Of a DNA stretch of 64,000 nucleotides, positions 1 to 64,000 are shown in pieces. Below the pieces are notes generated by a model that worked only from the letters and a program-made list of their open reading frames with translations, was not told the DNA's origin and made no database searches. The stretch lies in the NCBI GenBank assembly GCA_965250285.1, contig OZ252299.1:2592001-2656000 (forward strand), in the 5' to 3' direction. Both the position numbers and the translations under genes were made by a program. Position 1 is the first letter of the stretch; every line of letters begins with the position of its first letter. This DNA comes from Myxococcota bacterium. Lineage in GTDB: Bacteria > Myxococcota_A > UBA9160 > UBA4427.

Positions 1-1
1 C

Positions 2-1141
2 GATGGCTTCAGCGTTTCGAAACAGCACACCCGAGCGTGCGCCTCGGCCAGTCGCAACCATAATGGACATCGGGGTTGCAAGTCCAAGAGCACACGGGCA
101 CGCAATGATGAGAACGGCGACCGCGGCGAGAAGTGCGTGCGCAAGCCTCGGGTCGGGTCCGAGAGTTGCCCAGAGGCCAAAGGCGACGAGGGCTACGAGG
201 ACGACCGCGGGAACGAAGTAGGCTGCAAATACGTCGGCAAGCCTCTGGATGGGTGCGCGGCTTCGCTGTGCCTGGCTGACCATCTCGACGATCTGTGCGA
301 GCAGAGTCTCTTCGCCCACGCGTTGGGCCTCGATCACCAGGGTTCCATTCTGGTTGATGGTCGCGCCGATGACGGAATCGCCCGCGACCTTCTGGACCGG
401 AATCGGCTCTCCAGTCACCATGGCTTGGTCAACGGTGCTTTCGCCGGATACGACGAAGGCATCAACGGGCATCTTCTCGCCGGGACGCACGCGTAGCTGG
501 TCGCCAACGAGCACGTCGTCGAGCGGCACTTCTTCCTCAGCTCCGTCCGCAAGGATCCTCCGAGCGGTCTTGGGCGCGAGTTCGAGCAGGCCTCGAATCG
601 CGGCGCTCGTTCGGCTCCTTGCCCGAAGCTCGAGCACCTGGCCGAGCAGCACGAGCGTGACGATTACCGCGGCCGCCTCGAAGTAGACAGCGACGTCGCC
701 GGAGGGGAGCCGAAACGAAGGGGGAAAGGCGTTTGGAACGGCTGTAGCGGCGACGCTATAGCCCCAGGCGGCGAGCACGCCCAGCGAGATGAGCGTGAAC
801 ATGTTCAGGTTCCCCGTGCGCAGGGAGTGTGCGCCCCGTTGCAGGAAGGGCAGCCCTCCCCACAGGACAACAGGCGTTGAGAGGGCAAGCTGCAGGAGGT
901 TGAAGGCCTTCGTCGAGACCGCCTGCGGTAGCGAGACGCCGGGGAGCATCTCGCCCATGGAGAGCAAGAACACCGGTGCGGTGAGAAGTGCAGAGACGTA
1001 GAAGCGCCTCGTCATCGACGAGAGCTCAGGGTTCTCTTCGACTTCGATGGGCTCAACCGGCTCCAGCGCCATGCCGCAGAGGGGGCAATCGCCGGGTCCT
1101 TCACGGATAATCTCGGGGTGCATCGGGCAGGTGTAGGTCAT
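2..1141 (-). CDS. copA: Cu(I)-translocating P1B-type ATPase, 5' part (runs off window)
   Basis: Absent from ORF track (no stop in window). Manual translation gives [28 protein letters not shown] at the start and [24 protein letters not shown] near the edge; ATG overlaps the cusA stop (TAATG). Confidence 0.93.
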
Positions 1142-4100
1142 TACCCCAGACCTCCTTTCTGGTCGGACTCACTTGAGCGCGCTCGCGGGAGGCCACGAGA
1201 GTGGAGCAAGGAGAACAAGAGCGGCATCACGATGAGCGTGACGAGGGTTGCGGTGATGACGCCCCCGACCATGGGCGCAGCGATTCTTCGCATGGTCTCG
1301 GAACCGGTTCCCGCCCCCCACATGATCGGCAGTAGGCCGATGGCGTCAGAAGCAACAGTCATCAACAGTGGCCGAGCACGGTATGTGGCGCCCTCCACGA
1401 TGGCTGACCAGAGGTCCTCGACGGACTGAAGTGACCCGCTCTCTTTCGCTCGCTCGAGCGATTGATTCAGAAACAGCAGCATGATGACGCCCGTCTCCGC
1501 CGTGAGGCCGGCAAGAGCCAAGAATCCGGCGCCAACAGCGACGCTGAAGTCATAGTCGAGTACCCAGAGAAGGAAGAGCCCTCCGACGAGCGCAAAGGGG
1601 AGGCAGACGATCACCAGGAGCGTGTCGGCGAGTCGTCTGAAGTTGAGGTAGAGAAGCAGGAAAATGATGCCCAGTGTCACGGGCACGATGAGCATCAGGC
1701 GCCTTTGTGCACGCTCGAGATATTCGTACTGGCCGCTCCATTGCAGGGAGTAGCCGGGTGGAAGATTCAGTCGCTCGTCGAGCGCGTTCTTGGCGGTGGC
1801 GACGTAGGTTCCTACGTCGATGCCGTCGAGGTCGACGTAGACCCAAGCGTTGGGCCGAGCGTTCTCGGTCTTGATGGCAGGGGGGCCCTTGACGAACTTG
1901 AGCGTGGCCAATTGCTCCAGGGGCACTTGCGCACCGCCAGGAGTGGGAACCAGAACCCTTCGGAGTGAGGTAGGGTCGTCTCTGAGCTCTCTGCTGTATC
2001 GCAGATTGACCGGGTAGCGTTCGAGGCCCTCCACGGTTTGAGTAATGTTCATCCCGCCAACAGCGGTCTGAATCACGTCTTGCACGTCGCCCACGGTGAG
2101 GCCGTAGCGAGCAATCTGAGCGCGGTCGATGTCGAAGTCGAGGTAGTTGCCTCCAACGACTCGCTCGGCGTAGACGCTCAGCGTGCCGGGAACGTCTCGC
2201 AGCGCCGCTTCGATTCGCTCGCCAATTTGCTGGAGTTCGGCGAGCTCTGGCCCCGATACCTTGATGCCGACCGGTGTTTTGATTCCTGTCGAGAGCATGT
2301 CGATACGGGTCTTGATTGGCATGGTCCAGGCGTTCGTGAGCCCAGGGAAGCGAATGAGGGAGTCGAGCTCCTCGATGAGCTTCTGCGGGGTCAAGCCGGG
2401 GCGCCACTCTTCTCGCGGCTTGAGTGTGATGGTGGTCTCGAGCATCGAAAGCGGAGCTGGGTCGGTGGCCGTCTCGGCACGGCCAATCTTGCCGAATACG
2501 CGCTCCACCTCTGGCACAGAAGCGATGAGGCGGTCCGTCTGCTGCAGCACCTCTCTCGCCTTGGTGATGGATACCCCGGGCAGGGTGGTGGGCATGTAGA
2601 GCAGGTCGCCCTCGTTGAGCGGTGGCATGAACTCTGAACCGATACGCGCCAGCGGGTAGAGGCTCGAGAGGAGAAGTAGGACAGCTAGCGCCAGAACCGA
2701 AACACGGTGGCGCAGAGCGGCACGCAGTGCCGGACGATAGACCCAGAGCACGAAACGATTGAGCGGGTTTCTGTCCTCCGCCAGGATTCGCCCGCGGACG
2801 AGCCAAATCATCAGCGCCGGGACAACGGTAATCGACAGTAGTGCCGCACCGGCCATTGCGTACGTCTTCGTGAAGGCCAGTGGCTTGAAGAGCCGTCCTT
2901 CCTGGGCCTCGAGGGCGAATATCGGAAGAAACGAAACGGTGATGATGAGAAGGGAGAAGAAGAGCGACGGTCCGACTTCGACGGCAGCATCTATCAGAAT
3001 CTCATGTCGAGGCTTCGTTCCGCGGTCCCGCTCCAAGTGTTTGTGAGCGTTCTCGACCATCACAATGCCGGCGTCAATCATCGTCCCGATTGCAATGGCG
3101 ATGCCGCCGAGGGACATGATGTTGGCATTGATCCCCTGGTGGAACATGACGATGAAGGAGAAGAGGATTCCAAGGGGTAAGAGGAGAATTGCGACGAGCG
3201 CGCTTCTCAGATGGACGAGAAAGAGGAAGCAAATGAGGGCGACTATGAGCCCCTGTTCGAGGAGCTTCTCACGCAGATTCTGGACAGCGCGTTCGATGAG
3301 GGGGCCGCGGTCGTAGACCGGCACGACCTCGACGCCAGCGGGCAGGTTCTCGGCGAGCTCTGCAAGCTTCGCCTTGACGTTGCGGATGGTCTCGAGGGCG
3401 TTCTCACCGAAACGCATCACAACGATGCCCGCAGCGGCTTCGCCCTCGCCATCGAGGTCTGTAAGGCCACGTCGAAGCTCCGGCCCCAAGGCGACGGTGG
3501 CGACATTCCTGAGCAATATCGGCGTGCCTTTCGCATCCGCACCGACAGCAATCTGCTCTAGGTCTTCGGTGGAGGTCACGTAGCCGCGCCCTCGGACCAT
3601 GAACTCGGTTTCTGCTTGCTCGACCAGGCGGCCGCCGATGTCTGCGTTGCTGCGCTTGATGGCATGGCGGATGTGCGAAATGGAGATGCCAAACGCAGCA
3701 AGCTTGTTGGGGTCGACCTCCACCTGGTATTGACGAACGTGGCCCCCGATGCTCGCGACCTCAGCGACCCCGGGGACAGTCTGGAGCTCGTATCGGAGAT
3801 ACCAGTCCTGCAGCGAGCGGAGCTCAGCCAGGTCATGAGCACCACTCCGGTCGACGAGAGCGTATTCGTAGACCCAGCCGACACCAGTAGCGTCGGGGCC
3901 GAGGGTGGGTGTGACACCAGGCGGCAAACGGCCAGATACGAAGTTCAGCGATTCGAGCACGCGGCTGCGTGCCCAATAGAGGTCTGTTCCGTCCTCGAAG
4001 ATGATGTAGACGAACGAGAACCCGAAGAAGGAGTAGCCACGCACAACCTTCGCGTAGGGCACAGCGAGCATGGCCGTTGAGAGTGGGTAGGTGACCTGAT

Positions 4101-4287
4101 CTTCGACCACTTGCGGCGCCTGGCCGGGGTACTCCGTGAAAACGATTACTTGGACATCAGAAAGGTCGGGGATGGCGTCCAAGGGCGTGTTCAAGGTGGC
4201 GTAGGCCCCCCAGACCACGAGCGCGGCCACTCCAAGCGCCACGATGAACGGATTGCGTGCGGAGCCTTCGACGATACGGCGCAACAT
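1141..4287 (-). CDS. cusA: CusA/SilA heavy-metal efflux RND permease
   Basis: 1048 aa; [44 protein letters not shown] and [10 protein letters not shown] motifs. Confidence 0.95.
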
Positions 4288-4289
4288 GT

Positions 4290-5918
4290 CTACTCCTCCT
4301 CTTCTGTGGCGCGGTGATGCTCTTGGGAAGAAGAAGGAGTTGGCATCTGGTGCTGCTCGTGGGCTGAGTGGTCCATCTCCTCATGCGCCGAGTGGTCTCC
4401 TTGTGGCGCGGAATCCATCTGATGCTGCTCGTGGGCAGAATGGTCCGCATGGGGCATTCCTTCGTGACCCGCGTGCTCGTTTGCAGAAGAGGGGTCCAAC
4501 CGGTGACCTTCGTGCTCACCTTCTGCGGCGTGGTCCATTTCTTCGTGGGCGGAGTGGTCGTCTGGGTCCGCAGGCTGATGCTGATGCGACGAATGGTCCT
4601 CCTCGGTTTCTTCCATGCGATGGCCAGCGTGCGCATCCTCAGCGCCCGAAGCGGCCAGCAGCTTTTGTACCGCCTCCTGAAGCTTGCTCTCACTGTCGAT
4701 GAGAAACTGGCTCGATACGACGACGCTTTCTCCCTCGGTCAGTCCGGAGCGGACCTCGAACCAGCCATCCCCGGTGGCAAGACCAAGCTCAATGTCACGC
4801 GGTTCAAAGCGCCCCTCTCCCAGTGCCACGATGGCAAGACTGCGTGTGCCGGAACGAATGACGGCGTCCGTTGGTACGGCGACAACATCTGGCAACGAAG
4901 CCGCCTCGATGACGGCATTGCCGAACATTTCCGGCTTCAGTTTCCCGGCGCTGTTGTCGAGCTCGAGGCGAACCTCGGCGGTTCGCGTAGCGGGGTCGAG
5001 GAAGGGAGCGATGTAGGTGAGCTCTCCGACCATCTCCTCGCCCGGCAGGTAGTTGAGCTCCACCCTGGCGCGTTGGCCGAGCTCGAGCCAGGGAAGTTCG
5101 TATTCGTAAACGTCGGCCAGCACCCAAACATGGGAGAGGTCCGCGATGGTGTAGAGGTTTGCGTTCGGCTGAACCTCCATTCCTGCTCGCACTCCAAGGC
5201 GGGTGATGTAGCCGGAAGCCGGTGCATAGAGCGTGAGAGTGCGTTTGACCTCGCCCGTGGTCAGCAGACGAGTGATGTCGCGCTCTGGGATGTCCCAGAG
5301 CGCAAGCCGGCGCTTGGTGGCTTCGAACAGTGACTGACCCCCGCCACGCACGTCGCCGAATTCACTGTTCTCGGTGGCGCTGCGGTAGCGAGCTGCGAGG
5401 AGTAGTTCTTCCTGTGTGGCGACGAGTTCCGGGGAGTAGATCTCGAGCAGTGGTTGGCCTTTCGTGACCTTCTGCCCGACGAAATCGACGAACAGCTTCT
5501 CTACCCAGCCTTGAACCTTGGTGTGAACGTGCGACACGCGCCGTTCGTCGTAAGCCACCCGACCGACGGCCCGCACCGCCCTTGCCAGGTCGCGGCGCTC
5601 CACTTCGGCGGTGCGAACGCCGATGTTCTGCATCGTGGCCGAGTCGATGATGACGCTGCCCTCGGGCGCGCGACCTGCTGCTCCGGGGCACTCGGGCACA
5701 AGGTCCATGCCCATGGGCGACTTGCCGGGTGCGTCCCGGATGTAGGTGGGGTCCATTGGGGCCTTCCAATAGAGGGGCTGGGCGCCAGCCGGGCAGGGGC
5801 CAGCGAGGGAGGGCGCCGGAGAGGTGCCCTCCGGAGGCGAGAGAAGACCGCGGCCGAACCAGCCAGCGGCTAGCGCAGTGACCACGATGGTGAACGTAAG
5901 GAGTTGTCGAGTCTTCAT
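4290..5918 (-). CDS. cusB: CusB-like RND periplasmic adaptor with N-terminal metal-binding domain and His/Met-rich tail
   Basis: YWKAPMDPTY..PGKSPMGMDLVP domain, MFP core (KGQPLLEIYSPEL, LKPEMF), directly upstream of cusA. Confidence 0.9.
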   Translation of the reverse strand: MKTRQLLTFTIVVTALAAGWFGRGLLSPPEGTSPAPSLAGPCPAGAQPLYWKAPMDPTYIRDAPGKSPMGMDLVPECPGAAGRAPEGSVIIDSATMQNIGVRTAEVERRDLARAVRAVGRVAYDERRVSHVHTKVQGWVEKLFVDFVGQKVTKGQPLLEIYSPELVATQEELLLAARYRSATENSEFGDVRGGGQSLFEATKRRLALWDIPERDITRLLTTGEVKRTLTLYAPASGYITRLGVRAGMEVQPNANLYTIADLSHVWVLADVYEYELPWLELGQRARVELNYLPGEEMVGELTYIAPFLDPATRTAEVRLELDNSAGKLKPEMFGNAVIEAASLPDVVAVPTDAVIRSGTRSLAIVALGEGRFEPRDIELGLATGDGWFEVRSGLTEGESVVVSSQFLIDSESKLQEAVQKLLAASGAEDAHAGHRMEETEEDHSSHQHQPADPDDHSAHEEMDHAAEGEHEGHRLDPSSANEHAGHEGMPHADHSAHEQHQMDSAPQGDHSAHEEMDHSAHEQHQMPTPSSSQEHHRATEEEE

Positions 5919-7204
5919 CGCAGTTTCTCTCCTATCGCTGCCTCGAGTGAGGCGTAGGCGACGCGCTTGTCCGCTCTGGCACGCGCGAGCCTGAGCTCCG
6001 CCTTCAGGAGCCGAACCTGGCTGTCGAGCAGGCTCAGAAAGTCGATTCTGCCCACCTCGTAGGCAGATCGGCTCGAGTCGAGGGACTGGCGGGCTTGAGG
6101 AACGAGTCCGTCCTCGAGGAGCTCTGTTTCTGAGGTTGCCCGAAGGACCTCAGCGTGTGCTTGGCGGCTGAGGGAGACGAGGGCCGCCCGCGTAGCGGCA
6201 TAGTCGGCCTGGGCGCGACGCAGGAGCGAGCGCTGCTCGGCAGCCTTTGCCCGCCACTTTCCGCGGTAGACAGGGAGCCGAATGGTGACGCCGGCCGAGA
6301 AGAAGTCATCACCGCCGACAGGGTCGCCTGGGACGTCGTTCCGAATTCGATAGCCGACGCCGACGTCGACATCGGGGAGACCTTCGCGCTCGATTGCCGT
6401 GATGCGCGCCTTGGCGGCGCGAATCTGCTCGCGAGCGGCCTTGAGCCTCGGGCTTCGTTGTTCCAGAGCCTCGAGGATTGGCTCGAGGGTGGGCGTGGGC
6501 GCGTCTAGGCGAAGCGCTGCGATGCGTGGCAGACGGGTGTGGAGCCGTAGGTCGAGCAGCTCGGCGAGCGTCGCCTGGGCGGTCTCGATTGCTTCTTCTC
6601 GCTGCAGTCGTTCCTGCAGGAGCGCCGTAAGCTCCACTTGGGCGCGGAGAACGTCCTGCTGGAGACCGTTGCCGACCTGGTATCGAGACTCAGCAGTAGC
6701 AGCGAGCTGCCGCAAGAGGTCGATGTTGCGCTCGGTAATGGCAAGCGCTTGTTGCCTGAAGCCAAGCTCGGACCAGGCCGCCTCTACGGCACCGTCCGTG
6801 ACGAACTCGTGGTCATCGACGAAGAGGCCGGAGGCCTCGGCCTCGTGTTCCGCAGCCGCCCTTCGGTTGGAGAGCATGCCCGGGAAGGGGAGCTTCTGGC
6901 GCAGGAAGAGTTGGTGTCCAGACATCGGAGTCGAGCTGAAGTTGAAATCTCCAAGTGGAAGATTGCTCGCCTCGTAGGTGAATCTGGGGTCCTGGAGCGC
7001 GCCGGCTGGGGTTACCCGGTGAGAAGCGGCTTGGGCCGCTGCTCGAGCCCGCTCGAGCGATGGGTTGGCACTGCGAGCGCGCTCGATACACCATTCGAGC
7101 TTGAGCGGGCTCGGCGGAAGCACAGTTTCAACTGCGGCTGGTTCGGCGGAAGCAGCGATTGGAACGAGCAGTGTTAGAGCGCCAAGGGCGAGTCTGTAGT
7201 TCAT
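5915..7204 (-). CDS. TolC-family outer-membrane factor (CusC-like)
   Basis: Signal peptide from MNYRLALG (ATG 7204); helical OEP-like repeats (YQVGNGLQQDVLRAQ, YEVGRIDFLSLL); overlaps cusB start. Confidence 0.85.
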   Translation of the reverse strand: MNYRLALGALTLLVPIAASAEPAAVETVLPPSPLKLEWCIERARSANPSLERARAAAQAASHRVTPAGALQDPRFTYEASNLPLGDFNFSSTPMSGHQLFLRQKLPFPGMLSNRRAAAEHEAEASGLFVDDHEFVTDGAVEAAWSELGFRQQALAITERNIDLLRQLAATAESRYQVGNGLQQDVLRAQVELTALLQERLQREEAIETAQATLAELLDLRLHTRLPRIAALRLDAPTPTLEPILEALEQRSPRLKAAREQIRAAKARITAIEREGLPDVDVGVGYRIRNDVPGDPVGGDDFFSAGVTIRLPVYRGKWRAKAAEQRSLLRRAQADYAATRAALVSLSRQAHAEVLRATSETELLEDGLVPQARQSLDSSRSAYEVGRIDFLSLLDSQVRLLKAELRLARARADKRVAYASLEAAIGEKLR

Positions 7205-7212
7205 GTCAGCTC

Positions 7213-7800
7213 CTACCAGGCGAAGTGATCTAGTCCGTAGATGAGGCTCCCACCTAGAAAGCCGCTGGCGCCGACGAGCACCGCGGCAACCAACAGGGCC
7301 AGTCTGAACGGCACCGCACTCGGCAGGCGGGAGCAGTAGAGAAGGACTACGGCCCAAGCGGCGGTGGTCGTTCCAACGACGCGATGGGCGCTCAGCGTCC
7401 AGTCGTTGTCTGCCGGCGAAGTCGCAGCAAAAAGCCACCCTGTAGCGGCGGCAGCTACTGCGCCGAGTGCACCGCCCCAGACGCAGAAGTGCGCCGCGTC
7501 GCGAAAGTGCCTGCGCTTCGTGAGAGCAAAGAGCCCCTCAGCGACAAACGCCGCTAGCAGAAGCGCGACGGGAAAGTGCGTCAGCGGCGGATGGAGCCGT
7601 CCAGCCCATGCGACCGGTTTCGGTAGGACGTTGGCGACCGCGGGAGGCCCGCTCTGCTCGACCTTGAGCTCTGGGGCCACATCGCTAGGCGCACTCTGCT
7701 GGTGCCGATGACCTTCATGCGCCAATGAAGGCAGTGGCCATGACGCCAGAATTGCGGCTGCGGCGAGTGCTCCGGCAGCCCGTGGTAGCGGTAGTCTCAT
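7213..7800 (-). CDS. DUF2231-like membrane protein with N-terminal His patch
   Basis: HPPLTHFPVALL motif, about 4 TM segments, GG(S)LIYG end; HEGHRH after signal peptide; start re-picked at ATG 7800. Confidence 0.7.
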   Translation of the reverse strand: MRLPLPRAAGALAAAAILASWPLPSLAHEGHRHQQSAPSDVAPELKVEQSGPPAVANVLPKPVAWAGRLHPPLTHFPVALLLAAFVAEGLFALTKRRHFRDAAHFCVWGGALGAVAAAATGWLFAATSPADNDWTLSAHRVVGTTTAAWAVVLLYCSRLPSAVPFRLALLVAAVLVGASGFLGGSLIYGLDHFAW

Positions 7801-7901
7801 TCGATTGGTTCCCGAATTCTCGTTGTTGCTTCGCGCAAAAGCACGACGCGACTGTCCGCGCACCCACGAGCGGTGCGGGACGACCTAGAGAAGTCGAGGA
7901 A

Positions 7902-8282
7902 TCAAATGAGAAGCGTTGAGTTTAGAAGCAGGATGTCCGGCGGTGGGAGGTCAGCCTCGTTTAAACGGACGCTAGGAGGCTTCGGGACGCTCGAGTCGCG
8001 GGGGTTTTCAGCGGGCGCAACTGGCAGCGCCACAAGGTCAACGCCTGTCGAGGTCCCGCTCTCGAGGGTCTTCGGAAGGGCTGTGTAGCTGTCTTCGCAG
8101 CCACACTCATCGTGTGAGTCTACGGGGTCGGCCGGAGCCGAGTCGTGGCAAGGCGGCTCGTCGTGCGCCATGTCGTGCATGGCGCTCGGACTTGAAGACG
8201 GGAGGCAGGCGAACACGCACAGCGGCGCCTGGAGCGCGAAGAGCGCCGCCACGACTGCTATGAGCTTCTTCCTTCTAATCAT
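7902..8282 (-). CDS. Small exported Cys/His/Met-rich putative metal-binding protein
   Basis: Hydrophobic N-terminus, MHDMAHDEPPCH and HDECGC motifs, PPP-hydrophobic C-terminus; first gene of the copper operon. Confidence 0.6.
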   Translation of the reverse strand: MIRRKKLIAVVAALFALQAPLCVFACLPSSSPSAMHDMAHDEPPCHDSAPADPVDSHDECGCEDSYTALPKTLESGTSTGVDLVALPVAPAENPRDSSVPKPPSVRLNEADLPPPDILLLNSTLLI

Positions 8283-8342
8283 CCCGTTCGGCCCGTTCCG
8301 AGTTCTTCCCACAAGAGGCTATCGGCGGGCTACGCCGACAAG

Positions 8343-8371
8343 TTGATACCCTAGCGGGGTACCTGTATCGT
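8343..8371 (+). promoter_or_regulatory. Sigma70 promoter overlapped by CsoR-type operator
   Basis: TTGATA(8343)-17 nt-TATCGT(8366); inverted repeat TACCC-TAGCG-GGGTA at 8347-8361 resembles C/G-tract CsoR operators. Confidence 0.7.
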
Positions 8372-8421
8372 ACCCTGACGGCAGGAGGGTCCGCAAGGGG
8401 CCCGTTTTACGGAGGCGCAGC

Positions 8422-8706
8422 TTGAAGAAGGAAACCCAGGAGCAGGTACTTACGCGGCTAAAGAAGATTGCGGGACAGGTGGCGGGAATTACCCGCATGG
8501 TCGAGGAAGACCGGTATTGCGTGGACGTTCTCTACCAGATCGCTGCGGTCGAGGGTGCCCTGGACCGAGTTGGGCACCTCGTGCTCGCCTCTCACGTCGA
8601 GACGTGTGTCACGAGCGCGATCGAGAGCGGACGACCGAAGGAGCGCCAAGAGAAGCTAGACGAGCTGATGGAAGTGTTCTCGAAGTTCGGACGGGTTAGG
8701 CCGTGA
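8422..8706 (+). CDS. csoR: CsoR/RcnR family metal-sensing repressor
   Basis: RLKKIAGQVAGITRMVEEDRYCVDVL...HVETC: Cys-His-Cys Cu(I) fingerprint. Confidence 0.9.
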   Translation: MKKETQEQVLTRLKKIAGQVAGITRMVEEDRYCVDVLYQIAAVEGALDRVGHLVLASHVETCVTSAIESGRPKERQEKLDELMEVFSKFGRVRP

Positions 8707-9581
8707 TGGTCGGCTTCGTGCGCTACGGCTTCCTGCCTCTAATGCTCCTGGGGGTGAACGGTCTAGGCGTCTGGCTTGTCGCGGCGGGAGCTCCGGGCAC
8801 GTGGCTTGTGGCGGCGTTGCTTGGAGCAATCGCGCTCTCGTTCGGAGCGGAGAGGGTGCTGCCGTATCGTGAGGAATGGAATCGGTCGCACGACGATTTC
8901 GCGCGAGACACGCTGCATGCACTAGTGAACGAGGCAGCAAACTTCGGAACGCTACTTTTGCTTCCAGTCTTTGCGTCGCTGTTGGCTGTGGGCGGCCTGT
9001 GGCCACATACCTGGCCCTTCGCTCTGCAGGTCGCTCTGGCAGTGGTCGTGGTAGACGTGGGAATCGCACTGGCGCACTACGCGAGCCATCGAATCGAGCT
9101 CCTCTGGCGCTTTCACGCTGTGCACCACAGTGTGAAGCGTATGTACGGCTTCAACGGTCTGATGAAGCACCCGATCCACCAAGCGATCGAAACAGCGGCG
9201 GGAACGACGCCGCTTATCGCGATGGGGCTTCCGCCGGACGTCGCTCTCGCTCTCGTGTTTGCGGTGGCTGTTCAGCTCCTGCTCCAGCACTCGAACGTGG
9301 ACTATCGGGTGGGCCCGCTTCGATACGTGCTAGCCCTCAACGTAGTGCACCGATTCCATCACCAGAAGGACCCAGAGCTCGGCGACGTGAACTTCGGACT
9401 GTTCACGACGGTAGTTGACCATCTGTTGGGCACGTTCCACTACGAAGACAGGGGGCCGCGGTTCACCTCGGAGGAGCTCGGAATCGGCGCACGGCCGAAC
9501 TATCCGAGTAGCTACGTCGCACAGCTCGTTGAACCCTTTCGTCCACAAAGCGAGGAGGCATCGCTGAACTCACTCGCGTGA
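8703..9581 (+). CDS. Sterol desaturase / fatty-acid hydroxylase family protein
   Basis: His boxes HYASH, FHAVHH, QHSN, HRFHH; several TM helices; overlaps csoR stop. Confidence 0.85.
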   Translation: MMVGFVRYGFLPLMLLGVNGLGVWLVAAGAPGTWLVAALLGAIALSFGAERVLPYREEWNRSHDDFARDTLHALVNEAANFGTLLLLPVFASLLAVGGLWPHTWPFALQVALAVVVVDVGIALAHYASHRIELLWRFHAVHHSVKRMYGFNGLMKHPIHQAIETAAGTTPLIAMGLPPDVALALVFAVAVQLLLQHSNVDYRVGPLRYVLALNVVHRFHHQKDPELGDVNFGLFTTVVDHLLGTFHYEDRGPRFTSEELGIGARPNYPSSYVAQLVEPFRPQSEEASLNSLA

Positions 9582-9595
9582 CCAAGGAGGCGTGA

Positions 9596-10216
9596 ATGCA
9601 GGCACTTCTAGCGCTCGTGGAGCGACGCCCGTTCGCGTTCGCACTTGGATTTGCCGCAGTTCCGTATGCGGCTCTACGCGGCTACATCGAATGGGTGATG
9701 CACGCGGATCAAACGGTAGCTGCGGCGCCCGGTGATCTCTTTCTGCTGTTGCTCCTAGCGGTCGGCGCGGGCACACCGGCGATGTTCCTGGTCGTTGTGG
9801 TCCGTCGACTCGTCGCCGAGCGTGCGGTGTTTCGACTGCGTGAACTCCTCGAGGTCTACTTCGCGGCTGTTCTGGTGTTCGCGGTCACCTACGCAGTGCT
9901 GCAGGCGGGAAGCCTCGAGCCGTCATTTGCTGGCATGGTCCCCATCTGGGGGCCACCCACACCAGCCGGCGAGCATGTATCGCGACTTCACGCCGTGTTC
10001 GGCGACGCTCTCTACTTGAGCATCGTTACTATGACGACGGTCGGCTATGGCGACCTGGTCCCGCTGGCTGTGGGAGCGAAGGCGCTAGCGGCCGCGCAAG
10101 GTCTGCTGGGCATCGGGTTCGTGGGCCTGGTCTTGGGTCAGTATTTTTCGTCGTGCATGCACTGCGACGCCGACGGGTCAGATAGCGTCGTTTCGGGAGA
10201 CTCCCGCAGCGTCTGA
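9596..10216 (+). CDS. Potassium channel family protein (pore domain)
   Basis: Selectivity filter TMTTVGYGD flanked by TM helices. Confidence 0.8.
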   Translation: MQALLALVERRPFAFALGFAAVPYAALRGYIEWVMHADQTVAAAPGDLFLLLLLAVGAGTPAMFLVVVVRRLVAERAVFRLRELLEVYFAAVLVFAVTYAVLQAGSLEPSFAGMVPIWGPPTPAGEHVSRLHAVFGDALYLSIVTMTTVGYGDLVPLAVGAKALAAAQGLLGIGFVGLVLGQYFSSCMHCDADGSDSVVSGDSRSV

Positions 10217-10437
10217 GGCGGTGGCTCGATGCGAGGTTCGGTCCGTGACCGCCGTTCATCGCCGTCGACGAGGCCGTGGTCTACGCGTGCGAATCCTGAG
10301 TCTCGCCTGGCGGAGGTCATTGAAGTCGGGCGCACTTTGGTTGCTTGCTCAGCAGAGGAGCGGGCTCCGAGCCTCAGGTTCGAAGCCTGACGCTCGGCGC
10401 GACAGAGAGGTCTTTCGTCCCGCCCTCGCCGGCGGGT

Positions 10438-10529
10438 GTGCCTCAGAGGTGCCTCAAACGAAAAAGCAGCCACGCAAGTGGCTGCTTTCGTTGGGGAATT
10501 GGTGGAGGCGGCGGGAATCGAACCCGCGT
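10438..10529. repeat. Distal att-like copy of tmRNA 3' end plus terminator
   Basis: 92-bp direct repeat of 13370-13461 with 2 mismatches; 10500-10529 equals the last 30 nt of the tmRNA. Confidence 0.93.
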
Positions 10530-10821
10530 GCGATTTAGCAAGATCAGGGCCTTACGGCGGAATTGGGTGCCTCTGAGGGGGCCTCGCTCCTCGACCCAGA
10601 TTTGAGGTCACATGACCCAGATGATGGTTATGGCAGCGGAGATCGTACCCAAGTGCGCAGGCGCGAGTCCCACAAGAAAAGTGGAAGAGGTCCCGGGCTA
10701 GGCGCCCCTACGGCGGGCGTACCGCGGGACCCGTTGCCGGCCTTCCGGCCGCCCGATCGCTACAGGAGCGAACGTCGGGGAAGTTGGGGGCTGAGCCTCC
10801 CCCGCGCCGGAGCGCAGCGCT

Positions 10822-11538
10822 CTAGCTGTCGCGCAGCACGTTCCGCGCGCGGTTGGGCGCAAGGCGCATCAGCGCAGGCAAAAGGCGCGCCTTGCCCACA
10901 AAGACCTCGTCCTTTCCGGCGGCAAGGCCGCGGAGCAGCTTCGCGACGAAGTCTTCGACCTCCATGGCGCCGTCGTGCCGCCCAGCCGTCATCGGTGTCT
11001 TGACGAGCGGCGTCACCACGTCGACTACGCGGATGCCCCTGGGCTCGAGCTGAAATCGCAGGCCGCGGGAGAAGTTGCTGAGCGCCGCCTTGGTGGCACA
11101 GTAGACCGGCGCACTCGCCTTCGGCGCGATCGCGAGGCCCGAGGACAGCTGCACCACCACGGGGTCGCGGCCTCGTTCGAGCAGCGGCAGGAGCTTCGCC
11201 GTGAGCGCGATCGGCGCGAGCAGATTGATCGCGATCTCCTGCTCCACCGCGCCCTCGTCGAGGTCGCGATCGATGCGCGATGGCCGCTGGATGCCGGCAT
11301 TGTGAACGAGCAGGTCGAGCGCGTCGGTCTGCTTGCCGACCCATTCGACCAGGCTCGCACGTCCGTCGCGCGTCGCGAGATCACAGACGTGGGTCTCGGC
11401 TTCACTTCGCGCGAGCGCCTCTCCGTTGCGCCCGCAGGTGAGGACGCGCGCTCCCGCCGACAGGAGCGCGCTCACGAGCGCCTCGCCGATGCCCGAGCTG
11501 CCCCCCGTGACGAGTGTCGTCTTGCCGCTGAGATTCAT
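10822..11538 (-). CDS. SDR family oxidoreductase (DltE-like)
   Basis: TGGSSGIG, HNAG and YCATK motifs; ATG 11538 overlaps the TetR stop. Confidence 0.9.
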   Translation of the reverse strand: MNLSGKTTLVTGGSSGIGEALVSALLSAGARVLTCGRNGEALARSEAETHVCDLATRDGRASLVEWVGKQTDALDLLVHNAGIQRPSRIDRDLDEGAVEQEIAINLLAPIALTAKLLPLLERGRDPVVVQLSSGLAIAPKASAPVYCATKAALSNFSRGLRFQLEPRGIRVVDVVTPLVKTPMTAGRHDGAMEVEDFVAKLLRGLAAGKDEVFVGKARLLPALMRLAPNRARNVLRDS

Positions 11539-12209
11539 CCTTCGCTCCTCGCAGTCCGGACGATCTCGGGATCGAGCGCGTCCTCGGGGATCAGGGCATC
11601 GAGGAAGAGGTCCGCGATCTCTTCCTGGAAGGCGACGTCGGGCAGGCGGCCGCTCGGGAGCTGGATCTGTTCGTCGATCAGCAGCGCGGCGAGCCCGTGG
11701 ACGAGTGCCCAGCCGGCGGCCGACGCCATCTCCGTGGCCACCGGCCTGCGAGCGGAGAGCGCGAGGCACGCTGCCGTCGCCTCGCGGGCTGCAGCGGCGA
11801 TCGCGTCGTCGGCCGCGACCAGCTCCGGGTGCGCGGCGCGGTCACGGATCTCGTTCCCGGACATCAGGCGGTAGAGCTCGGGATGCGTCGCCGGAAACGC
11901 GAGGTAGCCACGCGCCAGGGCACGGAGTCGCTCGCGCGGGGCCGTCACGCCCGCGGCTGCGGTCGCGATCGATGCGCCGAGCTGTTCGAAGCCCTCGGTG
12001 GCCACTGCCGCGAGCAGCGCTTGCCGGTCCGCGAAGTGGTTGTAGGGAGCGGTGTGGGACACGCCGGCGCGCCGCGCCACGGCACGCAGGGTCAGAGCCT
12101 CCACACCCTCGGTCTCGAGCAGCTCCAAGCCTGCCGAGATCAGGGCGGGCCGCAGATTGCCGTGGTGATAGGCGGCTCGGGGGCGGGGCGAGCGAGCGGC
12201 GGTCTGCAT
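11535..12209 (-). CDS. TetR/AcrR family regulator (WHG-type C-terminus)
   Basis: YHHGNLR, TLRAVARRAGVSHTAPYNHF and WALVHG motifs. Confidence 0.9.
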   Translation of the reverse strand: MQTAARSPRPRAAYHHGNLRPALISAGLELLETEGVEALTLRAVARRAGVSHTAPYNHFADRQALLAAVATEGFEQLGASIATAAAGVTAPRERLRALARGYLAFPATHPELYRLMSGNEIRDRAAHPELVAADDAIAAAAREATAACLALSARRPVATEMASAAGWALVHGLAALLIDEQIQLPSGRLPDVAFQEEIADLFLDALIPEDALDPEIVRTARSEG

Positions 12210-12214
12210 GGCTT

Positions 12215-12248
12215 GATGTTGACACCATAAATATACGCTGTCAATATC
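12215..12248. promoter_or_regulatory. Symmetric divergent promoter / TetR operator
   Basis: GATGTTGACA-14 nt-TGTCAATATC inverted repeat provides TTGACA on both strands. Confidence 0.65.
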
Positions 12249-12253
12249 GGGTC

Positions 12254-12745
12254 ATGGGACGACTTTCCCTCCTCGCACTCCTTCTGGGGCCGCTTTGCGC
12301 TGGCTGCTTGTTCGACGGCCCCTTGGGCTTCGTGCCGGGAGGCGCGTTCGAGGCAGAGCTCGAGGCCGGCGACGAGCCCGAATGGTCCTTCGCGGTGGAC
12401 CTCGACTCGGTGGACGTCCAGATCGACTCTTCGCCCCCGCGCACCTTGCGCACCGGCATCGTCGTGCTCGATGGCATACCCCACCTCCCCGTGACCTACG
12501 CCTTTCTCAAGCGTTGGGGTGCGGTGGTGGCTGCGTCGCCTCGTGTGGTGCTGCGGGCAGACGGGCTCCTCGTCGAGCGCCACGCCGTCTTCGTCACCGA
12601 CGAGGCCGCCCACCGAGCCTTGCTCGCCGCGGGCCAGGCGAAGTACGGGGCGCCTTTCCACGGCTCGTGGACGTCGGGGGTGACCGACTGCTTTCGGCTC
12701 GACCCGCCGCACGGCGCGACTCCCGAAGCCGCTGCATCGAAGTAA
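12254..12745 (+). CDS. Hypothetical lipoprotein, split-barrel (DUF2255/DDN)-like
   Basis: C-terminal part of ORF 11333-12745; lipobox-like LCAGC; W...PRVVLR...KYG...FRLDP pattern. Confidence 0.65.
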   Translation: MGRLSLLALLLGPLCAGCLFDGPLGFVPGGAFEAELEAGDEPEWSFAVDLDSVDVQIDSSPPRTLRTGIVVLDGIPHLPVTYAFLKRWGAVVAASPRVVLRADGLLVERHAVFVTDEAAHRALLAAGQAKYGAPFHGSWTSGVTDCFRLDPPHGATPEAAASK

Positions 12746-12789
12746 GCCATCGTCGGAGCCATCGCGCCCGCAGTATTAGGAGGCTCGTC

Positions 12790-13209
12790 GTGAAGATCAC
12801 AGGTTTCGCGAGGATCGTCGCGCTTGGGCTCCTGGCCTATGTGGGGCTGGTCGTGGTCGTCGAGTCGACGCTCGGGCTCCTGCAGCCGGAGGTGGGCGGC
12901 ACGTTCGTCATCACGACGACGGACGAAGAAGGAATCTCTTCGGACCGTGTGCTTGTGCAGAACTTCAGCGGGGGTCGGCTCTACGCCTCCGCGAACCACT
13001 GGCCCCGGGCCTGGTACCACGATGCCGTGAAGAACCCCAAGGTGCGGGTGACCCTGGATGGAGTCATGGCGGACTACGTCGCCGTTCCCGTCGACACGGA
13101 GGAACACGAACGGGTGGAAGCCGAAATCGGGAACGGGATCATGCTGAAGTTCCTGTTCGGGTTCGCTCCGCAGAGGTTCCTGCGGCTCGATCTGGTCGAG
13201 GGCCGCTAG
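12790..13209 (+). CDS. Membrane-anchored DDN/nitroreductase-like split-barrel protein
   Basis: AGGAGG RBS then GTG 12790; TM anchor; AWYHDAVKNPKVRV resembles the DDN WyxNlxanPxv motif; ends FLRLD. Confidence 0.65.
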   Translation: MKITGFARIVALGLLAYVGLVVVVESTLGLLQPEVGGTFVITTTDEEGISSDRVLVQNFSGGRLYASANHWPRAWYHDAVKNPKVRVTLDGVMADYVAVPVDTEEHERVEAEIGNGIMLKFLFGFAPQRFLRLDLVEGR

Positions 13210-13369
13210 GCAGGGCGCCCGCTCCCCATCGCACGAATCCGCTCTTTCGTGAGTCCGGAGCGAGGCCGTCGCCCGGCCGGACTGACCCGATCCCCAGCCG
13301 CTTCACCTGCGCGTAGAGAACTTCGTGAGTGGGTCTTCAACTGCTTCCGCTTCGATTGCCCCGCTGGAA

Positions 13370-13461
13370 GTGCCTCAGAGGTGCCTCAAACGAAAAAGCA
13401 GCCACGCAAGTGGCTGCTTTCGTTAAGGAATTGGTGGAGGCGGCGGGAATCGAACCCGCGT
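13370..13461. repeat. Proximal copy of the 92-bp att-like repeat
   Basis: Matches 10438-10529 at 90/92 positions. Confidence 0.93.
13389..13424 (-). terminator. Intrinsic terminator after tmRNA (second copy at 10457-10492)
   Basis: GCAGCCAC-TTGC-GTGGCTGC stem followed by TTTTTCGTTT on the minus strand. Confidence 0.8.
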
Positions 13462-13799
13462 CCGAATGGCGTCCAATCGACGCGTCTACGTGCGTAGTCC
13501 TCGCCCAGATTCGGGTGGCGCAGTCGCGAGGTCCTGGAGAACGCTCACCCTATCTCGACGTCGATCTTACTTCCGGATACGGCCGAGAAGCGCTCGGAAG
13601 CCAGTCTCCTCATGACTCTGGCGACCCGCTAGGAGACGTCACGGACCAGAGCTCACTCACCTAATTTTTGTTAGGCAGCGAGAGCGTAGTTGTCGTCGGC
13701 ATTTGAAAAACACCAGACTTGCCGCCTGATTAACGAGAGCACGACCATCTCGGCACGCAGCGTCCACCTTCGACCACCCGTCGAAACCGGATCGCCCCC
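13432..13799 (-). ncRNA. ssrA: tmRNA
   Basis: 5' GGGGGCGATCCGGTTTCGAC; 3' T-arm GGGTTCGATTCCC...CCTCCACCA; tag ORF ADDNYALAA* at 13700-13671. Confidence 0.96.
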
Positions 13800-13829
13800 A
13801 CGACCGACCCATCGGCCGGTGAGCACCGG

Positions 13830-13857
13830 AAGGTAAGCGTGTCGCCGCGTCGGTCAA
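13830..13857 (-). promoter_or_regulatory. Putative ssrA promoter
   Basis: TTGACC-16 nt-TACCTT, about 30 nt upstream of the mature 5' end. Confidence 0.5.
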
Positions 13858-13920
13858 GGCGGCGGCCCCCAGGGCCGCGCATTCAGGCGCGTGCCCTGCC
13901 CTCGCCCGCCCGGCTGCGTC

Positions 13921-14535
13921 TCAGTTGCCGGGGCAAGGGTCGAGCCGCAGCGCCACCGACGTGGGCCGCGCCTCGGCCGGGTAGAGGCCGATGCTCGAGG
14001 CGACCTGGGCGACGCCGTACTTCTCGATCTTGCGGGCGTGGATGTCGGCGACGGTCGGCCGATCTTCGAAGAGCACGGGCACCACGCAGCGGGTCTCGCC
14101 CGCCCGCAGCACCTCGAGCTGCGCGCCGTCGAGCGCATGCTCGACCGCCTTCGTCTTCGGCATGCCCACCCACTCGCCGTCTTCGCGGTCGATCACCCAG
14201 AGCCGAAGCTCAGCCGGCCGCCCCTCGCTGTCGTAGGCGTAGAGCGAGATCACCTCTTCGAGCTCGGACATCGTCGCGTAGAGCGCGAAGAAGAGGATGA
14301 TCGGGCTGAGCGCGAGCGCCGCGCCCACGAGCGGTCGCGGCACACCGGGCCAGACGAGCAGCCCGCCGAGCACGAGCGCCCCGAGACCGCCGAAGAGGTT
14401 GCCGCCGCGCGGCACCGCGTAGGCCCCCTCGTGCTGCAGTCGAATCGCGAACACCACGAAGCCGAGCGCGATCAGCACGAGGCCGATCGCGCGCTGCACA
14501 GTCGAGGGTCGATCTTTCTGGCTGTCTCCGATCAC
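13921..14535 (-). CDS. Membrane protein with C-terminal split-barrel-like domain
   Basis: 3 TM helices then EVISL...RLWVID...EKYG...LRLDP, similar to 36109-36507. Confidence 0.7.
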   Translation of the reverse strand: MIGDSQKDRPSTVQRAIGLVLIALGFVVFAIRLQHEGAYAVPRGGNLFGGLGALVLGGLLVWPGVPRPLVGAALALSPIILFFALYATMSELEEVISLYAYDSEGRPAELRLWVIDREDGEWVGMPKTKAVEHALDGAQLEVLRAGETRCVVPVLFEDRPTVADIHARKIEKYGVAQVASSIGLYPAEARPTSVALRLDPCPGN

Positions 14536-14587
14536 GTCTGGCCTTCCCGCCTTCGGGCGCGTTCACGCAGGGCGCTGTGCGCAGAGC

Positions 14588-15910
14588 CTACTCGAGGTAC
14601 CCCACGGCGCGCAGCCGCTCGGCGATCGACGGGTCGATGCGCACGTTCTCGCGACTGATGCCGGCGCGGGGCGGCGCGGCGAGGTGCGCGTCGAGGCGAG
14701 CGCGCATGTGGGCCGCCGCGTCGGGCTCGAACTCGACCACGTTCGCGTCTTCGACCACGTCCCACTCGAGGTCGAAGAGACGTTCGCGCGCGGCTTCGTC
14801 ACGGTCGCGCACGAACGTCCACGCCCCGTCGTTGAGCGCCGTCTGCAGCGTCGCGCCGGGCATGATCGGCGCGGGCAGCGATGCAAAGCTCGGCCGGTCG
14901 GTCGCGTCGCCCTCCCCCGTGATCAGCGGCACGAGCGATCGCCCCTCGAAGTCGTCCGGCACGGGGATGCCCGCCAGGTCGAGCATCGTGGGCGCGATGT
15001 CGAGGTTGCGCACCTGGGTCGACACGCGCATCGCCGGCACGTCGAAGGGCAGTCGAACGATGAGCGGCACGCGCAGCACCGGGCTGTAGACGTTGTAGGC
15101 GTGCCCGTGCCGACCGTTCTCACCGAACGTCTCGCCGTGGTCGCTCGCGACGATCAGCACCGTGTTCTCGAGCATGCCCGCGCGGTCGAGCACCCGCGCC
15201 ACGCGCGCGAGCACCTCGTCGGTCCAGCGGATCGACGCCAGGTAGAAGCCCTTCTGGTCTTGGCCGAAGATGCGGTGATCGGCGGGCGCGGCGTACTCGT
15301 GCACGTCCATGAAGTGCAGATACAGAAAGAAGGGGCGCGCGGGGTCGCGCCCCTCGATCAAGCGCTGCCCCTCTTCGAGGATGCGGTCGCCATGGGGCCA
15401 CAGCGACGAAGACCACAGCGCCCGCGCCGCCCCATCGGCCCGGGGAAAGACGTAGTGATCGAAGCCCTGCTCGAAGCCGAAGCTCTGCTCGAGCCAGCCA
15501 TTGCTCTGCACGGCGGCCGTGGCGTAGCCCGCGTCGCGAAACACCTCGGCGACGGGCCGGGCGCCGTCGGCCAGCCCGTCGGTCATCGCCTCGACGCCAT
15601 GGGTCTGAGGCCAGAGCGACGTGAGCATCGACGTCATCGACACCTTGGTCCACGACGACTGCGCGAGCACGTGCTCGAACGTGATGCCATGCTCGGCCCA
15701 GCGCTGCAGCTCGGGCGACGTCGGCTGGTCGTAGCCGTAGGGTTCGAGCCAATCGGCGCGCAGCGTATCGACGAGCAGTAGGACGACGTTCGGGCGATCG
15801 AGCGCCGCGATGCGCTCGGCGAGGTCGTCTTCGGTCGCGGCGCGATGGCACGCGAGCGAGCCCAGCGTCCAAGCGACGACGCCCAACAGCGTCGGCATCC
15901 AACGGCGCAT
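14588..15910 (-). CDS. Sulfatase-like (alkaline phosphatase superfamily) lipoprotein
   Basis: PNVVLLLVDTLRAD, SWTKVS, DVHEY and SDHGE motifs; lipobox SLAC; start re-picked at 15910. Confidence 0.85.
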   Translation of the reverse strand: MRRWMPTLLGVVAWTLGSLACHRAATEDDLAERIAALDRPNVVLLLVDTLRADWLEPYGYDQPTSPELQRWAEHGITFEHVLAQSSWTKVSMTSMLTSLWPQTHGVEAMTDGLADGARPVAEVFRDAGYATAAVQSNGWLEQSFGFEQGFDHYVFPRADGAARALWSSSLWPHGDRILEEGQRLIEGRDPARPFFLYLHFMDVHEYAAPADHRIFGQDQKGFYLASIRWTDEVLARVARVLDRAGMLENTVLIVASDHGETFGENGRHGHAYNVYSPVLRVPLIVRLPFDVPAMRVSTQVRNLDIAPTMLDLAGIPVPDDFEGRSLVPLITGEGDATDRPSFASLPAPIMPGATLQTALNDGAWTFVRDRDEAARERLFDLEWDVVEDANVVEFEPDAAAHMRARLDAHLAAPPRAGISRENVRIDPSIAERLRAVGYLE

Positions 15911-15920
15911 GCGCGACAGC

Positions 15921-18290
15921 TCAGCGCAGCGAAGCGAGCGCATCGTCGATCCTTTCGCTGAGCCGAGGGTCGGTCGAGGGCGCGTCTCGAAGCCCGACGA
16001 GCAGCGTGTGCGCGTCGTCGCGTCGACCGACGTCGCGGTACGCCAGCGCGAGGTGGTACACGACCTCGTCCGATTCAGGGTCGAGCCGCCGCGCCTTCTC
16101 GAGCATCGCCCCGGCCCGCGCCGGAAGCCCCGCATCGAGGTACAGCGAAGCGAGCGTGTCGATCACGACGGGCTCTTCCTCGGCGCGGGCGAACGCCGCC
16201 TGCGCGACCGCGATCGCCTCGCGCGTGCGCCCCGCGCGCCCGAGGATCAGCGCGAGGTTGTTGCGCGCCCCGACGCTCTCGGGGTCGAGCTCGATGGCCC
16301 GTGTGTAGGCGCGCACGGCCTCGGCCTCGCGCCCGGCGCGGTCGGCCGCGATCGCCTGGCGCAGCGCGAGATCGCCCGACGTCGGGTCGAGCTCGACGGC
16401 TCGGGCATAGGGCTCGAGCGACGCCTCGAAGCGGCCGACCGACGCGAGATAGTCGGCGGCCATGCGATGCGGCTCGGGGTCGTCGGGATCGAGCGCGGCC
16501 ACGCGCGCGGCCTCGGCGAGCGCGTCGTCGGCCCGACCCGAGGCGAAGAGCAGATAGATGCGCGCATGGCGAATCGCCGGGGGGGCATGGCCGTCGGCCT
16601 CGGCGACGTCGAGCAGCGCGAGGGCCTCACGCGCCCGGCCCTGCCGACCGAGCAGCGTGGCCCGCTCGGCGATCCAGATCGGGTCGCGTCGCTGCGCCGG
16701 GCTGGCCTCGTTCAGCACGGCATCGGCCTCGGCGAGTCGACCCTGTCGCCGCAGCGCCACCGCCAGCGCGACTCGGCTCTCGACGTGCTCGGCGTTCTCG
16801 TCGAGGTGCGCGCGCATGATCTGCTCGGCCGTCTCGCTCTCGCCGAGCGCGAGTCGGGCCCTGGCCATGGCCTGCAGCGCCCGGTCGCGCAGCGGCGCGA
16901 ACTGCGCGGCATAGAACGAGACCGCAGCGAGCTGTTCCCAGCTCTGGCGCATCTCGACGACGCGGAGCAGCCCGGCCCAGGCCTGCATCTGCGAAGCCCC
17001 GCCGCCCGTCGCGACCAGGCCATAGCGCAGCTCGGCGCCCTCGAAGTCGCCAGCGCGTTCGAGCGCGATCGCGAGCAGCAGGTTCACGTCGCTGCGATCG
17101 AGGCGCGACACCACGAGGGCGAGCCGCTGCGCGGCGGCCTCGGGGCGCCCCTCGGCCAGATCGAGCCGGCCGAGCAGATAGTCGCGACGCGGATTGCGGG
17201 GGTGATCGCGGCCAAACGCCTCGATGGCCGCGCGCGCCTCGTCGAGCTCGCCGAGCTCGATCTGCATGGCGATGCGCTGATAGCGCAGCTCGATGCGCTG
17301 CAGATCATCGGCGCCCGCCGGCAGCTCTTCGAGCAGCGCCGCGGCTTCGCGCGTTCGCCCGCGCTGGTGCAGAAAGTTCACCAGCGTCGCGAGCACCGCC
17401 GCGCTCGGCTCGGCGTCGGCGTGCGCCCGCAGATGGCGCTCGGCGCGCTCGAAATCGCCGGCCGCCATCGCCGCCTGGGCGACCAGCGCATGCAGCGCTG
17501 TCGCCTCGGGTGCGGCGACCAGCGCCGCTTCCAACCGCTCCGCGGCCTCTCCCGCGCGACCGAGATCGACGAGGATCGTGGTGTGGATTCGCGCCGCATC
17601 CACGGCCGCCGGATCGGCGGCGAGCAGTGCTTCGGTGAGGCGCAGCGCCGAGGCCGCCCCCTCGACCTCGGCGACGAGCTCGGCTTCGCGCACCGCCAGC
17701 CCCGCACGCTCGGCGTCGGGCACGTCGTCATGGGCCTGCATCGCGCGCACGACGGCGAGCGCTTCGGCATCGCGATCCTCGAGCCGAAGCAGGTCGATGC
17801 GCTCGTGGCCGTAGAGCACCGGCTCGCCGTAGCGCTGCTCGGCCGCCTCGAGGATCGACAACCCCTCGTCGAGGCGTCCCGACTGCACGACGGCGCGCGC
17901 GCGAAGCACCTCGGCATAGGCCGCGCGCGGCGTATCAGCGGGCAGCCGATCGAGGGCCGCCAGGGCCGCCGCGGCATCGCCGACGCGCAGACTCGTTTCG
18001 GCCAGGCCGACGATCAACGCCTCATGGCCCGGATGGCGCTCGGTGGCCGCCTCGAGCAGCCAGCGCGCTTCGTTCATCTCACCGATCTCGGCGAGCAGGC
18101 GCGCGAGCTCGATCACGGCCTCGGGCGTATCGGGCAGCTCGCGCCCCATGTCGAACGCGGCTTCGCGCGCCGCGACGAGATCCTGGTCGGCGACCGCCTC
18201 GCGAAAGCGTGCGTTGGCGTCGCGTGCATCGCCGTCGCAGCCGACGCACGCCACGAGCAGGGCGAGCATCGACACGCGACCGATGGCCAC
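15921..18290 (-). CDS. Large TPR lipoprotein
   Basis: Lipobox-like ACVGC; many TPR-like repeats (AVELDP, AIELDP, RNNLA). Confidence 0.85.
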   Translation of the reverse strand: MAIGRVSMLALLVACVGCDGDARDANARFREAVADQDLVAAREAAFDMGRELPDTPEAVIELARLLAEIGEMNEARWLLEAATERHPGHEALIVGLAETSLRVGDAAAALAALDRLPADTPRAAYAEVLRARAVVQSGRLDEGLSILEAAEQRYGEPVLYGHERIDLLRLEDRDAEALAVVRAMQAHDDVPDAERAGLAVREAELVAEVEGAASALRLTEALLAADPAAVDAARIHTTILVDLGRAGEAAERLEAALVAAPEATALHALVAQAAMAAGDFERAERHLRAHADAEPSAAVLATLVNFLHQRGRTREAAALLEELPAGADDLQRIELRYQRIAMQIELGELDEARAAIEAFGRDHPRNPRRDYLLGRLDLAEGRPEAAAQRLALVVSRLDRSDVNLLLAIALERAGDFEGAELRYGLVATGGGASQMQAWAGLLRVVEMRQSWEQLAAVSFYAAQFAPLRDRALQAMARARLALGESETAEQIMRAHLDENAEHVESRVALAVALRRQGRLAEADAVLNEASPAQRRDPIWIAERATLLGRQGRAREALALLDVAEADGHAPPAIRHARIYLLFASGRADDALAEAARVAALDPDDPEPHRMAADYLASVGRFEASLEPYARAVELDPTSGDLALRQAIAADRAGREAEAVRAYTRAIELDPESVGARNNLALILGRAGRTREAIAVAQAAFARAEEEPVVIDTLASLYLDAGLPARAGAMLEKARRLDPESDEVVYHLALAYRDVGRRDDAHTLLVGLRDAPSTDPRLSERIDDALASLR

Positions 18291-18414
18291 CGCGACGCCG
18301 ATGCACCCCGAAACGAATCGAGGCGCCGAGGATCGAATCCCCGGCGCCTCGCACGTGCTGTTCGCGTTGGTTCTCGAGTTCAGTGGAGTCCCTGGCTTCG
18401 CGCCTCGAACTCGG

Positions 18415-19152
18415 TCACGCGGTCCGTCGGCGATTGATGCCGTAGCCGGTCGCGAGCAGGCCGGCGAGCACCGCGATCGTACCCGCTGCGCCGAAGACCG
18501 GCACCGGGAGGTCGCTCGCGACCCACGTCCGCGACACCTCGCTGCCGACGTAGGTGACCTGCGTCGTGACGCCGGGCCCCGCGGTCTGCACCGGGCCCGT
18601 GCCCTGAAAGTTGCCGTTGCCGGCCGGCGCGCCGGTGAACACGAGCGGCGGGATCGGGAAGGTGCCCGAGCCGCTCTGCGGGATGTCGGTCGAAGCGGGG
18701 ATGCCGGTGAACACGCCCGTCGCCGAGCAGATGCCCGGGATGGTCGTTTCGGCGCAGTGCAGGTAGCCGGTGACCGTGTGGTTCGCGACCACGGGCAGGT
18801 TCAGCGTGGCGCCGGTTAGCGTACCCGAAGCCGGGTACAGGCCCGGGTTCAGGACGTTCGTGTTTTCGCCGGTCACGATGATGATGCCGGCGTCCTGGTT
18901 GATCGTGCCCTCGATCGTGCCCGCCACCAGTCGGCCGGCGTCGAGCGCCGCCCCCGACGAGGCCGCCGGATACTCGATCGTGATCGTGCCCGTGATCGGG
19001 TCGGTGTAGTTGCCACCGGGGTTGGTCGTCGCGAGCGAGCTGCCCGCCAGGTCGTACTCGACCATCCAGTAGCCGGCCTGTGCGCCGCCGCTGAGAGCCA
19101 GCGAAAGGATCGACAGCGCCACGAGCCGAAGCATCGTGCTGGTGCGTAACAT
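18415..19152 (-). CDS. Secreted protein with IPTL/PEP-CTERM-like sorting signal
   Basis: GGGGGAG RBS, signal peptide, Thr/Gly-rich body, ends VPVFG-hydrophobic helix-RRR. Confidence 0.75.
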   Translation of the reverse strand: MLRTSTMLRLVALSILSLALSGGAQAGYWMVEYDLAGSSLATTNPGGNYTDPITGTITIEYPAASSGAALDAGRLVAGTIEGTINQDAGIIIVTGENTNVLNPGLYPASGTLTGATLNLPVVANHTVTGYLHCAETTIPGICSATGVFTGIPASTDIPQSGSGTFPIPPLVFTGAPAGNGNFQGTGPVQTAGPGVTTQVTYVGSEVSRTWVASDLPVPVFGAAGTIAVLAGLLATGYGINRRRTA

Positions 19153-19815
19153 CTGAGGTTCTCCCCCTCGAATTGAATTCGGTCTGCCGCAGAACACGCC
19201 TCTCCAGACCGTCGGCTCCGTCCAACGACCCAGAGTCATCACGCGCACATCCTCTCACCGGCGCAGGCAAGCTTCCTATTCAAACTATCGCTCGAGTTGT
19301 GTCGGAACCCCGGAGGGCCATCGCTGAATGGAGTTTCACCCGTGAAACGCGGGTGGAATGACCCGACCAGGCTTCGACATTCGAGCGGAAGGGTCGCGGC
19401 TCCTTCGCGCCGATCCGCACAAAGCCGACGCGCCCGCGTGTGCCTGCGCGCGAGACCGGCTCACGCGCCGCGGTGCATCGACCCACTCGGCGAGCGCGCG
19501 CGAACGACGCGCCGGCGCGAGCCCTCGCGGCTCCGCGTCGCGCGCGATCGAGGCCACGCGTTCGACGGTTCGGAGGATCGGGCCGGGCAACGCTGCACGC
19601 AGTCTCGGTTCGGGTCGCGTTTTCGAGTGCTTGCGCCGGCTTCTGCCGATTCGCGCCCGCCGACTGGGTCTCGAGAAATCTTGCGGTTCTGCGACATCGC
19701 CACTCGATGCGTCACAGGCATTGCCGGTAGGATTGGGTCGGAAGCTCCCGCTGCCTTTTCGCAACGTCACGCCTCGCGCTGGGCCCGTGCTTCGGGCCAT
19801 CACAGGGTTCATTCG

Positions 19816-21993
19816 ATGACACGTTCGCTCCGACACCGAATTGCATCGCCGCACGGCCGCTTCGCGCATACGACGCCGCTCCACTGGGCGCTGCTGCTGC
19901 TCGCGACGCTCGGCCTCGCCGCGTGCTCGAACGAAGGCAGCGCGCCGAGCGAGACGGAGGCCGAGACGGGCTCGGCCAGCATCTTCTTGACCGATGCGCC
20001 GAGCGATGACTTCGACCAGATCCTGGTCACGATCGAGCGCCTCGAGCTCATCGGCGGTGGCAGCCCCGTCACGATCTTCACGGGCGAAGAGACGGTCGAC
20101 CTCAAGGAGCTCGAGAACTTCTCGGATCTCTTCCTGCACGCCGACCAGATCCCGGCACGCACCTACAGCAAGATCCGCATGGGTGTGAGTCGCGTCGAGC
20201 TCGTGAGCGTCGACGACGACGGCGTCGAAGAGCGCTACGACGCCGACGTCCCAGCGAACGGCAAGATCGATCTCAACCCGCAAGGGCCCTTTACCGTCAG
20301 CCCCGGCGTCGACCTCGTCATCGAGATCGACATGGATGCGAAGAAGTCGATCCACATCGTCGAGACCGGCCAGGGCGACCGCTACAAGTTCCGCCCGGTC
20401 GTCTTCGTCACGATCCGCGACACGATGACGCCGCGCAAGCTCGCACGCGTGCACGGCGAGATCACCGAGATCATCGACGACCAGGTCTTCGAGCTCTGCT
20501 CGACGCGCTTCATGGCTACGCCGGACGATCACGTGTCCGCCCCCGAGACCGAAGAAGGCGGCCTCGGTGATCGACACCGCTGCATCCTCGTCGAGCACGA
20601 CGACGCCACGGGCATCTTCGACGAGAACGGCGATCCCGTCGGGCCTTCCGACCTGATGGAAGAAGACGCGGTGACGGTGATCGGCCGGTTCCACGTGGTC
20701 GACGCCAACTACGGCGACCCCGAGATGATGCCCGACAGCGAAGCGGTGCCGTCGGCGGCCTATGCGCAGCTCGCGCACGGCGGGCCGCCCGGGCTCGCGC
20801 GCAACTCGGACAAGGACTCGAAGTCGAAGAGCGACTCCGATTCGAAGTCGAAGAGTGACAAGAAGAGCGACAAGGACTCGAGCAGCAAGAGCGACTCGGA
20901 TTCGAAGTCGAAGAGTGACTCCGACTCGGATTCGGACGGTGGCGGCGACAAGCCGCCCCCGGTCGAGCTCGTGCTGCTCGCCTACGTGATCGAGATCGGT
21001 GAGCCGGGCACCTTCCTGTCGCTGAGCGGCGTCGTCGAGTCGGAGGTCGTCGGCGACGAGTTCGACTTCGCGATCGACCCGGGCCAGGGCTTCGGCGACT
21101 CGAGCGTCGTCACCGCTCTGCTCCAGGACGGCACCCGCATCTTCACGCGGGGCGGCTACGAGGTCGACGAGTCGGAGCTCATCCCGGACACCCTCGCCAA
21201 GGTCGATGGCGTGTTCGCATCGCTGTCGGGTGATCCGTCGGTGCTGAAGACGGCCCTGATCGTGCTCGACATCGAGCCCGACTTCGACGACGAGGTACGC
21301 GGCGAGATCATCGAGATCGAAGACGACATCATGCGCCTGATCGTCGACGACGAGGGCGACGAGCCCTGCGTCGACGCCGACGACGACACGATCGTGCTGC
21401 TGCTCGACGAAGGCGAGGAGGGTGCGAGCACCTCACGCGGCGAGTTCGACGACCTGATGGTCGGATGGCGCGTCGAGGCGTATGGCGACGGCGAAGGCGC
21501 CGAGTGCCTCGCGGCCGACGTCATCGTGGCGTACCCGGGCGGCACGACGCCCGTCGCCTGCGCCGCCAATGACGACTGTGAAGAAGGCGAGTTCTGTGAG
21601 AAGGTCGACGGCATGTGCGAAGCCGAGGGCGTGTGCGCGCCGGTGCCCGACGCCTGCACGCTCGAGTTTGCGCCGGTCTGCGGGTGCGACGACGTGACCT
21701 ACTCGAACGCCTGCGCGGCGAATGCGTCGGGCGTCTCGGTGGCAGCCGAAGGCCAGTGCGAGCCGCCGCCGGTTGCGTGCACGTCGAACGATGCGTGCGG
21801 CGACGGCGAGTTCTGCGAGAAGCCCGAAGGCCTTTGTGATGGCGAGGGCGTCTGTGTCGAGACTCCCGACGTCTGCCCCGACGTCTTCGCCCCGGTCTGC
21901 GGCTGCGACGACCAGACTTATGGCAACGCCTGCGAGGCCGCGGCCGCCGGCGCCAGCATTGCGAGCGTCGGCGCGTGCGTCAGCGAGCCGTGA
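19816..21993 (+). CDS. DUF4382-like lipoprotein with Ser/Asp/Lys repeat and two Kazal-type domains
   Basis: LAAC lipobox; LTDAP...KSIH...FRPV; two PVCGCDxxTYxNAC motifs; start re-picked at 19816. Confidence 0.8.
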   Translation: MTRSLRHRIASPHGRFAHTTPLHWALLLLATLGLAACSNEGSAPSETEAETGSASIFLTDAPSDDFDQILVTIERLELIGGGSPVTIFTGEETVDLKELENFSDLFLHADQIPARTYSKIRMGVSRVELVSVDDDGVEERYDADVPANGKIDLNPQGPFTVSPGVDLVIEIDMDAKKSIHIVETGQGDRYKFRPVVFVTIRDTMTPRKLARVHGEITEIIDDQVFELCSTRFMATPDDHVSAPETEEGGLGDRHRCILVEHDDATGIFDENGDPVGPSDLMEEDAVTVIGRFHVVDANYGDPEMMPDSEAVPSAAYAQLAHGGPPGLARNSDKDSKSKSDSDSKSKSDKKSDKDSSSKSDSDSKSKSDSDSDSDGGGDKPPPVELVLLAYVIEIGEPGTFLSLSGVVESEVVGDEFDFAIDPGQGFGDSSVVTALLQDGTRIFTRGGYEVDESELIPDTLAKVDGVFASLSGDPSVLKTALIVLDIEPDFDDEVRGEIIEIEDDIMRLIVDDEGDEPCVDADDDTIVLLLDEGEEGASTSRGEFDDLMVGWRVEAYGDGEGAECLAADVIVAYPGGTTPVACAANDDCEEGEFCEKVDGMCEAEGVCAPVPDACTLEFAPVCGCDDVTYSNACAANASGVSVAAEGQCEPPPVACTSNDACGDGEFCEKPEGLCDGEGVCVETPDVCPDVFAPVCGCDDQTYGNACEAAAAGASIASVGACVSEP
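20806..20937 (+). repeat. In-frame Ser-Asp/Ser-Lys low-complexity repeat
   Basis: SDKDSKSKSDSDSKSKSDKKSDKDSSSKSDSDSKSKSDSDSDSD. Confidence 0.9.
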
Positions 21994-22017
21994 TCGATAC
22001 GACGCCGACCCGGTCGA

Positions 22018-23112
22018 TCATTCCGACGCGATCGGCTCGGGTCGGCTGACCCAACCCACCAGGTCGTCGGGTGCGCCGCCCCAGTCGGTGGCGTCGCGGT
22101 TTCGGTTCGGGCCGAACGAGTACACGAAGATGGCGCGACGACTCCCGTCGTCGGCGCACATGTGCTTGATCCAGTAGGGCGAGCCCCAGGGATCGATGAA
22201 GTAGCGAGCGCGCTCTTCGGGGAGACCCGAACCGACCAGCGACGCGAACTGCCCCTCGTACATGTGATCGAGGCCATAGTCGACGACGTGGGTGTAGACC
22301 CGCTTGTGGATCCCGCACCGAGTGCGCGTGCGCGACGACGAGTAGTCCTGACGCAGCGCCTCGAGCTCGGCACGGGCCTCTTCGAGGTGGGCCGGCGAAA
22401 CGGCCGCGAATGCTGACCAGAGCGTGGCCGTTGCGGCGCCCAGCGCCACCGCAGAGAGCGCGGCGACCCCGATGCGGCGAACGAGGCTCGCTCCCGACGG
22501 CTCGACCGCTGCGAGCTGCGCGACCCCCGAGCACAGCATGCCGAGCCCCAGCATCGCCTCGGCCCACTCACCGGCGTAGTCGATCGGGTAGACGTCGTAG
22601 ACGATGGCCGTGGCCGCAAACGGGCCGACGACCCAGGCGGGCGGCACGTCGACGCCGATTCGGTCGAGCAGCGCAGACGCACGCGAGAACATCGCGATGG
22701 CGGGGAGCGCCACGCCGTAGCCGATCACGATCAAGAGAAACGCCGCTTGGCGCAGGTCGCTATCGGTGACGTTGTGCAGGTTGATCTCTTGCTGGAAGTT
22801 GTTCGCGAGAAAGTACTCGGGTGAACGCAGTCCGAGCAGCCGCTGGCCCCACGAGATCTCCTCCATCGCGACGAACACGCAGAAGAGCGCGATCCCCGCG
22901 GCGAACCAGGGCCAGGGTCGACCGCCCCGCCGCTGGGCGAGGGTCAGGCGCGCATACGCCACCGCGGCGAGGATGAACGCCCAGAACGTCGCCCACTCGA
23001 GCGCTTCGTCCTCCTGCGCGAGTCGATCGAAGCGATCGGGTGCGAAGTGCTCGAGACCGAACGCGAGGGCGAGCAGCGCGGCGAAGATCAGCTGGACGAG
23101 GATCGCAGCCAT
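22018..23112 (-). CDS. Multi-pass membrane protein (EEISWGQR motif) with GspG-like C-terminus
   Basis: About 7 TM helices; EEISWGQR...QQEINLHN; DPWGSPY...YSFGPN. Confidence 0.7.
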   Translation of the reverse strand: MAAILVQLIFAALLALAFGLEHFAPDRFDRLAQEDEALEWATFWAFILAAVAYARLTLAQRRGGRPWPWFAAGIALFCVFVAMEEISWGQRLLGLRSPEYFLANNFQQEINLHNVTDSDLRQAAFLLIVIGYGVALPAIAMFSRASALLDRIGVDVPPAWVVGPFAATAIVYDVYPIDYAGEWAEAMLGLGMLCSGVAQLAAVEPSGASLVRRIGVAALSAVALGAATATLWSAFAAVSPAHLEEARAELEALRQDYSSSRTRTRCGIHKRVYTHVVDYGLDHMYEGQFASLVGSGLPEERARYFIDPWGSPYWIKHMCADDGSRRAIFVYSFGPNRNRDATDWGGAPDDLVGWVSRPEPIASE

Positions 23113-23218
23113 GGCCCTTCCGAATTCGAGATCGCGCTGGTGGCGCACGCCGAGCATCGCATCCCGACGACGCGTGCGCCCGCGCGGCGACGAGATCATG
23201 GCCGGCTAGACTTTGGCC

Positions 23219-23668
23219 ATGCCCGAGTTCCCCCGCGATGAGATCGAAGAGGCCTATCACGCCTTCGTCGCCGCCGGCGATGCACAGGATTGGGACGCAT
23301 GGACCGACCTGCACACCGAGGACGGCCTCTGGGTCGAACACCACCTGGGCACGTTTCGCGGCCGCGCAGAGATTCGCGCCGCCATCCACGGCGCCATGGC
23401 GGCGGCGCCGCCGATGCTCTTTCCCGTCGAGTGGCACGTGATCGAGGGCAACCGCGTGGTCTACTACCCCTGGCAGGTGTTTTCCGACCCGACCGGCGGT
23501 GACGCGGTCTATCGGTTCGGCTGCGTCACGATCCTCGAGTACGCCGGCGACGGGCTCTGGTCGTACCAAGAAGACCTGTACAACCCGCGCGAGGGCGAGA
23601 CGGTCGTAAAGGCGTGGCTCGAAGCGGGCGGGCGCCTGCCTGGCGCCGATCAGGATTCTTCGAGGTAG
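23219..23668 (+). CDS. SnoaL/NTF2-like protein
   Basis: WTDLHTEDG...GTFRGRAEI and EDLYNP pattern. Confidence 0.8.
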   Translation: MPEFPRDEIEEAYHAFVAAGDAQDWDAWTDLHTEDGLWVEHHLGTFRGRAEIRAAIHGAMAAAPPMLFPVEWHVIEGNRVVYYPWQVFSDPTGGDAVYRFGCVTILEYAGDGLWSYQEDLYNPREGETVVKAWLEAGGRLPGADQDSSR

Positions 23669-25050
23669 CCGAGCACGCCGAGCTGAAGGCGCGTCTCGGC
23701 ATCGAGCGCGCGGTCTTCGCGCGCTGGCCCGGCCGCCCGTGACTCGTCTCGCATCGCCTCGGCGGTGGCGCGCATGCGCTGAGCCCGCTCGGCGAGCCCG
23801 CCTGTGAGCTCGAGGGGACGCTGCTCTCGGGGATCGTTCTCGAGATCGAAGAGCCGCTCGTCGCCGCGCGGCCCGCGCGTCCACTTGTAGGGCCAGTCGA
23901 TCAGTCCGAGGCGATCGTGTCCATACAGCATGCTCTCGAGCAGAACCGGGCTCGGCCCGTGGACTTCGACCTGTTCGCGCGGCCCCGCGAGCCGGCGTCC
24001 GCCCGACGGTTCGCCCGGCAATGCGGCGTCGAGGATCGTCGCGTGGACGTCCCGCAGTGAGACGGGCGCGTCGGCGCGACCGGGCTCGATCCAACCGGGG
24101 GCACGCAAGAGCAGCGGCACGTGAATCAGCTCGTGATGCAGCGCATGCCCGTGCTCGAAGCCGCCGTGATCGAGCAGCTCCTCGCCGTGATCCGAGGTGA
24201 GCACGAAGAGCGTGCGGTCTGCGAGGCCGCGCTCCTCGAGCCCTTCGATCAGCAACCCGATGCCTGCGTCGAGATAGCGCACCTCTTCGTCGTACACGGC
24301 GCGCAGATAGCGGCGATCGCCGCGCGTGAGTTCGCCTGCGCGGGCGCGCACCTTCTGCGGCGCGGCGACCGGCGTCTCGAGCTGCGTCGACAGGTCGGCC
24401 GAGAACGTGTCGCCGAACGGCTCCGGTGCGTCGTAGGGCAGGTGAGGATCGAAGTAGTGGATCCACAGAAAGAAGGGCCGGTCGTCGGTGCGGCGATCGA
24501 GCCAGGCGAGCGCCCGGCGCGTGACCTGGGGCGCCGTCGCGTCAGGCCCGAGAACGGCGAACGTGTCGAAGCCCCGCTCGAAGCCCGAGCCCCGCGTCAG
24601 CACCACGTTCGTCACGATGGCGGCGGTCTCGAAACCGGCCGTCGACAGCGTCTCGGCGAGCATCGGCAGCCCGCGGTCGGGCTTCGCGAAGACCTTGCGT
24701 CCCTTCTTCAGAACGATCTGACCGCGATCGTTGCGCTTCAGCTCGCCGGCGCGATGACGCGAGGGCCATTCGCCCGTGAAGAGCGTGCCCATGCTGGGCG
24801 CAGTCCAGGGCGACGGCGCGTAGGCACGATCGAAGACGAGCGCATCTTCCGCGAACTCATCGATGTTCGGCGACGTGGGGCGCTTCGCGCCGTGCAAACC
24901 GAGATGATCGGCCCGGAGCGTGTCGACGACGACGAGCACGACGCCATCGACCGAGCGTTCGGGCGGCGCATCGCGGCAGCCGGCGACCGCGAGTGCGGCG
25001 AGGAGCGCGAGCCCACAGCATCGAGCCCGGCGGCTCGTTCGACCTCTCAT
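23650..25050 (-). CDS. Sulfatase-like lipoprotein
   Basis: VAGC lipobox; VDTLRADHL, PWTAPS, DPHLPY, SDHGEE and EHGH motifs. Confidence 0.85.
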   Translation of the reverse strand: MRGRTSRRARCCGLALLAALAVAGCRDAPPERSVDGVVLVVVDTLRADHLGLHGAKRPTSPNIDEFAEDALVFDRAYAPSPWTAPSMGTLFTGEWPSRHRAGELKRNDRGQIVLKKGRKVFAKPDRGLPMLAETLSTAGFETAAIVTNVVLTRGSGFERGFDTFAVLGPDATAPQVTRRALAWLDRRTDDRPFFLWIHYFDPHLPYDAPEPFGDTFSADLSTQLETPVAAPQKVRARAGELTRGDRRYLRAVYDEEVRYLDAGIGLLIEGLEERGLADRTLFVLTSDHGEELLDHGGFEHGHALHHELIHVPLLLRAPGWIEPGRADAPVSLRDVHATILDAALPGEPSGGRRLAGPREQVEVHGPSPVLLESMLYGHDRLGLIDWPYKWTRGPRGDERLFDLENDPREQRPLELTGGLAERAQRMRATAEAMRDESRAAGPAREDRALDAETRLQLGVLGYLEES

Positions 25051-25105
25051 GGCGAGGACGGTACGCCGTCGGGCTCGGAGCTGCACGGTGGCTCGGCTGT
25101 CGGCC

Positions 25106-26284
25106 TCAGTCCTGGAAGCGGCTCTTCTCGGGACCGATCTGCGCGACGAGCGGGGCGAGCTTCTCTTCGTCGAAGCCGAAGATGCGCGCCTCGTTCTTGC
25201 CGAGGATCGCGGCGATGTCGTCGTCGGGCAGCCCGCGCAGCGACTCGGTCATCTGGTCGAGGGTGTGCGGCCAGCTGCCTTCGGGATGCGGATAGTCCGA
25301 GCCCCAGCAGAGCGACTCGACGCCGATCTCATGTCGACGCAGCGCCTCCTTGCGCGGCATGCACGACGCACCGATCGAGATATTCCGGCGGAAGTAGTCA
25401 CTGGGCTTCATCGACAGATGGCTCGTGTAGTCGCCGAGCTTGGCGCTGAACGGCGTGTCCTCGTAGCGAAAGTCCATGAGCTCGAGCAGCTCGGGCACCC
25501 AGATCGCGGTGCCCTCGGTGACCTGCATCTTGAGGCGCGGGAACCGCTCGAAGACGCCGCCCCAGATCATGTGCGCCACCGGGCGCGACACCCACCACGC
25601 CACCTCGGTGATGTAGATGCCGACCATGCCCTGCCCTTCGCCGAAGTCGGTCATCGGCGCCGGACCCGAGTGGAACGTCACGACGAGCTCGAGCTCTTCG
25701 CAGACGCGCCAGAACGGGTCGTACTTCGGATCCTGGTAGCTCGGGTACGAGCCCCAGAGCGGCGGCAGCATCACGCCGCGCAGCCCGTTCTCCTTCGCCC
25801 ACTTCGCCTCGGCGACCGCCGTGTCGACGTCCCACAAGATCGGCACGATGGCGATGCCCGCGCGGCGCTCGGGCGCCATCTGACAGAGTTCGGCCAGCCA
25901 GCGGTTGTGCGACCGCGCGCCCGCCCACTGCAGGTCGGCGGTGATGCCCTCGGTCGGCAGCGAGAGGCCCGCGCCGAACGGCGGCATGTTCATCTCGGTG
26001 ATGCCGTCGGGGTAGATGACCTCGGCGGCGATGCCGTCGCCGTCGAGCACCTTGATGCGCTGGTCATGATCCCAGGCGCCGGTGAGCTCGCGCTCGATGC
26101 CCTGGCGCCACTGGTCGTTGATCTCGTCGACGAGGAACTTCTTGGCAGCCTCGCGTGTCGCCTCGAGCTGAATCGGCAGAGCGGCGTCGAAGATCTCGCG
26201 GAACTCGGGATCGAGGTAGTCGCGGTACTTCTCGGGCGGCAGGCCGGCGTGGCAATCAGCAGAAATGACGAGATAGCGATCCAT
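25106..26284 (-). CDS. Amidohydrolase-2 family protein
   Basis: SADCH, FHSG, GVFERFPRL and WGSDYPHPEG motifs. Confidence 0.9.
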   Translation of the reverse strand: MDRYLVISADCHAGLPPEKYRDYLDPEFREIFDAALPIQLEATREAAKKFLVDEINDQWRQGIERELTGAWDHDQRIKVLDGDGIAAEVIYPDGITEMNMPPFGAGLSLPTEGITADLQWAGARSHNRWLAELCQMAPERRAGIAIVPILWDVDTAVAEAKWAKENGLRGVMLPPLWGSYPSYQDPKYDPFWRVCEELELVVTFHSGPAPMTDFGEGQGMVGIYITEVAWWVSRPVAHMIWGGVFERFPRLKMQVTEGTAIWVPELLELMDFRYEDTPFSAKLGDYTSHLSMKPSDYFRRNISIGASCMPRKEALRRHEIGVESLCWGSDYPHPEGSWPHTLDQMTESLRGLPDDDIAAILGKNEARIFGFDEEKLAPLVAQIGPEKSRFQD

Positions 26285-26341
26285 GGTGTCTTCCTCTCGC
26301 GATGGGGCGCGCGCGGCGTCCGTTCGCGTCGGTGGATGGAT

Positions 26342-27352
26342 TCAGCCGAGCTTCGCGGCTTCGGGGTCGAGGGTGATCCGCTTGCGTCCTGCCGGCGGAG
26401 CGGCGTCGGCCGCGCCGGGTGAGTAGAACTGCTTCACCCAGCGCCGGAAGGTCGAGAGCAGCTTGTCCTCTTCGCAGAACACGGGCTCCGAAAGATGCAC
26501 CTTGTTGGCCCACACGCGCCAGTCGTCCATCACGCCGCTCGTGATGTTGGCGATCCACTCTTCGCCGGCGACGTCGGCGAGGTTTCGGGTGCAGGTGAGC
26601 AGCCACCGCGAGACCGTGGTCTCGCGATCGATGGGCGACGTCGAGGAGTACATGTAGAGCCCGCAGCTCGGGATCCCGCGGCTCTCGACGCTGTTGAGCC
26701 CCATGTTCCACGTCTCGCGGATGAGCTCCATGTCGAACTCGCCGACGGGGGTCTCCTGGGTCGAGTACGAAACCGCGCGCATGCGCCGCCCGTCGTCGTA
26801 GAGCTCAACGTCGCTCGCGGGCACGTCGGTCATGCTGTGCACGTACTGGAAGTGCACCGGGTCGAGGTTGTTCTCGGCCATGTCCTGGATGTGCACCGGG
26901 ATCGTGACCTCGAAGTGCCGGGGCTCGATCCAATCCGCGTCGTTCAGCTGGGGCACCTCGGGAAAGTCCCACTCGGGCAGCTTCTCTTCGAGGTGGTACC
27001 AGACGAAGATCATCATGTTGCGCTCGACGACCTGCCAGCTGCGCACCTTCGCCTTCTGGGGGATGCGATCACAGTACGGGATGGTCGAGCACTGACCCGT
27101 CTCGCCGTCGTACTGCCAGCCGTGGAACGGGCAGCGGATGGTCTCGCCCATCACCCGGCCGCCCTCGCCGAGATGCGCGCCGAGATGGGGACAGTAGGCC
27201 GAGAGCACGCGCGCCTTGCCCGACCGCGTGCGGAAGAGCACGAGCTCGTGCTCGAAGTAGCGAATGCGCTTCACCTCGCCCGGTCCGACGTCGCGACTGA
27301 AGGCGACGGCATACCAGCCGTTGGGGATGCCCGGATCCTGATGCTCGATCAT
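26342..27352 (-). CDS. Rieske non-heme iron oxygenase, KshA/Neverland-like
   Basis: CPHLGAHL and CPFHGW Rieske ligands; ENNLDPVHFQYVH and DWRVWANK. Confidence 0.85.
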   Translation of the reverse strand: MIEHQDPGIPNGWYAVAFSRDVGPGEVKRIRYFEHELVLFRTRSGKARVLSAYCPHLGAHLGEGGRVMGETIRCPFHGWQYDGETGQCSTIPYCDRIPQKAKVRSWQVVERNMMIFVWYHLEEKLPEWDFPEVPQLNDADWIEPRHFEVTIPVHIQDMAENNLDPVHFQYVHSMTDVPASDVELYDDGRRMRAVSYSTQETPVGEFDMELIRETWNMGLNSVESRGIPSCGLYMYSSTSPIDRETTVSRWLLTCTRNLADVAGEEWIANITSGVMDDWRVWANKVHLSEPVFCEEDKLLSTFRRWVKQFYSPGAADAAPPAGRKRITLDPEAAKLG

Positions 27353-27430
27353 CGATCTTCCCTCTCGAGATCGCAGCGCGACGCGGTGGGGCTTGCGGCT
27401 TCGCACCCACCGACGTCGCACCGCGCGGTT

Positions 27431-28075
27431 TCAAGCGCTCGGTGGCGCCGTCGCAAACGCCCGCGCGAGAAACGCGGCGCTCGCCTGCGCGCGCTCGCGC
27501 ACGGGGTAGTCGGGCAGGTAGGCCCAGTTGAACGTCAGGGTGTAGTAGGTGCCCTGGAGCATCTCGGTCAGCGTCTCGACGTCGAGCGCCGGGTCGACGT
27601 CGCCGCGCTCGAGCCCGTCGACGACGAGGCCCTTGAAGGCGTCGTGCAGCAGGCGAGCGCGCTGGGTCTCGTCACCCACCGTGTGACCGACCGCGACGAT
27701 CTCGGCGAGCAGCTCGCGGTACATCGGCCCACGCTCGTCCATCTCGTCGACCAGCTCGCTGAAGAACGACGTGAGCTTGTCGGCGAGCGGCGCATCGCCG
27801 AGGCGCACCTCTTCGAGCGACTCGACGAGATACTCGAGCCCATCGATCGCAAAGCTCTCGAGCAGCTGCTTCTTGCTCGAGAAGTGATTGAAGAAGGTCT
27901 TCTCGGCGACGTCGGCCTGCTCACAGATCTCGACGATGGTCGTGGCGTCGATGCCGTGGGTCGCAAAGAGATCGCGCGCGGCGTCGAGAATGCGCTCGCG
28001 CACCTCGAGCTTGCGCCGCTCGCGACGCGAGAGAACGACCTCGGGCGGGGCTGTCGCGGGGGCGGGGGCCGACAT
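27431..28075 (-). CDS. TetR/AcrR family regulator
   Basis: SRRERRK...ADVAEKTFFNHFSSK HTH. Confidence 0.9.
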   Translation of the reverse strand: MSAPAPATAPPEVVLSRRERRKLEVRERILDAARDLFATHGIDATTIVEICEQADVAEKTFFNHFSSKKQLLESFAIDGLEYLVESLEEVRLGDAPLADKLTSFFSELVDEMDERGPMYRELLAEIVAVGHTVGDETQRARLLHDAFKGLVVDGLERGDVDPALDVETLTEMLQGTYYTLTFNWAYLPDYPVRERAQASAAFLARAFATAPPSA

Positions 28076-28134
28076 CGCGCTCAGCCTACCACATCCTTAC
28101 AGCTGACTGCATCGATTCACTGTGCTGAATTCTC

Positions 28135-29076
28135 TCAGTCAGCCGTACCGCCGCCCTCGCCCCCCAGGGTAGCCGCGCTGGCGTCCCCGGGTGGGCCAGC
28201 CGATTCGGGCGCCGCACGGCCGAGCAGCGGGATCGCGATGCCCGCCATCATCAACAGCCCGCCCGCGACCTCGCGCCACGAAGGCGGGGTCTCGAGCGCG
28301 ACCCAGGCAACGACCAGCGTGACGGGCGGCGCCGCCAGGGTCGCCAGGGTCGTGAGTCGGGCCTCGATCGTGCGGGATGAGAGCATCATGCAGAGCCGCC
28401 CCGCGAAGGGCCCGACGACGCCGGCCGCGACCGACCCGACGATCTGAGTGCTCGGCGCATCGAAGAGCGAGTCGGGGACGCCGTTCACGACGAACCACAT
28501 GCCGATCGCGAGCCAGAGCCGGACGCCGTTCACGGCGACGAGGTCGACCTGCTGCGCGAAGCGACGGGTCACGATCACCATCGAGCCGAAGAGACACGAC
28601 GCGACCACAGCCCAGCGCATGCCCACGGCGCCCGGGTGGAGATCGTCGAAGGGATCCTGCAGCACGAGCAGGCCGCCCAGGGCCACGATCAGCCCGATCC
28701 AGAAGCGCGCATTCACGCGCTCGCCCAGCAGCGGCCAGGCCACGAGCGCGACGAAGACCGCTTCGCTGCGCTGCACGACGGTCAGAACAGAGGGCGAGAT
28801 CGTCTGCACGGCCACGGCGCTCACGTGATTGCCGGCCAGGCTCAGCACCGCGAGCAGAGCCGCGACGATCCAGTCGAAGCGCCGCAGCGAGGGCAGGCTG
28901 CCGTGCTGCACGATCGTGACGGCCGTGCTCAGCACGGCGGCCGTCGTCAGCAGGAAGAGCGCGCTCACGGCCGGATCGCCGACCGCGTTCGCCGCCTTCC
29001 AGGGCACCGAGAAGAAGCCGATGCAGACCGCGCCGCAAAGGGCCCAGACGACGCCGGGGGGCTGGCTGGCTCGCAC
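28135..29076 (-). CDS. DMT/EamA family transporter
   Basis: About 10 TM helices in two repeats; LLGER motif. Confidence 0.8.
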   Translation of the reverse strand: MRASQPPGVVWALCGAVCIGFFSVPWKAANAVGDPAVSALFLLTTAAVLSTAVTIVQHGSLPSLRRFDWIVAALLAVLSLAGNHVSAVAVQTISPSVLTVVQRSEAVFVALVAWPLLGERVNARFWIGLIVALGGLLVLQDPFDDLHPGAVGMRWAVVASCLFGSMVIVTRRFAQQVDLVAVNGVRLWLAIGMWFVVNGVPDSLFDAPSTQIVGSVAAGVVGPFAGRLCMMLSSRTIEARLTTLATLAAPPVTLVVAWVALETPPSWREVAGGLLMMAGIAIPLLGRAAPESAGPPGDASAATLGGEGGGTAD

Positions 29077-29155
29077 CGATTCGCCTCGTGCGTGGCCGCG
29101 CTGCGGCCGGAGAGGCGAGCTTAGGGCTGCGCCGCGACCCGCGAAAGCGACGGGC

Positions 29156-32100
29156 TCAAGCGGCCTCGCGCTCCGAGTCGGTCGCGTGCACGACGCGCGG
29201 GCGCCGCCGACCCTCGGGCTGGGGCTCGGGTCGGCGCGACACCAGCCGCAGCAGATCTTCGAGCACGAGGTACGAGCACGGCACGAGGAAGAGCGTGACG
29301 AAGCTCGAGAACACGACGCCGAACGCGATCGAGATCGCCATCGGGATCATGAACTTGGCCTGCAGGCTCGTCTCGAGCATCAGCGGCGTGAGGCCCGCGA
29401 ACGTCGTGAGCGAAGTCAGCAGGATCGCGCGGAAGCGCGCCATCCCCGCCTCGACCACCGCCTGCTCGAGCGCCCTGCCCTTCGCGATCAGCTGGTTCAC
29501 GTAGTCGACGAGCACGAGGCTCGCATTGACCACCACACCGGCCAGCGCGACCAGGCCGATCACCGAGTACATCGTCAGCGGGAACCCGAGCAGCAGGTGC
29601 CCCCACGCCGCGCCCACGAAGCCGAACGGGATCGCCGACATGATGATGAACGGCTGAAAGTAGGAGCCGAGCGGCACCGCGAGCAGCACGTAGATCACGA
29701 AGAGCGAGGCGCCGAGACCGATCAGCTGGGCGACCAGGAACTCGCGCTGCTGGGCCTGCTCGCCCTCGAACGCCCAGTGCACGCCGGGGAAGCCCGCGAT
29801 CGCTTCGTCGAGGACGCCCTTGTCGAGGTCGGCCACGATCTCGTTCGCATTGGCCACCGCCTGATCGACGTCGGCGGTCACGCTGACCACACGGCGCCGG
29901 TCGACGTGCTGGATCGTCGAGAAGCCGATCCCGAGGTCGACGTTGGCCACCCGCGAGAACGGCACCTCGCGCCCGTCGGCCGCGCGGATGCGCATGCGCT
30001 CGACGTCGGCGAGCGCGCGACGCTCGTCGGCCGGGTAGCGGACGAACACGTCGACCTCGTCCCGGCCGCGCTGGATCGTCTGCACCTCTTCGCCGTGGAA
30101 CGCCTGTCGAAGCTGACGCGCAAGGTCGCTCAGCGTCAGCCCGAGCGCCTCGGCCGACGGCAGGATCTGATACTCGAGCTCCTGCTTGCCGCCGCGGAAC
30201 GAGTCGCTGATGTCGAAGACGCCGTCGTAGCTCGCGAGTCGCTCACGCACCGACTCGGCCGCGAGCCGAAGCTGGTCGAGGTCGTGCCCCGAGAGCTCGA
30301 CCTCGAGGGCTGCGCCGGCCGACATCAGCTCACTCTTGAAGCTGAGCTCGACGGCACCGGGGATCTCACCCGCGGTCTCTCGCCATCGCTTGACCAGATC
30401 GAGCACACCGACGTCGCGGTCCTTGCTGCCGACGACCTGCACCTGGATCTCGCCGAGGTGACCCGCCGAGGCCCCCCCGCCCGACATCATGCTGCCGCTC
30501 TCGCCGAAGGGCTGCTCGCCAAGCGACATCGCGACATGTGTGAAGACGCTGGGCCCGTCGCCCCCGCGCTCTTCGTCGGCCTCTCGCCGCACGTGCTCGA
30601 GCGCGTCTTCGAGGTGTCCGAGCGCCTGCCCGGTCACGTACGACGGCGTGCCCTCGGTCATCGTCAGCTGGGCGATCATGAAGTCGCCTTCGACCGCCTG
30701 ATGGAAGACGAACTTGAGCCAACCGGCCGAGATGATGCCGCCCGTAAAGATGAGCAGCGCGGTCCCGAACGCGAGCGTCAGGTAGCGCCACTCGAGCGCG
30801 ACCTTCAGCGCCGGCTTGTAGCGCTTCTCGATCACGTACTTGAGGCCGGCGGCGACCTTCTCCTGAAATCTGCGCCAGGCGCGCGAGACCCGCGTCGTGG
30901 GTGTGTGATCGAGCGGCTTCTTCCCGTGCGCGAGGTGAGCAGGCAGGATGAACATCGACTCGAAGAGCGAGAAGAGCAGACACGCGATCACGATCATCGG
31001 CACGTATCGCGTCATCCGGCCCATCGGCCCCGGCAGGAAGAGCAGCGGCGCGAAGGCGGCGATCGTCGTCAGCACACCGAACGTGACCGGCACGACGATC
31101 GTCTGCGCGCCCTCGATCGCGCCGCGCAGCTTGTCCTTCGTCTTCTCCTGGTGCGTGTGGACGTTCTCGCCCACCACGATCGCGTCGTCGACCACGATGC
31201 CGAGCACGACGATGAAGCCGAGCAGCGAGATGTAGTTGAGCGTCAGGTCGAACGCGGGCATCACGGCGACCGCGCCCAGGAACGAGATCGGGATCCCGAG
31301 GCTCACCCAGAGCGCGAGTCGCAGGCGCAGGAAGAGGGAGAGGATCAACACGACGAGCAGGAACCCGCCGCGAGCGTTGCGGATCATGGTGTCGAGGCGC
31401 TCCGCGAGCACCGTCGACTCGTCGTTCCAGACCGTGAGCTGGATGCCCTCGGGCAGCGTGTCCTGGGCGGTCGCGATGTAGTCGTGGACCGAGGCCGCAA
31501 TCGCGGGCGTCTTCTGGTCGCCCACACGGCCGACGTCGACGTGAACGGCGGGCAGACCGTCGAACCGCGCCGCGAGATCACTCTCGGCAAAGCCATCGAT
31601 CACCGTGGCGACGTCTCCCACGGTGAGGCGCGTGCCGTCGGCCCGCGACACGAGCGCGATGCGCGCGAAGTCGTCGGACGAGTAGGCCTGCCCCTTCGCG
31701 CGCAGCAGGATCTCGCCGCCGTCGGTCTTGATCGAGCCGCCCGGCAGATCGAGCGATGAGCGACGCACGGCGGCGGCGACGTCGTCGAAGGACAGGTCGT
31801 AGCGGCGCATCGCGTCTTCGGAGAGCTCGATCGAGATCTCGTAGTCGCGCGCGACGGCCAGCTCGGCCTCGCTGATGCCCGGCCGCGCGACGAGCTCGTC
31901 GCGCACGCGCTGGGCGATCCGCTTGAGCGTCCACTCGTCCGTCCGCCCCGCGACGGCGACCGTCAGCACGCGCTTGTCGATCTCGACCTGCTTGACCGTC
32001 GGCTGCTCGGCGTCGTCGGGCAGCGTATCGACGGCGTCGATGGACGACCGCACCTCGTCGAGACGCTTGCGCACGTCCTCGCCGGCCATCAGCTCGAGCG

Positions 32101-32386
32101 TGACCGAGCTGAGCCCCTCGGCCGAAGCCGAACGGATCGTCTTGACGCCCTGCAGCCCGCTCAGCGCCTCTTCGATGCGATTCGTGACCGACGCCTCGAC
32201 CTCGCTCGGCGACGCACCGGGATAGATCGTCGAGACCGTGACGTACTCGAGCTCGATGTCGGGGATCAGCTCCTGGGTCAGCGTGGGGATCGTCGCGAGG
32301 CCGGCCCCGACGATCACCAGCATCAGCAAGTTGGCCGCGACGTGGTTCTTCGCGAACCAGGCGATGGCCGCCTTCACGAGGCCCAC
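29156..32386 (-). CDS. AcrB-family RND efflux permease
   Basis: NHVAANLLM, GIVVDDAIVVGEN and RFRAILLTSLTT motifs; 1076 aa. Confidence 0.93.
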   Translation of the reverse strand: MGLVKAAIAWFAKNHVAANLLMLVIVGAGLATIPTLTQELIPDIELEYVTVSTIYPGASPSEVEASVTNRIEEALSGLQGVKTIRSASAEGLSSVTLELMAGEDVRKRLDEVRSSIDAVDTLPDDAEQPTVKQVEIDKRVLTVAVAGRTDEWTLKRIAQRVRDELVARPGISEAELAVARDYEISIELSEDAMRRYDLSFDDVAAAVRRSSLDLPGGSIKTDGGEILLRAKGQAYSSDDFARIALVSRADGTRLTVGDVATVIDGFAESDLAARFDGLPAVHVDVGRVGDQKTPAIAASVHDYIATAQDTLPEGIQLTVWNDESTVLAERLDTMIRNARGGFLLVVLILSLFLRLRLALWVSLGIPISFLGAVAVMPAFDLTLNYISLLGFIVVLGIVVDDAIVVGENVHTHQEKTKDKLRGAIEGAQTIVVPVTFGVLTTIAAFAPLLFLPGPMGRMTRYVPMIVIACLLFSLFESMFILPAHLAHGKKPLDHTPTTRVSRAWRRFQEKVAAGLKYVIEKRYKPALKVALEWRYLTLAFGTALLIFTGGIISAGWLKFVFHQAVEGDFMIAQLTMTEGTPSYVTGQALGHLEDALEHVRREADEERGGDGPSVFTHVAMSLGEQPFGESGSMMSGGGASAGHLGEIQVQVVGSKDRDVGVLDLVKRWRETAGEIPGAVELSFKSELMSAGAALEVELSGHDLDQLRLAAESVRERLASYDGVFDISDSFRGGKQELEYQILPSAEALGLTLSDLARQLRQAFHGEEVQTIQRGRDEVDVFVRYPADERRALADVERMRIRAADGREVPFSRVANVDLGIGFSTIQHVDRRRVVSVTADVDQAVANANEIVADLDKGVLDEAIAGFPGVHWAFEGEQAQQREFLVAQLIGLGASLFVIYVLLAVPLGSYFQPFIIMSAIPFGFVGAAWGHLLLGFPLTMYSVIGLVALAGVVVNASLVLVDYVNQLIAKGRALEQAVVEAGMARFRAILLTSLTTFAGLTPLMLETSLQAKFMIPMAISIAFGVVFSSFVTLFLVPCSYLVLEDLLRLVSRRPEPQPEGRRRPRVVHATDSEREAA

Positions 32387-33642
32387 CTCCCGCTGCGCGA
32401 GAAGAGATCCTCCGGCCTCGCAGCGGTATTGGCGGCCGGGCGTTCAATGGGTCGCACGGCCATGCCTTCGGTCGCGACCTCGAGCGGCGACGTCACGATG
32501 CGCTCGCCCGCCGCGACCCCGCCGCGAATCAGCGTGCGCTCGCGCTCGACGCGCAGGACGTCGACGTCGCGGACGCGCAGCCGATCATCGGTGTCGATCA
32601 CGAGGACCTCGCGGCCACGCCGGAGCGCGCCGGGCGGCACGCTCACGACTTCGGAGACCTCGCGGCCCTCGATCTCGGCGTGCACGAAGAGTCCGATCGG
32701 GAGCGGTGCGCGCGGCGCGTCGTTCGCTTCGGACGCGCCGGCGCCTTCCTCGAGCGCATAGGGATCGTCGACTCGGGCGACGAGCGTGATCATGCGCGTG
32801 CGCGCATCGAGCGCGCCCTCGGTGCGCACGACGTAGCCCTGCCATTGGTGTTCGCCGCCCGCGTACTCGGCGCGCAGCGTGACGTTGGCGAGGCGTCGCG
32901 GGGCCTCTCCCTCGCGGGCGACGCGGGGGCGCACGTCGAGGGCGAGGAACGCCAGATCCATGTCGTCGATCGGCAGCCGCACCTCGGCGAAGTCGACGCT
33001 GTAGATGCGCGCGACGGGCACGCCGCGGGCGACGAACTGGCCGACATCGACGCGCTTCTCGAGCACGCGGCCGGCGAACGGGGCATCGATCTCGGTGCGC
33101 TCGAGGTCGAGCTCTGCCCGCTCGACCGCCACTTTCGCCTCGCGCAGATTCGCTTCGGCAGTTTCGAAGTTGAAGATGGCCTCGTCGAGTCGGGCCTGAC
33201 TCGAGGCGCCGGTCTGGCGGATCGAGCGCTGGCGCTCGAGGGTGCGCTTCGCGTGCGACAGGTTGCTGCGCGCGCGCTGCAGCGCGGCGCGAGCGCCGTC
33301 GAGGGCGATCTCGTGATCGCGGGCGTCCATCCGCAGCAGCGGCTCGCCCTCGCCGAAGAACCCGCCCGAGGCGAGCTGCGGCGAGACCCAGACGATGCGG
33401 CCGGCGACCTCGGTCACGAGATCGCTCTCGGTGCGCGGCTCGACCGTGCCCTGGGCGGTCACGGCGAGGCGCACGGTCTCGGGCTGGGCGGTCTGGACGC
33501 TGACGATCGGCGGCACGCGCTCGGGGCGCTGCGACGCCGTATCGGGTCGCAGTGACACCATCGCCACCACCAACACCCCGGCGGCGAGCAGGACGGCGAT
33601 GGGCGCGATGATCTTCGCGCGATGCGTTCCAGACGGGCTCAT
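32374..33642 (-). CDS. RND periplasmic adaptor (MFP)
   Basis: TM anchor, EVAGRI, LERTEIDAPFAGRV; upstream of the RND permease. Confidence 0.9.
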   Translation of the reverse strand: MSPSGTHRAKIIAPIAVLLAAGVLVVAMVSLRPDTASQRPERVPPIVSVQTAQPETVRLAVTAQGTVEPRTESDLVTEVAGRIVWVSPQLASGGFFGEGEPLLRMDARDHEIALDGARAALQRARSNLSHAKRTLERQRSIRQTGASSQARLDEAIFNFETAEANLREAKVAVERAELDLERTEIDAPFAGRVLEKRVDVGQFVARGVPVARIYSVDFAEVRLPIDDMDLAFLALDVRPRVAREGEAPRRLANVTLRAEYAGGEHQWQGYVVRTEGALDARTRMITLVARVDDPYALEEGAGASEANDAPRAPLPIGLFVHAEIEGREVSEVVSVPPGALRRGREVLVIDTDDRLRVRDVDVLRVERERTLIRGGVAAGERIVTSPLEVATEGMAVRPIERPAANTAARPEDLFSRSGRWAS

Positions 33643-33808
33643 GTAGCCATCCCCGGGCCGACCCCCGCCTGCCGACGCAGGAGGCGGTGCCCAATCGATC
33701 GGTCATCCGGGCGCAAGGGTTTTGGGCCCGCGGTCGGCCTGCCGTTCCGTCCCCCAGACGGCGATCGGCGGGCACGGGCCCCGTGACTCGACGCAAGATT
33801 CGCCCACT

Positions 33809-33839
33809 CACTGGCAATTGTCAATGACTTTTGTCAGTG
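33809..33839. promoter_or_regulatory. Putative TetR operator
   Basis: CACTGGCAA...TTGTCAGTG inverted repeat holding tandem TG(G/A)C-N4-GTCA boxes between divergent MFP and tetR. Confidence 0.6.
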
Positions 33840-33848
33840 TATCCGGTC

Positions 33849-34460
33849 ATGGCCGAAACCGCCCTTCAGATGCCGACGCGACGCGAGCGTCAGCGTGCCG
33901 AGACGCGCGAGCGCCTGTTTCAGGCTGCGTGTGCGGAGATCGACCGGGTCGGTCTCGCCGAGGCGCAGATCCCGCGCATCGCGCGGACAGCGGGGGTCGC
34001 CCGGGCGACGTTCTACTTCCACTTCCCGACCAAGGAGGACGTGCTCGAAGAGCTCGTCCGCCGGCTGCAGGACGGCCTGACCGACTCGCTCGCCGAGATC
34101 GATCCCGAAGCCCAGCCCCTGCGCGAGGTGATCGGCTTGCTCGTACAGCGGATCCTGCTGCACCGGGCCTATGTCGGTGAGTCGAGTCTGATGCGCGAGG
34201 TGCTGGCGCTGCACGTGCGCCGCGCGCAGAACGACGAGCCGCAGGCCGAGGGCGGGCTGCCCGAAGCCCTCGCGCCGCACTTCGCCGCCGCCGCGCGTCG
34301 CGGCGAGATCCAGACGCCGATCGAGCCCGAGCGACTCTCGGCGATCTTCCTCGCGAGCATGTTCGGCCTGCTGCTCGGTGGGCATCGCGCCGAGGACGCC
34401 GATCTCGAAGAGGGACTGCGCGTGCTCGCCGACGTGTTCCTGCGCGGGCTCGCGATCTAG
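33849..34460 (+). CDS. TetR/AcrR family regulator
   Basis: IARTAGVARATFYFHFPTKEDV HTH. Confidence 0.9.
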   Translation: MAETALQMPTRRERQRAETRERLFQAACAEIDRVGLAEAQIPRIARTAGVARATFYFHFPTKEDVLEELVRRLQDGLTDSLAEIDPEAQPLREVIGLLVQRILLHRAYVGESSLMREVLALHVRRAQNDEPQAEGGLPEALAPHFAAAARRGEIQTPIEPERLSAIFLASMFGLLLGGHRAEDADLEEGLRVLADVFLRGLAI

Positions 34461-34526
34461 CGCCGAGCTGCTCGCCCCGCCGGCGGGCCGGCGATCTCGC
34501 TTCTGCTCGGACCGATCAAACCGGGT

Positions 34527-36017
34527 TCAGCCGGGCGGCGCCTCCGGCAGCTGCACGAACACGCGCGTGCCCTCGCCCGGTCGACTCTCGATGCGCAGCT
34601 GCCCGCCGTGCTCGGACACGATCCGGTAGCAGATCGGCAGGCCGAGACCGCCCGACACGCCGGCCGGCTCGCCCTCGAAGAAGGGGTCGAACGCCTCGTC
34701 GAGCACCTCCTGATCGATGCCGGGCCCCTGGTCTTCGATGACCAGCTCGATGCCGGTCGGGCTGCGCCCGAGCGCAAGCCGCACACCGTGCGCGCCTTCG
34801 GACGCGTCGAGCGCGTTTCGCAACAGCTGCTCGATCATGAACTCGATCTGCATCGCGTCGCCGCGCACGACGACGGCCTCTTCGTCGATCTGCATCTCGA
34901 GATGTTCGGCTTCGAGAGCATCGAGGCCGATCGAGTCGTGCACCGAGCGCAGCGTCGCGGCCAGGTCGAGGCGGTCTTGCCGGCGGGCACCGAACTCGGA
35001 CGAGCCTCGTTCTCGGCGAACCGGCACGAGCCCCTCTCCACTCTCGGAGACGCGCGCAAAGCCGATCGAGGGCGCCGGGTCGGCATGGGCCTGAGGGGCA
35101 TCGCCCGGGGCCGCCGTGGGCAGCATGCCCGACGGCAGCTGCGCACCGAGCTTCGCGAGCTCGTCGAGCTTCTCGGCCAGACTCGTGTCGACCTGGTCGA
35201 GCAGCGCGAGCTGACCGCGCCGCGCGCCCGCCACCGCTTCGAGCTGGCGAGACAGATCGAGGGAGCGGCCAGCGAACGCACAGAGTGCCGTCCCGAGCGC
35301 GCCACACGCGCCGACGATCAAGAGCGGCCCCGCCGCCGCAGCCGTCACCGTGAAGGTCCAACCGAGTGCGGCCGCACTCGCGAACGAGCCGAGGGCGAGA
35401 CCCGAGACGAGCCCGGTGCGAGACTGCCGTCGCCAGCGCACGTCGAACTCACACGTCTCGCCGCCGGCGTGCGCGCACTGGACGTGCTCGACGTGGGCGG
35501 GCAACAGACCGAAGACCATCGGCAGCGCTTCGAGCATGCCCGCTCGCATCTCGCAGAAGAGCTTCGGGTCGACCTCGGCCGCGCCGTGCGCGTCGCCCTC
35601 GCCCTTCGGCGCGGCTTCGAAGCGGATGCGCGCGCGCTCGCCCTCGAGCACGGGCTCGGCGAAGCGCGCGGCCTCGGATTCGCGCGCCATCCAGTGATGA
35701 CTGCGTCGATACGCCTTCTCGACCGTCGCGACGCCCGAATGACAGAAGAACGGTCCCAGACCCTCGAGCCGCACCAACGCCTGACCGACGCGCCGCGCGA
35801 GCAGCGGGCTGGCGTCGGCGGCCGCGAACGACTCGATCACTGCTCGTTCGGGCAGCCACGGGCCTTCACGCGGGAGGCCGATCGGGCCGATCTCGAGCCG
35901 GCGACAGACGCGCTCGCGTGCCGGGGCGTCGCCCGACTCGAGCAGAACGTCGAGCAGGGTCGCCACGATGCGGCGATTGGAGGGAAGATCCCCCACGAAC
36001 CAGTCGAGTCCACCCAT
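34527..36017 (-). CDS. V4R-like sensor / HATPase_c histidine-kinase-like protein
   Basis: C...CAHAGGETCEF, 2 TM helices, N (LLRNALDA), G1 (DQGPGI), F (FDPFF) and G2 (GLGL) boxes. Confidence 0.75.
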   Translation of the reverse strand: MGGLDWFVGDLPSNRRIVATLLDVLLESGDAPARERVCRRLEIGPIGLPREGPWLPERAVIESFAAADASPLLARRVGQALVRLEGLGPFFCHSGVATVEKAYRRSHHWMARESEAARFAEPVLEGERARIRFEAAPKGEGDAHGAAEVDPKLFCEMRAGMLEALPMVFGLLPAHVEHVQCAHAGGETCEFDVRWRRQSRTGLVSGLALGSFASAAALGWTFTVTAAAAGPLLIVGACGALGTALCAFAGRSLDLSRQLEAVAGARRGQLALLDQVDTSLAEKLDELAKLGAQLPSGMLPTAAPGDAPQAHADPAPSIGFARVSESGEGLVPVRRERGSSEFGARRQDRLDLAATLRSVHDSIGLDALEAEHLEMQIDEEAVVVRGDAMQIEFMIEQLLRNALDASEGAHGVRLALGRSPTGIELVIEDQGPGIDQEVLDEAFDPFFEGEPAGVSGGLGLPICYRIVSEHGGQLRIESRPGEGTRVFVQLPEAPPG

Positions 36018-36108
36018 GTCGTTTCTATCGGCGAATCAGGCGCGAATCGGAGTCTTCTGCGCACGCGCGGCGCGACCGGCATCCGGATGCCCCGCGCCGG
36101 TGCGGTGC

Positions 36109-36507
36109 TCAGCGGACGGGGTCGAGTCGAATCGCCGTCGTTTCGCCGCTGTCGCGCATGACCGAGATGACCGTATCGGCCCAGCCGTAGTCTTCCGCCA
36201 TGAGTCGATTGATCCGCTCCTGCTGTTTCGGAACGACCACCGCTCGGTAGTCCGCCGATTCGCCATTGCGGGTCATCGTGACGCGCGGCTCGGCCTGGAG
36301 CCGCAGCAGCCAGGCCGAAGCCGGCTGCCCGGCGCGAATCCAGAGCTGGTTGTGATCCTCGACGATCCAGACCTTCGTGTCGTGACGCGAGCCGCCCTTG
36401 CCCGTCGTCGTCAACGTGACGACCTCGCCGCCGAAGTCACTCGCGAGCAGGACGGCCGCAAAGAAGCCGCCCACCGCGATCAAAGCGACCAGAAATAGTT
36501 TGCCCAT
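36109..36507 (-). CDS. Membrane-anchored DDN/DUF2255-like split-barrel protein
   Basis: LTTTG...TKVWIV...AWLLRLQAEPRV...DYG...IRLDP. Confidence 0.7.
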   Translation of the reverse strand: MGKLFLVALIAVGGFFAAVLLASDFGGEVVTLTTTGKGGSRHDTKVWIVEDHNQLWIRAGQPASAWLLRLQAEPRVTMTRNGESADYRAVVVPKQQERINRLMAEDYGWADTVISVMRDSGETTAIRLDPVR

Positions 36508-36582
36508 GTGCCCCCCAATCCCGCCGCAGATGCTAGGTCGTGCGAGGCGACACCGCTGCGGATCGCTTCGATTCGGTGCGCG

Positions 36583-37944
36583 TCAGCGCACCTCGCTCCC
36601 CTCGCGGATCCGGTCCCGCCCACGCCAGACTTCGAGCGTCGCGAGCACGGCGTCGAACCAGGGCCACCACGCTTCGGCATACGCGAGCGGCGCCTCGCTG
36701 ACGATCACCATCACGCGGTCGTCGGGCAACTCGGTGAAGCGAAAGCGCTGGGCGTACTCGCCGCTCGCGTCTTCGACCTCGATCTCGAGCGCGGGCCGCC
36801 CGAACGCGACGATGCGACGCTGCGCGCGAAACCAGCTGCCCCCGAGCAGCTCGTCTCGGTACCGCTCGAGGAACGCTTCGAGCGACGCCGCCGGCCAGAC
36901 GAGCACGCGCAGCGACGCGTCGTAGTCCCAGCTCGGACCATTCGTCGTCAACAGGCCATGCGACTCCTCGATGCGCAGCCAACCCGCCGGGGGGCGCAGC
37001 TCGAAGCCCAGGCGTGCGTCGACGAACGGCGCGAGGGCGAGCACGGGTGCGCCGGGCGGCGGCGCAGGCGGAAGCGGCGCGGGGGGCGGCTCGACGGGCA
37101 CGTCCCCGTACTGCGTGCCGGCGGGCATCGAGTAGAGCGAAAGGAACGAGTGCACGTCTTGCGCCGACAAGCCGGCTCGGGGGGCTGCGCGATCGAGCCG
37201 CGGATACATCAGGTCCCCCGGGCTCGGGCTGTGGCCGCGCATGCCGAGCGCATGCCCGAGCTCGTGGAGCGCCAGCCGCCGCACGAGCTCGGGCGCAAGC
37301 AGGCCGTGCTCGTCGGCGAGATACAGGTCGAGGCTCGGTACATCGAAGCTGGTCACGATGCGATCGCGTTCGGGATCCCAGCCATGGGCGAGACACCCGC
37401 GCGCGAGCGCTTCGGTCGAACCGAGCACGCGCATGCCGGGCGCACGTTCGGGCGCGCGGCGGCCATGCATCGCGATGCGAAGCTGCGCCTCATCACCGCT
37501 CGCGACGCGCTCGAAGCGAACCACGCCCTCCAGCTGCTCCTCCCACTCTGCCATGGCCCCTTCGACGGCCGCGACGAGATCTGCGGGGTCGACCGGCGAG
37601 AACTCGTCCTGCACGTCGGGCGCGATGTCGGGGGGTTCGATGAAGACGCGCAGGGGCAGCTGGGCGTCGGGCCAGCGGCAGAAGACGAGCACGTCGCCCC
37701 GCGCGGCGTCGCCCTCGAAGCGGTGCACCATGAATGGCAGATAGTTCGGCTCGAGCAGCGAAGGCCACGCCTCCTTGAAGGCGAGGTACTCGCGGCGGTC
37801 GGGCTCGTACGCGAGATCCGAGGCTCGGCCTTCGCTCGCGTGCAGCGCCTTGCGTCCGTTCGACGCGCAGCCGGCGTGAAGCAGCAGGCCGGCGGCCAGG
37901 AGCCCGGCGGCCGACGCACCCCGCGCCCGCGCGAAGCCCCTCAA
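36583..37944 (-). CDS. Matrixin-family zinc metalloprotease lipoprotein
   Basis: HELGHALGMRGH plus Met-turn DLMYP; HAGC lipobox; probable TTG start overlapping the smpB stop. Confidence 0.8.
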   Translation of the reverse strand: MRGFARARGASAAGLLAAGLLLHAGCASNGRKALHASEGRASDLAYEPDRREYLAFKEAWPSLLEPNYLPFMVHRFEGDAARGDVLVFCRWPDAQLPLRVFIEPPDIAPDVQDEFSPVDPADLVAAVEGAMAEWEEQLEGVVRFERVASGDEAQLRIAMHGRRAPERAPGMRVLGSTEALARGCLAHGWDPERDRIVTSFDVPSLDLYLADEHGLLAPELVRRLALHELGHALGMRGHSPSPGDLMYPRLDRAAPRAGLSAQDVHSFLSLYSMPAGTQYGDVPVEPPPAPLPPAPPPGAPVLALAPFVDARLGFELRPPAGWLRIEESHGLLTTNGPSWDYDASLRVLVWPAASLEAFLERYRDELLGGSWFRAQRRIVAFGRPALEIEVEDASGEYAQRFRFTELPDDRVMVIVSEAPLAYAEAWWPWFDAVLATLEVWRGRDRIREGSEVR

Positions 37945-38438
37945 CGCCGTTCGCGGCCGCCACCGCGCCGCATGGCGCGCCGTGCTTCGAGATCGGCGTC
38001 GCGTCGCTTGATCGTCTCGCGCTTGTCGTGATGATGCTTGCCGCGCACCAGACCGAGCTCGACCTTCACCCGCCCGTCGCGCAGATAGAGCCGCAACGGA
38101 ACGAGCGTGAGCCCGCGCTCGACCACCCGAGAGCGCAGCTTCTGGATCTCGTGCCGATGGAGCAGCAGCTTGCGCTCGCGCATGGGTTCGGGCGCGCTGC
38201 GGTTCGCGTACTCGTAGGGCGTGATGTGCAGCTTCTCGAGCCAGCACTCACCGCCCTTGATGACGGCGAAGGCGTCGCCCATGTTGGCGCGCCCCTCCCG
38301 CAGACTCTTCACCTCGGGCCCGAGCAGCGCGATCCCCGCCTCGACGGCATCGAGCACTTCGTAGTCATGCCGAGCCCGCCGATTGGTCGCGATGACCTTC
38401 TCGTTCGGCTTCTCTTTCGCCTTCTTCTTCGCCGCCAT
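37941..38438 (-). CDS. smpB: SsrA-binding protein
   Basis: NRRARHDY, GPEVKSLR, RKLLLH and GKHHHDKRETIK motifs. Confidence 0.97.
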   Translation of the reverse strand: MAAKKKAKEKPNEKVIATNRRARHDYEVLDAVEAGIALLGPEVKSLREGRANMGDAFAVIKGGECWLEKLHITPYEYANRSAPEPMRERKLLLHRHEIQKLRSRVVERGLTLVPLRLYLRDGRVKVELGLVRGKHHHDKRETIKRRDADLEARRAMRRGGGRERR

Positions 38439-38601
38439 AGCGCGCGAACACTAGCAACCCGACGAACCAGCTCCCCATGCAACCCGCCTCGGGGGCGGAC
38501 GAGGGCCGCGAGCTTTCGCCGAGATCAAGGCGCCGCGCGCAGGCGTACTCATGTACGTCGAGCACGCCAACGCAGAGATCGGCGAAAGAACGCGGTGCTC
38601 G

Positions 38602-38952
38602 TCAGTCCCGTGCGCGATTCACCCCGTCGACGAAGACTCGCTTGGCCTTCCAGGTGCGGGCCTCGCTGTCGGGCACGGTCGTCCAGCTCGCGATGATCAC
38701 GCAGTCGCCGGGCTTGATCAGATGCGCGGCGGCGCCGTTCACGCAGATCTCACCCGAACCGGCCTCACCCTCGATCACGTAGGTGGTGAGGCGGTTGCCA
38801 TTGGTGCAGTCCCAGATGTCCACCTGCTCGTAGGGCAGCATGTCGGCCGCGTCGAGGAGGTCGCGGTCGATGGTGACCGAGCCCTCGTACTCGATGTTGG
38901 CTTCGGTCACGGTCGCGCGGTGGATCTTCGACTTCATCATGGTGCGGGTCAT
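38602..38952 (-). CDS. panD: Aspartate 1-decarboxylase
   Basis: [18 protein letters not shown] and NGAAAH motifs. Confidence 0.97.
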
Positions 38953-39017
38953 GGGGGAGGTGTCTCCGTCGTGCCTTGCGTTGGGGCCAGGCGGGTTGAG
39001 AAGCTCGGGTCGGTTCT

Positions 39018-39920
39018 TCAGCTCTGAGACGCGTACTGATCCTTCAGCACACGATTGTCGATGAGGCGCACTTCGTTGCCCTGCCCATCCGCATCGCCGC
39101 GGAAGACCACGGCGAGGGCGAGCAGCACGTCGCCTTCGAGCGCGGGCTTGGCCGCCTCGAGGGTGTCGGGGTGGCGCAGCTCGGCATAGTCGACGGTGCC
39201 CTGCGAAGCCTCGCCGAGGACGGCGTGCACGCGGCCGAGAATGGCGTCATGCGACCGCTCGCCGGCGGCGTAGGCCGCCTGGGCCGCGTCGAGGGCCCGC
39301 ACGATCACGGTGGCCTCGCGCCGGGCCACCGGGCCCAGGTGCACGTTGCGACTCGACATCGCGAGCCCATCGGCCTCACGCAGCGTCGGCGCGCCAATGA
39401 TCTCGATGCCGAAGCCGAGGTCGCGCGTCATGCGCCGAATCACGGCCAGCTGCTGGTAGTCCTTCTGGCCGAACACGGCGACGTGGGGCCGGGCAGCCAG
39501 GAAGAGCTTGGTCACCACCGTCGTGACGCCCTTGAAGTGCCCCGGCCGGCTCGCCCCGCAGAGGGGATCGGCCAGCGCATCGACGTCGACCCACGTCTGC
39601 GCGCCTTCGGGATAGAGCTGATCCACCGTCGGGGCGAAGACGACGTCGACGCCGCGCTCGGCGCAGCGCGCGAGATCGGCATCGAAGGTCTGGGGGTACT
39701 GCTCGAAGTCGGACGGGTCGTTGAACTGCGTCGGGTTGACGAAGATCGAGACCCACACCTCGTCGGCGTGGCGCCTCGCTTCGTCGACCAGGGACATGTG
39801 CGCTTCGTGCAGCGCGCCCATGGTGGGCACGAGCGCGATGCGTCGTCCAGCGCAGCGCGCGGCGTCGGCGCGAGCCTGCAGCGCGTCGCTCTGTCGAATG
39901 ACAGTCGGCATCGTCGTCAT
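39018..39920 (-). CDS. panC: Pantoate-beta-alanine ligase
   Basis: [33 protein letters not shown] and RLIDN motifs. Confidence 0.97.
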
Positions 39921-40000
39921 GGCGGGGTTCCTCGAAGGGCTCCTGGGATCGACCGAGCGCACGGGTGCGCCGGCCGCCTCACTCGGCGCGACCACTGGCC

Positions 40001-40828
40001 TCACTCGTACGAGTGCGCCTCGTCGGGGAACTTGCGGTTCTGCACCTCGTCGGCGAACGAGCGTGCCGCCTGGCTGGCGGCGGCGCCGAGCGCGCCATAC
40101 TGCTTGACGAAGCTCGGGGTCCAGTCGTTGAGGCCGAGCAGGTCGTGCATCACGAGCACCTGGCCGTCGCAGTCGACGCCCGCGCCGATGCCGATCGTCG
40201 GGATCGCGAGCCGCTGGCTCACCTCGCGGCCGAGGGCGGCCGGAATGCCCTCGAGCACACAGGCGAAGGCGCCCGCCTCCTGCACGGCGAGCGCATCGTC
40301 GATGACCTGCATGCGGCCCTCGTCGCCTCGGCCCTGCACCCGGAAGCCACCCATCTTGTGCACGGACTGCGGCGTGAGACCGACGTGCCCCATGACCGGC
40401 ACCTGCGCTTCGACGATGCGCTTGATCGTCGGCGCCATCGTCACCCCACCCTCGAGCTTCACCGCGTGGGCGCCGCCCTCCTTCACGAGGCGGATCGCGC
40501 TGCGCACCGCGTCTTCGGGGCTCACGTGGTAGCTGCCGAAGGGCATGTCCCCGATCACCAGCGACCGCGACACGCCGCGCATCACCATGCGCGTGTGGTA
40601 GATGACCTCGTCGAGCGTCACCGGCAGCGTGGTCTCTTCGCCCTGCACGACGTTGCCGAGCGAGTCCCCCACGAGCAGCAGGTCGATGCCGGCCTGATCG
40701 AAGATGCGGGCGAAGGTGAAGTCGTAGGCGGTCAGCATCGTGATCGGCTGACCCTTGCGCTTGCGGTTCGCGAGCGACCGGACGGTCACTCGGTGTTCAC
40801 GTGCTGAGCTGGCGGTGACGGTGGACAT
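40001..40828 (-). CDS. panB: 3-methyl-2-oxobutanoate hydroxymethyltransferase
   Basis: LTAYD, LVGDSLG, KLEGG and GHVGLTPQ motifs; GGAG RBS before ATG 40828. Confidence 0.97.
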   Translation of the reverse strand: MSTVTASSAREHRVTVRSLANRKRKGQPITMLTAYDFTFARIFDQAGIDLLLVGDSLGNVVQGEETTLPVTLDEVIYHTRMVMRGVSRSLVIGDMPFGSYHVSPEDAVRSAIRLVKEGGAHAVKLEGGVTMAPTIKRIVEAQVPVMGHVGLTPQSVHKMGGFRVQGRGDEGRMQVIDDALAVQEAGAFACVLEGIPAALGREVSQRLAIPTIGIGAGVDCDGQVLVMHDLLGLNDWTPSFVKQYGALGAAASQAARSFADEVQNRKFPDEAHSYE

Positions 40829-40934
40829 GGGGGTGTCTCCGTTCCTGCGTGCAGCCGATGCGCGTCCTGCTCCCGATCCCTCTTTCGATCGCGACTCGGC
40901 CCGAGGCCGGGGTGTTCGTCGCAGAATCGAGCCG

Positions 40935-40973
40935 AAAAACGAAAAAGCGCCGTCCGGATTCATCCGGAGGCGC
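40935..40973 (-). terminator. Intrinsic terminator (attenuator) in the panB leader
   Basis: GCGCCTCCGGA-TGAA-TCCGGACGGCGC then TTTTTCGTTTTT, about 107 nt before the panB ATG. Confidence 0.8.
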
Positions 40974-40982
40974 TCGAAGGGG

Positions 40983-41197
40983 AGAGACCGTCGTGGCGCG
41001 GTGTCGGATCCCCCTTCGCTGACAGCTCGACCGAAGCTTCCTGCCTCGGCGACCTTCCCGACCGGACGGGCCCGGGGGCGCGTTCGGCTGCGGACATTGG
41101 ACGCCCGCGGCGGTTCGGTCCGATTCTGTCGAAGGGGGGCTCCGTGCGGTCGCCGAAGCCGGGTCTCCTCCTTGACCACCCCCGTCACGGTCTCTGC
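40983..41197 (-). ncRNA. Structured cis-regulatory RNA candidate (possibly pan-motif related)
   Basis: Nested helices 41187-41195/40983-40991, 41130-41144/41005-41018 and 41114-41123/41027-41035, plus a crossing 9-bp pairing. Confidence 0.6.
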
Positions 41198-41348
41198 GTG
41201 AGCCCTGCCCCCGACTCGTCGGGTCGCAGCGCTCGAGATCCATGCGTTGTCCGGGTGACTCTGGAGGACTCTCTCGTCTTCCGGGCGGGATGCGCCCGGC
41301 GGGTTGTCGATGGAGCCTGCACCCTGCAGTGCCCCTCAAGTGAGCGAG

Positions 41349-41376
41349 ATTGTAGAATCAACGTCCCGCCCGTCAA
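41349..41376 (-). promoter_or_regulatory. Sigma70 promoter for the pan leader
   Basis: TTGACG-16 nt-TACAAT. Confidence 0.65.
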
Positions 41377-41439
41377 CAGAAGTTCACATTTGGACTGGAC
41401 AGGTGACGTTGCCCCTCGGGGCTCCAGCCTCGGCGTGGC

Positions 41440-41721
41440 TCAGGAGGACGCCGCAGCATCGAGGACGCCGCGCACCGCGGGCGGCAGGAATCGCTCTTCC
41501 AGCGCGTCGCCGGCGTGGGCCACGAGCGCCGAGCCGAGGGACGCGATCTGGACATCGACGGGGTCGGCGGACGACAGCACGAGCCAGATCCGCCCCTTCA
41601 CGCGGCACACCCCGCTGGCGAGCGGCGGCTCGCCCTCGACTCCGGCCCGCACCGGGCGTACCTCGAGCCCCACCTCGTCGGCGAGATCGAGCAGCGCCTG
41701 CATCAGGTCGGCGGCCTGCAT
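41440..41721 (-). CDS. Hypothetical protein
   Basis: Strong GAGGGAGG RBS; SGVCRVKGR...FLPPAVR; fills the gap downstream of rsmA. Confidence 0.7.
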   Translation of the reverse strand: MQAADLMQALLDLADEVGLEVRPVRAGVEGEPPLASGVCRVKGRIWLVLSSADPVDVQIASLGSALVAHAGDALEERFLPPAVRGVLDAAASS

Positions 41722-41748
41722 GGCGATCTCCCTCCCTCGACCGCGAGG

Positions 41749-42621
41749 CTAGGCGACCCAACCGCGCGCCGCGAAGGCGTCGGCGAGCGCGACGAAGCGC
41801 GCCGGCTCGACCGTCTCGGCCCGCACGCCGGGGTCGATGTCGGCCGCGCGCAGGGCGTGCTCGATCTGCTCGCGCGCATCACCGAGCCCGGGATCGAGCG
41901 CGAAGCCCGAGCCACGCAGCGCGTTCGCGATCGTCTTGCGACGCTGCGAGAACGCCGCGCGGGTCACGCGCTCGACCCGCGCCAGCGCGTCGACCTCGAC
42001 GAGAGGCGTGGTCCGGGGCCAGACGCGCAGGAACGCCGACTCGACCTTCGGCGGCGGAAAGAACGCGCCGGGCGGCAGCACCGCGCAGACCTCGACGTCG
42101 ACGCAGAGCGCGTGCAGCACCGACAGCGAACCGTACGCCTTCGAGCCCGGCGAAGCGGCGATGCGATCGGCGACCTCGCGCTGGATCATCACCGACCAGT
42201 CGGCGAGCACCCCGCGCAGGTCGAGCATGCGCCGGAGGAGCGGCGTCGCGACCGAGTACGGCAGGTTGGCCACGAGCCGGACGGGGGCCGGCAGCTCGGC
42301 GGCAAGCGCAGCGAAGTCGACGTCGAGCGCGTCGGCGTGGCGCAGCTCGATGGGGCCGGGCAGCAGTTGCTCCGACTCGAGCGCGCGCACGACGCCGGCG
42401 TCGATCTCGATCGTCACGACGCGCGCCGCGCGGGCGGCGAGCGCGCGCGTCAGTACGCCGAGACCGGTGCCCACCTCGATGACGCCGTCGCCCTCGCCGA
42501 CGCCGGCGAGCTGCGCGAGGCGCTCGGCCTGACGGTCTTCGACGAGGAAGTTCTGGCCGAGCTCGCGGCTGAGCCGCAGCCCGTGCCGCTCGAGGACGCC
42601 GCGGACGTCGCGCAGGCCCAA
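41749..42621 (-). CDS. rsmA: 16S rRNA adenine dimethyltransferase
   Basis: LGQNFL, EVGTGLG, ANLPY, QREVA and QRRKT motifs; start uncertain (TTG 42621). Confidence 0.93.
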   Translation of the reverse strand: MGLRDVRGVLERHGLRLSRELGQNFLVEDRQAERLAQLAGVGEGDGVIEVGTGLGVLTRALAARAARVVTIEIDAGVVRALESEQLLPGPIELRHADALDVDFAALAAELPAPVRLVANLPYSVATPLLRRMLDLRGVLADWSVMIQREVADRIAASPGSKAYGSLSVLHALCVDVEVCAVLPPGAFFPPPKVESAFLRVWPRTTPLVEVDALARVERVTRAAFSQRRKTIANALRGSGFALDPGLGDAREQIEHALRAADIDPGVRAETVEPARFVALADAFAARGWVA

Positions 42622-42628
42622 CGCCGAC

Positions 42629-43711
42629 TCAGCCCGGGTGCCGTTCGGCGAGCCCGCGCTGCCAGGGCGCCTCGCCAACGGGGACGCGCGAGAAAGCGTT
42701 CAGGTCGAGCGCATGCGACTCGCCGCGGGCCAGGAGCCGCGCCCCGGCGGCGGCGATCATGACCGCGTTGTCGGTGCACAGATCCATCGGCGGGAAGATC
42801 GCGCGAAATCCCGCCCGCTCGCCCGCCGAGGCCATGCGCGCCCTCAGCCACCGGTTGGCCGCGACGCCGCCGACGACTGCGACGTCTTTCAGCTGTTCGG
42901 CCTTCATCGCGCGCCGCGTTCGCAACACGAGCGAATCGATCGCGGCCTCTTCGAACGAGGCCGCGACGTCGGCGATGTCGGCCGGCGTGAGCGCCCCCTG
43001 CCCCCCGCGCGCCTCGACCTCGAGCGCGACCGCCGTCTTGAGCCCGCTGTACGAGAAGTCGAAGCCCGCCTTCTTGAGCATCGGGCGCGGAAAGTCGATT
43101 GCGCCTCGATCGCCTGCCTCGGCGGCGGCGGCCACGGCCGGGCCGCCGGGGAACCCCAACCCCAGCAGCTTCGCGACCTTGTCGAAGGCTTCGCCGACCG
43201 CGTCGTCGCGCGTCTCACCGAGCAGCGCCGGCGCGGCGTCGGCCGTCACGCGATAGAGCGCCGTGTGGCCGCCCGAGACGACGAGCCCGACGTAGGGCGG
43301 CGCGAGATCGGGAGAGGCCAGCTCGGCCGCGACGAGGTGGCCCTCGAGGTGATGGACGCCGACGAGCGGCAGCCCGGCGCGGTAGGCCAGCGCCTTGCCG
43401 AACGACAGCCCGACCAGCAGCGAGCCGATCAGGCCCGGTCCGGCGGTGACGGCGATGCCCGAGAGGTCGCCGAGCCCGACCCCGGCTTCGGCGAGGGCGG
43501 CCTCGGCCACGGCGTGCACCGCCCGCACGTGATCGCGCGAGGCCAGCTCGGGCACCACCCCCCCATAGGGTTCGTGGACCTCGACCTGACCATGGACGAC
43601 GCTGGATCGGATCTCGCGGCCGCGCTCGACGACCGCCGCGGCCATCTCGTCGCACGAGCTCTCGATCCCGAGCACGAGATCGGGCAGCGCGGGCACCGGA
43701 GAGGGGCTCAT
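42629..43711 (-). CDS. tsaD: tRNA threonylcarbamoyltransferase
   Basis: GIESSCDE, GGVVPELASRDH, HHLEGH, SGGHT, FSYSGLKT and CTDNA motifs. Confidence 0.97.
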   Translation of the reverse strand: MSPSPVPALPDLVLGIESSCDEMAAAVVERGREIRSSVVHGQVEVHEPYGGVVPELASRDHVRAVHAVAEAALAEAGVGLGDLSGIAVTAGPGLIGSLLVGLSFGKALAYRAGLPLVGVHHLEGHLVAAELASPDLAPPYVGLVVSGGHTALYRVTADAAPALLGETRDDAVGEAFDKVAKLLGLGFPGGPAVAAAAEAGDRGAIDFPRPMLKKAGFDFSYSGLKTAVALEVEARGGQGALTPADIADVAASFEEAAIDSLVLRTRRAMKAEQLKDVAVVGGVAANRWLRARMASAGERAGFRAIFPPMDLCTDNAVMIAAAGARLLARGESHALDLNAFSRVPVGEAPWQRGLAERHPG

Positions 43712-43740
43712 CGGACTTCCCCGTGGAGCAGACCGGGCGA

Positions 43741-44103
43741 CTACGCGCCCCGCCGCTCGAGCTGCTCCTGCTCGGACTTGCAGTCGATGCAGAGCTCAGC
43801 GACCGGGCGGGCCTGCAGACGCTTGGTGCCGATCTGCTCACCGCACGACTCGCACTCGCCGTAGATGCCTTCCTCGATCTTCTCGAGGGCGCCTTCGATC
43901 TTGTTCAGCAGCCCGCGCTCGCGCTCGCGCAGACGCCCTTGAAAGGCGAGGTTCATCTCGGAAGAGGCGGTGTCGATCTCGTCGGGGAAGTCGTCGGGAT
44001 CGAGATGGATGTCGCCCGATCGGGTCTTTTCCGCGTTGCCGAGCAGCTCTTCGCGCTGGGCCTCGAGGATCTTCCTGAACTTCTCCATGTCCCGCTTCTT
44101 CAA
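43741..44103 (-). CDS. dksA: DksA/TraR C4 zinc-finger protein
   Basis: DEIDTA coiled-coil tip; CESC and CIDC zinc ligands. Confidence 0.9.
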   Translation of the reverse strand: MKKRDMEKFRKILEAQREELLGNAEKTRSGDIHLDPDDFPDEIDTASSEMNLAFQGRLRERERGLLNKIEGALEKIEEGIYGECESCGEQIGTKRLQARPVAELCIDCKSEQEQLERRGA

Positions 44104-44232
44104 CGCTCTTCCCTCGTCTCTTTCTGCGCCGGCGCGCAGCCGGCGGCACACTGATTCTGCTCAGCCGACCCGTCGATCGGCGTGAGCCGAGCGCGCTTGG
44201 ATTCTCCCGCGCGCTCGACGTTTCACCGGGCG

Positions 44233-45081
44233 TCAGCCCGTGCCAATCGCCTCGAGCTGCTGCCGCGCCTCCTTCGCGCGATCGCTGTCGGGGTAGTCGT
44301 TCAAGACCTGCTGAAAGACCGTCTTCGCCGCATCGTAGAAGCCGGGCCCGAGCTTGAGCAGGCTCTCACCCTGCCGGTACAGCGCGTCGGGCGCCTTGTT
44401 GCCGTTCGGGTACACGCGGACGACGTCGTTGAATCGCAGCACCGCCTGGCGGTACTCGCCCTTCTTGAAGTGACAGTCGGCCATCCAATAAGCGCCGTCG
44501 TCGGCATACGGCGACGACGGATAGTTCTGCAGGAACTTGCGAAAGCGATCGATGCAGAGATCGTTGTCGTTCTCGCGCCAGGCGTTGAGCGCCTCGCGAT
44601 AGGCGACCACCTCGGCCGAGGCCGCGGGATCGTCGCCCTCCGGCGGGGCCGCGCCCGCATCGAGGGTCGCCTCGCCGGTGGTCGCAGCGGCTGCGCCCGC
44701 CGCCGCCGCACCGGCCGCGCCGGCGCTCGCGGCGCCGCTTCGGGCCAACCGCGCGTCGGCCGCAGCATCGGCTGCCGTCTTCTCGGCGACCTCCACCTGA
44801 CCGCGAAGCGCATCGATCTCGCGGCGCAGCTTGTCGATCTCGGCCGACATCTCGGCGATGCGTTTCGAAGAGTTCGGGGTCTGGGTGCTGCGACGCTCGG
44901 CGTTCGCGACGCGCTCTTCGAGCGCGAGCAGGTCACCCTTGGTGGCGCAGCCCATGGCCGTGCCGAGCAGCGCGGCGCCGAGCCCCAGAGCGGCGAGGAC
45001 AGGCCCCGGCCGCCCCGCGCGACGCGGCGCGGGCTTCGATCGGGGCACTCCGATCGGGCGCACTCCCTCGCGCTTCAGCAT
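44233..45081 (-). CDS. cpoB: CpoB/YbgF Tol-Pal coordinator lipoprotein
   Basis: AMGC lipobox, coiled coil, TPRs (YPSSPYADDGAYW, KAPDALY); follows tolB. Confidence 0.85.
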   Translation of the reverse strand: MLKREGVRPIGVPRSKPAPRRAGRPGPVLAALGLGAALLGTAMGCATKGDLLALEERVANAERRSTQTPNSSKRIAEMSAEIDKLRREIDALRGQVEVAEKTAADAAADARLARSGAASAGAAGAAAAGAAAATTGEATLDAGAAPPEGDDPAASAEVVAYREALNAWRENDNDLCIDRFRKFLQNYPSSPYADDGAYWMADCHFKKGEYRQAVLRFNDVVRVYPNGNKAPDALYRQGESLLKLGPGFYDAAKTVFQQVLNDYPDSDRAKEARQQLEAIGTG

Positions 45082-45228
45082 CGATCCGTCCCCCCTGGCA
45101 ACGCCGGCCACCGAATCATGGCCGGGCATTCTAGCCCCGATTCCACGGCCGTCGCGCGAAAGAAGCGCCGGGCGGCGGGCTCCGGCGTCGCGGGCGCCCT
45201 CTCCGTCGGCTCGAAGCGGCACAGCTGC

Positions 45229-46722
45229 TCAGCGCGGGAAGGGTCCCCACGCGGGCTGCAGATTGTCGCCCTGCTGCTGCGTCAAGCGGCGCAGATTCTC
45301 TCCGTCGATGTCGACCGCATAGATGTCGGACCGCCCGCGCCTGTTCGACGCAAACGAGATCTTGCGCGAATCGGGCGACCAGCTGGCCGACTCGTCGCTG
45401 CGTGGGTGCGTGACGAGGGGAACGTTGACGTCGCCTTCGGGATCGATCAGCCAGATGTCGAAGCGACCGCCTTCGACGCGGGTCTCGTAGGCGATCCAGC
45501 GCCCGTCGGGCGACCAGGCGGGGTGCGTGTTGTAGCTGCCGTTGTACGTCAGCCGGCGCACGTTGTTGCCCTCTTCGTCCATGATGTAGATCTGAGGCGC
45601 CCCGCCGCGATCGGATACGAACGCGAGCTGGGTACCGTCCGGCGACCACGTGGGCGAGATCTCGATGGCGCGGCTGCGGGTGAGCCGGCGCAGACGCTTG
45701 CCGGATCGGTCGACCGAGAAGATCTCCGACGCGCCGTCGAGGCTCGATACGAAGGCGATGCGACGCCCATCGGGGGCGAAGACGCCTCGGTACTTCGCGA
45801 ACCCGGGCAACACCTTCGTGAGGATCGGGCCGGGGCGCGAGCTGCCGCGGCTCGTGATGTAGAGGCGCGGCACCTCGAGGTCGCGGTACCCCGTATACAC
45901 GATGGCGCCGCCATCGGGCATCCAATCGGGGAAGGCCTTGATGCTGTCGCCGCTCGTCGCGCGGCGCTGCCGGCTGCCGTCGGCATCCATCACGAAGACC
46001 GCGCGCTGGCCGGTGCGATCCGAGATGAAGGCGATCTCGGTTGCCGAGACGCCCGGCATCCCGGTGAAGGCCTCGACCACCGTGTCGGCGAGCAACCGCC
46101 CGGTGCGACCGAGCAGACTGGCCGGCTCCTGAAACTCACCGCGGTCGATGCGCACACAGCGCGCCGTATCCCAGACTTGATACTCGATCACCACGCGCTG
46201 GCCCTCGCGACCGAGCCGCCCCTCGACCAGGGCGTCGGCGCCGCTCGTCACCCAGTCGGCACAATCGGTGCGCGTTGCGCCCGCGAGCTCGAGCGTCGTC
46301 GACTCGCCGAGGAACGCATCGTCATCGAGCGGCGTGAGGATCCCCGAGAAGTCGAGCCCGGCGTGGATCGCAGCCCGCAGCTCGTCGACGCGCTCGGGCT
46401 GTGGCACCTCGTTCTCATCGCTGAAGCGCTGCACCGCGACGTTGAACGTCCTGGCCTCGCCCGGCGTGATCAGGATCGCGGGGCCTTCGTCGAGCGCGGG
46501 CGCGGCCCCTTCTTGCGCGGGCGCAGCCCCGTCCTGCATGGGCGCGGGCGTGGGCGTGGGCGCGGGCGTGGGCGCAGGTGTGGTCGCGGGCGCATCCTGA
46601 GCGGGCGCGGGCTCGAACGGCAGCAGCAGCCCGACGCAGGCGACGAGCGCGCCGAGCGCCGCCATCCGAACCCGACCGAATCGCCCGGCCTCCCTCGCCT
46701 GCATCGACCGCATGGTCATCAC
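45229..46722 (-). CDS. tolB: TolB beta-propeller protein
   Basis: PD40-type repeats (PTWSPDG, PAWSPDG), IAFISDRTG. Confidence 0.92.
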   Translation of the reverse strand: MMTMRSMQAREAGRFGRVRMAALGALVACVGLLLPFEPAPAQDAPATTPAPTPAPTPTPAPMQDGAAPAQEGAAPALDEGPAILITPGEARTFNVAVQRFSDENEVPQPERVDELRAAIHAGLDFSGILTPLDDDAFLGESTTLELAGATRTDCADWVTSGADALVEGRLGREGQRVVIEYQVWDTARCVRIDRGEFQEPASLLGRTGRLLADTVVEAFTGMPGVSATEIAFISDRTGQRAVFVMDADGSRQRRATSGDSIKAFPDWMPDGGAIVYTGYRDLEVPRLYITSRGSSRPGPILTKVLPGFAKYRGVFAPDGRRIAFVSSLDGASEIFSVDRSGKRLRRLTRSRAIEISPTWSPDGTQLAFVSDRGGAPQIYIMDEEGNNVRRLTYNGSYNTHPAWSPDGRWIAYETRVEGGRFDIWLIDPEGDVNVPLVTHPRSDESASWSPDSRKISFASNRRGRSDIYAVDIDGENLRRLTQQQGDNLQPAWGPFPR

Positions 46723-47489
46723 GAACTCGCCTCCGGTACGAAGATGAACGTTTGGGCGCCGGCTGCGGGGGGCACCGGCAGCGGGCTCGCCTTCTTCAGG
46801 GCGCGCACCGCGTTGTCGTCGGCATAGGGGTCGCCCGACGAGCGAATCACCTCGGGCTCACCGACGACCGTGCCGTCGGCGCGCAGCTGCACGCGCAGCT
46901 CGGTCCGCAGCCCGCGACCGACGAACTCGGGCGGGTTGACCCAGACCGACTGCACGTGCCGCGTCGTGGCCAGGATCCACTGCCGAAGCTCGGGCGAGAT
47001 CGTGGCGGTGCCGGCGACGTCGCTCGGCAGCGCCTCGGTCGCCGACGAGGTCTCGGCGGGCACCGGGGTGTCGACCGGCGGCGCGTTCTCGCCGAGCTCG
47101 GCCCGCAGCGCGGCCATGGCGTCTCCCAGCTCCATCTCCTTGGGGCGCGGTCGGCGCCGGATCGGTTCCGCGGGCTTCGGGGCCGCGGGCTTCGCCAGCG
47201 CGTCCGGGGCCCGTTTGGGCAGCACCTTGGCCTGCGGCGGCGGCGGGGGGGCCGGGGCCGGGGCGGGCTTCTCGACCGGCTTCGCCGCGGGCGCAGCGGC
47301 CGGCGGCGCGGCGACCAGGTCGACGGTGATCGCCTGGGGCAGCGCGATGGGCGGAGGCGACGGGCGCAGCATCAGCAACACGACCACGACCCCATGCCCG
47401 AGCACCGAGAACGCGAGCGCGCGCCGCAGCCGACGTCGTGCATCGGTCTCGAGGTCGAGCTCGAGCTGCGTGTTCCAGGTCGCTTCCAC
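46719..47489 (-). CDS. TolA/TonB-like energy transducer
   Basis: SVLGH TM motif, Pro-rich linker, SSGDPYADDNAVRA C-domain; between tolR and tolB. Confidence 0.85.
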   Translation of the reverse strand: MEATWNTQLELDLETDARRRLRRALAFSVLGHGVVVVLLMLRPSPPPIALPQAITVDLVAAPPAAAPAAKPVEKPAPAPAPPPPPQAKVLPKRAPDALAKPAAPKPAEPIRRRPRPKEMELGDAMAALRAELGENAPPVDTPVPAETSSATEALPSDVAGTATISPELRQWILATTRHVQSVWVNPPEFVGRGLRTELRVQLRADGTVVGEPEVIRSSGDPYADDNAVRALKKASPLPVPPAAGAQTFIFVPEASS

Positions 47490-47588
47490 TTTCGGTTCGG
47501 ACGCCCCATTCGAGGGTTCGGTTGCCGCCGCGCGCGGCGACGGGGGTTCGGCGCTCGGCGCGGCGCGGGGCGGCGCCGATCCGCCCGC

Positions 47589-48011
47589 TCAGCCCTGCTC
47601 CGCCTCGGTCACGATGCCGAGCTGGGTCGAGCCCGCTCGGCGCGCGGCCGCCATGGCCTTCACGACGAGGCCGTAGGGCGCATCGCGATCGGCGCGCAGG
47701 AAGATCTCCTTCGAGCCCCGCGCGTCGAACACTGCCTCGAGGCGCTTCTGGAGCTCATCGGCGGGCACCTCCTTGCGCCCGAGAAAGTACGTGCCCTCGG
47801 CATCGACCGAGAGAATCAGCGGCGCGTCCTTCACGCGCAGTGGCTGCGTGGTCGTCTCGGGCAGGTTGACGTCCATGCCCTGCTGCATCAGGGGCGCCGT
47901 CGCCATGAAGATGACGAGCAGCACGAGCATCACGTCGACGAGCGGCGTGACGTTGATCTCGGCGTTGGCCCGGCGCCGCTGTCCGGACGCGCTCCCGAGC
48001 GAGGCGGCCAC
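47589..48011 (-). CDS. tolR: TolR/ExbD
   Basis: EINVTPLVDVMLVLL and LRADRDAPYG motifs; GTG start 48011. Confidence 0.9.
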   Translation of the reverse strand: MAASLGSASGQRRRANAEINVTPLVDVMLVLLVIFMATAPLMQQGMDVNLPETTTQPLRVKDAPLILSVDAEGTYFLGRKEVPADELQKRLEAVFDARGSKEIFLRADRDAPYGLVVKAMAAARRAGSTQLGIVTEAEQG

Positions 48012-48013
48012 GG

Positions 48014-48691
48014 CTACCCGCCCTCGCCGAGGTGCGCGAGGTCGGTCTCGAGCTCGGCCGAGAACAGCTCGACCTGATTCGAGATCGAGTCGATGCGGCC
48101 GACGAACGAGTTGTACGCGACGGTCGCCGGGATCGCGGCCGCCAGACCCACGCCGGTCGCGATCAGGGCCTCGGCCATGCCGGGCCCCACGACGGCGAGG
48201 CTCGCGTTGCCCGAAGCGCCGATCGATTGGAACGTCGCGATGATGCCGACCACGGTGCCGAACAGGCCGATGAACGGAGACGCGCTGCCCACCGTCGCCA
48301 GAAACGGCAGGTAGCGATCGAGGCGTGCGCGTTCGCGCACAGACGTCCAGCGAATCACCTTGCCCAGCAACCGACGTTGCTGCGGATCGAGGCGCGAGAG
48401 CGAAGACGCGCCCGCCTGCTTCGCGAGCCGCTGGAGATCCGCCGCGCACGAGAGAAAGACCACGGCGAACGGGCTGCGCTCGAGGTGCCTGGCGGCATCG
48501 AACGACGCGTCGAACCCCTTGCGCTGATAGACCTCGAGAAACGCCTCGCTATCCTGGTCTGCGCCCTTCAGCTCCAACCACTTGACGGCGATGAGTCCCC
48601 AGCTGACGACCGAGAACACCGCCAGGAGCAGAAGCACGAGCTTCACGATCAGCCCGGCTTGCAGAATCAGGTCGATGACGTCGAAGCTCAT
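48014..48691 (-). CDS. tolQ: TolQ/ExbB
   Basis: LATVGSASPFIGLFGTV and AEALIATGVGLAAAIPA motifs. Confidence 0.92.
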   Translation of the reverse strand: MSFDVIDLILQAGLIVKLVLLLLAVFSVVSWGLIAVKWLELKGADQDSEAFLEVYQRKGFDASFDAARHLERSPFAVVFLSCAADLQRLAKQAGASSLSRLDPQQRRLLGKVIRWTSVRERARLDRYLPFLATVGSASPFIGLFGTVVGIIATFQSIGASGNASLAVVGPGMAEALIATGVGLAAAIPATVAYNSFVGRIDSISNQVELFSAELETDLAHLGEGG

Positions 48692-48954
48692 GTCGTCCCC
48701 CCAGCGACGTCGCATCGGCGTGATGTGTCGCCCTCTAGTCGGGCGACACGGCGCGCCGGAGAGTAGAGAACGCCCCACAGGCGTTCAACTGAATCGAGGT
48801 CTGGACGGCCCCCGCGCGCGCCTTTCGGGCACGCCCGCGCACACCGCGAGCGGCGCTGCGTGAGGCACGTCACATCACGCCGGGCCACCCATCATCGCGT
48901 CGAGGCCGCGAGCCACCTCGGCGCCCACGAACGGAAGTGAGGAACGACACCACC

Positions 48955-50580
48955 ATGCAGATCACGCTTCGAGCCCAGCCCGCGCACGAGCTTCGCGGGG
49001 ATTCGATCTCGCTCGCCCTCCTGGCCCCCGCGCCGTCACGCGATGCGAAGCCGAAGCGCGGGGCGCGCGCGAAGAAGCGCGCGTCGAAGAAGCGCTCGGA
49101 CGCGACCGAAGCGCTGCCCCTGCCGCGTGGCCTCGCCGCCTTCGACCGTGCCCTGGGCGGCGCGATCAGCGCCCGCCTGGCCGTGGGCGACTTTCAGGCG
49201 AAGGCGGGGCAGTCGATCGTCGTGCATCCCGGGGTCGAAGGGGCGCCGAAGCGAGTGCAGCTCGTCGGTCTCGGGCCGGCGTCGAAGGCCGAACTCGAGA
49301 TCGTGCGCCGCGCCGCCGCGCGGGCCGCATCGTGGGGCACGGATCACGGCGCGACGAGCCTCGGTCTGTGGATCCCACCCGTGCGAGGGCTCGACCAAGC
49401 CGACGCGTTCGCGGCCGCGGCCGAAGGCTGCGTGCTCGGGGCCTACCGCTTCGACCGATACAAATCGGGCAAGCGGGCGAGCGCGCCGCGTCGCGTGGCC
49501 CTCGCGAGCGACAAGGTGAGCGATCTCGCCGCGGCGAAGCGACGCGTTCAGCAGGGCCGCGTCGCCGCCGAGGGTCAGGTGCTCGCGCGCGACCTCTCGA
49601 ACGAGCCGCCGAACGAGCTGCCGCCCGCGGCGCTCGCGCGCGAGGCCCGCCGCGTCGCACGCGCCACGGGCATGCGCTGCACGGTGCTCGGGCCGGCCGA
49701 GCTCGAGCGGATGAAGATGAAGGCGCTGCTGGCCATCGGACAGGGCAGCGCGGCCACGCCGCGCCTGATCGTCCTCGAGCACAAGCCGAAAGGCGCCGCG
49801 TCGAAGTCGAGCGAGGGACCGCTCTGCGTCGTCGGCAAGGGCATCACGTTCGACTCGGGCGGTCTATCGCTGAAGAGCGGCGCCGGCATGATGGACATGA
49901 AGCACGACATGTCGGGCGCCGCGACGGTCGTGGGCGTGATGCAAGCGGTGGCCGAGCTGAATCTGCCGATCCACGTCGTCGGCATCGTCGCGGCCGCCGA
50001 GAACATGCCGAGCGGCACCGCCGCGCGCCCGGGCGATGTGGTGCGCGCAATGAGCGGCAAGACCATCGAGATCCTGAACACCGACGCCGAGGGCCGGGTC
50101 GTGCTCGCCGACGCGCTCCACTACGCGAACGTGAAGTACAGCCCGGCGGCGATGATCGACATCGCCACGCTGACCGGCGCCATCATGGTGGCCCTGGGCC
50201 CCTGGGCGACGGCCGTGTTCGGGCGTGCGCAGGACGGCGGCCTGGTCGAAGAGGTCCGCGAGGCCGGGGATGCATCTGGCGAGCTGATGTGGCCCATGCC
50301 GCTGCTCCCCGAGCACACGCGCATGATGCAGAGCAAGGTGGCCGATCTGAAGAACATCGGAGGGCGCGACGCGGGGGGCTCGACGGCGGCCGCCTTCCTG
50401 GCTGAATTCGCAGGAGAGACGCCCTGGGTGCATCTAGACATTGCAGGGAGTGGTATGACGAGCCAATCAACCGCATATCACCGGGGTGGCGGGACCGGCG
50501 TGGCTGTTCGGACCCTCCTCGAATGGATCCAGGCCCGGTCGCCGCGGGGTCAAACGAACCGACGCACCAAGCGTCGTTGA
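48955..50580 (+). CDS. pepA: Leucyl aminopeptidase (M17)
   Basis: GKGITFDSGG, MKHDM, NTDAEGR, ATLTGA and HLDIAG motifs. Confidence 0.95.
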   Translation: MQITLRAQPAHELRGDSISLALLAPAPSRDAKPKRGARAKKRASKKRSDATEALPLPRGLAAFDRALGGAISARLAVGDFQAKAGQSIVVHPGVEGAPKRVQLVGLGPASKAELEIVRRAAARAASWGTDHGATSLGLWIPPVRGLDQADAFAAAAEGCVLGAYRFDRYKSGKRASAPRRVALASDKVSDLAAAKRRVQQGRVAAEGQVLARDLSNEPPNELPPAALAREARRVARATGMRCTVLGPAELERMKMKALLAIGQGSAATPRLIVLEHKPKGAASKSSEGPLCVVGKGITFDSGGLSLKSGAGMMDMKHDMSGAATVVGVMQAVAELNLPIHVVGIVAAAENMPSGTAARPGDVVRAMSGKTIEILNTDAEGRVVLADALHYANVKYSPAAMIDIATLTGAIMVALGPWATAVFGRAQDGGLVEEVREAGDASGELMWPMPLLPEHTRMMQSKVADLKNIGGRDAGGSTAAAFLAEFAGETPWVHLDIAGSGMTSQSTAYHRGGGTGVAVRTLLEWIQARSPRGQTNRRTKRR

Positions 50581-50659
50581 CCCACGGGTGACCCCTCCGT
50601 ACTCTCCGCGCGCCGCGCGTCCAGGGGCGGCGGAAGACTTCCTCAAGGAGACCCAGACC

Positions 50660-51037
50660 ATGACTCGCATCACGATCCTCTCGGCCTTGGCCCTGCTCCT
50701 GGCCGGCCTCGCCCTGCCCTCGATCGCCCTCGCTGGCGACGTCGAGAACGGCAAGGCGCTGTACATGCAGAACTGCGCGAGCTGCCACGGCGACACCGGG
50801 GCCGGCGACGGTCCGACGGGCGCCGCCCTGCCGGTCAAGCCCCGCGACTTCGGCAGCGGTGATTTCAAGTTCGACACCGATGGCGATGGCACGCCCGGCA
50901 CCGACGCCGACCTGACGAACATCATCAAGAACGGCGCGATGAAGTACGGTGGCTCGCCGCTGATGGCGCCGCTGCCGCACCTGACCGACGAGAACATCAC
51001 GGACATCATCGTGTTCGTGCGCTCGCTGAAGCAGTAG
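50660..51037 (+). CDS. Monoheme cytochrome c
   Basis: AAGGAG RBS, signal peptide, CASCH, distal SPLM. Confidence 0.92.
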   Translation: MTRITILSALALLLAGLALPSIALAGDVENGKALYMQNCASCHGDTGAGDGPTGAALPVKPRDFGSGDFKFDTDGDGTPGTDADLTNIIKNGAMKYGGSPLMAPLPHLTDENITDIIVFVRSLKQ

Positions 51038-51204
51038 CGAGCACGCGCGCGGAGATCGCCGGGCACGCCCGGAGCGGTCTCGCGAGATCGAGCCAAGGGC
51101 GGACTTCCGAGAGGGGGTCCGCCCTTCGTGCATCCAGCGACGCGCTGCGACCGTCGAGATCGGGCGCTGCGCTATCGTGGCGCTTCGATCGGGGAACGCG
51201 CCCC

Positions 51205-52509
51205 GTGCCACGCCGACGCGTCTGGTCCGACCCGAAACGGGGCGCGCCGGACGACGCCCGCAGCAGCAACCCGACCGCTCCCCAGGGACGAAGCTTGACC
51301 CGATCCAGAGACCGAGACGCGGAGCAGGATCGCGACGCCGAGGGCCGCACGCAGGCGAGCGCGCCGGCTGCGTCACCCGCCGAGCCCGAGGTGCTCCCGC
51401 CCGAAGACGACACCCGCTCGCCGCAGGTGCTCCCGCCCGAGGACGACGCCGGCGCGCTCGAGGTGCTCCCGCCCGACGACGAGGCGGCCGACCCCGACGT
51501 GCTGCCGCCGGCGGGAGGAGACCTCGACGACGACGGCGTGCAGCTGCCCGATGGCTCGCCCGTGCGGGCGACCGATGGCGACGGCGCAAACGCCCCCATC
51601 GTCTACGACGACACGGCGCACCTGCCGTCGATGCCGGGCAGCGGCGCGACGGCCCTCAGCCAGTACATGGCCGAGCTCAAGCACCACGCCCCGATCAGCC
51701 GCGAAGAAGAGCACGAGCTCGCCGTGCGCTGGCGCGAAGACGGCGACATGCAGGCCGCCCGCAAGCTGGTCGTGTCGAACCTGCGCCTGGTCGTGAAGAT
51801 CGCGATGGACTACCGCCGCGCTTGGACGAACACCCTCGATCTGATCCAGGAGGGCAACGTCGGGCTGATGGAGGCGGTCCAGCGCTACGACCCCTATCAG
51901 GGCGTCAAGCTCTCGTCGTACGCCGTCTACTGGATTCGCGCGTACATCCTCAAGTACATCCTCGACAACATGCGGAGCGTGCGCCTGGGCACGACGCGAG
52001 CATCGCGCAAGCTCTTCTTCCGGCTCAACAAGGAGAAGGCCGCGCTCGAGCGTCAGGGTTTCGAGGTGGCGCCGAAGCTGATCGCCGAGCGCCTCGACGT
52101 CTCGGAGCAGGACGTCGTCGAGATGGAGGCGCGGCTCTCGCGCCCCGACACGTCGCTCGACGCGCCGCTGCGCCGCGATGAAGATGGCGGTGCCACGGTG
52201 GGCGATACGTTCGCCGCGGCGGGCAGCACCGCCGAGAGCCAGGTCGGCGAGGCCGAGCTGCGCGCCGTGTTCGTCGAGAAGATGCAGGATTTCGCCGAGG
52301 GGCTCGCCGACCGGGATCGACAGATCCTCGACGAGCGCATCCTCGCCGAAGATCCGAAGACGCTGGCCGAGCTGGGCGACGAGTTCGGCGTCTCGCGCGA
52401 ACGCGTGCGACAGCTCGAGGCACGCCTGGTCGACAACTTGCGCACCTACATGAGCGAGCACCTCGTCGACTTCGAGTACTACGCAGCACCGCCCGAGACG
52501 AAGTCGTGA
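51205..52509 (+). CDS. rpoH: RpoH/sigma32-family sigma factor with acidic repeat N-extension
   Basis: SNLRLVVKIA, DLIQEGNVGLM, RpoH-box-like SRKLFFRL, GVSRERVRQLE; start uncertain. Confidence 0.8.
   Translation: MPRRRVWSDPKRGAPDDARSSNPTAPQGRSLTRSRDRDAEQDRDAEGRTQASAPAASPAEPEVLPPEDDTRSPQVLPPEDDAGALEVLPPDDEAADPDVLPPAGGDLDDDGVQLPDGSPVRATDGDGANAPIVYDDTAHLPSMPGSGATALSQYMAELKHHAPISREEEHELAVRWREDGDMQAARKLVVSNLRLVVKIAMDYRRAWTNTLDLIQEGNVGLMEAVQRYDPYQGVKLSSYAVYWIRAYILKYILDNMRSVRLGTTRASRKLFFRLNKEKAALERQGFEVAPKLIAERLDVSEQDVVEMEARLSRPDTSLDAPLRRDEDGGATVGDTFAAAGSTAESQVGEAELRAVFVEKMQDFAEGLADRDRQILDERILAEDPKTLAELGDEFGVSRERVRQLEARLVDNLRTYMSEHLVDFEYYAAPPETKS
51385..51510 (+). repeat. 36-bp period coding repeat (xVLPP x4)
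   Basis: GTGCTCCCGCCCGA-like units starting at 51385, 51421, 51457 and 51493. Confidence 0.85.
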
Positions 52510-52991
52510 TCGAACCGCAGCGCGCCCGATCGTTCGGCGCCCTCGCCGCGCTCCTCGCCCTCGTGCTCGCCGCGTCGGCCTGCAACGGGGCCGCCCAGCC
52601 CGCCGCCGAGGAGCCCGACGCCTGGGTCACCATCGGGGCCGCCCGGGTCTCCACCGAGGTCGTCCGCGACCCCGCTTCGAAGGCCCGCGGGCTCGGCGGA
52701 CGCGACTCGCTCGCCTGGGATCACGGCATGCTCTTCCCCTATGACCGCCCCGACTTCCTCGCGTTCTGGATGAAGGACATGCGCTTTCCCATCGACATCA
52801 TTTGGATTCGCGATGGGCGGATCGTCGACATGGCGCTCCGGGTCCCGTTCGATCCCCAAGGGGGGCCGGGCCCGACCGTGCGGCCGAGGTCGCTCGCCGA
52901 CAGCGTGCTCGAGGTGCCGGCCGGCTACGCCCAGGCCCAGGGATGGCGCATCGGCGATCGCGTCGAGGTGGTCGAGAGCCCCGCCCGCTGA
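52506..52991 (+). CDS. DUF192 family lipoprotein
   Basis: RGLGGR, GMLF, FWMKDMRFPIDIIWI and VLEVPAG motifs. Confidence 0.9.
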   Translation: MIEPQRARSFGALAALLALVLAASACNGAAQPAAEEPDAWVTIGAARVSTEVVRDPASKARGLGGRDSLAWDHGMLFPYDRPDFLAFWMKDMRFPIDIIWIRDGRIVDMALRVPFDPQGGPGPTVRPRSLADSVLEVPAGYAQAQGWRIGDRVEVVESPAR

Positions 52992-53065
52992 AGCGGTCGG
53001 TCGGCCCCTTCGACACCGCCCTGTGGCACTCAAGTGGCCACGAGGGGCTGCCGATCCGGCAGACG

Positions 53066-53755
53066 ATGGCCAATGAATCCACGTTCATGCTGTTCTGCCC
53101 GCCGATGCCGCCGCTGCGCCTCACCGACGGCGTGGTGACGATCGGCCGGCACCCCGAGTGCGAGCTCAACTTGCGCATGGACGACGTGTCGCGCCGCCAC
53201 GCCCAGGTCTCGTTCGAGCAGGGCCGTTGGCACGTGAGCGATCTCGGCAGCACCAACGGCACCTTCGTGAATGGGCAGAAGGTCGAGGGCCAGCGGGCGC
53301 TCTCACCCGGTGACCACATCGAGGTCGGCGAGAACGCGGTCACATTCTGCGAGCTCGGCGGGACGGCCGCCTTCCCTTCGCGCGACCTCGACGCCCGTAC
53401 CGTCGTCTTCGACCGCACGGCCGACGTCGGCACCGACGCCGAGCTGCGGGGCGAGCTGCGCGAGATCCCGTGTGCGCCGCTCTTCCAGCTGCTCGAGATG
53501 AACCGCAGCAGCGGTCGCCTCGACGTGCAGACGAAGGAGAGCGCCGCCAACGTGTGGTTCGAGAGCGGCCACCCGGTGCACGCGATCAGCGAGAAGCACG
53601 CGGGGTTCGAGACGCTGCTCGCCCTGGTCGGGCTGCGGGAAGGCCGCTTCGTCTTCGCGGCCGGCGAGATGGCCCCCGAGAAGACGATCCAGGCCAGCGT
53701 CACCGAGGTCTTGATGGAAGCGTGTCGCCTCGAGGACGAGCAGAACCGCAGCTGA
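53066..53755 (+). CDS. FHA domain + DUF4388 protein
   Basis: TIGR, VSRRHA, DLGSTNGTFVNG; LRGEL...LFQLL...SGRL...LMEACRLEDE. Confidence 0.88.
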   Translation: MANESTFMLFCPPMPPLRLTDGVVTIGRHPECELNLRMDDVSRRHAQVSFEQGRWHVSDLGSTNGTFVNGQKVEGQRALSPGDHIEVGENAVTFCELGGTAAFPSRDLDARTVVFDRTADVGTDAELRGELREIPCAPLFQLLEMNRSSGRLDVQTKESAANVWFESGHPVHAISEKHAGFETLLALVGLREGRFVFAAGEMAPEKTIQASVTEVLMEACRLEDEQNRS

Positions 53756-53792
53756 GGGGCGACACGGTCGCCGGGCCGCGTGCTCGATCGCC

Positions 53793-55109
53793 TCAGCCGC
53801 CGACGGCGTCCCCACCGAGCGGCTGACCCGCCTGGAGACTCGGAAACTCGGCCAGGATCCACGCCTGCACCGCGTCTTCGACGCCTTCGGTATCGAGCCC
53901 CAGCATCTCTTCGAGCGCGTCATCCATCGACACGCCGCGGCCGAGTCGGCGCATCAACTGACGCCGCGCGTCGGCCGTCGAGTGTGCGTGGATCCACTCG
54001 ACGGCGACGATGCTCTGCAGATACGCCGCGCGCGCGTCGTCGTCGCCCAGGCCCGAGAAGCTCGGCGCGAGGCGCCTCAGCGGGATCCAGTCGCCGGCCT
54101 GGATGCGTTGGCGCAGGCTCGCCCGTTCGCTGCGCGTCGACGTCGGTCGATGGCGCGCTGCGCGCTCGACCGCCTCGGCGAGGCCTTCGTTGAACCAGTA
54201 CGGTCGATCGCTGCCGGTCTCTTCGCGGTACACGGCGTGCACGTACTCGTGAAACAGCAACGCGCGGAGCGCCTCGCTCGGCTGAGCGGGCGCCGAGACG
54301 TGAATTCGCCCGTCGAAGAAACCGACGGTCTGGAACGAGAACTTGTGAGCGTGAGCCGTCGTATAGGCGGCACGGCCGTAGAACACGACGCCGAGGGGCT
54401 CGGCCAGCGTCACCCCCATGCGTTCGTCCACGAGCGCCCGCGCCTCTTCGAGCGAGCGCATCGCCGAACTCGCATACGCGTCGTTCGCGGCATCGAGCTC
54501 GGCATCGAGCTGAATCTCGAAGTGCTCGCCCTGGTAGAGCACGAGCTCGAGCGGGCCACGCCGGCGGTTGCGATCGGCGAGCTGATGCTCGATCTGCAGG
54601 TCAGCGAGGCGCGCCTCGGCCTTCACCCGCCATGGCTTCAGGTCGTCGTCCGCGTACTTGAGAAAGAGCCTCAGGTGCTCGGCCGCCCGGCGATAGCGGC
54701 CGCGCTTTCGATCCAGCGATGCGAGATACCAATAGGTCTCGGGCCGCGCGGGATCGAGCCGCTGCGCACTGCGCAGCGCGGCCACCGCGCGGGCGGTCTC
54801 GCCGCGCTCGAAATCGGCGACGGCCCCCTGCAGCAATCGCAGCACGCGATCCTCGGCGCTGCCCGATGCGCCGGGCGGCGTCACGGGCACCGGCCCGGTG
54901 ACCATGTCGCCCCATAACCCGCGGAGCGCCTCGACGTCGTGGGCGTCCCGCGCGACTTCGGGGACCGCGTCGGCGTCGTTCGAGAGCCGCGTGATGCCGG
55001 CTTCGTCGACCCACACGAAGCTCTCTGCGAGCACCGCGCCCGGGGCGATCGAAACGGCGACCGAAGCCAAGACGAACGCAGCACTGAGAAGCCGAGGAAG
55101 GACACGCAT
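53793..55109 (-). CDS. Secreted TPR / peptidase MA-like metallopeptidase
   Basis: Signal peptide, WVDEAG (DUF4124-like), TPR, HEYVH...WFNEGLAE. Confidence 0.8.
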   Translation of the reverse strand: MRVLPRLLSAAFVLASVAVSIAPGAVLAESFVWVDEAGITRLSNDADAVPEVARDAHDVEALRGLWGDMVTGPVPVTPPGASGSAEDRVLRLLQGAVADFERGETARAVAALRSAQRLDPARPETYWYLASLDRKRGRYRRAAEHLRLFLKYADDDLKPWRVKAEARLADLQIEHQLADRNRRRGPLELVLYQGEHFEIQLDAELDAANDAYASSAMRSLEEARALVDERMGVTLAEPLGVVFYGRAAYTTAHAHKFSFQTVGFFDGRIHVSAPAQPSEALRALLFHEYVHAVYREETGSDRPYWFNEGLAEAVERAARHRPTSTRSERASLRQRIQAGDWIPLRRLAPSFSGLGDDDARAAYLQSIVAVEWIHAHSTADARRQLMRRLGRGVSMDDALEEMLGLDTEGVEDAVQAWILAEFPSLQAGQPLGGDAVGG

Positions 55110-55282
55110 CGGGAGGAAGTGACGTGAGCACGGCCGATGTGTCGGCGCCGCAGCGCGCCACGCTGCGTTCGTCTGGCGCAGCGAGGGACGATTCCAGCCG
55201 CAGCAGAACCCGCACGCTCACGCTGGACGCGTGGCACGCCCGGCAGCGCTTCGAGGGTGCATCGAAGACACGGGCGCGCGCG

Positions 55283-55819
55283 TCAGCGCGTCTTGACCGC
55301 TTCACCCGCGAGGTGCCCGATCTCGGGCACGATCAGCTTCTGCATGGCGAGGCCGACGGCGCCGCGCGAGCCCGGGATCACGAAGACCACGCGCCCCTGG
55401 ACGAGCCCTGCGGTCGCCCGTGAGAGGAGCGCGGCCGAGCCGATGTCCTCGTACGAGAGCATGCGGAAGAGCTCGCCGAAGCCCGGCACGATGCGTTCGA
55501 GCTTTGCCTCGATCGTCTCGGGCGTGACGTCACGGGGCGCCACGCCGGTGCCCCCCGTGAAGATGACGGCCTGCACGCCGTGCGTTTCGAGCGCCGTATC
55601 GAGGGCGGCGCCGATGGCCGCCGGATCGTCCTTCACGATGTAGCGCTCGACGACGCGATGCCCCGCCGCCTCGAGCTCGCTCGCGACGAGCGCGCCACCG
55701 GTGTCGGTGTCGGGGGTACGCGTGTCGCTCACGGTCACGACGATCGAGGCCACCGCGGTCGGCGCCGCCTTGCGATGGTGGTGCCGCGCATCGGCCGGAC
55801 GTGCATCACCTTGCGCCAC
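55283..55819 (-). CDS. moaB: Molybdenum cofactor biosynthesis protein MoaB/MogA
   Basis: TVSDTR, TGGTGVAPRDVTPE, PGFGELFR, SRATAG and PGS motifs; start uncertain. Confidence 0.9.
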   Translation of the reverse strand: MAQGDARPADARHHHRKAAPTAVASIVVTVSDTRTPDTDTGGALVASELEAAGHRVVERYIVKDDPAAIGAALDTALETHGVQAVIFTGGTGVAPRDVTPETIEAKLERIVPGFGELFRMLSYEDIGSAALLSRATAGLVQGRVVFVIPGSRGAVGLAMQKLIVPEIGHLAGEAVKTR

Positions 55820-55886
55820 GCGGGGCACCTCGCTGCGTGCCGGCTGCGCGCCGTGCGACGACGTCAGACATGTGTGGACGGCGCGT

Positions 55887-56570
55887 TCATGCGTGGTCGT
55901 CGACCCAGTAGGCGCCATCGGTCGCGACCTCGCGCTTCCAGATCGGCACCGTGACCTTGAGCGTATCGATCGCGTACCGACAGGCCTCGAACGCCTCGCC
56001 GCGATGGGGTGCGGCGGCGACCACGACGACCGCGGCGTCGCCGATCTTCAGGTGACCGATGCGATGGGCGATCGCGACCCGCGTCCCCGCCCAGCGTCGC
56101 TCGGCTTCGTCGACGATCTTCTGCATCTCGCGCTCGGCCATCTCGGGGTAGGCCTCGTATTCGAGGTGCTCGATGTCGTGCCCCCGCGCACGATTGCGCA
56201 CCGTGCCCACGAAGCTGACGATGCCGCCGGTGTCGTCGCCCGACACGCGCGCGACCACCTCGTCTTCGTCGAGCGGTGTCTCGCTGATCGTGCAGCGCTT
56301 CGGCCCGGCGGTCGCCGCGCCGCCGGCGACGGGGGGCAGCAGCGCGACCTCGTCGCCCGAGGCCAGCACGACGTCGCCGCTCGCGACCTCGAGATTGACC
56401 GACACCGCGAGCCGGTCGCCGTAGCGCTCGACCGCCGGCCAGCGCTGGCCCAGCAGGGCCTTCAGGCCCTCGACGTCGAGCCCGTCGTCGACCTCGAGAT
56501 CGACGTCGCGCGCCCCACCAACTTCGTCTCGCAGGGCACCAAAGAGCTTCAGATGGATCTTGATCGGCAT
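55887..56570 (-). CDS. MoaD-MoaE fusion molybdopterin synthase
   Basis: KLFGALR...GDEVALLPPVAGG followed by FVGTVR, LEYEAY, HRIG and PIWKRE. Confidence 0.93.
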   Translation of the reverse strand: MPIKIHLKLFGALRDEVGGARDVDLEVDDGLDVEGLKALLGQRWPAVERYGDRLAVSVNLEVASGDVVLASGDEVALLPPVAGGAATAGPKRCTISETPLDEDEVVARVSGDDTGGIVSFVGTVRNRARGHDIEHLEYEAYPEMAEREMQKIVDEAERRWAGTRVAIAHRIGHLKIGDAAVVVVAAAPHRGEAFEACRYAIDTLKVTVPIWKREVATDGAYWVDDHA

Positions 56571-56659
56571 ACGGCCGAGGCTAGCAGCCTCGAGCTGCGC
56601 ATTCCCTGCGCACGCTTTCGATCTCAACGTGGCCCGCCGACGCGCCGATCAATCCCCCC

Positions 56660-56917
56660 ATGAGCGACCAGAGCCAGTTCGCCCGCCCCGCCCCGCCGCT
56701 CGCCGCTGTCGAGTCGGCGGTCGACCGCCTGCGCCCCGGCCTCGTGGCCGACGGCGGCAACGTCGAGGTGCTCGGCATCGAGCCCGACGGCACCGTGCGG
56801 GTCGTCTTCCAGGGAACCTGTGCAAGCTGCCCCGCCCAGACGGCGACGCTGCGATACGGCCTCGAGGCCCCGCTGCGCGAGGCCTTGCCCGGCGTCACGG
56901 CCGTCGTCGCCTTCTAG
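56660..56917 (+). CDS. NifU C-terminal (Nfu) Fe-S carrier
   Basis: LRPGLVADGGNVE and GTCASC motifs. Confidence 0.9.
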   Translation: MSDQSQFARPAPPLAAVESAVDRLRPGLVADGGNVEVLGIEPDGTVRVVFQGTCASCPAQTATLRYGLEAPLREALPGVTAVVAF

Positions 56918-57001
56918 AAGCCAAGCGCTCGGGTCCGATCGACTCGGATCGACGCACGCACGGGCCCGGCCGAATGCGCGCCGTTGGCGTCTCCTCGGCA
57001 G

Positions 57002-57042
57002 AAAACGAAAGAGGCGCCTCGTTCGCAACGAGACGCCTCTTT
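57002..57042 (-). terminator. Terminator between convergent nfu and bactofilin genes
   Basis: AAAGAGGCG...CGCCTCTTT stem with T-rich tail on the minus strand. Confidence 0.7.
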
Positions 57043-57091
57043 GCCAAATGACATCGTATTCGGGACGGCGCGGCCGCCTTCGCGCGGTGGA

Positions 57092-57595
57092 CTACTTGCC
57101 CTGCTGCGCGGCCTCGCCCTTCTTCGAATCCTTCGCGCCGCCATCGACGGGCGTGAGCTTCGACGTCGAAGGGCCGCGCTCGTTCATGCGCAGGCTGCCG
57201 TTGAAGACCGCCCCCTCCTCGATCATGATCGACGGGCAATCGAGGTCGCCCTCGACGCGTGCGGTCTTGTGGAGCACGACCTGACGGCCCGCGTAGATGT
57301 TGCCAACGACCGAGCCCGAGACGACGACCATGTTCGAACGGATCGTCGCGGTGATCTCACCGCTCTCGCCGACGATCAGCGTGTTCTCGCTCGAGATCTC
57401 GCCGCTGAACTCGCCGTCGATGCGGACGGTGTCCTTGAACGAGAGCTTGCCCTCGAACTGCGAGCCCTGATCGATGAAGGCCGTGAGACCACCCCCACCC
57501 GAGGGCGCCGGCGACGGTGCGGCGGCGGGCGCCGGTCCGGCTCCGCTGCTCGTGGTCTCGCCCTGCTTGCCCCGTCCGAACCCGCTGATGGCCAT
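57092..57595 (-). CDS. Bactofilin
   Basis: FIDQGSQFEGKL...VRIDGEFSGEI...IEEGAVFNG beta-helix pattern. Confidence 0.93.
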   Translation of the reverse strand: MAISGFGRGKQGETTSSGAGPAPAAAPSPAPSGGGGLTAFIDQGSQFEGKLSFKDTVRIDGEFSGEISSENTLIVGESGEITATIRSNMVVVSGSVVGNIYAGRQVVLHKTARVEGDLDCPSIMIEEGAVFNGSLRMNERGPSTSKLTPVDGGAKDSKKGEAAQQGK

Positions 57596-57835
57596 GGTCT
57601 GTCCCTTCGTCGTCCCCGGTCTCGATCTCGACCGGGCTGGAATGGTCGTCCCCCGGCCTTGGTCTCGACCGGGCTGGAAATGATGTGTGGCGAGCGATGC
57701 TCGCCCTCCGTCTTCGGCGCGATGGCGCCGTGCTTGAGCGAAAACTGCCGGCGATTCCCAAGCCGGACCGAAACGTTGCGTCGGCTCCTGCGCGGCGGTG
57801 AACCCGGGGGGTCAGGTGCTACTCTGCCGCCCACC

Positions 57836-58753
57836 ATGGCCCCGGAACCGCACGATCGAGGATCACAGAAAGCCCTGCTGCGTGGGGCGCTTGCGCGTGA
57901 TCGCATCCACGGCGGCTACCTGCTGAGCGGTGCCGGGGATGCCCCACGGCGCGCGGCCGAGTGGTTCGCCCGGGCCCTGGTCTGCCGGGCCGCCGACCCC
58001 TCCGATCGGCCGTGTGGCGCCTGCGCCGCGTGCCTCAAGTCACATGCCGACGTCGACCAGCCTGTCCTCGATGCGAAGAAGGGGACGAAGACGCCCTTCC
58101 GCTACGTCGGCGAGCACCCCGACCTGCACTGGCTCGAGCGGGCACCCGACGCGACCCGCGTCAGCATCCACCAGGTGCGCGAGCTGCAGCGCGCGCTGTC
58201 GTTCGCTTCGAGCGAGGGCGGGCGCCGGGTCGCCGTGATCGCCGATGCCGAGTGGCTGAACACCGAGGCACAGAACGGGCTGCTGAAGCTGATCGAGGAG
58301 CCGCCCGACGGCACGTCGATTCTGCTGGTGGCACGCAGCGCGACCACGCTGCTGCCGACGATCCGCTCGCGCTGCGTGCGCGTCGCATGGCCCGCCGAAG
58401 AAGCGACCGCGCTGCGCGGCGAAGCGGCGGCCGAGGACGTCGCCGCGCTCACGGCGCGCTTCGACACGATCGATCGACTCGGCCTGCCCGAGCTGCTGGC
58501 CTGGGCCGAGGAGTATCGCGGCGCGCGCGCCGTCGCCGCCGCAAACGTCGAGAAGCTGCTGACCTGCGGCCATGGCTGGCTCCGCGAACGCACCACCGCT
58601 CAGGCCGCGGAGCGCGGGCGCGACGTGCGTCCGCTGCTCGACGCGTTTCGAGAGCTGACGCGCTGCCGCCGCGATCTCTCACAGCGCAACGCCAATCCGC
58701 AGATGATCGCCGAGCGCAGCCTCTTCGCCGTGCGCGGCGCGCTCAGCCGATGA
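57836..58753 (+). CDS. holB: DNA polymerase III delta' subunit
   Basis: C4 zinc motif, HPD, QNGLLKLIEEPP and LLPTIRSRC motifs. Confidence 0.9.
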   Translation: MAPEPHDRGSQKALLRGALARDRIHGGYLLSGAGDAPRRAAEWFARALVCRAADPSDRPCGACAACLKSHADVDQPVLDAKKGTKTPFRYVGEHPDLHWLERAPDATRVSIHQVRELQRALSFASSEGGRRVAVIADAEWLNTEAQNGLLKLIEEPPDGTSILLVARSATTLLPTIRSRCVRVAWPAEEATALRGEAAAEDVAALTARFDTIDRLGLPELLAWAEEYRGARAVAAANVEKLLTCGHGWLRERTTAQAAERGRDVRPLLDAFRELTRCRRDLSQRNANPQMIAERSLFAVRGALSR

Positions 58754-58802
58754 CCGAATCCGCCCCGGGCCGCGCCGCCTGGCGGAAACGAATGGGAAGA
58801 GA

Positions 58803-60377
58803 GTGAACGAGGTGAGCGGGACCTTCTACGTCACCACGCCGATCTACTACGTGAACGCCGACCCTCATATCGGCCACACGTACACGACCGTGCTCGCCGA
58901 TGCGCTCGCGCGCCACCACCGGCTGTATGGCGACGACACGTTCTTCCTGACGGGCAGCGACGAGCACGGGGAAAAGGTCGCCGAGGCCGCGCGCGCCCAG
59001 GGCCGACCCGTCGCCGAGGTCGCAGATCACTTCGCCACCGTCTTCAAGGAGACGTGGGACGACCTCGGCATCTCGTACGATCGCTACATCCGAACCACCG
59101 ACAGTGATCACGTACGCGTCGTGCAGGACATTCTCCAGCGTGTGTACGACGCGGGCGAGATCACCTTCGACGAGTACGAGGGGCTCTACTGCGTCGGTTG
59201 TGAGCGTTTTCTCACCGACCGCGACATGGTCGACGGCCTCTGCAAGGATCACCTGACCAAGCCCGAGCCGCGCAAGGAGAAGAACTACTTCTTCCAGATG
59301 GGCCGACACTTCGAGTGGCTCAAGGCCCACATCGAAGCGAACCCCGACTTCATCCGCCCCGAGCGCTATCGCAACGAAGTGTTGTCGATGCTGAGCGAGG
59401 AGAGCGGCCTCGGTGGCGCGCTCTCGATCTCGCGCCCGAAGTCTCGCCTCGAGTGGGGCATCGAGCTGCCCTTCGACAACGACTACGTCTGCTACGTCTG
59501 GTTCGACGCGCTGATCAACTATCTCTCGGGCATCGGCTTCGAAGGCAACCCGAAGTTCGAGTCGTACTGGGGCGTCGTCGAGCACCTGATCGGCAAGGAC
59601 ATCCTGAAGCCGCACGCGGTGTTCTGGCCGTGCATGCTGCACGCGATCGGCCTCGACCCCTTCAAACGGCTCAACGTGCACGGCTACTGGAACGTCGACA
59701 GCCACAAGGTGTCGAAGAGTCTCGGCAACATGATCTCGCCGGTCGCCATGAAGGAGAAGTACGGCTTCGAGGCGTTTCGCTACTTCCTGCTGCGCGAGAT
59801 GAGCTTCGGCCTCGATTCGAACTTCAGCGAAGACCTGCTCGTTGCGCGCATCAACGCCGACCTGGCCAACAACCTCGGCAACCTCGTCTCGCGCACGCTC
59901 AACATGACCGGTCGCTTCGCCGACGGCGTCGTACCCGAGCCCGGCGAGATCTTCGACGAGGAGCGCACCGTGCAGGAGCAGGCCGCGCGCTCGATCCAGG
60001 AGGTCGACGCCCAGATGCGCGCCATCGCGCCGCATCGAGCGCTCGAGTCGCTCTTTGCGCTCGTCGACGAAACGAATCGCTACCTCGAGATCCGCGAGCC
60101 GTGGAAGGCCGCGAAGGATCCCGAGCTCGCCGAGCGCGTGCGCACGACGCTCTACACGTGCTGCGAGTCGCTCCGGGTCATCGCGCTGCTCGTGTCTCCC
60201 TTTCTGCCCGAGACGGCCGACGAGATCCTCGCACGCCTCGGCCTCGGACCCGCCGGCGAGAGTGACTCGCTGCCCGACGCCGCCGCGTGGGGTGCCCTCC
60301 CCGTCGGCAATGCCACGACGAAGGGCAAACCGCTCTTCCCGCGCATCGATCCGCCCGAGTCGGCGGACGGCGACTGA
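58803..60377 (+). CDS. metG: Methionyl-tRNA synthetase (short form)
   Basis: TTPIYYVN, HIGH, YVWFDAL and KVSKS motifs. Confidence 0.97.
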   Translation: MNEVSGTFYVTTPIYYVNADPHIGHTYTTVLADALARHHRLYGDDTFFLTGSDEHGEKVAEAARAQGRPVAEVADHFATVFKETWDDLGISYDRYIRTTDSDHVRVVQDILQRVYDAGEITFDEYEGLYCVGCERFLTDRDMVDGLCKDHLTKPEPRKEKNYFFQMGRHFEWLKAHIEANPDFIRPERYRNEVLSMLSEESGLGGALSISRPKSRLEWGIELPFDNDYVCYVWFDALINYLSGIGFEGNPKFESYWGVVEHLIGKDILKPHAVFWPCMLHAIGLDPFKRLNVHGYWNVDSHKVSKSLGNMISPVAMKEKYGFEAFRYFLLREMSFGLDSNFSEDLLVARINADLANNLGNLVSRTLNMTGRFADGVVPEPGEIFDEERTVQEQAARSIQEVDAQMRAIAPHRALESLFALVDETNRYLEIREPWKAAKDPELAERVRTTLYTCCESLRVIALLVSPFLPETADEILARLGLGPAGESDSLPDAAAWGALPVGNATTKGKPLFPRIDPPESADGD

Positions 60378-60388
60378 GGAGCGACACC

Positions 60389-61177
<789 letters not shown>

Positions 61178-61203
61178 ACGCATTCGAAAGGCGAACCCGA
61201 CCG

Positions 61204-62013
61204 ATGCCCCTCGACGTCGATGCCCTCGAGCCCGAGCTACGCGACGTGCACGATCTCGCCGTGCGCCTCGCGCGCGAAGCGGCGAAGATCCAGCGCGACC
61301 GCTACGAGACCGATCTGGACATCAACACGAAGGGCACGACGATCGACCTCGTCACAGAAGTCGATCACGCCTGCGAGGCGCTGATCGTCGGCGAGATCGA
61401 ACGGCTGCGCCCCGACGACGCGATCCTCGCCGAGGAGGGCGGCGGCCGCGACCGTGAGGGCGCCGAGTGGCGCTGGGTGATCGATCCGCTCGACGGCACC
61501 ACCAACTACGCGCACGGCTTCCCGCGCTTCTGCGTCTCGATCGGCGTCGAGTGGCGCGGCGAACGCGCGGTGGCCGCCGTGCTCGACCCCCTGCTCGACG
61601 AGCTCTTCCTCGCCGTCAAGGGACACGGGGCCTTCGTCAACCAACGCCAGCTCCAGGTGTCGAGCGAGCCCGACCTCGGCAACGCGCTGATTGCCACGGG
61701 TTTCGCCTACGACGTGCGCAAGAGCCGCGAAGACAACGTCGCCGAGTTCGCGCGCGTGCTGAAGGGTGCACGCGGGCTGCGCCGCGACGGCAGCGCGGCC
61801 CTCGACCTCTGCTACGTGGCCGCGGGCCGACTCGACGCGTACTGGGAGCAGAAGCTGCAAGCCTGGGACGTCGCCGCGGGCATCCTGATCGTCGAAGAGG
61901 CGCAGGGTCGCGTGACCGACATGCAGGGTGGCCCCGCGCCGTCGACCGGCCGACAGATCGTCGCCAGCAACGGCCGACTCCACGACGCGATCCTCGAGCG
62001 GCTCGGCGGATGA
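61204..62013 (+). CDS. suhB: Inositol monophosphatase family protein
   Basis: DLVTEVD, WVIDPLDGTTNY, GSAALDL and WDVAAG motifs. Confidence 0.9.
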   Translation: MPLDVDALEPELRDVHDLAVRLAREAAKIQRDRYETDLDINTKGTTIDLVTEVDHACEALIVGEIERLRPDDAILAEEGGGRDREGAEWRWVIDPLDGTTNYAHGFPRFCVSIGVEWRGERAVAAVLDPLLDELFLAVKGHGAFVNQRQLQVSSEPDLGNALIATGFAYDVRKSREDNVAEFARVLKGARGLRRDGSAALDLCYVAAGRLDAYWEQKLQAWDVAAGILIVEEAQGRVTDMQGGPAPSTGRQIVASNGRLHDAILERLGG

Positions 62014-63839
62014 CACCGCGCTCGTTCGCCTCGCCGCGCGCCGTCGTACCCACCCGCCGGGTCGCGCGCGGCCGACGTCTTGGCGCCGCCTGGCGAATCA
62101 CTTCGAGTCTGGGCGTGCTGCTCGCTGCCGCGCTCGGCTGTTCACCGCCCGAGGCGCCCGAGCACACCGCCGCGCGCGCGATCGAGACCCGCGACGCCGC
62201 GGCGCTCGCCGCCACCCTCGACGCCCTCGCCGACGACGAGACCGCCGCGGGTTCGCGCGCGGCACAGCGGACCGCGCTGCTTGCCCAGGCGGCCGAACGT
62301 GGCGGTGCCGAGTCGGTGTCGCTGCTGCTCGGCGCCGGCTGGCCCCTGGATCGCGCCGACGCCACCGGCCGCACCCCGCTGCACGCCGCTGCGGCGGGCG
62401 GCGACGTCGAGGTGATCGCGCTGCTCCTCGCGCGCGGGCACGCGGTCGGCGTCCGCACGATCGAAGGCTGGACGCCGCTTCACGAAGCCGCGCGGAACGG
62501 TCGATTGGATGCAGCGACCGCGCTGCTCGACGCGGGCTCTTCGGTCGACGCGAAGACGACCGGCGACATCACCCCGCTCTATCTCGCGCTGCAGGCCGGC
62601 TCGCCCGACACCACCCGCGTGCTGCTCGAGCGCGGCGCCTCCCTCGACGCCGCATCGGGCGCGGGCTGGTCCGCCGCGATCGTCGCTTCGCAGAGCGGCG
62701 ATGCAGAGACGCTCGCACGCGTCATCGAAGCGGGCGCCGACCCCCTCGCGCTCGGACCGGCGGGCAAGAGCGCGCTGCACATCGCGGCGCGCGCAGGCGA
62801 GGCCGCGCCGATCGAGCTGCTGATCGAACGGGGCGCAGACCCCGAAGCGCGCGACGCAGCGGGCGAGACGGCGCTCCACGTGGCCGCGGCCGCGGGCGCC
62901 ATCGACGCAGCGGCCCCGCTGATCGCCCACGGTGCGTCCCTCGCCCCGGTCCGCTCGGACGGGCGGACGCCGCTTCACGTCGCCCTCGAAGCGAAGCAGC
63001 CCGAGATGGCGATCTGGCTGATCGACGCCGGCGCGCCGACCGATCTGCGCGACGCGGCCGGGCGCGACGCTCTGCTGGCCAGCGTCTGGCGAGGGCAGAC
63101 CGAGGTGACCGCGCATCTGATCGACGCCGGCGCGTCTCTCGACGCGCGTGACTCGAACTCTTGGACGGCCGTGCACACCGCCGCGTACACACACCACCCC
63201 GGCGACCTCGGCGTGCTGATCGAGCGCGGCGCCGACATCGAGGCCGCGACCGACAATGGGCTGCGGCCGCTGCACATCGCCGCGGGGATGGGCGACCCGG
63301 TCGTGGTGGATCTTCTGCTTCGGGCCGGAGCGCAGCTCGATGTGCTCGATGACGAAGGCGACACGCCGATTCACTTTGCCGCGCGCAAGGATCGCGTCGA
63401 CATCCTCGCCGCCCTCGCGGAAGCCGGCATCGCACTCCAGGTCGCCGACGCCAACGGGGGCTCGCCGATGCACTCGGCCGCCCGAGCCGATCGCCCCGAC
63501 GTGATCGAGCTCCTGATCGCGCAGGGTCTCGACGTCGAGGCGCGGACGCAAGATGGACTGCGGCCCCTTCATGCCGCGGCGATGTTCGCCGGCCCCGAGG
63601 TCATCACACTGCTCGTCGACGCCGGGGCCGAGCTCGATCCGCGCAACGGGCTGCGCGCCACGCCGCTGTTCCTGGCCGCACGGGCCGGCCGACTCGAGGC
63701 CGTGCAGGCGCTGGCGGCGCGCGGAGCGGCGCTCGACGCCCGCGCCGTCAGTGGGCTCGGACCACTCGAGGTCGCGCGCAAGGAAGGCCACGGCGACGTC
63801 GCCGCGTGGATCGAGTCGGCGCGTCGAAACGGGGGCTGA
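62010..63839 (+). CDS. Ankyrin-repeat lipoprotein
   Basis: About 16 GxTPLHxAA-type repeats; AALGC lipobox; ATG overlaps the suhB stop. Confidence 0.88.
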   Translation: MTPRSFASPRAVVPTRRVARGRRLGAAWRITSSLGVLLAAALGCSPPEAPEHTAARAIETRDAAALAATLDALADDETAAGSRAAQRTALLAQAAERGGAESVSLLLGAGWPLDRADATGRTPLHAAAAGGDVEVIALLLARGHAVGVRTIEGWTPLHEAARNGRLDAATALLDAGSSVDAKTTGDITPLYLALQAGSPDTTRVLLERGASLDAASGAGWSAAIVASQSGDAETLARVIEAGADPLALGPAGKSALHIAARAGEAAPIELLIERGADPEARDAAGETALHVAAAAGAIDAAAPLIAHGASLAPVRSDGRTPLHVALEAKQPEMAIWLIDAGAPTDLRDAAGRDALLASVWRGQTEVTAHLIDAGASLDARDSNSWTAVHTAAYTHHPGDLGVLIERGADIEAATDNGLRPLHIAAGMGDPVVVDLLLRAGAQLDVLDDEGDTPIHFAARKDRVDILAALAEAGIALQVADANGGSPMHSAARADRPDVIELLIAQGLDVEARTQDGLRPLHAAAMFAGPEVITLLVDAGAELDPRNGLRATPLFLAARAGRLEAVQALAARGAALDARAVSGLGPLEVARKEGHGDVAAWIESARRNGG

Positions 63840-64000
63840 CCGCGCGCCCACTGCGTCTCAGCCGCGAGCGCTGCGTCTCATGCGCAGCCGCCGCGTCTCA
63901 TGCGCCGTCGCTTGACCGAGCGGACGGCGCTGAGCAGAAGCACGCACCCCCACGCCGCGACCGGCGGGCTCAGAGCTGCGGCTCGACCACGCCCTCGACG

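Follow-up and report, generated by a model that had tools for sequence, protein, structure and literature searches.

The leader that precedes panBCD in the window (the whole 64,000-nt stretch of DNA that was analysed) is an expanded pan RNA and not a new RNA class or a new pseudoknotted switch. Comparison of related leaders and their predicted folds makes it rather probable, in our judgement, that this RNA attenuates transcription in a PyrR-like way: a multimeric protein, which a metabolite of the pantothenate/CoA pathway probably activates, would shut panBCD off.

The leader and its surroundings

The minus strand carries, in this sequence, tsaD, ksgA, an ORF of 93 aa, the promoter, the leader, and panB, panC and panD. 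The leader is about 514 nt long, with 68% GC. In the order in which they would be transcribed, the features are as follows.

41440-41721, minus strand: ORF of 93 aa with no match in Pfam, flanked by ksgA and the pan promoter
41349..41376, minus strand: sigma-70-type promoter TTGACG-16-TACAAT, predicted start at about 41343
41309..41337, minus strand: pan hairpin 1 (2 bp, a bulged A on the 3' side, 5 bp, a bulged A on the 5' side, and an upper stem of 5 bp)
41281..41299, minus strand: GC-rich linker hairpin that recurs in this taxonomic order without a fixed sequence
41252..41258, minus strand: pyrimidine segment P0, a candidate anti-antiterminator that can pair with the antiterminator strand
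41183..41246, minus strand: pan hairpin 2 (arms 41246-41235 and 41194-41183) with two bulged As
41177..41184, minus strand: antiterminator strand, which pairs over 8 bp with 40972-40965 in the 5' arm of the terminator
40975..41176, minus strand: variable structured spacer, which contains the nested helices proposed by the sequence-only reading
40935..40974, minus strand: intrinsic-terminator-like hairpin of 12 bp (stem 40974-40946) with a U-run to 40935
40001..40828, minus strand: panB (PF02548, E 1.9e-115), with its ATG start codon at 40828
39018..39920, minus strand: panC (PF02569, E 1.1e-95)
38602..38952, minus strand: panD (PF02261, E 2.6e-49)

The sequence-only reading had described a promoter about 510 nt before panB, a U-tailed terminator ahead of the gene and no credible ORF between the two, and this frame stands. 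The promoter (41376-41349) is the sole promoter-like site in 40000-42500 (shuffle mean 0.1), and TTGAC is found 37-43 nt 5' of hairpin 1 in 82 of the 87 leaders with a canonical hairpin 1. The terminator ends about 105 nt upstream of panB and is identical in sequence in G001, the only other genome of the same genus; a simple terminator scan lists no entry at 40974-40946 because the stem has a bulge. A mechanical listing does return some ORFs that overlap the leader, but G001 differs from the window by indels of 1, 2 and 35 nt, and leader lengths are very unequal among relatives; we therefore reject a leader peptide and regard the leader as non-coding. The folding energy of the whole leader lies at z of about -2.0 relative to shuffled sequences.

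The lack of a second promoter-like site in 40000-42500 also argues against an explanation in which the terminator marks the 3' end of a separate small RNA, 6S for instance, and panB is transcribed from a promoter of its own. The promoter-to-terminator unit of about 410 nt would suit such an RNA, and RF00013 finds no 6S elsewhere in this genome. However, Rfam scans of the window and the leader returned only a tmRNA at cut-off and nothing at cut-off within the leader, panB follows in all 30 of the pattern loci that were retrieved, and the leader has the pan architecture, which together leave this explanation very little probability. The RF00013 model, which has no match in the window or anywhere in the 95% complete genome, missed most control genomes too, and the 6S RNA of this organism may be divergent. 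Weaker matches in the leader to ctRNA_pGA1, MH_s15, M23 and hammerhead models were rejected as they rest on the terminator or on GC hairpins, and resemblances to T-box, SAM, c-di-AMP, TPP and raiA RNAs were dropped for want of an Rfam match.

The tmRNA lies at 13432-13799 on the minus strand, and smpB (37941-38438, minus strand) directly follows panD in the same window. Many relatives likewise have the 93-aa ORF between ksgA and the promoter of the leader; look-alikes of this ORF in the Atlas belong to nameless clusters, mainly from Myxococcota where the phylum is known.

Two bulged hairpins of the pan type

In the definition of Weinberg et al. 2010 (PMC2864571), the hallmark of pan is a stem that carries two bulged As; such stems mostly come in tandem and lie ahead of panB, panC or panD. 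The authors raise, as a hypothesis only, the binding of a dimeric protein. The window has two tandem bulged-A stems, and they are placed before panB, panC and panD.

Searching with the leader DNA gave matches in 10 of 61 genomes, mostly through the first 150 nt and the terminator. Leaders of relatives were collected by two routes: searching with the PanB protein matched 64 of the 68 genomes of the family, and a hairpin-pattern search retrieved one copy each from 54 of 151 genomes of the class (reversed control, 0). The scored set comprises the 101 leaders that remained once two duplicates, a locus lacking panB, a paralogue of panB and ten leaders of other classes had been removed. Hairpin 1 is canonical in 87 of the 99 leaders with hairpin 2, the other 12 having been excluded after visual inspection as miscalled or uncalled. 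The alignment holds 47 short-linker relatives (of 51 eligible) and excludes the window for its long hairpin-2 loop; as 19 of the 47 were picked by the hairpin-2 pattern, variation in hairpin 2 is partly hidden.

Hairpin 1 starts right after the predicted transcription start, and its core pairs form with P 0.77-1.0 in the window. Among the 47 relatives 98.8% of its cells are paired and seven of 11 pairs change on both sides, compared with four of nine pairs in hairpin 2; in the window, hairpin 2 carries a compensatory change from U-A to A-U. Over the alignment two-sided changes affect 13 of 24 pairs, a count that none of 500 shuffles reached, and 96.8% of the aligned pairs are paired (39-54% in slid controls). 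The finder for hairpin 2 fires on 70 of 72 leaders selected through panB, versus 22 of 360 shuffled and four of 72 reverse-complement controls, although it requires both As and likeness to the consensus, which fixes those columns by construction. The covariation that had been proposed as a check is thus present in hairpins 1 and 2, whereas the pseudoknot and alternative pairings put forward by the sequence-only reading are not conserved.

The conserved parts are joined by segments of free length: the hairpin-2 loop ranges from 4 to 173 nt and the linker from 39 to 211 nt across relatives, and the loop in the window has a 40-nt hairpin insert that is absent in G001. Linker folding is, overall, not above that of shuffled sequences (median z -0.45, n=87), and we do not claim the linker hairpin as an aptamer element. 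An intact hairpin 2, antiterminator and terminator accompany a degenerate or replaced hairpin 1 in six leaders, mostly from genus g7 (L028, L032, L035, L038, L086 and L104). In L112 and L115, which belong to a different order of the class, hairpin 2 is the only one of the two hairpins that can be made out, a short way behind the promoter.

The Rfam model of pan, RF01749, has no match in the window up to E 10. Its gathering cut-off of 36.2 bits is passed in none of 61 genomes; the three sub-threshold matches all fall on hairpin 2 of this leader type, two of them before panB and one at a locus without panB. Relatives score 21-33 bits. In L053, which has a 39-nt linker, positions 1-92 of the model align with both stems in register at 32.9 bits, the sole match among the 14 short-linker relatives given. 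The hairpin-2 arms of relatives are identical, letter for letter, to published pan seed rows. Because the RF01749 cut-off is not reached, we describe the leader in the window as a variant of the pan motif.

A covariance model built from the 47 sequences (R1) gives the window 86 bits. It detects 97 of the 101 genomes of the order, training genomes included, nearly always with one copy. Beyond the order it reaches three of 102 genomes, weakly, with two of these matches just before panB, and it does not find the genomes of L112 and L115. In the window's own genome R1 gives one strong copy and two weak ones (E 0.15 and 0.5), and a loose hairpin-pattern search gives seven matches. Weak second matches occur on other contigs in two genomes (G142:C298:431-568 at 28.7 bits; G280:C471:578-671 at 27.8 bits).

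The same hairpins could form a true riboswitch, predicted to bind pantothenate, pantoate, CoA or acyl-CoA directly through docked bulged stems. The fixed sequence around both bulges is consistent with this explanation, as are the upper stem of hairpin 1, whose conservation in this order exceeds that seen in published rows, the additional elements in the linker, the occurrence of both transcriptional and translational outputs, and the overall layout, which is that of a classic aptamer followed by an expression platform. However, conserved unpaired bases are few besides the bulges, and even the 5' bulge of hairpin 1 is a C in 16 of 87 leaders; forms with a single hairpin exist (L112, L115 and published rows); the RNA occurs once per genome, and all copies inspected lie before panB and none before a transporter; and the literature searched holds no report of a ligand. 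We consider a riboswitch of this kind unlikely. A more specific version, in which the conserved top of hairpin 1 and the anti-antiterminator helix make the expanded pan RNA a predicted protein-free riboswitch for CoA or pantothenate, is a shade less probable again; in the literature searched, no riboswitch for the pantothenate/CoA pathway is described.

Predicted antiterminator, spacer and terminator

The antiterminator strand shares bases with the two outermost pairs of hairpin 2, so that the expression platform overlaps the conserved domain. In 65 of 67 leaders (the 70 with a called terminator minus three that were miscalled) the antiterminator 9-mer ranks within the best 2% of 9-mers of the same leader for pairing with the 5' arm of the terminator. 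The helix is 96.3% paired in its register and 41-68% paired when slid. Its covariation is weak: two of eight pairs change on both sides, a value reached in 44 of 500 shuffles (30 of 36 eligible sequences). The same layout with other letters is seen by eye in the published row of NC_000964, where AGAGGGAU complements AUCCUUCU, and in published pan rows from Bacillus and other taxa, where a strand after hairpin 2 complements a downstream U-tailed hairpin.

When transcripts are folded up to a point just after the 5' arm of the terminator, the antiterminator forms with P 1.0 in the window and P >0.5 in 35 of 54 leaders, with P only 0.32 in G001; the outer pairs of hairpin 2 drop from 39 of 54 leaders to 16 of 54 and its inner part persists. 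Once the terminator is complete, it is favoured at equilibrium (P >0.9) in 37 of 54 leaders, the window included, and the constrained ON and OFF folds of the window are about 1 kcal/mol apart with the whole U-run. Since the full-length equilibrium favours the terminator, read-through would depend on the order of folding.

The terminator was called in 70 of the 99 leaders with hairpin 2 and not in the other 29, and its stem is more conserved than covarying across relatives. Hairpins 1 and 2 are intact, with the terminator decayed or uncalled, in 11 leaders, nearly all from genus g14 (L006, L009, L021, L026, L041, L077, L083, L087, L093, L094 and L103). In L051 (1531-1560, plus strand) and L109, the antiterminator strand probably serves as the ribosome site, as it lies just a few bases upstream of the start codon, and in L053 a terminator hairpin without a U-run buries the ribosome site. 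A shut base of hairpin 2 is predicted to mean OFF in these translational forms too.

The antiterminator strand has a further candidate partner in P0. This segment is 85% paired in the alignment of 47 relatives, and its 58 scored contacts comprise 27 A-U, 23 G-C, eight G-U and no A-C pairs, with 41 of 99 leaders unscored and the counts confounded with kinship; in the window it forms in some folds and has P 0.01 in another. Hairpin 2 itself is met by a 9-bp complement between 41195-41187 and 40991-40983, which in G000, the genome of the window, and in G001 opens hairpin 2 and leaves the terminator free. The fold with this helix has an equal ensemble energy (-205.8 versus -205.6 kcal/mol), and in these models it is a second OFF fold specific to this genus. 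This complement, which lies just before the terminator, coincides with the compensatory change that is specific to this genus in hairpin 2, and may retune the switch here.

These observations bear on an explanation in which the hairpins bind a factor, but in this genus the terminator acts as a fixed dampener, or control falls mainly on translation or stability, and the antiterminator match simply results from G-rich facing C-rich sequence. The weak covariation of the antiterminator, the preference for the terminator at equilibrium, the many relatives that retain both hairpins without a called terminator, and the second OFF fold of this genus would all be expected under this explanation. They have to be weighed against the exact register of the match, the rank of its 9-mer above other 9-mers of the leader, and the recurrence of the complement, by eye, in rows published for other phyla, where the letters differ. 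On balance a fixed dampener appears improbable, to about the same degree as the protein-free riboswitch in its more specific version.

The sequence-only reading had already called the leader an expanded pan-like attenuator, which was correct, but the evidence it cited came from the wrong part of the leader. It proposed a pseudoknotted sensor between 41195 and 40983 that switches through 41062-41069 or 41011-41018. The complements behind its nested helices exist. That between 41187-41195 and 40983-40991 spans 9 bp, is unchanged in G001 and has P of about 0.3 in the window ensemble, but among the 70 leaders with a called terminator it occurs only in the two of this genus; 41130-41144/41005-41018 forms a helix of -23.1 kcal/mol; and 41174-41180/41000-41005 has a core of 4 bp only. 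The crossing pair 41148-41156/41046-41054 is indeed a perfect 9 bp, yet it is broken in G001 by two uncompensated substitutions and an insertion; its P of 0.0 in the nested ensemble is no test, as the program cannot model pseudoknots. Both alternative 8-bp complements are likewise perfect, but neither is conserved. Strand 41062-41069 is not retained in G001 and pairs with the 3' arm of the terminator at P 0.0 in the nested ensemble, and 41011-41018 pairs with 41130-41137 at P of about 0.97, versus 0.01-0.02 with 40975-40982. The conserved antiterminator is instead 41184-41177, which pairs with the 5' arm.

Shuffled controls, which had been suggested as a check on these helices, give a divided answer. 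Three perfect 9-bp complements occur in the leader, where shuffles average 1.1, and at least one is present in 68% and at least three in 10% of 500 shuffles, so that a lone 9-bp complement is at chance level. The stretch 41200-40975 alone, however, holds three against 0.28 expected, a number reached in one of 500 shuffles. The spacer folds better than shuffles in most leaders (median z -2.0, n=53; 42 of 53 below -1) and, in the folds of the window and G001, forms a long irregular hairpin that is closed by the antiterminator helix and joins the two ends of the spacer. In relatives the spacer measures about 30-255 nt and has no common sequence. As its length and sequence vary, the pseudoknot is broken in G001 and the first helix is confined to this genus, the nested helices are best read, from these comparisons, as a real but lineage-specific structured spacer, without the conservation expected of a sensor. 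The complements do exist, and the stretch is more self-complementary than shuffles; nevertheless, a sensor in a region that relatives fill with unrelated sequence, with an antiterminator that costs about 14 kcal/mol of ensemble energy when forced, is highly improbable.

Proposed regulation and comparison with known systems

The attenuator that we favour would work through the base of hairpin 2. Without the factor, 41184-41177 would pair with the 5' arm of the terminator as soon as that arm is transcribed; this pairing would open two outer pairs only, beside the 3' bulged A of hairpin 2, and the polymerase would read through into panBCD. When the pathway product is abundant, a multimeric protein would bind both bulged stems and keep the hairpin-2 base shut, the terminator would form, and panBCD would be off.

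We favour a protein as the factor because loop and linker lengths are free, as would suit modular sites, conserved unpaired bases are few, single-hairpin forms exist and each genome has one copy, in front of the biosynthetic operon; a dimeric protein was also the proposal of Weinberg et al. The most likely candidate is a Pan enzyme encoded by the operon itself, and sufficiency of pantothenate or CoA is presumably the OFF signal, as biosynthetic operons follow feedback logic. The 93-aa neighbour is disfavoured as a trans-acting factor: it has no family and, in a search run without a positive control, this query did not find it in any of five RNA-carrying genomes; elsewhere in the analysis, tblastn did detect homologues from the same order, at 46-56%.

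This order adds about 100 members to the pan motif that Rfam misses. Its natural variants include deletions (down to the 107-nt minimal form of L053), large insertions, and terminator or ribosome-site outputs, and together they point to the two bulged stems and the hairpin-2 base as the working parts. They are ready test constructs for the pan motif; these organisms offer no genetic handle, and Bacillus subtilis would be an easier test bed. The literature searched, mostly open-access and with the 2010 supplements only in part, yielded neither a ligand nor an antiterminator for pan; in the parts consulted, PMC4342826 and PMC5670726 merely list pan before panBCD and PMC6593275 does not treat it.

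The leader shares with RF01749 the tandem stems with two bulged As and the same 2+5+2 spacing of pairs, the position at the 5' end of a panB/C/D leader, hairpin-2 arms that in relatives equal the seed rows, and a U-tailed hairpin that follows, as in the seed flanks. It differs in its linker, which is GC-rich, structured and 62 nt long in the window (order median 75), whereas the model has about 30-40 AU-rich nt; in the insert of 40 nt in the hairpin-2 loop; in the 200-nt spacer before the terminator; in the candidate extra anti-antiterminator helix; and in its scores, with no match for the window and relatives below the cut-off. In the pyr operon of Bacillus subtilis, as described in the part of PMC4347634 consulted, the protein PyrR stabilises an anti-antiterminator, so that the terminator forms and the operon is off. 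The logic proposed here, in which a protein-held anti-antiterminator would shut a biosynthetic operon, is the same, whereas the RNA motif and the pathway are different; the likeness to PyrR lies only in how the switch would work.
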